Shown: in pieces, positions 1 through 17,622 of the stretch
How positions within the stretch are numbered: position 1 is the stretch's first letter
How the letters are laid out: every line of letters begins with the position of its first letter
DNA from: an uncultured archaeon
Lineage (GTDB): Archaea; Asgardarchaeota; Heimdallarchaeia; Heimdallarchaeales; Heimdallarchaeaceae
Length of the DNA stretch: 17,622 bases
Assembly (NCBI GenBank): GCA_964549075.1
Contig: CAZJUB010000002.1
Coordinates: 1 to 17,622 of the forward strand
Reading direction: 5' to 3'
Made by a program: the position numbers and the translations under genes
The notes under the pieces: model-generated
The model's database searches: none
Seen by the model: the letters and a program-made list of their open reading frames with translations, nothing else
What the model was told of the DNA's origin: nothing

Positions 1-512
1 TTCTAATGATAGTACAATAGAATATTCTTCTGTTCCTAAAAATTGGGGAAAAACTTTTCTCCGATATTGGGAGTATCTGCCTGCACTCTTCTGGTCTCTT
101 TCAGGGGTAGAACTTTTGATAGTTGTCTATATATTAGTGAGAAATTATCTGAAAGAGAGCAGATAAATTCCCTCTATGATGTAGAGAAAGTATCTGGAAA
201 AATCTTGAAAATATCCTTGTTCTTGGTAATGAAAGAGGAAATGAAATCAACATAGTTTGAAATTTCAGATTGAGTTATTTGTGTTGAATCTGTGATAATC
301 TCATAGGTTAAAGCTGAGGATTTTCTAAGGAGTTGAGCAAAGTGCTTATCCACAGTATAGAAAATAGCTGTGGCGAAAGTATAAGGAGGGTACTGTTTAC
401 GCTTTGCTGTAGGTATCTTCTGAAGTAGTTTATCACTAATCACAAGAAGAAGATTCTTATATGTTTGGATCTTCATATTGTATTTATTTAACACTCGTAC
501 TCGTACCTTCAA
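1..512 (-). pseudogene. Possible degraded gene of unknown function
   Basis: 112-aa ORF (174-512, likely start MKIQTYKN). The same frame stays open for about 45 codons past the TAG at 174-176, to a TAG at 36-38. A protein-like tail (QFLGTEEYSIVLSLE) lies in a shifted frame at the window edge. No family recognised. Confidence 0.3.
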
Positions 513-674
513 ACTGGAACTGATAAGAGAAAGAATAGTTGGAAAATAATCTTCACTTTCTAGAAAAACTGTTTTAATCTACAACAAAAAGTTAGTATAA
601 GCCGTATTCAGTACATTCTTAAAAATAAAAAGAAAGACTTAGTAACACAAATTTCAAAACTTGAATCTGGAGGT

Positions 675-1439
675 TTGGATAAAAACGAAAAAGAAAAAGG
701 CATGATTATTGCAGAATTCTTTAAGTTATTGGGGTATGAAACACTGTGCATAGATGAATTAAAGGAAGAAACTTTCCCTAAATTAAACAATATACAAGAT
801 GTTGATGTTGTAGCCTTTTCTTTTTCCACACAATCTCTTGTACTTATTGAACAAAAGAGAAAATTTGAGAAAAAGGATTACTATAAACTCAAAACACTGC
901 CTTTTATACTAAAGGTCTTTCCTTCTCTTGGAAAAGAACAACAATGGTTTGTTTCTTATTTAATTCTTGGTAAATGTGATGATAGTATTAAGAAGGATTT
1001 TACAATTATGGAAAAAGACATCAAACTCATTTTCTGGGAATTAGAGGAATTTATAAACAAATTTAGATATTTCTTAAATTTAGAATCTAAGGATTTTATA
1101 TCTCCTCAGCCCAACAAAAGAAAAATTGAAGATGTAATTGATAAAGAAACAGGAACAGAGCGAGGTATAACTGTTGAGTTAATCGATGAGAGTTACACCT
1201 CCAAGTGCAGTTTCTTGGATAATGAGCTGCCTCATAAACATTCAACTTATGTTGGTAAAAGAATCAAGCGAGGATTGTTCCGCTCTCATCAAGGGTATTT
1301 GATTAATGCTGATGTGAATGCAGCTTATAACATCCTCCTTAAAAGCGATCCGCAAGTACTTCCTCCTAGAAGTGTGGGCGGGGTAGGAGGGTATGTGATG
1401 TACCCTCTTAGAGTGAGCTATCAAGCAATGATACTCTAA
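675..1439 (+). CDS. Chimeric ORF: N-terminal restriction-endonuclease-fold (Mrr-like PD-(D/E)xK) domain fused to a TnpB C-terminal fragment
   Basis: N-part: IIAEFFKLLGYET ... QDVDVVAF ... LVLIEQKRK (D...ExK pattern). C-part from 1158: ERGITVELIDESYTSKCS ... GKRIKRGLFRS ... INADVNAAYNIL. The start is uncertain because the frame is open from 564. Confidence 0.6.
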   Translation: MDKNEKEKGMIIAEFFKLLGYETLCIDELKEETFPKLNNIQDVDVVAFSFSTQSLVLIEQKRKFEKKDYYKLKTLPFILKVFPSLGKEQQWFVSYLILGKCDDSIKKDFTIMEKDIKLIFWELEEFINKFRYFLNLESKDFISPQPNKRKIEDVIDKETGTERGITVELIDESYTSKCSFLDNELPHKHSTYVGKRIKRGLFRSHQGYLINADVNAAYNILLKSDPQVLPPRSVGGVGGYVMYPLRVSYQAMIL

Positions 1440-1441
1440 GA
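1158..1441 (+). mobile_element. tnpB: IS200/IS605-family (IS1341-type) tnpB 3' remnant
   Basis: RuvC-II (DESYTSK) and RuvC-III (NADVNAAYNI) motifs with the GKRIKRGLF linker. RuvC-I and the N-terminal domains are absent. Locally more GC-rich than the upstream half of the ORF. Confidence 0.85.
1350..1441 (+). ncRNA. Putative omegaRNA/sotRNA scaffold remnant overlapping the tnpB 3' end
   Basis: Three consecutive inverted repeats: CCGC..ACTTC-ctccta-GAAGT..GCGG (1350-1381), GAGGGTA/TACCCTC (1387-1407), TCTTAGAGT/ACTCTAAGA (1406-1441). Position is where TnpB-associated RNAs lie. Confidence 0.45.
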
Positions 1442-1482
1442 AAGACAAAGTTAATTACACAGTTATACAATGTCATATCATC

Positions 1483-2163
1483 ATGCCAGAAATTAGTTAT
1501 CCAATAATAATATTGAACTATAAAAATTATGAACAAACTATTGGTGAAAAAGGCTTGAATCTATCTAAAATTGCAGAAAAGGTAGCAGAGGAGACAGGTG
1601 TAGCAGTTGCTGTTTGTCCTCAAACAATTGATATCGGATTAATTTCTCAAGAAGTGAACATACCTGTTCTAGCACAACATGTTGATGCAAATGATTCTGG
1701 AAGCTTTACTGGGAACAATTTGATAGAAGCGATAAAAGAAGCAGGTGCAACAGGGTCTCTAGTTAATCATTCTGAACATCGTCTAAAACTAGCTGATATC
1801 GAAAAAATAATTGAAAAATCTAGAAAACTAGATTTCTATACTTGTGTTTGTTCAAATAATATTCAAACTAGTAAAGCTATATCTTCTTTAGAACCAAATG
1901 CATGTGCGATGGAACCACCTGAACTAATTGGAAGTGGGGTTTCAGTAACCACAAAACCCGAATTAGTAAAACAAACACTATCGACTATTAGAGCGATGAG
2001 TGATAAAGTGCAACCTCTTGTTGGAGCAGGTGTTACAACTTCAGAAGATGTTGTTGAAGCTATTCAAATGGGAGCTCGAGGAGTACTGTTAGCATCAGGA
2101 TTTGTAAAAGCAAAAAATCCTAGTAGTGTCTTAGAAGAAATGGCACAAGCTTTGATAAGATAA
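1483..2163 (+). CDS. tpiA: Triosephosphate isomerase, archaeal type
   Basis: 226 aa. Motifs ILNYKNY (catalytic Lys), AQHVD, VNHSEHR (His), MEPPELIG (Glu), GVLLASGFVKA. Confidence 0.96.
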   Translation: MPEISYPIIILNYKNYEQTIGEKGLNLSKIAEKVAEETGVAVAVCPQTIDIGLISQEVNIPVLAQHVDANDSGSFTGNNLIEAIKEAGATGSLVNHSEHRLKLADIEKIIEKSRKLDFYTCVCSNNIQTSKAISSLEPNACAMEPPELIGSGVSVTTKPELVKQTLSTIRAMSDKVQPLVGAGVTTSEDVVEAIQMGARGVLLASGFVKAKNPSSVLEEMAQALIR

Positions 2164-2179
2164 AAGAAAAAGCATTTTA

Positions 2180-2656
2180 CTATAATCTTTTCCACATAAT
2201 TTTATCACCTTGCTGGATTCTTGAAAGGATTCCTGCTTCTTCCATTTGTTCCAAAGACTTGGTGAATTCTTCTTTTGAAATTGGTGGGCTTCCTTGTTTT
2301 AAAGCTGCGAATTGACATGCAGCAAAAATAGCATCTTCAAACATAAATTTTGATGAGCTGTAAGATTCAATTATGAGATCTTTATTAGGTATTTGAACTG
2401 TTGCTGCGACTGGTTTTGTTTCAGTCTTCACTGGTTGAGCTGTACCTGCAGGTGCTTTAACCTTTGTACCGATTAATTCAGAAATTAAAGCACTCAGACT
2501 CTTTCCTTTGTATTGCTCACCAAAACCGTATAGTTCTGCTAACCAATAAACCGCATGTTTCACAAAAGCTTCTGATGATTCGAAGTTCCCATCATCTACA
2601 AGTTCTTGTATATACTCATTTAGTTTATCTGAAATATTTATTTCAAGAGGGTTCAT
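2180..2656 (-). CDS. Ribbon-helix-helix domain protein with low-complexity linker and putative C-terminal winged helix
   Basis: N-term LEINISDKLNEYIQELVDDGNFESSEAFVKHAV fits the CopG/ParD-like RHH pattern. A/P/T/K-rich linker. C-term ISKEEFTKSLEQMEEAGILSRIQQGDKIMW. Upstream SD-like GAAGGTG. Confidence 0.6.
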   Translation of the reverse strand: MNPLEINISDKLNEYIQELVDDGNFESSEAFVKHAVYWLAELYGFGEQYKGKSLSALISELIGTKVKAPAGTAQPVKTETKPVAATVQIPNKDLIIESYSSSKFMFEDAIFAACQFAALKQGSPPISKEEFTKSLEQMEEAGILSRIQQGDKIMWKRL

Positions 2657-2704
2657 TTATGCAACACCTTCATCTTATTTACGAAAGCTAATTCTTCAAC
2701 TATG

Positions 2705-2719
2705 ATTTAAACCTTTGTT
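2705..2719 (-). promoter_or_regulatory. Putative BRE/TATA promoter of the RHH gene
   Basis: Minus strand AACAAAGG-TTTAAAT, about 50 nt upstream of the ATG at 2656. Confidence 0.5.
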
Positions 2720-2759
2720 CATAGGTTAGAGAAGTCTTAAAATAAGTTGAGAAATAATA

Positions 2760-2829
2760 AGGCGTCCTATGAGTTTTTCTATCATGTGTGTGAAGGCACA
2801 TCTAAGCCGTCTCAATCAGTCATTCGCCT
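2760..2829. ncRNA. Candidate small structured RNA or miniature palindromic element
   Basis: 70-nt island with 32/70 G+C in AT-rich intergenic DNA. Nested stems AGGCG/CGCCT, TGAG/CTCA, ATGTG/CACAT. TATA-like boxes about 20-25 nt outside both ends. Confidence 0.35.
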
Positions 2830-2851
2830 ACTTCTAGTCAAGATAATTGAA

Positions 2852-2866
2852 GTTTAAAGTTTTCTA
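2852..2866 (-). promoter_or_regulatory. Putative BRE/TATA promoter
   Basis: Minus strand TAGAAAAC-TTTAAA (TTTAAA at 2853-2858), 24 nt from the start of the 2760-2829 stem. Confidence 0.45.
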
Positions 2867-2881
2867 TTAGAAAAGGAAGGA

Positions 2882-3052
2882 TTAAGGAGAGACTTTACGA
2901 CCTCTTTTGTAAATTGTATATCCACACTTACCACAAGTTTGTCTATCAGGATGTTCAGCCATATATACAGCGTCTCCACACCTTTCACAAACTTTCTTTA
3001 CTCTTTTCAATTTATTGCCTTCAATTTTGTACTTTTTGTATGTTTCGCTCAT
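2882..3052 (-). CDS. rps27ae: 30S ribosomal protein S27ae (eS31), absent from the ORF track
   Basis: Manual translation, 56 aa: MSETYKKYKIEGNKLKRVKKVCERCGDAVYMAEHPDRQTCGKCGYTIYKRGRKVSP. CxxC..CGKCGYT zinc ribbon, SD AGGTGA, directly follows rps24e. Confidence 0.96.
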   Translation of the reverse strand: MSETYKKYKIEGNKLKRVKKVCERCGDAVYMAEHPDRQTCGKCGYTIYKRGRKVSP

Positions 3053-3064
3053 CTTTTCACCTGT

Positions 3065-3361
3065 TTATTCTTTCTTCTCTTCATTAAGTCCAGATCTTTT
3101 TAACAAATGTTCTTTTTCAATCAATCTAGCTCTTTCTGAGCTTTCATAAGCGTGAATAATAGCATTGCTTATACCAACTCCATATTGAGCTTCCATTTTG
3201 ATTAAGACAACTTGATTTCTGTCTTTATTAACTTGAGCAGCAATTTTAGATAAAACTGAATCTCTTGTTGGAACTGATTCTCCTTGATGCTTAATTTCTA
3301 CTTCATATTCTACTCTTTCAAGAAGTTTATTTTCAGTTTTGTTAATGATTGTAATTTCCAT
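3065..3361 (-). CDS. rps24e: 30S ribosomal protein S24e
   Basis: ENKLLERVE..IKHQGESVPTRDSV..YGVGISNAIIHAYES. Conserved neighbourhood. Confidence 0.95.
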   Translation of the reverse strand: MEITIINKTENKLLERVEYEVEIKHQGESVPTRDSVLSKIAAQVNKDRNQVVLIKMEAQYGVGISNAIIHAYESSERARLIEKEHLLKRSGLNEEKKE

Positions 3362-3902
3362 TGATCTTCACCATTTTTTGAATTAATTTTTGAATTTTTG
3401 TTTTTATTTTTCTTGTAACTGTAACGCTTACTAATCCTTCATTTGGTTGTCCATATAAGACTTTTGAATTATAAGGTGTTTCACTTATTACTGGAAGCAC
3501 CAGCAAATCCTCTTCTCCGGATATTTTTATAATGATTTTGTTATCATCGATTTTTAGTGCTTGATTAATGGCATTCCATGCTTGAAACGTTATAACACCA
3601 GCTGGATTTGTCACTTCTATAATTTGAAAATGCGATAAATCAACAATTTGTGATTGTTTTCTTTGAACAAAATCGTCTATTATAGCCAAATCTGGTATGA
3701 GTGAGTTTTTTAATAAGGTTTGAGTACTTACATCTCCTACTGTTATAATTTTTGGTATAGATTTATCTTCTTTTAATTGAGCTATTAAGGAAAAAACTTC
3801 AGATTCAGTTCGATATAATGCATCTAAAGGTTTCTTAAAATACTTCCTTTCACTTTCAGGAAGAGAAAAATATCCAATTTCAGACGTATCCAAAGATTTC
3901 AT
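3342..3902 (-). CDS. DUF359 family, GTP-dependent dephospho-CoA kinase
   Basis: ITVGDVST, PDLAIID, NPAGVIT, GEEDLLVLP, LYGQPNEGLV. Lies between spt4 and rps24e as usual. Confidence 0.9.
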   Translation of the reverse strand: MKSLDTSEIGYFSLPESERKYFKKPLDALYRTESEVFSLIAQLKEDKSIPKIITVGDVSTQTLLKNSLIPDLAIIDDFVQRKQSQIVDLSHFQIIEVTNPAGVITFQAWNAINQALKIDDNKIIIKISGEEDLLVLPVISETPYNSKVLYGQPNEGLVSVTVTRKIKTKIQKLIQKMVKINGNYNH

Positions 3903-4087
3903 CGGACTCGTAAAGCATAATGCCCAGTTTTGCTTATTTTCATTCTTTTGGCAACATCGCTTTCTTCTGGATCTAGGATAAAAACTTCTCCAGTGTATTC
4001 AGAAGAAAGATCTTGTGTTTTACAGTTTGAGCATATACTGGCAGTTTTTTCATGAATTAAATGACAAACTCTGCATGCCTTAGACAT
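3899..4087 (-). CDS. spt4: Transcription elongation factor Spt4 (RpoE'')
   Basis: KACRVCHLI..ICSNC..GEVFILDPEESDVAKRMKI..GHYALRVR. Confidence 0.95.
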   Translation of the reverse strand: MSKACRVCHLIHEKTASICSNCKTQDLSSEYTGEVFILDPEESDVAKRMKISKTGHYALRVR

Positions 4088-4088
4088 T

Positions 4089-4664
4089 TTATGAAGCCTC
4101 CTCTGCAGCCTTAGAAGAAACTTTTGTTCCTTTCTTCCATTCTTCTATCCAATCAAGAGCACCAAGAGCATCTTGTCGCATAGTAAGACCAACACGTATA
4201 GCTGTTTTGCCTATACTTACAGCGATTACTCTTGCTCTAACTTTAGTATTAATGAGTAAATCACGTTTGGATTTATCACCTCTAAGTAAAGCATTTTTTG
4301 GTACGTATCTGAAGTAATCATCGGCGATTTGTGAAACATGACAGAGAGCATCAATTGTTCCAATTCTGATAAATGCGCCAAAATCAACACACTCTACTAC
4401 TTCACCAGATACTATCTCATCTATCTCTGGCAAATAACATAGTAGACCAAAATCGGTTTCATAATATGCACCACCATCTCCTGAAATGAGTTTTCCTTGG
4501 TAAATTTTATTAATTTCAGTTACAGCAACGATAAAACCCAAGTCTGGATCAATCTTTCCTTCAAAGCTTTCTCTAGCAATTTCTGCTAATACATGCGAAA
4601 GACCTTCATCAAACCTATTAGGGGGAACACGAAGTGTATCTTTTACTTTAACAGCATAATACAA
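4089..4664 (-). CDS. rpoE1: DNA-directed RNA polymerase subunit Rpo7 (RpoE')
   Basis: DTLRVPPNRF, GDGGAYY, S1 domain DFGAFIRIGTIDALCHVSQIADD, VGLTMRQDALGALDWI. TTG start. Confidence 0.96.
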   Translation of the reverse strand: MYYAVKVKDTLRVPPNRFDEGLSHVLAEIARESFEGKIDPDLGFIVAVTEINKIYQGKLISGDGGAYYETDFGLLCYLPEIDEIVSGEVVECVDFGAFIRIGTIDALCHVSQIADDYFRYVPKNALLRGDKSKRDLLINTKVRARVIAVSIGKTAIRVGLTMRQDALGALDWIEEWKKGTKVSSKAAEEAS

Positions 4665-4929
4665 GATAAGGTCATCTCTCTTTCTTCTTCAATGCTGGTT
4701 CATTACCATTATTTTTAAAGATACTTATATCAAATATTTTTGTCTTTTGCCATTACATTACATTTTAAACTAGATTGTAAAGTATTTTTTTTAACTGAAA
4801 AACGCGATTTATTGAAACGTAAAGTTTTTGATATATTAATATAGGATAAAAATTGTGTTTAATGAATAACCATTAATACACTTAGAAAAAAGACAAAATA
4901 GAAAGAACACCATTATTGAGGAAAAATTA
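4665..4929. promoter_or_regulatory. Divergent promoter region rpoE1 / eif2g
   Basis: 265-bp very AT-rich spacer between head-to-head genes, with several TATA-like words (e.g. minus-strand CTTTAAAAA near 4712-4720). Exact boxes not assignable. Confidence 0.6.
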
Positions 4930-6201
4930 ATGAGTGAAGAAAAATCTCCTGAAAAAAAAGAAGAAAAAATAGTAAGACAGCCTGTTGTTAACATTGGTAC
5001 AATTGGTCATGTAGATAATGGTAAATCTACACTAGTACAAGCGCTCACTGGCAAATTTCCAGACGATCATTCAGAGGAGCTAAAACGAGGTATTTCTATC
5101 CGATTAGGCTATGCTGATACCGATTTCCGTAAATGTCCGAAATGCCCAGAACCAGATGCTTATACAATTGAGAAGATTTGTCCCAAATGTGGAACACCTA
5201 CAGAATTTCTCAGGAGAGTTTCCTTTGTAGATTGCCCCGGACATGAAGTATTAATGGCAACTTTACTCTCTGGTGCAACACTTATGAACGGTGCAATATT
5301 GCTTGTTGCTGCAAATTCAAGATGCCCACAACCGCAAACAAGAGAACATCTTGCAGCAATGGAGATTCTTCAAATTCCAAACATAGTAATCGCTCAAAAT
5401 AAAATTGAATTAGTAACTGAAGAAGAAGCAAAGAGGAATTATGAAGAGATTAAAGCTTTCATCAAGGGAACAATAGCAGAAAATGCACCAATTATCCCGA
5501 TTAGTGCAATGCACAAAGCTAATCTAGATGTTTTAATCTGCGAAATTGAGAAGAATATTCCTACACCTAATTTTGATAAAGAAAGTCCTTTGGAAATGCA
5601 TGTTGCAAGATCATTTGATATAAATCGTCCAGGAACATCACCAGAAAGACTCAGAGGAGGAGCTCTTGGAGGAACAATAGTAAAAGGGAGGATTGCTAAA
5701 GGAGAAGACATAGAAATAGTACCTGGAATTGCAATTAAAAGGGGAAATAAAACCGTTTATACTCCAATCAAAACAAAAGCAATTAGTATAGCTATTGGAG
5801 AACAAGGACTTGTTGATGAAGCTCATTCTGGAGGATTGGTTTCAATAGGAACAGAATTAGATCCTGCATTTTTGAAAGCTGATAAAATGGCTGGTAACGT
5901 GGTTACATCACCAGATAACGCACCTCCAGTCCGAACAGAACTTTCTCTAACTGTCCGTCTTCTGGAATTTGTTGTAGGTTCAGAAGAAATTACGAAAGTA
6001 CAACCTTTAGCTCAAGGAGAAACTCTAATGTTAAATGTTGGAACTGCAAAAACAGCAGGTTCAATAACAGATATCAAAGGAGAAGATGTTACGATTAAGC
6101 TTAGTAGAGAAGTTGCAGCAAGCAATGGGAGTAAAGTAGCAATTTCAAGAAGAATTGCTGGACGCTTTCGTTTAATTGGTGTTGGTTCTATACAAGATTA
6201 G
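4930..6201 (+). CDS. eif2g: Translation initiation factor 2 subunit gamma (aIF2-gamma)
   Basis: QPVVNIGTIGHVDNGKST, HSEELKRGISIRLGY, CPKC..CPKC zinc ribbon, FVDCPGHE, QNKIE, VARSFDINRPG, AISRRIAGRFRLIG. Confidence 0.97.
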   Translation: MSEEKSPEKKEEKIVRQPVVNIGTIGHVDNGKSTLVQALTGKFPDDHSEELKRGISIRLGYADTDFRKCPKCPEPDAYTIEKICPKCGTPTEFLRRVSFVDCPGHEVLMATLLSGATLMNGAILLVAANSRCPQPQTREHLAAMEILQIPNIVIAQNKIELVTEEEAKRNYEEIKAFIKGTIAENAPIIPISAMHKANLDVLICEIEKNIPTPNFDKESPLEMHVARSFDINRPGTSPERLRGGALGGTIVKGRIAKGEDIEIVPGIAIKRGNKTVYTPIKTKAISIAIGEQGLVDEAHSGGLVSIGTELDPAFLKADKMAGNVVTSPDNAPPVRTELSLTVRLLEFVVGSEEITKVQPLAQGETLMLNVGTAKTAGSITDIKGEDVTIKLSREVAASNGSKVAISRRIAGRFRLIGVGSIQD

Positions 6202-6218
6202 ATAATGAGGAGGTTCTA

Positions 6219-6605
6219 ATGCTCATCATTCTTGATACAAGCATGTTAATGCTTCCTCTTGAGAAGAGAATTAATTTATCTTCAGAAATAGAGCGAATCA
6301 TACCTAAATCTCATAAAATCGTTGTTCCCAAAATTGTTTTAAAGGAATTAATTGAACTTCTAGAAAGTTCAAGCAGTGTAACTACAAGAAAAGCGAATTT
6401 TGCTCTTAATCTATCAAAAAATTTTACTATTATAGACTCTCAGGAAGAAATTCATACCGATGAGGAAATTATACGTTTAGCATTGGAACATAATGCTATT
6501 GTAGCGACCAATGATAAGAAACTAAGGTTAAGGCTTAGAGAGAAAGGAATTGCTGTTATTTCCATGCATGGAAAAAACAGATTATCACTTTTCGGATATA
6601 TTTAG
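6219..6605 (+). CDS. PIN-domain ribonuclease, Fcf1/Utp24-like rRNA-processing family
   Basis: IILDTS, VLKEL, TDEEI, VATNDKKLR acidic tetrad. SD GAGGAGG. Usual neighbour of eif2g. Confidence 0.88.
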   Translation: MLIILDTSMLMLPLEKRINLSSEIERIIPKSHKIVVPKIVLKELIELLESSSSVTTRKANFALNLSKNFTIIDSQEEIHTDEEIIRLALEHNAIVATNDKKLRLRLREKGIAVISMHGKNRLSLFGYI

Positions 6606-6701
6606 TGTATACATCATCACATATAGAAAATAATATATGGTTTTGAAATTGAGGTACAATTAACAATCTAATTATCTTGATTGAAAACTTAATGGGGTAA
6701 A

Positions 6702-7268
6702 ATGATGGAGATTATAAGTTTATTTCCAGAACTCAATGAAATTGAGCATGATGAATTACGAGAAAAAGTTGCTAAATCCCTTGAGAAAGCAATAAACTTA
6801 GGGGATTGGTCTGATGAAGACTTCAAATATTTACCAGCTACATTGTTAATTCCCAAATTAATATCAGAAAACCAAGAAGCACAAATTACTTTAGTAGATC
6901 ATATTAGAGCTGTTACTCAAATGTGTATTGCCACCTATGAGACATATTCAAATCTAGGTTTAGGAGATAAGTTAAACAGAGATGAATTAATTGCTGGTGC
7001 TTTGCTTCATGATGTTGGTAAGTTCACAGAATATAGAAAAGATTCATCCGGAAAAATTATTCAAACTTTTGAAGGGAAGCGAATTCGTCATCCAGCTATG
7101 GGATTAGAAATTGTTGCAGAATTTAACCTTCCAATTATTGTAAGACAAGCGATTGTTTTTCACAGTAAAGAAGGTGATAAGATTGATAGATTACCAGAAG
7201 TAGATATAATTCATCGCGTTGATTTCCTTTGCTTTTCCCCCATACAGAAAATGTTTGAAGAAAATTGA
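6702..7268 (+). CDS. HD-superfamily (HDIG-type) metal-dependent phosphohydrolase
   Basis: LVDHIRAV ... GALLHDVGK ... IRHPAMG ... IVFHS ... HRVDF (H..HD..H..H..D). Confidence 0.88.
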   Translation: MMEIISLFPELNEIEHDELREKVAKSLEKAINLGDWSDEDFKYLPATLLIPKLISENQEAQITLVDHIRAVTQMCIATYETYSNLGLGDKLNRDELIAGALLHDVGKFTEYRKDSSGKIIQTFEGKRIRHPAMGLEIVAEFNLPIIVRQAIVFHSKEGDKIDRLPEVDIIHRVDFLCFSPIQKMFEEN

Positions 7269-7292
7269 AGTAGATAGTAAAAGGTGTACATA

Positions 7293-8420
7293 ATGAAGAA
7301 ATACAAAATCGCAGTTTTACCAGGAGATGGCATTGGAAAAGAAGTCACAGATGCGGCAATGAAAGTTCTAGATGCTGTTGGATTTAGTGAAATAGCTGAG
7401 TATACTTACGGAGATATTGGTTGGGAATTTTGGTGTAAAGAAGGTAATGCACTCCCGGATAGAACAATTGAATTGTTGAAGAACTCAGATTGTTGCTTAT
7501 TCTCTGCAATAACATCGAAACCAAAAGAAGAAGCAGCAAAAGAACTTATTCCAGAATTACAAGGAAAAGGACTTGTTTATTTTAGTCCTATTGTAAAATT
7601 AAGACAATTGTTTGATTTATATGTAAACTTGCGTCCATGCAAAGCTTATCCAGGTAATCCGATTAACTTTCGAGATGATATCGATTTAGTAGTTTTCAGA
7701 GAAAATACTGAAGGTCTTTATGTTGGTGTTGAATGGTACCCAGTTCCAGAAGAAGTAATGAAAACAATTGTAAAAAATCACCCGAAAGCTCAAAGATTCG
7801 CAGATGTAAAACTTGAAGATATTGCGATATCTACACGTATTTTCACTCGAGAAGGAGTACAACGAATTCTAAAGGCGAGTATGGATTATGCAAAAGAATT
7901 TGGTTATCCCACGGTTACTGTTGTAGAGAAACCTAATGTTATAAGAGAAACTAGCGGTTTAATGGTAAGAGAAGCACGAAAATTGATACAAGAATATGAA
8001 GGAATAGAATTGTGGGAAACAAATATCGACGCTATGGCGATGTGGCTTGTAAAAAATCCTCAGAACTATAGTGTTTTAGTCTCTTCAAATATGTTTGGTG
8101 ATATTATTTCTGATTTAGCTGCCCAGTTAGTAGGAGGACTAGGCTTCGCTTGCTCTGGAAATATTGGTAAGGATTTTGCAGTCTTTGAACCTACACACGG
8201 ATCTGCACCAAAATATATGGGAATGAACAAGGTCAATCCGATAGCTCAAATTTTAGCAGCAAAGATGATGCTGGACTGGTTAGGTGAAAAAGAAAAAGCG
8301 AAGAAAATTGAAGATGCTGTTGCAGCAGTCATTGCAGAAGGAAAATATCGTACCTATGATATGGGAGGTAATACAACTACTTCAGAGATGGCAGATGCAA
8401 TTTGCAATAAAATTAACTAA
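7293..8420 (+). CDS. Beta-decarboxylating dehydrogenase (isocitrate/homoisocitrate/isopropylmalate family), NADP-type signature
   Basis: LPGDGIGKEV, SPIVKLRQLFDLYVNLRP, RENTEGLY, EKPNV, NMFGDIISDL, FEPTHGSAPKY. ATG 7293 is preferred over GTG 7284 because AAGGTG forms its SD. Confidence 0.92.
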   Translation: MKKYKIAVLPGDGIGKEVTDAAMKVLDAVGFSEIAEYTYGDIGWEFWCKEGNALPDRTIELLKNSDCCLFSAITSKPKEEAAKELIPELQGKGLVYFSPIVKLRQLFDLYVNLRPCKAYPGNPINFRDDIDLVVFRENTEGLYVGVEWYPVPEEVMKTIVKNHPKAQRFADVKLEDIAISTRIFTREGVQRILKASMDYAKEFGYPTVTVVEKPNVIRETSGLMVREARKLIQEYEGIELWETNIDAMAMWLVKNPQNYSVLVSSNMFGDIISDLAAQLVGGLGFACSGNIGKDFAVFEPTHGSAPKYMGMNKVNPIAQILAAKMMLDWLGEKEKAKKIEDAVAAVIAEGKYRTYDMGGNTTTSEMADAICNKIN

Positions 8421-8501
8421 GACAAAAATAAAGGAATCACTTGTTATAATCATAAAGAGATATCCTTATTACCATCTTTTTTATGGAACAAATTGACATA
8501 A

Positions 8502-9767
8502 ATGAATGGGTTTACATTTATAGAAAAAATCATCAAATCTCACTCTGATGCCTCTGTAGAAGAAATTTATCCTGGTAATATAGTATGGATAAATTTAGAT
8601 TTAGTGACAGCGAGAGATTATGCAGGTCCTCAAGTTGTAGATTTGTTTCAAAACAACTATCCTGGTTCTAAAGTGTTTGATAATCAAAAAATTATTTTTA
8701 CACCAGATTGTTATCCTTATGGCAATGATCCCAAGCATGCAATAGATCAAGAAAAAATACGTTTTTTTGCAAAAGAGCATAATATTAAAGTTACTGACTT
8801 AGGGTCTGGTATAGGTTCTCATCTTATATTTAGAAGAGGATTTGCAAAACCGGGGGATATTGCTTTTGGTGCTGACAGTCACTATAATATTCTTGGAGCA
8901 CTAGGTATATTGGGTCAAGGTGCTGGAGATGTAATGTTAGCTTTTTCTATGAAAACAGGTAAATCATGGATCAAGATTCCTGAAACAATAAAAGTGAACT
9001 TGAAAGGAAAATATGTTTGGCCCACATCTTCTAAAGATTTGGCACTTTATGTTCTTAAGAAACTACATGAATTTGGTATTACAGGAAAAGCTATAGAATT
9101 TTATGGAGAGATTATTTCCGAATTATCAATAGAAGAGAGAGTAACGCTCTGTTCTCTAATAACTGAAGCATCAGGAATGATTGGGTTTGTTCTTCCTGAC
9201 AAGATAACTAAAGAATATTATGAAAGATTAGGGATTGAAATTGAAATTTTTTCAGCTGATAAAAATGCTAATTATTCAGAGGAAATAACAATTGATATTG
9301 ATAATTTAGGATTATATATTGCATGTCCACCTCACCCTCATAATGTCAAACCTATCGAAGAGGTTTTAGGAACGCCTATAAGCTCAATTGTTGTTGGTTC
9401 ATGCACTAATGGTAGTGCATCAGACATTCATGAAGTAGCAAAAGTTCTTGAAGGTAAGAAAATAAACACTGAGGTTCGATTTGGAATTGTACCTGCTACA
9501 AGAGAAGATTTCATTGATATAAATGCAAATAGAGATATGACAATAATTTTAGAAGCTGGAGGGAATTTTTTTGGTGCTGGTTGTTCAACTTGTGCAAAAG
9601 GACAATATGGCTTAACAGGAGGAGAAACAGCAGTTACTTTAACTACAGGTAATAGAAATACTCAAGGGAAAATAGGTCCAGCAGATGTTTATTTGGCAAG
9701 TCCAGCAGTAGCTGCAGCTACTGCTATAGAAGGTAAGATAGCAAGACCTAGAGTAGGTGAAGAATAG
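8502..9767 (+). CDS. Aconitase-family (LeuC/HacA-like) large subunit, divergent active site
   Basis: GADSH, GSCTNG, GCSTC (three 4Fe-4S Cys), NRN, YLASPAVAAATAIEG. Atypical TARD and TPDC motifs. Confidence 0.9.
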   Translation: MNGFTFIEKIIKSHSDASVEEIYPGNIVWINLDLVTARDYAGPQVVDLFQNNYPGSKVFDNQKIIFTPDCYPYGNDPKHAIDQEKIRFFAKEHNIKVTDLGSGIGSHLIFRRGFAKPGDIAFGADSHYNILGALGILGQGAGDVMLAFSMKTGKSWIKIPETIKVNLKGKYVWPTSSKDLALYVLKKLHEFGITGKAIEFYGEIISELSIEERVTLCSLITEASGMIGFVLPDKITKEYYERLGIEIEIFSADKNANYSEEITIDIDNLGLYIACPPHPHNVKPIEEVLGTPISSIVVGSCTNGSASDIHEVAKVLEGKKINTEVRFGIVPATREDFIDINANRDMTIILEAGGNFFGAGCSTCAKGQYGLTGGETAVTLTTGNRNTQGKIGPADVYLASPAVAAATAIEGKIARPRVGEE

Positions 9768-10273
9768 TGACAGAGGAAATTATAAGAGGCAAAGCTAAAT
9801 TAGTTCGAATCGACGATATTGATACCGACCAAATTTTCCATCAATCTCTATTAACTATACATAAACCTGAAGAGATTAAACCTCATATCTTCGGTAATTT
9901 AGAAGGTTTCGAGAATTTTGGAAAGGAAAATAATTCTAATAAAATTCTAGTAGTTGGAAAGAATTTTGGGAAGGGTTCCACTAGACAACAAGCAGTAACA
10001 GGATTTTTAGCACACAAAATCAAAGCCATTGTCGGAGAATCATTTGGTCCAATATATTATAGCAACGCTGTAAATGAAGGATTACTCCTTATTGAAGTTC
10101 CCAATCTTTCTGGATTTGAAATAGAATCTGACGATGAATTAGAGATTGATATTGGTCAATCTGTTATCTTCAACAAAACCAAAGGTATTAAAATAAAATG
10201 TAATAAAATTCCACAGCCTGTTTTAGATATTATAAATGCTGGAGGTCTATTAAAACTTGGAGGAAAATTTTAA
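9767..10273 (+). CDS. Aconitase-family (LeuD/HacB-like) small subunit
   Basis: DDIDTDQIF, VVGKNFGKGSTRQQA, SFGPIYYSNAVNEGL, IINAGGLL. GTG start overlaps the upstream TAG. SD AGGTGA. Confidence 0.9.
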   Translation: MTEEIIRGKAKLVRIDDIDTDQIFHQSLLTIHKPEEIKPHIFGNLEGFENFGKENNSNKILVVGKNFGKGSTRQQAVTGFLAHKIKAIVGESFGPIYYSNAVNEGLLLIEVPNLSGFEIESDDELEIDIGQSVIFNKTKGIKIKCNKIPQPVLDIINAGGLLKLGGKF

Positions 10274-10285
10274 GGAGGTTTAATT

Positions 10286-12139
10286 ATGGTAGGAAAAACA
10301 TTTTCAGAAAAATTGTTCTCACTTAAGTCAGAATCAGATGTTAGAGCAGGAGCGATTGTCTATGCAGAACCAGATTTAATTCTCTCGCACGACAACTCAG
10401 CTTCAATTCTAAAAACATTTCAAAAAATGGGAGGAACAGAGATTAAATTTCCTAAAAGATTGGTTATTGTACTTGACCATGATTCACCACCGACTAATGT
10501 ACAATTGGCTAATGATCATAAAACTATCAGAGAGTTAGTAAGTAAGTACAAAATCGATAATTTCTATGATGAAGGGAGAGGTATATGTCACCAACTCATG
10601 TCTAACCACGCTCTACCAAACATGTTAATCGTTGGTTCCGATTCTCACACCTGTACAAGTGGAGCGTTTGCTACTTTTGCTGCTGGAATAGATAGAACAG
10701 AAACTGCGGGATTATGGTTAACAGGAAAGACATGGTTCAGAGTTCCTGAAACCATTAAAGTCGTTTTAACAGGTAAACTGTCTGCTGGAGTTTACGCAAA
10801 AGACATAGCTCTTTGGTTAATGAATAAAATTGGTGCATCTGGTGCGACTTATCAAGCCATTGAATTTCATGGGGATGGTGTAAAAACACTATCCATTTCA
10901 GAGAGGATGACTCTCGCTAACCTCGCATCAGAAATGGGAGCGAAAACAGCTATTTTCCCTGCTGATGAAATATTATTAAAATGGCTAAAAGAGAAACATG
11001 GAAAGCAGGAAATTCTTGATGTAGAAGGTCTAATATGGTCGGACGAAGATGCAGCTTTCAGTTTTGAAGTATCGCTACAACTAGACCTTCTAGAACCACT
11101 TGTTGCCATACCACATCAAGTTGATACTGTAGAATATGTAAAGAATCTAAAAAAAACTAATATTCAACAAGCGTTTTTAGGCACTTGTACGAATGCTAGG
11201 TTAGACGATTTGGAAATAGCTGCTTCAATTTTGAAAAATAAAAAAATAAAGAAAGGAGTACCATTACTAGTTGCTCCAGCATCGGCAGAGATTTATCTAC
11301 AGGCATTGAGGAAGGGGATAATTGAGGTTTTAGTAGAAGCTGGAGCTACAATTCTTTCCTGTAGTTGTGGTCCATGTCTTGGAAAGGGACAGGGAATACC
11401 AGCAGATGGTTGGAATGTAATATCAACTGCAAATAGAAATTTCTTAGGAAGAATGGGAAATAAAAATTCTTTTGTTTTCTTAGCATCGCCAGCTACTGTC
11501 GCTGCTTCAGCAATAGAAGGAAGAATCGTGGACCCTAGACAACAAATGTCAATACCCATTAGAAGAGACGAGAAATCAGTTGAATTGAATTACAGAGAGG
11601 TTGAAACAAAAACTCTTACAATAGATCCTTCTGATAACAGATATAAGTACAATGTTTGGGATTATAGAGATGTTAATGATTTTAATACTGACCAAATGTT
11701 TGCTGGGGGATTAACTTATGATATAAAATCCTCAGAAGGAGAAAAGATTGTACCACATTTGTTCAAAGGCTTAGATGAAACATTTTCATCAAGGGTAAAA
11801 CAAGGTGATATTATAGTAGGTGGGGAGAATTTCGGATGCGGATCATCAAGAGAACATCCAGCTGTAGGTCTTGCTTTTGCTGGTATAAAAGCGGTTATTG
11901 TAAAATCAGTTGCAAGGATATTTTACAGGTCAGCAATTAATCAAGGATTACCTATTATAGTTCACCCTGAATTTGTAGAGAATTATAATCCAGACAATCC
12001 AGTCAACATTGATTTAGAGAAAGGTACAATTACGAATGGTGATCGAACATTTACTTTTCCTAAACTCCCAAAAGAATTACTTAAAATATTCAACGCGGGA
12101 GGTTTAATCAGATACTATCAGCAACTTTATTCATCTTAG
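10286..12139 (+). CDS. Fused LeuC-LeuD type aconitase/homoaconitase-family hydratase
   Basis: SHDN, LDHD, GICHQ, GSDSHT, GTCTN, CGPC, STANRNFLGRMG, then swivel domain NTDQMF, NFGCGSSREHPA. SD AAGGAGG. Confidence 0.92.
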   Translation: MVGKTFSEKLFSLKSESDVRAGAIVYAEPDLILSHDNSASILKTFQKMGGTEIKFPKRLVIVLDHDSPPTNVQLANDHKTIRELVSKYKIDNFYDEGRGICHQLMSNHALPNMLIVGSDSHTCTSGAFATFAAGIDRTETAGLWLTGKTWFRVPETIKVVLTGKLSAGVYAKDIALWLMNKIGASGATYQAIEFHGDGVKTLSISERMTLANLASEMGAKTAIFPADEILLKWLKEKHGKQEILDVEGLIWSDEDAAFSFEVSLQLDLLEPLVAIPHQVDTVEYVKNLKKTNIQQAFLGTCTNARLDDLEIAASILKNKKIKKGVPLLVAPASAEIYLQALRKGIIEVLVEAGATILSCSCGPCLGKGQGIPADGWNVISTANRNFLGRMGNKNSFVFLASPATVAASAIEGRIVDPRQQMSIPIRRDEKSVELNYREVETKTLTIDPSDNRYKYNVWDYRDVNDFNTDQMFAGGLTYDIKSSEGEKIVPHLFKGLDETFSSRVKQGDIIVGGENFGCGSSREHPAVGLAFAGIKAVIVKSVARIFYRSAINQGLPIIVHPEFVENYNPDNPVNIDLEKGTITNGDRTFTFPKLPKELLKIFNAGGLIRYYQQLYSS

Positions 12140-12151
12140 AAGTGTGTAAAT

Positions 12152-13459
12152 ATGAAATTATATGAATATGAAGCTAAACAGATTTTTGAGAAATTCGGTT
12201 TAATAATCCCTAAGCAATTAGCTATAATTGAAAAAACTGAGGAGATTAATGATTTGGTATTATCGTTTCCTCTAATGATAAAGGCAATGGTATTAATTGG
12301 AGGACGTGGCAAAGCTGGGGGAATTAAGAAAGCTAAAGATTTAGAGGATACTAAGAAAATAGTTGGAGAAATGTTTCAAAGCTCAATCCGTGGTTATCCA
12401 ATTAAAAAGATACTTTTGGAAGAGACTGTAAATATATCAAAAGAAATTTACTTAGCTGTGACAACCGACCCAGCTACATTTGACATAGTCTTAGTTACTT
12501 CTGCAAGTGGAGGAGTGGATATTGAGGAAGTAGCAAAAACTACACCTGAACTTATTTGGAAACAAAAAATCCTTGATAATGCAGAAGAATTAGATGATAT
12601 TACTGCTGAAGAAGCAATCAAATTTCTTTCGAAGAACTTACCAACTGACGAGCATATTACCAATCAACTAAAAGATGCTATAAAAAACCTATATTTAACA
12701 TTTCAAAGTATCGAGGCTAAGATTTGTGAAATTAACCCTTTGATTCTTACTACAAATCATCAGATAGTTGCTGTTGATGCAAAAGTGGTACTTGATGATA
12801 ATAGTTTATACAGACAAGAACCTATGTTGAAATCAATAGGTATTGATCCTCGAAGTAAAAGACACGATGTTTCAGAGCAGACCGTTTATGAAGCAAAAGC
12901 GTACAAAATTGGATTTCCTTACTTAGATTTACTCAAAAATCCTGAGAACTTCAAAAAAGATGAAAGTAAATTATATGTAGCACTTGTACCTGGAGGAGCT
13001 GGATATGGGATTTTCTCAATAGATGAAGTAGTCAATGTGGGTAACAGATTTTTTGATGGAAAAGTAGTTCCCATAAATTTTATGGATAGTGGAGGTGGAC
13101 CATCATTAAGTAAAGTTGCGGATATGTTTCATCTACTAATGGATCACCCTGCTACTGATTTAATCATTACAAGCAGATTTGGAGGTATTTCCAGCTGTGA
13201 TATTTTCATTCGCGGATTAATCATGGCTTTAAGAGACAGATACATGAAAAAACGCAGGATGATCCCAGTTTATGGTAGAATGGTTGGCACTGATTTAGCA
13301 GCAGCAAGAGAATATCTTGAAAAAGCGAAACGAGAAACGCCTGATCCTTTGAAAGATTTACATATTGTTGTAGGAAATCAAAAAATTATGGCAGATGTCA
13401 TCAAAGATAGTATTGAATATGGCTTTAAAATAAAACAGCAGCAGGAGACTGGAGGATAG
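12152..13459 (+). CDS. ATP-grasp acyl-CoA synthetase beta-type subunit (SCS-beta / citryl-CoA synthetase large / ACL-beta-like)
   Basis: MKLYEYEAK, IKAMVLIGGRGKAGGIK, EINPL, DAKVVLDDN, GGAG, PINFMDSGGG, FGGISSCD. Confidence 0.88.
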   Translation: MKLYEYEAKQIFEKFGLIIPKQLAIIEKTEEINDLVLSFPLMIKAMVLIGGRGKAGGIKKAKDLEDTKKIVGEMFQSSIRGYPIKKILLEETVNISKEIYLAVTTDPATFDIVLVTSASGGVDIEEVAKTTPELIWKQKILDNAEELDDITAEEAIKFLSKNLPTDEHITNQLKDAIKNLYLTFQSIEAKICEINPLILTTNHQIVAVDAKVVLDDNSLYRQEPMLKSIGIDPRSKRHDVSEQTVYEAKAYKIGFPYLDLLKNPENFKKDESKLYVALVPGGAGYGIFSIDEVVNVGNRFFDGKVVPINFMDSGGGPSLSKVADMFHLLMDHPATDLIITSRFGGISSCDIFIRGLIMALRDRYMKKRRMIPVYGRMVGTDLAAAREYLEKAKRETPDPLKDLHIVVGNQKIMADVIKDSIEYGFKIKQQQETGG

Positions 13460-13463
13460 TTTC

Positions 13464-15608
13464 ATGACAAGCGTAAAACTTGAAGCAGATAAAGGTTTAC
13501 TCAACTATCTTATAAATCATGTAAGACCAGAATTAGCAGAAAAAATAAACAAATCTAAATCAATTGAAACTATGATTGTTGGATTAGGAAGACAGGGAAC
13601 CAGACACGCTCAGTTGATGATGGAGTATGGTACGAATGTAACTTGTGGTGTAGCACCTGGTAGAGGTGGAACAATGGTTCATGAAACAATACCTGTATAT
13701 AATTCAGCTCATGAAGCTGTAAAAAAACATCCAAACATCGCAGTTGCTAGTATTTGGAGACATTATTCTACTGCCAAGGATGCAACAATTGAAGTTATAA
13801 GAGCAGGTGTTCCAATTGTTGTTCTCATCTCTGAATTCATCCCACTTAAGGATGTAAGAGATATTTTAGTAGAGGCACGAAAACATAACACTATCTTGTT
13901 TGGAGGTAACACTCCTGGAATAATTTTCCCTCCCGAAGGTATAAAGGTTGGTATGCTTCCAGATATTTTTCAAGCACAAATTATGGAAAACGGAGAAACT
14001 GGACCTAATGGCGTCACTATCTTGTCAAGAAGTGGTGCAATATTATATCACATGTCTGATGCACTTGCAAGTGCTGGAATTGCACAAAATGGAGTATTAG
14101 GAATAGGTGGGGACGGTGCTATAGGTTCAAGATTTGTAGATTTAGTTTCATTGGTTATGAAATATTCAAATACAGATTTGGTGGTTGTAGCAGGTGAAAT
14201 CGGAGGAATGCAAGAAGAGCTTCTTGCTCAAGATATGATCGAACATCCAGAGAGGTATTCAAAACCGCTTGTTGCACTCATTTCTGGAGCAAATGCTCCT
14301 GAAGGAAAAACAATGGGACATGCAGGAGCGGTTATAGCTCCAGGACAGATGTATGGTACTTTCAATTCTAAGAAAGAGATATTAGAAAAAGCTGGAGCAA
14401 TCGTTGTAAATCACCAAAACGATTTAATTCAAGCTGTAAAATCCAAACTTAATCGAACATACTTTAAAGTTGAAGATTATTATCAGAGAATGAAAAAGAA
14501 ATGGGACGAAAAACCTCCTGAACCCACTTGGGGAACTCTGATTACCAATGTTATGCCTAATAATTTAATTATTCGAGGATATCCTTTACAGGAAATCATT
14601 GCAAAAAAAGGCTTATTAGAAACAACTTATCTTCTAATTGAAGGTGAATTTCCAAAAGAAAACTTGAAAGAGCTAGAGAAAATAGCTATTGTAGCAGCTA
14701 AAGAACAACTTTCTATTAATTATAAATTCTCAAAAGAGACAGACATTTCAAAATTAATTGGCACATTTCTTTTACTAGATGAGAATTTATCGAACTATGC
14801 TCAGGTAGAAAAAGATCATTCAAAGGTTGCAGTTTATTCTTTAGGTAGGATTCTGAGATATCTTTCAATTTACTTCGGTAACACACAAAAAATAGATACA
14901 CAAGATGAAGAAAAGATAACTTTCTCTGAATTAATATATCTAGGATTGGTTGGAGAAATACCTAGCGATAAAATAAAAATCAAACTTCTTGAAGCTATCA
15001 TTACCGCATGTGTAGACCATGGTGTTACACCTCCATCAACACAGACAACACTAATATTAGCTTCAACTCGCTCAAATTATGAAGTAGCTGTTTCAGCAGG
15101 TATCCAAGCTATAACTGATGTCCATGGTGGGGCAGGTCAAAAAGCAGCTGAATTTATGATTTCAGCAGTTAATAAATCCAGAGAAAATTCCAAGGATTTA
15201 GAAGAGACAACCTTTGAGTTGATGAAAGATACTATCAAAGCAGGAAAACGTGTTGAAGGGCTTGGTCATAGGATTCACACCCAAGATCCTAGAAGAGATG
15301 TTCTTTGGGATTTAGCTGAGAAAGCTGGATATGCAAAAGAATGTGTTGCAGTTTCAAAAGTTATAAGTGATGCGTTTTACAGGGTTAGAGGAATGAACCT
15401 TCCCATAAATGTAGACGGTGTAATTGGAGCGATTATAGCTGATATGGATATAAATCCTAAATTAGCTAAAGCTGTATTTGTCTTTGGAAGAGTTGCTGGA
15501 TTAGCTGCGCATTATTATGAAGAGATTAGTACTCAACCTCAAATGAGAAGAATTGAGTTTAATAATGCAGTCTATAAAGGACCATCTATAAGAGAACTTA
15601 GAGAGTAA
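13464..15608 (+). CDS. Fusion of SCS-alpha-like CoA-ligase domain and citryl-CoA-lyase/citrate-synthase domain (ATP citrate lyase alpha-like architecture)
   Basis: N-half: GRQGTRHAQLMMEYGTNV, SRSGA, GIGGD, GEIGG, phospho-His loop KTMGHAGA. C-half: LIIRGYPL, VDHGVTPPST, HGGAG, GLGHRIHTQDPR, PINVDG, GRVAGLAAH. SD GGAGG. Confidence 0.9.
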   Translation: MTSVKLEADKGLLNYLINHVRPELAEKINKSKSIETMIVGLGRQGTRHAQLMMEYGTNVTCGVAPGRGGTMVHETIPVYNSAHEAVKKHPNIAVASIWRHYSTAKDATIEVIRAGVPIVVLISEFIPLKDVRDILVEARKHNTILFGGNTPGIIFPPEGIKVGMLPDIFQAQIMENGETGPNGVTILSRSGAILYHMSDALASAGIAQNGVLGIGGDGAIGSRFVDLVSLVMKYSNTDLVVVAGEIGGMQEELLAQDMIEHPERYSKPLVALISGANAPEGKTMGHAGAVIAPGQMYGTFNSKKEILEKAGAIVVNHQNDLIQAVKSKLNRTYFKVEDYYQRMKKKWDEKPPEPTWGTLITNVMPNNLIIRGYPLQEIIAKKGLLETTYLLIEGEFPKENLKELEKIAIVAAKEQLSINYKFSKETDISKLIGTFLLLDENLSNYAQVEKDHSKVAVYSLGRILRYLSIYFGNTQKIDTQDEEKITFSELIYLGLVGEIPSDKIKIKLLEAIITACVDHGVTPPSTQTTLILASTRSNYEVAVSAGIQAITDVHGGAGQKAAEFMISAVNKSRENSKDLEETTFELMKDTIKAGKRVEGLGHRIHTQDPRRDVLWDLAEKAGYAKECVAVSKVISDAFYRVRGMNLPINVDGVIGAIIADMDINPKLAKAVFVFGRVAGLAAHYYEEISTQPQMRRIEFNNAVYKGPSIRELRE

Positions 15609-15624
15609 ATATCAATCAATCTCA

Positions 15625-16431
15625 ATGGAGAGAATCATGAAAGATATAATCTATGAGATTATTGGCAATATTCTTATTGTGAGGGATATCGTTGAAGAAT
15701 CAAAACTATTAGAGTTCTCTAAAAAAATGATGAAGAAGTACCCAAGCATTCAAACGGTAGTTATCCAAACTTCCAACGTAAGAGGAGTTGAAAGAACAAG
15801 AGAATTTCAATATTATATGGGAAAGAACACATTTGAAACACTGTATAAAGAGTATGGAAATACATTTCTTGTTAATATATCAACATCTTTTTTCTCACCA
15901 AGATTAAGTTATGAGAGAGAAAGAATCGCTAAAATGGTTAAGAAGGGGGAGATTGTTTTAAATTTCTTTTCCGGAGTTGGACCATTCAGCATATCCATTG
16001 CTACAAAATGTAACAATTGTATTATTCATAGTATAGAAATAAATGAAAATGCATATCATTATCTCCTGAAAAATATAGAACTGAACAAATGTAAAGAAAA
16101 GGTCAAAGCGTATCTAGGAGATGCTTTTGATATTGTACCAAAATTATTTTTTAACAAAGTAGATAGAGTATTGCTCCCTCTTCCTCTTGCAGCAGAACAT
16201 GCTCTTCCTCTAGCTTATCACTCTTTGAAACAAGGAAAGGGCATTATTCACTGGCAAATAACAGAAAAAGTTCATGAAAAAGAAATAACGCTTAAAGAAA
16301 TTAAGCAAAGCATACAAGAAATCTTAGAAAAGAACCATATCGATGCTTCGTTTCATGTTGAGACTCTGAAGAAAATAAGATGGGTAGCTCCAAGAATAGC
16401 TCATAAAGCAATTGACCTAGTTTTTAACTAA
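15625..16431 (+). CDS. Trm5/Taw2 (Met-10+) family class I SAM-dependent tRNA-37 modifying enzyme
   Basis: YEIIGNILI, VRGVERTR, TLYKEYGNTF, FFSPRLSYERERI, FSGVGPFSI, IEINENAY, DRVLLPLP. 268 aa, no N-terminal D1 domain. Trm5 versus Taw2 activity not resolvable. Confidence 0.85.
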   Translation: MERIMKDIIYEIIGNILIVRDIVEESKLLEFSKKMMKKYPSIQTVVIQTSNVRGVERTREFQYYMGKNTFETLYKEYGNTFLVNISTSFFSPRLSYERERIAKMVKKGEIVLNFFSGVGPFSISIATKCNNCIIHSIEINENAYHYLLKNIELNKCKEKVKAYLGDAFDIVPKLFFNKVDRVLLPLPLAAEHALPLAYHSLKQGKGIIHWQITEKVHEKEITLKEIKQSIQEILEKNHIDASFHVETLKKIRWVAPRIAHKAIDLVFN

Positions 16432-16848
16432 TTTGAAATTACTTGCATAATCTGCTATTTTTAATAATTGGGAGTATTTTGTTTCTCCTGTTAGCACAAT
16501 CTCCGTTTTCTTATTTTTATCTAAAATTATGTCAATGAATTTTTCTAAACTCAATAAATTATTTTCGATAAGCAAATCAAAGTTAGCTGCTAGTAACATC
16601 GATTTTTCCGAAAATATAATATTCTTTTTTACTGCATCCAAAATAGCTTTATAATGAGACAAATCATAGATAACAACATCTAGGTTATTTAATAGGGTCA
16701 AATTTGAGAGCCAAGAAAATGAGTCATTTATCAGAATAGCTCGAATCTTTAATGATTGTCCTTTAGCTCTTATTATTGCACCTAAACCAGCTCGAAAAGA
16801 AGAATATCTATCTCCATAGTAATAATGAATAAGAAAAGCTTCATTCAT
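16417..16848 (-). CDS. Degenerate CobO/BtuR cob(I)alamin adenosyltransferase-like protein
   Basis: LIHYYYG..AGLGAIIRAKGQSLKI and TEIVLTG..LLKIADYAS match the CobO termini, but the GxGKGKTT P-loop is replaced by GDRYSSFR. Confidence 0.6.
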   Translation of the reverse strand: MNEAFLIHYYYGDRYSSFRAGLGAIIRAKGQSLKIRAILINDSFSWLSNLTLLNNLDVVIYDLSHYKAILDAVKKNIIFSEKSMLLAANFDLLIENNLLSLEKFIDIILDKNKKTEIVLTGETKYSQLLKIADYASNFKLVKN

Positions 16849-16858
16849 GATTATCGAC

Positions 16859-17622
16859 TTATTTAGTAGATTTGGTTTTTAATTTAGCTAGATATCTTTT
16901 ATATCCATCTAAAGTGTCCTCAACCCTTAACATATGTTGTTCAGCTTTGATTCTTAATTCTTGCCATTCTGACTCATCAATTTTCTCTGAATTAAGTGCA
17001 TCCTCTAATTGTTGAATTCTTTCTAATGCTTTTTGCCTTCTCGTCTCAAGATGCTTAATTACGTTCTCAATATCTTCTGTCTGAATCGGAGGTTTTTCAA
17101 CATCCCCCACTTCAGCTTCTATGATTTCTGTTAACTTAGATTTTTTACCAGTTTCAAGATCTTTATCCTTAGAAACATCTGCGATGGTTTTCTTTATAGA
17201 TGAAACAAATTCAGCTGCGTCTTCAATTTCTGTTGGAGTTGATAGAATGTGACTTAGTCTTGAGACTGAAGTTCTGAATTCATGAACCTCAGCTAGTTCT
17301 TCCTCACTTAAACCTTCTTCAACAACAGTTCCTTCGTCTAATGAAGGTATCTCTTCAAGTGCTTCGATTTCATCTTCTTTTCCAATTGTCATTAATTTTT
17401 CAGTAAGTGGAGATATAACAGTATCATCACCAGGATCTAATGCGGATAAAAGATTAGCTAATTGTTTCAAAGCTTCTTGCTCAGATTCTATTTTTTGAAC
17501 AAAAGGTTCTTGTTCAAACTCATATTGAGAAGCAAGTTCAATACCTTCAATTAAATCTTGTGTATCATCTTCTGGAGGTTCTTCTTGAATCTCTTCTGGA
17601 GGTTCTTCTTGAATCTCTTCTG
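16859..17622 (-). CDS. Partial acidic low-complexity protein with C-terminal coiled-coil hairpin (start lies beyond the window)
   Basis: The frame of ORF 16859-17470 is open to the edge: ...EEIQEEPPEEIQEEPPEDDTQDLIEGIELASQYEFEQEPFVQKIESEQEALKQLAN... Confidence 0.85.
   Translation of the reverse strand, partial: EEIQEEPPEEIQEEPPEDDTQDLIEGIELASQYEFEQEPFVQKIESEQEALKQLANLLSALDPGDDTVISPLTEKLMTIGKEDEIEALEEIPSLDEGTVVEEGLSEEELAEVHEFRTSVSRLSHILSTPTEIEDAAEFVSSIKKTIADVSKDKDLETGKKSKLTEIIEAEVGDVEKPPIQTEDIENVIKHLETRRQKALERIQQLEDALNSEKIDESEWQELRIKAEQHMLRVEDTLDGYKRYLAKLKTKSTK
17568..17622. repeat. Perfect 24-bp coding tandem repeat (PEEIQEEP units), at least 2.3 copies
   Basis: TCTTCTGGAGGTTCTTCTTGAATC at 17568-17591 and 17592-17615. 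A third copy is cut by the window edge. Confidence 0.95.

Follow-up and report, generated by a model that had tools for sequence, protein, structure and literature searches.

What pathway is encoded by seven adjacent genes that the source annotation names as isopropylmalate dehydrogenase and dehydratase and succinyl-CoA synthetase? The genes lie at positions 6702..15608 of the window (the whole stretch of 17,622 nt that was analysed), in an 89.7% complete genome of an uncultured archaeon of the Heimdallarchaeaceae. The initial annotation, made from the sequence alone, had claimed that automated naming would scatter a tricarboxylate module at this place, and the source names bear this out. The ORF listing matches its description exactly: seven ORFs on the + strand, with intergenic gaps of 15, 81, -1, 12, 12 and 4 nt (Table 1), the start of the LeuD-like gene overlapping the preceding LeuC stop by 1 nt. 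The domain content assigned at that time was recovered in profile searches for all seven genes. SD-like purine motifs, said to precede most of them, are located 5-8 nt upstream of five of the seven starts: GGGGT at the HD gene, GGTG at IDHl (before ATG 7293, the likelier start, which gives 375 aa), GGTGA at the LeuD-like gene, GGAGGT at AcnF and GGAGGA at AclA; no obvious motif precedes the starts at 8502 and 12152. The co-directional run exceeds the cluster, comprising aIF2-gamma, PIN, the seven genes and a Trm5/Taw-like gene (4930-16431). Profile scans of 19 window ORFs returned no matches to the LeuA/HMGL, Aminotran_4 or LysW-type families, in agreement with the reported lack of a LeuA/LysS-type synthase, a branched-chain aminotransferase and a lysW-type gene in the window.

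Table 1. Genes of the cluster in window coordinates
Gene product	Position	Strand	Profile matches
HD-domain metalloprotein, 188 aa, first cluster gene	6702..7268	+	Pfam HD, HDIG domain
IDHl, Iso_dh-family beta-decarboxylating dehydrogenase, 378 aa	7284..8420	+	Pfam Iso_dh 305 bits
LeuC-like large subunit, clade 'a' (LeuC-a), 421 aa	8502..9767	+	Pfam Aconitase
LeuD-like small subunit, clade 'a', 168 aa	9767..10273	+	Aconitase_C
AcnF, fused LeuC+LeuD-type hydratase, clade 'b', 617 aa	10286..12139	+	Aconitase+Aconitase_C
AclB, SucC-like ATP-grasp ligase subunit, 435 aa	12152..13459	+	ATP-grasp_2, Ligase_CoA
AclA, SucD-like domain fused to citrate-synthase/citryl-CoA-lyase-like domain, 714 aa	13464..15608	+	CoA_binding+Ligase_CoA+Citrate_synt

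Conservation of the cluster

The cluster is confirmed as real, and its conservation is far beyond chance: among 25 loci retrieved from species genomes, 21 show all seven genes in this order, three are truncated at a contig end and L023 is unrelated. Within Heimdallarchaeaceae the distribution of the module is all-or-none: AcnF, IDHl and LeuC-a are each present in 26 of 30 genomes and all missing in the other four (G013, G015, G016 and G017), with AclA or CS-family matches in 25/30. In a metagenome scan the same genes again formed an operon, on contigs with proteins that the sources label Aminicenantes and Anaerolineae. The bacterial order is SucC-like, SucD-like, citryl-CoA lyase (CCL), HD, LeuCD-b, IDHl, LeuCD-a, and the flanks are housekeeping genes (TsaB, RimI, pseudouridine synthase). 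SucC-like, SucD-like, HD, LeuC-b, IDHl and LeuC-a occur together in half of the metagenome loci with full flanks (12/24), and the SucC-like/SucD-like/CCL triple in 27 of 80 loci. The ligase alpha subunits of the bacterial operons and the N-domain of fused AclA form separate supported clades (100/99 and 100/100), both among SucD-like sequences in a tree whose backbone is unresolved. The cluster had been taken for one functional module, whose conservation was to be sought across archaea and anaerobic bacteria; both the order in the fetched loci and the recurrence of the whole set in distant bacteria agree with this.

Properties of the encoded proteins

The GHAGA phosphohistidine motif of AclA aligns with that of SCS-alpha, and the Citrate_synt match spans profile positions 12-352 of 357, a full-length domain. 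This C-terminal domain is closest to the citryl-CoA lyase of H. thermophilus (130 bits) and keeps all CS/CCL catalytic and oxaloacetate-binding motifs (HGGA, GHR, DPR, NVD, GR..G..H). AclA lies narrowly under the CCL cut-offs (215 vs 245; 206 vs 212). Its counterpart in the bacterial locus L092 is above the NCBIfam citryl-CoA-lyase cut-offs (278 vs 212; 253 vs 245), and the ligase beta subunit there is above that of Pfam Citrate_bind (35.2 vs 26.8). The window AclB gives no Citrate_bind match in the Pfam profile scan, and no member of the window set passes the NCBIfam equivalog cut-offs for aconitase, IDH, ACL or CCL; both results count against a citrate substrate. AclB reaches 58.6 for Citrate_synth_N (cut-off 83), and scores 159 bits with SCS-beta, 83 with the CCS large subunit and 46 with ACL-beta among solved structures. 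It adjoins AclA in 15 of 16 distant Asgard loci, and in one locus (L031 of genome G064) the AclBA pair stands beside a CitF-like citrate CoA-transferase gene.

The canonical catalytic motifs are intact in AcnF, which exceeds subfamily cut-offs (PRK00402, 494 vs 385; hacA_fam, 489 vs 385.7) and no NCBIfam equivalog cut-off. Its closest solved structure is the homoaconitase large subunit of M. jannaschii (361 bits, against 337 for IPM isomerase), and orthologues in other lineages are split, with 47-52% identity. Both clade-a subunits score under every NCBIfam cut-off. LeuC-a retains the three Fe-S cysteines and the DSH and NRN motifs, while the His of the catalytic D-H pair is changed to Cys, H-D to R-D, the Asn258 equivalent to Ser and G-R to G-K in all six clade-a sequences aligned. 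The clade-a LeuD has GSTRQQ in place of the usual GSSREH/Q and a specificity loop L-L-T-I. One aconitase suffices for citrate and LeuC-a is without the catalytic His, so that a citrate substrate leaves the second hydratase and the HD protein unexplained; two hydratases that would each take one half-reaction fit the data.

IDHl reaches no NCBIfam cut-off (best AksF2, 331 vs 540), and its closest solved structure is the homoisocitrate dehydrogenase of Thermus (227 bits). It has an S-P-I-V-x-L-R motif versus S-x-N in canonical IDH; the Asn115 equivalent is Ile, the equivalent of TtHICDH Arg85 is Val and the next Lys is not conserved. As judged from the alignment, Ile and Val are an IPMDH-like hydrophobic pattern, unlike canonical isocitrate dehydrogenase, which also speaks against citrate.

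The HD protein displays invariant H67, H103-D104, H130, H154 and D174 in 11 orthologues. Its AF2 model has a pLDDT of 92.8, and the YhaM HD domain is the only Foldseek match with E<=0.001. The gene adjoins module genes in Heimdallarchaeaceae, in family f28, in the Asgard genome G066 and in the bacterial operons. Our guess is that the protein, if it has a role here, may help to maintain the metal or Fe-S centres of the hydratases.

A proposed non-canonical citrate branch

Profile searches and local tblastn of the source genome gave no Aconitase, Iso_dh or Citrate_synt matches outside the cluster, in which IDHl and AclA are the sole members of the latter two families, and the same holds for G011 (95% completeness). 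The initial annotation had suggested looking for separate copies of the textbook genes: canonical SucCD is present on contig C3 and there are 8 POR_N matches, but no separate icd/acn, LeuA, LysX or DapA was found. That no other pathway using the products is visible favours the citrate reading below. The genome also carries two GDH-family genes.

We infer that the operon joins an ATP-coupled, reversible interconversion of citrate with oxaloacetate and acetyl-CoA to LeuBCD-type enzymes linking citrate and 2-oxoglutarate, a reading to which we assign a probability of roughly 0.5. AclB and AclA would constitute an ATP-citrate-lyase-like enzyme with a "CCS small subunit + CCL fused" architecture. 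The SCS-like ligase would convert citrate, ATP and CoA to citryl-CoA, ADP and Pi via phosphohistidine, and the fused citrate-synthase-like domain would interconvert citryl-CoA with oxaloacetate and acetyl-CoA. PMC13147460 gives a dG'm of -8.0 +/- 0.8 kJ/mol for ACL cleavage versus +38.8 for citrate synthase. As the overall reaction would be close to equilibrium, either direction is possible: citrate cleavage, or citrate synthesis with the thioester conserved as ATP. AcnF, probably with assistance from the divergent LeuCD-a pair, would turn citrate into isocitrate by way of cis-aconitate, IDHl, which resembles LeuB and HICDH, would link isocitrate and 2-oxoglutarate, and the two GDH-family enzymes could connect the latter to glutamate. 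Since this unusual set recurs as an operon in sediment bacteria that are only distantly related, it probably represents a form of the central-metabolic route between citrate and 2-oxoglutarate that has so far gone unrecognised; a search of the literature found no description of such an operon. If citrate is indeed the substrate, the operon is a self-contained non-canonical citrate branch.

A citrate/2-oxoglutarate arm was among the routes first proposed and is strengthened by the lyase motifs, the bacterial scores and the sole-copy genes; the lead example, homocitrate, is weakened by the lack of LysX and DapA. In that series the same operon and chemistry would lengthen or shorten 2-oxoacid chains in a reversible, ATP-coupled manner, as in 2-oxoglutarate + acetyl-CoA <-> homocitryl-CoA <-> homocitrate <-> cis-homoaconitate <-> homoisocitrate <-> 2-oxoadipate. 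A synthase of the LeuA/AksA type would be dispensable, its place being taken by the ligase/lyase, and the two hydratases would divide the half-reactions or the chain lengths between them. Homocitrate in fungi and Thermus needs two hydratases. The nearest relatives of AcnF and IDHl and the missing isocitrate-type Asn point the same way, as does the failure to find an HMGL synthase in any of the 30 family genomes or in G066. The latter genome possesses the HD/IDHl/LeuCD-a/LeuCD-b module as well as a complete canonical citrate set (a type-I ACL + IDH + 639-aa aconitase cluster, an AcnA-like gene and two citrate synthases), an arrangement that favours homocitrate over citrate. We nevertheless consider the series unlikely. 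LysX and DapA were not found in the source genome and the eight genus relatives searched, so 2-oxoadipate has no visible use, and across the 80 metagenome loci the operon has no recurrent aminotransferase or LysW-type neighbour. The lyase domain keeps its oxaloacetate-type motifs, the bacterial lyase and ligase exceed the citryl-CoA-lyase and Citrate_bind cut-offs, respectively, and the genome would be left without any route from citrate despite a citrate-lyase-like enzyme.

Equally doubtful is a composite cluster, in which AclBA is a citrate/citryl-CoA enzyme and an older HD/IDHl/LeuCD-a/LeuCD-b module has a substrate of its own, a malate substituted at position 2 or 3, with shared regulation or a shared product (oxaloacetate, acetyl-CoA) as the only link between them. 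Many Heimdallarchaeia carry the module but not AclBA: LeuC-a occurs in 17/22 genomes of family f5 and 11/12 of f7, the IDHl-like gene in 16/22 and 11/12, and fused AclA in only about 10 and 5. Three f7 genomes (G082, G089 and G090, 69-86% complete) carry the module with neither CS-family nor HMGL genes found, contrary to the citrate reading, and in G066 more than 1.6 Mb separate the module from AclBA. A systematically altered LeuC-a active site and an HD partner that matches no citrate-branch step would suit such a composite too. Against it, tight operons that combine the module with ligase/lyase genes of two different clades are seen in no fewer than three distant lineages (Heimdallarchaeaceae and the Aminicenantes- and Anaerolineae-named contigs), IDHl directly adjoins AclB-AclA in f28, Heimdallarchaeaceae have or lack all parts together, and the citrate enzyme of the source genome would lead nowhere without the module.

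Ordinary leuB/leuCD genes of leucine/isoleucine synthesis beside a sucCD-like pair, each with its textbook substrate, are suggested by the source names, by the slightly better score of LeuC-a with the IPM isomerase of M. jannaschii than with its homoaconitase (230 vs 214 bits) and by KARI-like genes in 8 of 24 genus relatives, but are highly improbable: no LeuA/CimA-type gene was found in the 30 family genomes, every LeuB/LeuC/LeuD equivalog cut-off is missed, a canonical SucCD exists elsewhere, AclA bears a citrate-synthase-like domain that is never present in SucD, no HMGL or KARI gene was found in the 80 metagenome loci, and the KARI-like genes of G033 and G066 lie outside ilv operons. No true KARI was found in the source genome, which may reflect its incompleteness given these relatives.

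Comparison with known systems

Two-enzyme dehydration/rehydration systems comprise aconitase with homoaconitase in fungi and Thermus, and PrpD or AcnD/PrpF with AcnB for 2-methylcitrate. As in these, two different hydratases are encoded for a formally single isomerisation; unlike them, both are of LeuCD type by sequence, one without the catalytic His.

Type I ACL (AclAB of Chlorobium and Methanothrix; human ACLY) has the same overall reaction as that proposed for AclBA and the same parts: an ATP-grasp subunit, a CoA-binding/ligase domain with phosphohistidine and a citrate-synthase-homology domain. It differs in that the window AclB is without a Citrate_bind match and below the Citrate_synth_N cut-off. 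Identity to the type-I ACL of G066, which has both enzymes, is only 24-28%, and the type-I sequence occupies a very long separate branch of the tree.

CCS/CCL and type II ACL cleave citrate in the manner proposed for AclBA, with ATP and in two steps, through an SCS-like ligase and a CS-family lyase. Type II ACL, as described, also fuses a SucD-like part to the lyase in one polypeptide (PMC5459899, PMC6783814), and the solved CCL of H. thermophilus is nearest to the AclA C-domain. By contrast, the scores place the window ligase parts closer to true succinyl-CoA synthetase than to CCS or ACL, the lyase is a full-length citrate-synthase-like domain versus the roughly 260-aa CCL, and the descriptions of both known systems mention no operon shared with LeuBCD-like genes.

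Methanogen HacAB (homoaconitase), AksF and LeuCD/LeuB are the nearest sequences to AcnF and IDHl, and their chemistry, isomerisation of a 2-substituted to a 3-substituted malate followed by oxidative decarboxylation, is that expected of the window enzymes. The window set differs from them in the missed equivalog cut-offs, in the absence of an AksA/LeuA-type synthase partner, in the fusion of large and small subunits in AcnF, and in having an active-site-altered second LeuCD pair and an HD protein as constant partners.

Organization of the cluster

The analysis shows that an ATP-dependent acyl-CoA ligase, a citrate synthase-family lyase, two LeuCD-type hydratases, a LeuB/HICDH-type dehydrogenase and an HD protein form a single conserved functional unit. 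The initial annotation had proposed seven same-strand ORFs, and all seven appear in the ORF listing with exactly the boundaries proposed. They are spaced by 15, 81, -1, 12, 12 and 4 nt, and an SD-like motif lies upstream of five of the seven starts. The only long gap within the cluster is rich in A and T and includes a run of T, and the start that follows it lacks an SD-like motif; a putative internal promoter may lie there. None of the cluster's proteins reaches an NCBIfam equivalog cut-off, and AcnF alone among them reaches subfamily cut-offs (PRK00402, hacA_fam).

Features of the window and of compared loci; cluster genes were assigned by domain search
Feature	Location	Strand	Description
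TnpB-like ORF	window 675-1439	+	254 aa; the sole match is to TNB, the C-terminal domain in TnpB/Cas12f-like proteins (331-388 of 389 profile positions)
HD protein	window 6702..7268	+	cluster gene 1
IDHl	window 7284..8420	+	Iso_dh-family dehydrogenase
long gap	window 8421-8501		81 nt
LeuC-a	window 8502-9767	+	LeuC/LeuD-like split pair, first gene
LeuD-a	window 9767..10273	+	LeuC/LeuD-like split pair, second gene
AcnF	window 10286..12139	+	LeuC+LeuD-like fusion
AclB	window 12152..13459	+	SucC-like ATP-grasp protein
AclA	window 13464..15608	+	714 aa; SucD-like part joined to full-length citrate-synthase-like domain
CobA/BtuR-like ORF	window 16417-16848	-	143 aa; spans just profile positions 80-157 of 172
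oxidoreductase and CitF-like genes	L031:4738-8902 (G064)		indolepyruvate-type 2-oxoacid:ferredoxin oxidoreductase pair and CitF-like gene, convergent with AclBA
KARI-like genes	L051:8818-11031 (G066)		two in tandem
KARI-like gene	L050:8584-9672 (G033)
ligase pair and HMGL-like gene	L023:8834-12135 (Armatimonadota MAG)		SucC/SucD-like pair, then directly HMGL-like gene
citrate synthase fusion	L047:2435-4279 (G066)	-	614 aa; full citrate synthase joined to PTAC/PduL phosphate acyltransferase domain

The window has a GC content of ~34%, and its proteins find their best matches in MAGs named at source as Heimdallarchaeota/Heimdallarchaeaceae. Domain search identifies archaeal genes for ribosomal protein S24e, RpoE', aIF2-gamma and a GTP-dependent dephospho-CoA kinase-like protein. 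Near the window ends, the TnpB-like ORF has the look of an IS200/605 TnpB remnant cut short, and the CobA/BtuR-like ORF is a corrinoid adenosyltransferase-like gene that is either naturally short or truncated.

Conservation in Asgard archaea

With AclA as the query, 25 loci were retrieved from species genomes, and 21 of them have the full seven-gene order; three of the other four end at a contig edge and one (L023) is unrelated. The seven genes are kept together in L008, L013 and L016 despite different flanking genes. Orthologues of AcnF, IDHl and LeuC-a each occur in 26 of the 30 genomes of the family Heimdallarchaeaceae, and the three are jointly absent from G013, G015, G016 and G017; two of these four genomes are closed. 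The Armatimonadota locus L023 was rejected as a holder of the module, which it does not contain, having been retrieved via SucD similarity alone. It represents another pairing of a ligase with a Claisen enzyme, in this case of the LeuA-type fold.

All Aconitase, Iso_dh and Citrate_synt matches in the source genome, which is 89.7% complete, belong to the cluster, and local tblastn with Asgard canonical aconitase, isocitrate dehydrogenase (IDH), citrate synthase (CS), type-I ATP-citrate lyase (ACL), HMGL and KARI queries finds nothing beyond it. Searches of this genome and of all 30 family genomes found no HMGL-like gene (LeuA/CimA/homocitrate synthase), and no true KARI was found in the source genome at this completeness. 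No DapA (PF00701) and no LysX (TIGR02144) over cut-off turned up in the source genome or in eight genus relatives; the search set for the two comprised the source genome and 12 relatives, none with LysX over cut-off. The source genome also encodes a canonical SucCD pair, eight POR_N matches and two GDH-family genes. KARI-like genes, considered as a marker of branched-chain synthesis, occur in 8 of 24 genus genomes. The KARI-like genes of L051 and L050, the two loci inspected, lie beside HAD, SDR and unrelated genes, with no ilv operon, and in genomes without LeuA.

Fused AclA, full-length or fragmentary, occurs in ~45 of the 400 Asgard genomes searched, and AclB adjoins it in 15 of 16 distant Asgard loci. 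In family f28, IDHl (77–79% identity) directly adjoins AclB-AclA, the HD-LeuC-a-LeuD-a group is found 2–12 kb from IDHl-AclB-AclA, and AcnF is absent. The closed genome G066 of family f5 has a single locus with HD-IDHl (54% identity) and two divergently arranged LeuCD pairs, with AclBA located apart from it. This genome has no HMGL gene, and it also has a canonical cluster of type-I ACL, IDH and a 639-aa aconitase, an AcnA-like gene and two citrate synthases. Since G066 holds both type-I ACL and AclBA, the two systems are not simple alternatives; the loci concerned are L046 for the type-I cluster and L032 for the SCS-like/CS-like fused AclBA. LeuC-a and IDHl-like genes occur widely in families f5 and f7 with or without AclA, and three f7 genomes that carry them (G082, G089 and G090, 69–86% complete) give no CS-family match and no HMGL match. 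A citrate synthase fusion is encoded in G066 (L047), and open frames of 615–625 aa with a full CS match are present in seven other f5 genomes (G057, G059-G062, G065 and G076).

At L031 (G064), the neighbours of AclBA include a 2-oxoacid:ferredoxin oxidoreductase and a gene for a CitF-like citrate CoA-transferase. ORF sizes and positions at L033 (G074) equal those of L031, a likeness by ORF layout alone.

Operons in bacterial metagenome contigs

Scanning metagenomes with an alignment of clade-a LeuC gave 598 candidate stretches, 557 of which encoded a relative, and 80 loci were kept. The gene set of the window recurs there in tight operons, which run in the order SucC-like, SucD-like, citryl-CoA lyase (CCL), HD, LeuC-b, LeuD-b, IDHl, LeuC-a, LeuD-a, LeuC-b and LeuD-b being the split counterparts of AcnF; a second gene order is also seen. 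Both ligase subunits (beta and alpha), HD, LeuC-b, IDHl and LeuC-a occur together in 12 of the 24 loci with full flanks (at least 7 kb upstream and at least 4.5 kb downstream), in part in five and not at all in seven. The triple of two ligase genes and CCL is found in 27 of the 80 loci, and LeuC-a is directly preceded by IDHl in 38 of the 61 with room for it. Neither an HMGL nor a KARI gene was seen in any of the 80 loci. As many of these are close kin, they amount to about five independent arrangements, not dozens. Exact-sequence look-up names two operon types, Aminicenantes and Anaerolineae/Chloroflexi, and fused AclA itself recurs (54% identity) in a protein named at source as Aminicenantales. 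For comparison with the Magnetococcus type II ACL genes, no sequence named Magnetococcus was among the search matches. TsaB, RimI and pseudouridine synthase genes recur downstream, and all extra genes recurring beside the bacterial operons belong to housekeeping or unrelated families.

When alpha-type ligase domains are placed in a tree, the N-terminal domains of fused AclA form one long-stemmed clade (support 100/100) and the operon SucD-like proteins another (100/99). Both fall among SucD-like sequences on a backbone without resolution, with type-I ACL distant. The module is thus linked with two distinct ligase lineages.

Structural relatives and catalytic residues

Among solved structures, the N-terminal part of AclA is closest to succinyl-CoA synthetase (SCS) alpha (181 bits), followed by the small subunit of citryl-CoA synthetase (CCS; 109 bits) and ACL alpha (102 bits). 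AclB gives the corresponding order of SCS beta (159 bits), CCS large subunit (83 bits) and ACL beta (46 bits). The C-terminal part of AclA, searched alone, is closest to the CCL of H. thermophilus (6hxp, 130 bits), with citrate synthases at 65 bits or less. AclA matches PF02629, PF00549 and PF00285, and the GHAGA of its N-terminal part aligns with the His loop (phosphohistidine) of SCS alpha. The C-terminal part retains HGGA, GHR, DPR, NVD and GR..G..H, the motifs that serve catalysis and oxaloacetate binding in citrate synthase.

AcnF is closest to the homoaconitase of M. jannaschii (361 bits, vs 337 for isopropylmalate isomerase) and keeps its three Fe-S cysteines as well as D-H, H and DSH, the catalytic residues. 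By its protein sequence, it is a mainstream LeuC/HacA-type enzyme. The split pair forms a separate clade, 'a', in which the three Fe-S cysteines, DSH and NRN are kept. In clade-a LeuC, Cys stands in place of the His in the catalytic D-H pair, R-D in place of the preceding H-D, Ser in place of the Asn258 equivalent and G-K in place of G-R. These replacements are common to all six aligned members, namely Asgard sequences plus one protein named Thermoplasmata and one named WOR-3. The LeuD-like specificity loops are poorly conserved and show neither the YLVY of solved isopropylmalate isomerase nor the YLRT of homoaconitase.

The closest solved structure to IDHl is the homoisocitrate dehydrogenase (HICDH) of Thermus. 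Its motif S-P-I-V-x-L-R compares with S-A-N-V-A-M-R in the canonical IDH of G066. Ser113 and Asn115 (E. coli numbering) are the gamma-carboxylate contacts of IDH; the IDH-type Ser is retained and the Asn position is Ile in all six aligned sequences of the clade. The position of the HICDH residue Arg85 (Thermus numbering) is Val in IDHl. The predicted pocket pattern is hydrophobic and IPMDH-like. The clade is highly conserved, with 73–88% identity among proteins labelled Heimdall, Kari, Hod, Thor or Bipolaricaulota. The HD protein falls in generic HD clusters alone in the Atlas, and its single Foldseek match at E<=0.001 is YhaM (TM 0.65).

Function of the module

The operon would most readily be read as a citrate branch, citrate <-> 2-oxoglutarate, with a probability of roughly 0.5. 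Citrate as the substrate is indicated by the lyase motifs together with the bacterial family assignments, by the CitF-like neighbour of AclBA, by the operon being self-contained, by the finding of no consumer of other 2-oxoacids in the genus, and by the lack of any other aconitase, IDH or citrate synthase in the source genome. ATP-yielding citrate synthesis by ACL is reported to occur in Desulfobacter. Cleavage of the ACL type lies near equilibrium (dG'm -8.0 kJ/mol in the excerpt of PMC13147460), so AclBA could work in either direction.

Four points count against a simple citrate reading and hold it at that level. These are the non-IDH-like pocket of IDHl, the crippled catalytic set of LeuC-a, the HD protein, which has no explained role in it, and the occurrence of the module in genomes with canonical citrate enzymes and in some without a synthase. 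A homologous elongation with a substrate other than citrate seems rather unlikely. Lysine synthesis via alpha-aminoadipate was rejected, with LysX over cut-off absent from the source genome and 12 relatives and DapA absent in the genus. The cluster could also be a composite of two functions, an explanation about as unlikely as the homologous elongation. That these are ordinary leu genes is highly improbable; a leu operon was rejected, with no HMGL gene found and all equivalog cut-offs missed.

Beyond the citrate branch, we tentatively entertain an unrecognised pathway, widespread in anaerobic sediment archaea and bacteria. An ATP-conserving ligase/lyase would drive 2-oxoacid extension (oxaloacetate -> 2-oxoglutarate, possibly -> 2-oxoadipate) instead of an irreversible citrate-synthase/LeuA-type synthase. 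Isomerisation would be split over two LeuCD-type Fe-S enzymes, clade a lacking the catalytic histidine, and a dimetal HD protein would supply an obligatory sixth activity. If real, such a pathway would show LeuBCD-type enzymes at work today in the roles of aconitase and IDH in central metabolism.

Published work already covers Asgard ACL-like genes, noted in the excerpt of bioRxiv 10.1101/2022.10.25.513756, and the idea of a 'type II' fusion. In the full-text literature searched, we find no description of the constant linkage of ligase/lyase, LeuBCD-like and HD genes, of the clade-a LeuC signature or of the cross-phylum operon. If the citrate reading is true, numerous anaerobes not yet cultured, among them Heimdall-group Asgard archaea, Aminicenantes and Anaerolineae, form or cleave citrate with an energy-conserving enzyme, and their steps from citrate to 2-oxoglutarate run on enzymes that pipelines label as leucine/lysine genes. 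Reconstructions would then wrongly report 'no aconitase/IDH, incomplete TCA' plus a 'partial leucine pathway'. The citrate reading also bears on the old recruitment hypothesis, which links this TCA branch with 2-oxoacid elongation pathways, and on the central carbon metabolism of the archaeal relatives of eukaryotes. Clade-a LeuCD and its HD partner constitute a well-defined conserved pair without known function.

Comparison with known systems

Neither hydratase belongs with aconitases of the AcnA/AcnB/PRK07229 type: the aconitate hydratase family cut-off (NF005558, 612) is missed by both AcnF (404) and LeuC-a (235). AcnF has the catalytic residues of the LeuC/HacA family and exceeds its subfamily cut-offs (PRK00402, 493.7 vs 385; TIGR01343, 488.9 vs 385.7), remaining under the equivalog ones (HacA_Meth, 424 vs 550; LEU2, 405 vs 611). 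LeuC-a, in contrast, departs from this family in residues and lies under all LeuC/HacA cut-offs (best PRK00402, 353 vs 385). Fusion of LeuCD/HacAB subunits into aconitase-like proteins is noted in general terms in the excerpt of PMC11237513. IDHl differs from isocitrate dehydrogenase in its residues and scores under all IDH equivalog cut-offs. It is likewise set apart from homoisocitrate and isopropylmalate dehydrogenases by the lack of the HICDH Arg85 and by its scores (AksF2, 331 vs 540; LEU3_arch, 311 vs 410; leuB, 224 vs 353).

The beta subunit of type I ACL combines PF24948 and PF16114, and both are matched strongly by the type-I AclB of G066. AclB of the cluster, by contrast, scores 58.6 bits against the ACL ATP-grasp domain PF24948, under the cut-off of 83, and gives no match to the citrate-binding domain PF16114 at E<=0.001. 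The parts of the type I alpha subunit, namely the CoA-binding domain, the CoA-ligase domain with phosphohistidine and the CS-homology domain with catalytic Asp, are all found in AclA. In the bacterial operon L092, the ligase beta subunit is over the Pfam Citrate_bind cut-off, and its CCL passes the curated NCBIfam CCL cut-offs (277.7 vs 212; 252.9 vs 245), whereas AclA falls below them (NF004866, 214.9 vs 245; NF004869, 206.4 vs 212). AclB and AclA have the architecture of CCS/CCL and of the postulated type II ACL, a SucCD-like ligase with a CS-family lyase, and AclA fits the description of 'type II ACL' as ccsB fused to ccl in the excerpts of PMC5459899 and PMC6783814.

Follow-up and report, generated by a model that had tools for sequence, protein, structure and literature searches.

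The closest described systems to the gene pair reported here are the canonical ATP citrate lyases (ACLs), represented by the enzymes of Chlorobium limicola (6hxj) and Methanothrix (6hxi/6znw) and by the fused human ACLY; the CcsAB (6hxq) and Ccl (6hxp) enzymes of Hydrogenobacter thermophilus; and SucCD, the succinyl-CoA synthetase (SCS). Several non-canonical ACLs have also been proposed, namely the 'type II ACL' of Magnetococcus (Mmc1_3638/3639) and of tubeworm symbionts, and a Planctomycetes ccsB-ccl fusion. The passages that deal with these in PMC5459899, PMC6783814 and PMC3522073 present them as CCS/CCL-to-ACL intermediates, some with ccsB fused to ccl. Published metabolic reconstructions already tally 'ACL' in Asgard archaea, by KO number or homology, and our literature search found no paper that describes the architecture reported below.

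Results

The DNA analysed here (the window) is a stretch of 17,622 nucleotides from a Heimdall-group archaeon, in which two adjoining same-strand ORFs, spaced by 4 bases, account exactly for positions 12152-15608 (Table 1). The pair is far beyond what chance would produce, because the ORFs are long and have hundreds of conserved full-length relatives. A preliminary description of this DNA had noted a beta subunit followed by an alpha::lyase fusion, as in AclB/AclA; the ORF coordinates and Pfam domains bear out this arrangement, and all the motifs quoted from the window were found in it (VPGGAGYG, PINFMDSGGG and SRFGGISSCD in beta, HGGA and NVDG in alpha).

Table 1. Features of the gene pair and of the genes upstream of it, in window coordinates
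Feature	Position	Strand	Description
Isocitrate/homoisocitrate/isopropylmalate-dehydrogenase-family protein	7284..8420	+	378 aa; Pfam Iso_dh 305 bits; upstream
Split aconitase-family subunits, large (8502-9767) and small (9767-10273)	8502..10273	+	HacA/LeuC-like and LeuD-like, below cut-offs; upstream
Fused aconitase-family protein	10286..12139	+	large + small domains, 617 aa; NF001614 493.7 bits, cut-off 385; upstream
Beta subunit (P0001)	12152..13459	+	435 aa, SucC-like; ATP-grasp + CoA-ligase-type C-terminal domain
Beta domains		+	ATP-grasp, residues about 1-225; CoA-ligase-type, about 226-395; C-terminal helix, 413-432
Beta pocket motifs	12986..13291	+	VPGGAGYG (279-286), PINFMDSGGG (307-316), TSRFGGISSCD (340-350), GRMVGT (375-380); family-invariant
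Alpha::lyase fusion protein (P0002)	13464..15608	+	714 aa; SucD-like part + citrate-synthase-fold domain
SucD-like CoA-binding + phospho-histidine domains	13572..14450	+	residues 37-329; SCS alpha matches, catalytic residues
Conserved linker	14451..14540	+	residues 330-359; invariant Y333, F334, Y339, W347, W356 (invariant columns, alignment A1)
Citrate-synthase-fold lyase domain	14541..15605	+	residues 360-714; CCL-like catalytic core, citrate-synthase length
Helical stretch	14661..14918	+	residues about 400-485; in citrate synthases and this 'long' clade, not in short citryl-CoA lyases

The gene pair is neither unique nor rare, and belongs to a large, widespread family that we found across Asgard phyla, Thermoplasmata, Bathyarchaeota, Aminicenantota and Bipolaricaulia. 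Records of Odin, Hod, the Loki group and other Heimdall archaea carry beta and alpha relatives on contigs of equal length. The lyase domain is also commonly found unfused, and in the tree such versions are interspersed with the fused ones. The sources name the relatives 'succinyl-CoA synthetase' or 'citrate/2-methylcitrate synthase' (the latter by PGAP).

Both ligase parts are SCS-like, and much closer to SCS than to CCS or ACL in sequence, profile and fold. The best PDB match of beta was the SCS beta chain 3ufx_B (158.9 bits, residues 1-390), and SCS beta also ranked first when the structure model (pLDDT 87.6) was compared by Foldseek. In profile searches SCS beta chains scored 156-210 bits over their full length, whereas CcsA reached 104.6 bits at profile positions 1-218 only, and Chlorobium AclB (74.9 bits) and Methanothrix ACLY-A (26.2 bits) matched in the ATP-grasp region only. 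Pfam assigned to beta Ligase_CoA (26.8 bits) and the SCS-type ATP-grasp_2 (157.4 bits). The alignments show its ATP-grasp residues to be kept across the family (K44 and the GGRGKAGG segment, and the EINPL segment). The alpha part (Pfam CoA_binding, Ligase_CoA and Succ_CoA_lig, residues 35-326) matched SCS alpha 2yv2_A with 181 bits, and superposed on SCS alpha by Foldseek with a TM of 0.91 and an rmsd of 1.8-2.0. Its profile scored 166-235.5 bits against SCS alpha chains, compared with 141.2 bits for AclA, summed over two domains, and 132.6 bits for CcsB, which came under every SCS alpha chain. The predicted phospho-histidine, H286 in MGHAGA (codon 14319-14321), and E245 in GEIGG align to the His and Glu of the E. 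coli SucD GHAGA and GEIGG motifs, and both are kept in 119/119 relatives.

The view that SCS-like, not ACL-like, parts make up the pair therefore stood up in single-sequence and profile PDB searches, in fold searches and in Pfam/NCBIfam membership. The further proposal of a CcsB-Ccl fusion did not, since by profile the alpha part is nearer to SucD than to CcsB; we therefore describe the protein as a SucD-like::lyase fusion. Both ligase parts nevertheless fall below the NCBIfam cut-offs for SucC (NF001913, 240.9 vs 370; TIGR01016, 235 vs 375.55) and SucD (NF004230, 212.5 vs 336; TIGR01019, 216.8 vs 353.2).

Several properties of beta set it apart from the known citrate-binding subunits. For its C-terminal domain, no sequence similarity to the regions of CcsA or AclB that bind citrate could be detected, the profile matches being confined to the ATP-grasp region (1-223), which counts against an ACL-like reading. 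The ACL citrate-binding family Citrate_bind (PF16114) was found in 0/61 beta relatives, including the window's protein, at E <= 0.01. The ACL ATP-grasp family PF24948, which the precomputed Pfam column lists for beta relatives, gave matches below threshold in 61/61 of them, with the window's beta the best at 58.6 bits (cut-off 83). The positions that we take to be the citrate-binding Thr (ANFT) and second Arg (VRRGG) of ACLY are both occupied by Met in beta, and this too counts against an ACL-like reading.

We compared the motifs of 116 beta relatives with E. coli SucC, taking the invariant columns from an alignment of 61 sequences (A2). Four invariant motifs of beta differ from their aligned SucC counterparts, which are VNGAGLAM, PANFLDVGGG, NIFGGIVRCD and VRLEGN; the second and third of these are identical to the strings that the preliminary description had used for comparison. 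The loops that carry these motifs presumably form the acid-binding site, by analogy with SCS and ACLY structures. The Arg before FGG (in SRFGGISSCD, residues 341-350) and the VPGGAGYG loop had been suggested to define a different carboxylate substrate. Both are indeed invariant in the family and would fit a remodelled acid-binding pocket, but they give no pointer to another substrate, and the lyase residues for oxaloacetate/citrate binding are conserved.

The lyase domain is closer to citryl-CoA lyase (CCL) than to ACL. Among solved structures its nearest relative is 6hxp, a characterised citryl-CoA lyase (129.9 bits, or 150.4 bits by profile), compared with 64.9 bits for the best citrate synthase and 37.4 bits for the ACL lyase module. 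In the lyase tree the domain falls on the CCL side, apart from three citrate-synthase outgroups (SH-aLRT 100), and it carries NVDG (649-652) rather than the NVDF of citrate synthases. HGGA (alpha 554-557) had been regarded as specifically citrate-synthase-like, but the same four residues occupy the aligned position in the Hydrogenobacter CCL.

The description of the domain as a Ccl thus holds for its nearest relative but not for its length, which is that of a citrate synthase: about 355 aa as compared to about 260 aa for citryl-CoA lyase, with about 85 extra residues. Pfam Citrate_synt (PF00285; 135.3 bits) covers residues 360-692 at HMM positions 12-352 of 357. The alignment to 6hxp consists of two pieces that skip residues about 400-485, whereas citrate synthases align straight through. 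The citryl-CoA lyase NCBIfam models likewise each match in two stretches, all below their cut-offs (NF004866, 214.9 vs 245; NF004869, 206.4 vs 212; NF004864, 172.5 vs 261), and the citrate-synthase models reach at most 97.4 bits (TIGR01800, 97.4 vs 421.3) against cut-offs of 330-620. The extra helical stretch was modelled at pLDDT 88-97. Residues 355-500 alone match Citrate_synt positions 12-118 (E 5.4e-7), and residues 400-485 alone gave no Pfam match.

PMC13147460 includes a list of eight active-site residues of E. coli citrate synthase. Seven of these are identical in 119/119 relatives, with H519, H554, H602, R610, D651, F672 and R676 aligned to GltA H229, H264, H305, R314, D362, F383 and R387, respectively. 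The eighth, R407, aligns to an invariant Phe (F699), which counts against an ACL-like reading, although the alignment of the tail is uncertain and an invariant Arg (R695) lies close by. Among the conserved Arg and His residues of the lyase are those that we take to hold oxaloacetate/citrate in citrate synthase.

The two parts of the fusion protein are joined by a linker that forms a helix at residues 336-348 in the structure model (pLDDT 87.4, pTM 0.57). The top Foldseek matches of the whole chain were ACL alpha chains (6hxj, 6hxi/6znw and human ACLY), covering both domains over about 725-740 columns with E about 1e-24. At this pTM the predicted interdomain placement could not be superposed on ACL (TM 0.34-0.43, rmsd 22-25 Å), and this counts against an ACL-like reading. 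Other SucD::lyase fusions, of 555-575 aa, were found in Planctomycetota and Verrucomicrobiota clusters (P0152 and P0222). In the free tree their lyase domains, which are short, fall among the short CCLs, and their alpha domains are only 33-36% identical to those of the window's family.

Upstream of the pair lie a dehydrogenase and two sets of aconitase-family genes (Table 1). The order dehydrogenase, two aconitase-family sets, beta, alpha::lyase is the same in 23/24 related Heimdall-group loci, with the contig of the 24th beginning within the cluster. This synteny is weak functional evidence, since it comes from close relatives only (70-85% identity), in which the flanking housekeeping genes keep their order as well. 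All NCBIfam models for the dehydrogenase were under their cut-offs. In its architecture the fused aconitase-family protein is similar to PRK07229 and TIGR01342, two models of fused 'aconitate hydratase', for both of which its score is below the cut-off. The dehydrogenase and the split hydratase scored best, again below cut-offs, on homoisocitrate and homoaconitate/isopropylmalate models (AksF2 at 331 bits, HacA-family and HacB/LeuD), and may therefore belong to another pathway.

Discussion

Our analysis points to a heteromer that depends on ATP and CoA and probably works like ATP citrate lyase without being a canonical AclAB. Judging from the sequences, the most likely role of the family is an ATP-dependent link between citrate and acetyl-CoA, as a non-canonical ATP-coupled citrate/citryl-CoA enzyme. 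In the proposed mechanism, the SucC-like beta subunit would take ATP into its ATP-grasp domain, and His286, on the swinging loop of the alpha part, would receive the phosphoryl group. The acid bound and phosphorylated in the remodelled beta pocket would be a tricarboxylic one, most likely citrate, and the acyl phosphate would then be converted to the CoA thioester, citryl-CoA. This intermediate would couple the two halves of the enzyme, with the fused citrate-synthase-fold domain cleaving it to acetyl-CoA and oxaloacetate. Run in reverse, the enzyme would synthesise citrate, and the energy of the thioester would be saved in ATP. A table in PMC13147460 places the ACL reaction near equilibrium (-8.0 kJ/mol), so that either direction would be feasible. 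The pair may form a citrate-to-2-oxoglutarate module, usable either way, with the genes next to it for aconitase-family and isocitrate-dehydrogenase-like proteins.

A rather unlikely alternative is that the same machinery acts on another acid (homocitrate, 2-methylcitrate, citramalate, malate or isocitrate), with the lyase domain cleaving or forming the respective acyl-CoA. The enzyme would then feed 2-oxoacid chain elongation or a related pathway, in which the homoaconitase-like and homoisocitrate-dehydrogenase-like genes nearby would take part. The pocket motifs unlike those of SCS, the missing Citrate_bind family, the profile matches to CcsA and AclB that end at position 223, and the model preferences of the neighbours would all agree with this, as would the absence of a LeuA/AksA-type condensing enzyme from the cluster (by Pfam and NCBIfam). 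It is opposed by the invariance of all seven confidently mapped citrate-synthase active-site residues, by the lyase domain having a citryl-CoA lyase as its closest characterised relative, and by the adjoining fused aconitase-family protein, which passes an NCBIfam cut-off. No neighbour matched a homo(iso)citrate model above its cut-off.

It is also possible, but improbable, that the locus encodes two enzymes sharing one chain: a genuine SCS pair, and an autonomous citrate synthase or citryl-CoA lyase that is simply attached to its alpha subunit and shares no intermediate with it. Both ligase parts do match SCS best, the names given to the relatives are those of two separate enzymes, and standalone lyase domains are interleaved with fused ones. 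Yet the ligase parts are more than 100 bits short of the SucC/SucD equivalog cut-offs, the invariant pocket motifs are not those of SCS, and the five invariant aromatic residues of the linker argue for a fixed, functional junction. Moreover, ACLs, the sole known enzymes with such a fusion, pass the acyl-CoA between their halves, and CCL, an enzyme that leaves the thioester unhydrolysed, is closer to the lyase domain than citrate synthase is. Least credible, in our opinion, is an ordinary canonical (type I) AclA/AclB that merely looks divergent. Identical gene and domain order, the whole-chain Foldseek matches and the sub-threshold PF24948 would favour such a member; it is contradicted by the profile scores of both ligase parts, by the low score of the ACL lyase module, by the two ACL Pfam families, and by the length of the fusion protein, about 100 aa above that of the solved AclA chains (617-631 aa). 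Nesting within canonical AclA/AclB appears very unlikely, because the parts are SCS-like by every measure run.

The non-canonical ATP citrate lyase-like enzyme that we favour combines traits of several known systems. With canonical ACL it shares gene and domain order, the top whole-chain fold match and, presumably, the phospho-enzyme/citryl-CoA chemistry. Its sequence kinship to ACL is, however, far weaker than to SCS, its beta family is without the citrate-binding domain, its predicted domain arrangement does not superpose, and its lyase domain retains the HGGA His and is about 85-100 aa longer, reaching citrate-synthase length. This kinship, and with it the suggested independent lineage, is read from similarity ranks rather than from a tree with AclAB and CcsAB. 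The proposed 'type II ACL' and Planctomycetes ccsB-ccl enzymes, compared here by their published descriptions only, are likewise predicted to cleave citrate and likewise unlike canonical ACL.

Both ligase parts match SucCD best, in sequence, in profile and in fold, and share with it the catalytic His, Glu and ATP-grasp residues, but the window's proteins differ from it in the NCBIfam scores and the four pocket motifs. Beta is longer than SucC (435 aa vs 388 aa), with insertions and an extended C-terminus, and alpha has a 36-residue N-terminal extension in addition to the fused lyase domain. Citrate synthases (GltA/CitZ) and 2-methylcitrate synthase share with the lyase domain its full length, PF00285 and 7/8 active-site residues; they differ in their NCBIfam models and NVDF motif, and are free-standing, whereas the window's lyase groups with CCLs and shares its chain with a CoA ligase subunit. 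Finally, the lyase core is nearest to the Ccl of Hydrogenobacter, including NVDG and HGGA, and the two-step chemistry is presumed to be that of CcsAB and Ccl. The ligase, in contrast, is closer to SCS than to CcsAB, with CcsA matching its ATP-grasp half only, and Ccl is a separate protein without the citrate-synthase-like helical stretch, whereas the Heimdall-group lyase contains this stretch and is fused to the SucD-like part.

Results

P0001, a SucC-type beta subunit (Pfam ATP-grasp_2, 157.4 bits, plus Ligase_CoA), is followed in the window by P0002, an alpha::lyase fusion in which residues 37-329 form a SucD-type alpha subunit (Pfam CoA_binding, Ligase_CoA and Succ_CoA_lig) and residues 360-692 match positions 12-352 of the 357 in the Pfam Citrate_synt HMM (135.3 bits). 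The two make up a genuine enzyme pair, conserved and complete in its catalytic equipment. The pair resembles ATP citrate lyase (ACL) in layout and in its probable chemistry, but is assembled from a ligase of the succinyl-CoA synthetase (SCS) type and a lyase of the citryl-CoA lyase (CCL) type with the length of a citrate synthase. The preliminary description had proposed an ACL-like layout built from SCS-like parts, which the domains, similarity ranks and fold bear out, the ligase being SCS-type and the lyase CCL-type. The motifs that it quoted from the window were all found in place, and an alignment identified its SCS strings as the exact E. coli SucC sequence.

Features of the window and their coordinates
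Feature	Position	Strand	Product	Remarks
TnpB-related ORF	675-1439		254 aa	C-terminal TNB domain only
aIF2-gamma, PIN_9-domain protein, HD/HDIG-domain protein	4930-7268	same as metabolic cluster		directly before metabolic cluster; gaps 15-97 bases
Isocitrate-dehydrogenase-family protein	7284-8420		378 aa	
Split aconitase-family hydratase	8502-10273		large and small subunit	stop and start overlap by one base
Fused aconitase-family hydratase	10286-12139		617 aa	large and small parts fused
P0001, beta subunit	12152-13459	same as P0002	435 aa	
P0002, alpha::lyase fusion	13464-15608	same as P0001	714 aa	4 bases from P0001 ORF
Motif xxE/TxxYLxLxGExP, first copy	14613-14657		P0002 residues 384-398	LLETTYLLIEGEFP; lyase domain
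Motif xxE/TxxYLxLxGExP, second copy	14919-14963		P0002 residues 486-500	ITFSELIYLGLVGEIP; lyase domain
CobA/CobO/BtuR-related ORF	16417-16848	-	143 aa	C-terminal half only
Ribosomal protein S24e, RpoE', GTP-dependent dephospho-CoA kinase, Trm5/Taw-type methyltransferase				other genes of the window

The window is archaeal, with ~33% G+C. In the TnpB-related ORF the match is to the TNB domain found in TnpB/Cas12f-like RNA-guided nucleases (34.6 bits with Pfam; positions 331-388 of 389 in NCBIfam guided_TnpB); this ORF probably represents a transposon-associated gene that is truncated or has diverged. Towards the other end of the window, an ORF matches the ATP:corrinoid adenosyltransferase family CobA/CobO/BtuR over model positions 80-157 of 172; this short or truncated homologue is kept in related loci at 30-57% identity. 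The three genes that precede the metabolic cluster keep their order in most related loci.

Single-sequence searches against all solved structures ranked SCS first for both ligase parts. The beta subunit scored 158.9 bits with SCS beta (3ufx_B, residues 1-390), 82.8 with CcsA of citryl-CoA synthetase (CCS) and 46.2 with Chlorobium AclB, the last over residues 2-222 only; the alpha part scored 181 bits with SCS alpha (2yv2_A), 108.7 with CcsB and 101.7 with Chlorobium AclA. A beta profile built from 61 relatives matched SCS over its full length (156-210 bits), CcsA over positions 1-218 only (104.6 bits), AclB over positions 2-223 only (74.9 bits) and Methanothrix ACLY-A at 26.2 bits. The matches to CcsA and AclB thus stop at about position 223, so that the presumed acid-holding half of the beta subunit is recognizably related to SCS only. 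An alpha profile (81 relatives) gave 166-235.5 bits with SCS, 141.2 with AclA over two domains and 132.6 with CcsB. These score ranks, rather than a tree with AclAB or CcsAB, suggest a lineage independent of ACL and CCS.

Predicted structures gave a similar ranking for the beta subunit, with SCS beta (E 1e-36 to 1e-27) ahead of CcsA (3e-26) and ACL (3e-20 and weaker), and the alpha domain of P0002 superposes on SCS alpha with a TM of 0.91. The best fold matches of the whole P0002 chain are ACL alpha subunits (~730 columns, E about 1e-24); in this model, whose pTM is only 0.57, the two domains are not placed as in ACL (TM 0.34-0.43, rmsd 22-25 Å).

By layout, then, the pair is ACL-like, yet it fails the membership tests for canonical ACL, SCS, CCS/CCL and citrate synthase. 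SucC models scored 235-241 bits on the beta subunit (cut-offs 370-376) and SucD models 212-217 on the alpha part (336-353), none reaching its cut-off; the same was true of citryl-CoA lyase models (206-215 bits, cut-offs 212-245) and citrate synthase models (at most 97 bits, cut-offs 330-620). The ACL ATP-grasp Pfam model stayed at 58.6 bits, below its cut-off of 83, and the ACL citrate-binding Pfam domain matched none of the 61 beta relatives.

Catalytic residues are strictly conserved. In 119 full-length P0002 relatives (59-85% identical to it), the phospho-histidine H286 and E245 are invariant, as are H519, H554, H602, R610, D651, F672 and R676, which align to H229, H264, H305, R314, D362, F383 and R387 among the eight active-site residues that PMC13147460 lists for E. 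coli GltA. At the place of the eighth, R407, the relatives have an invariant Phe instead; it lies in a tail that is modelled poorly, four residues after an invariant R695. Among 116 beta relatives (54-96% identical to P0001), the motifs VPGGAGYG, PINFMDSGGG, SRFGGISSCD and GRMVGT are invariant; the E. coli SucC counterparts are VNGAGLAM, PANFLDVGGG, NIFGGIVRCD and VRLEGN. Going by SCS and ACLY structures, these four loops presumably ring the acid-binding site, and Arg342 and Tyr285 of the beta subunit are candidates for holding the extra carboxylate and the hydroxyl of citrate.

Uncultured archaea and bacteria carry the pair widely, under inconsistent annotations. Of 7999 candidates scored against P0002, 565 were relatives at E <= 0.001. 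The best 120 of these are nearly all 696-724 aa long and carry Asgard source names (Heimdall-, Kari-, Hod-, Sif-, Borr-, Odin-, Hermod- and Loki-group, Promethearchaeota) as well as 'Euryarchaeota', Thermoplasmata and one Bipolaricaulia bacterium; the relatives listed are named 'succinyl-CoA synthetase alpha subunit' or 'citrate/2-methylcitrate synthase'. In the ESM Atlas, P0002 adjoins clusters of 712-aa proteins whose commonest phyla are Aminicenantota and Bathyarchaeota. The beta relatives listed mirror the alpha source names, with an additional Thorarchaeota record, and several lie on contigs equal in bases to those of listed alpha relatives (for example 17265, 58840, 18962 and 399977).

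One genome scan yielded 25 loci, 24 of them with the alpha::lyase family and all from close Heimdall-group relatives. The order IDH-like gene, split aconitase-family pair, fused aconitase-family gene and beta gene is that of the window in 23 of the 24, the contig of the last beginning within the cluster, and in every one of the 24 the beta gene is followed by the alpha::lyase gene, which is whole in 22 loci and runs off the contig in two. The housekeeping flanks are likewise syntenic, and the synteny of the cluster therefore shows vertical conservation, not functional linkage. Neither the window nor the flanks of the 25 loci contain a further gltA, sucC or sucD paralogue.

The two hydratases that stand side by side in the window are paralogues, ~29-33% identical when compared by tblastn with related loci. 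An NCBIfam cut-off is passed by the fused hydratase alone (NF001614, 493.7 bits vs 385), and the small subunits carry no recognizable specificity-loop motif of the YLRT/YLVM type. For the isocitrate-dehydrogenase-family protein, the best model was methanogen homoisocitrate dehydrogenase AksF2 (331 bits vs a cut-off of 540). Several models match this protein in two stretches, which suggests an insertion, and its substrate may be isocitrate, homoisocitrate or isopropylmalate.

When searched alone, the lyase domain (P0002 residues 340-714) scored 129.9 bits with Hydrogenobacter CCL, 64.9 with the best citrate synthase, 37.4 with the ACL lyase module and ~26 with human ACLY. The CCL structure (6hxp) aligns to query residues 16-61 and 146-373 and leaves out about 85 residues (P0002 400-485), a stretch through which citrate synthases, in contrast, align unbroken. 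Residues 355-500 alone match positions 12-118 of Pfam Citrate_synt (E 5.4e-7), the 86-residue stretch by itself has no Pfam match, and it is modelled as confident helices. The motif copies listed in the table stand at either side of it; the single N-terminal copy of 6hxp aligns to both, and citrate synthases likewise carry both. This pattern fits an origin of short CCLs by deletion between the two copies, or of the long (citrate-synthase-length) forms by insertion.

A search of 1.84 billion representatives, whose taxonomy was taken from source names and the ESM Atlas only, found 2106 proteins with this domain at E <= 0.001, 59 of them at E <= 1e-30. Among the best 150 are standalone proteins 345-380 aa long, with 36-49% identity along their whole length, as well as short CCLs (240-280 aa, 30-39% identity) and two SucD::short-CCL fusions, P0152 (575 aa) and P0222 (555 aa). 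Source names of the listed standalone long forms are Thermoplasmata, Proteinoplasmatales, Myxococcota, Planctomycetota, Aminicenantales and Deltaproteobacteria. In a plasmid tblastn search, the genes matched in the 40 records listed, of 373, were all sucD, prpC/citrate synthase or short citryl-CoA lyase. On the Agrobacterium vitis plasmid NZ_CP056049.1 (locus L031, 2688-5613), a gene annotated as citryl-CoA lyase, of the short type and with 36.8% identity to the window lyase core, has a CoA transferase gene on one side and an isocitrate-lyase/PEP-mutase-family gene on the other, with tripartite tricarboxylate transporter genes adjacent; CCL modules thus pair with different CoA-activating enzymes in different lineages.

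A quick maximum-likelihood tree was built from 79 rows hand-picked from the matches, most of which were omitted: 15 fused long forms, 20 standalone long, two N-extended, 36 short CCLs, two short fusions, one other and three citrate synthases as outgroup. All 37 long forms fell in one clade (SH-aLRT 99), which the branch to citrate synthases places together with the CCLs (SH-aLRT 100); fused and standalone forms are interleaved within it. The base of the CCL radiation gives no order, so the long clade may be either the first branch, and thus intermediate towards citrate synthase, or nested among short CCLs. Long and short fusions stand apart in the free tree, as separate origins would have it, but the AU test retains a tree in which the long clade and the short fusions are joined (delta lnL 17.2, p 0.349), and independent origin is therefore not established; their alpha domains are no nearer each other than to SucD. 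A single clade of all fused rows, a group defined after the tree was seen, was rejected (AU, p 1e-39), largely because of the standalone rows among the fused ones, some of which may be gene-calling splits or partial records (P0343 is marked partial).

Discussion

We propose that ATP bound in the ATP-grasp site of the beta subunit would phosphorylate H286, whose loop would carry the phosphate to an acid bound at the alpha/beta interface; CoA would then attack the acyl phosphate to give citryl-CoA, which the fused lyase domain would split. The reverse sequence would yield citrate and ATP. Desulfobacter runs ACL towards citrate. The ACL reaction is tabulated at -8.0 kJ/mol in PMC13147460, so that direction would follow metabolite levels.

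That the pair is an ATP-coupled citrate/citryl-CoA enzyme, in either direction, is the reading we favour, with moderate confidence. The layout and the whole-chain fold matches recall an ordinary canonical ACL, yet the ACL models fall short on the beta subunit, and this alternative seems to us very improbable. SCS stands first for both ligase parts, and standalone lyases of similar length occur; that the pair is nevertheless a genuine SCS, with an independently acting citrate synthase or CCL simply attached, is quite improbable in our estimate, the SucC and SucD models staying below their cut-offs. The pocket loops are invariant and distinct from those of E. coli SucC, and could as such serve another acid substrate; given the nearly complete set of GltA active-site residues, we consider this unlikely.

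ACL is a key marker for calling the reductive TCA (rTCA) cycle in genomes, and it figures in debates over the host genes that eukaryotes inherited from Asgard archaea. For Asgard archaea and Bathyarchaeota, ACL homologues are reported 'for the first time', with eukaryotic ACL not grouping with the Asgard sequences (10.1101/2022.10.25.513756, preprint); eukaryotic ACLA/B and ACLY are placed, by KEGG KO numbers, beside DPANN and Thermoplasmatota-E3, not Asgard (PMC11976288); and rTCA in Lokiarchaeia is inferred from ACL (10.1101/385732). If Asgard genes called 'ACL', 'SCS' or 'citrate synthase' formed a separate SCS-derived family, this would explain why eukaryotic ACL does not group with them, and pathway calls based on KO or product names (rTCA, 'complete TCA' and SCS presence in Asgard, Bathyarchaeota, Thermoplasmata and Aminicenantota) would need re-examination. 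A citrate-synthase-length, CCL-like lyase domain also bears on the origin of citrate synthase, which Verschueren et al. in 2019 reportedly proposed to have arisen from a citryl-CoA lyase module. A bolder and doubtful extension is that the 'ACL' of Asgard archaea and several other uncultured phyla is unrelated by descent to canonical and eukaryotic ACL, being a separate recruitment of SCS to citrate with a lyase that survives as an intermediate from CCL to citrate synthase, and that in these organisms it makes mainly citrate, acting where the TCA branch is entered as a citrate synthase that conserves ATP. Anaerobes would save energy usefully if citrate synthesis formed ATP.

We found no published description or assay of the 712-aa architecture of SCS-like ligase and long lyase, although Supplemental Table 1 of 10.1101/2022.10.25.513756 may list these genes. 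The sole fusion mentioned as ACL in the available text of PMC11237513 is a SucD-citrate-synthase of Methanosarcinales. ESM Atlas clusters of ~900-aa Pseudomonadota proteins combine Succ_CoA_lig and CoA_binding, with Citrate_synt in 20% of members, and might represent the non-canonical 'type II ACL' proposed in Magnetococcus and tubeworm symbionts (PMC6783814, PMC3522073). A ccsB-ccl fusion in Planctomycetes, in turn, is described as an intermediate between CCS/CCL and type II ACL (PMC5459899).
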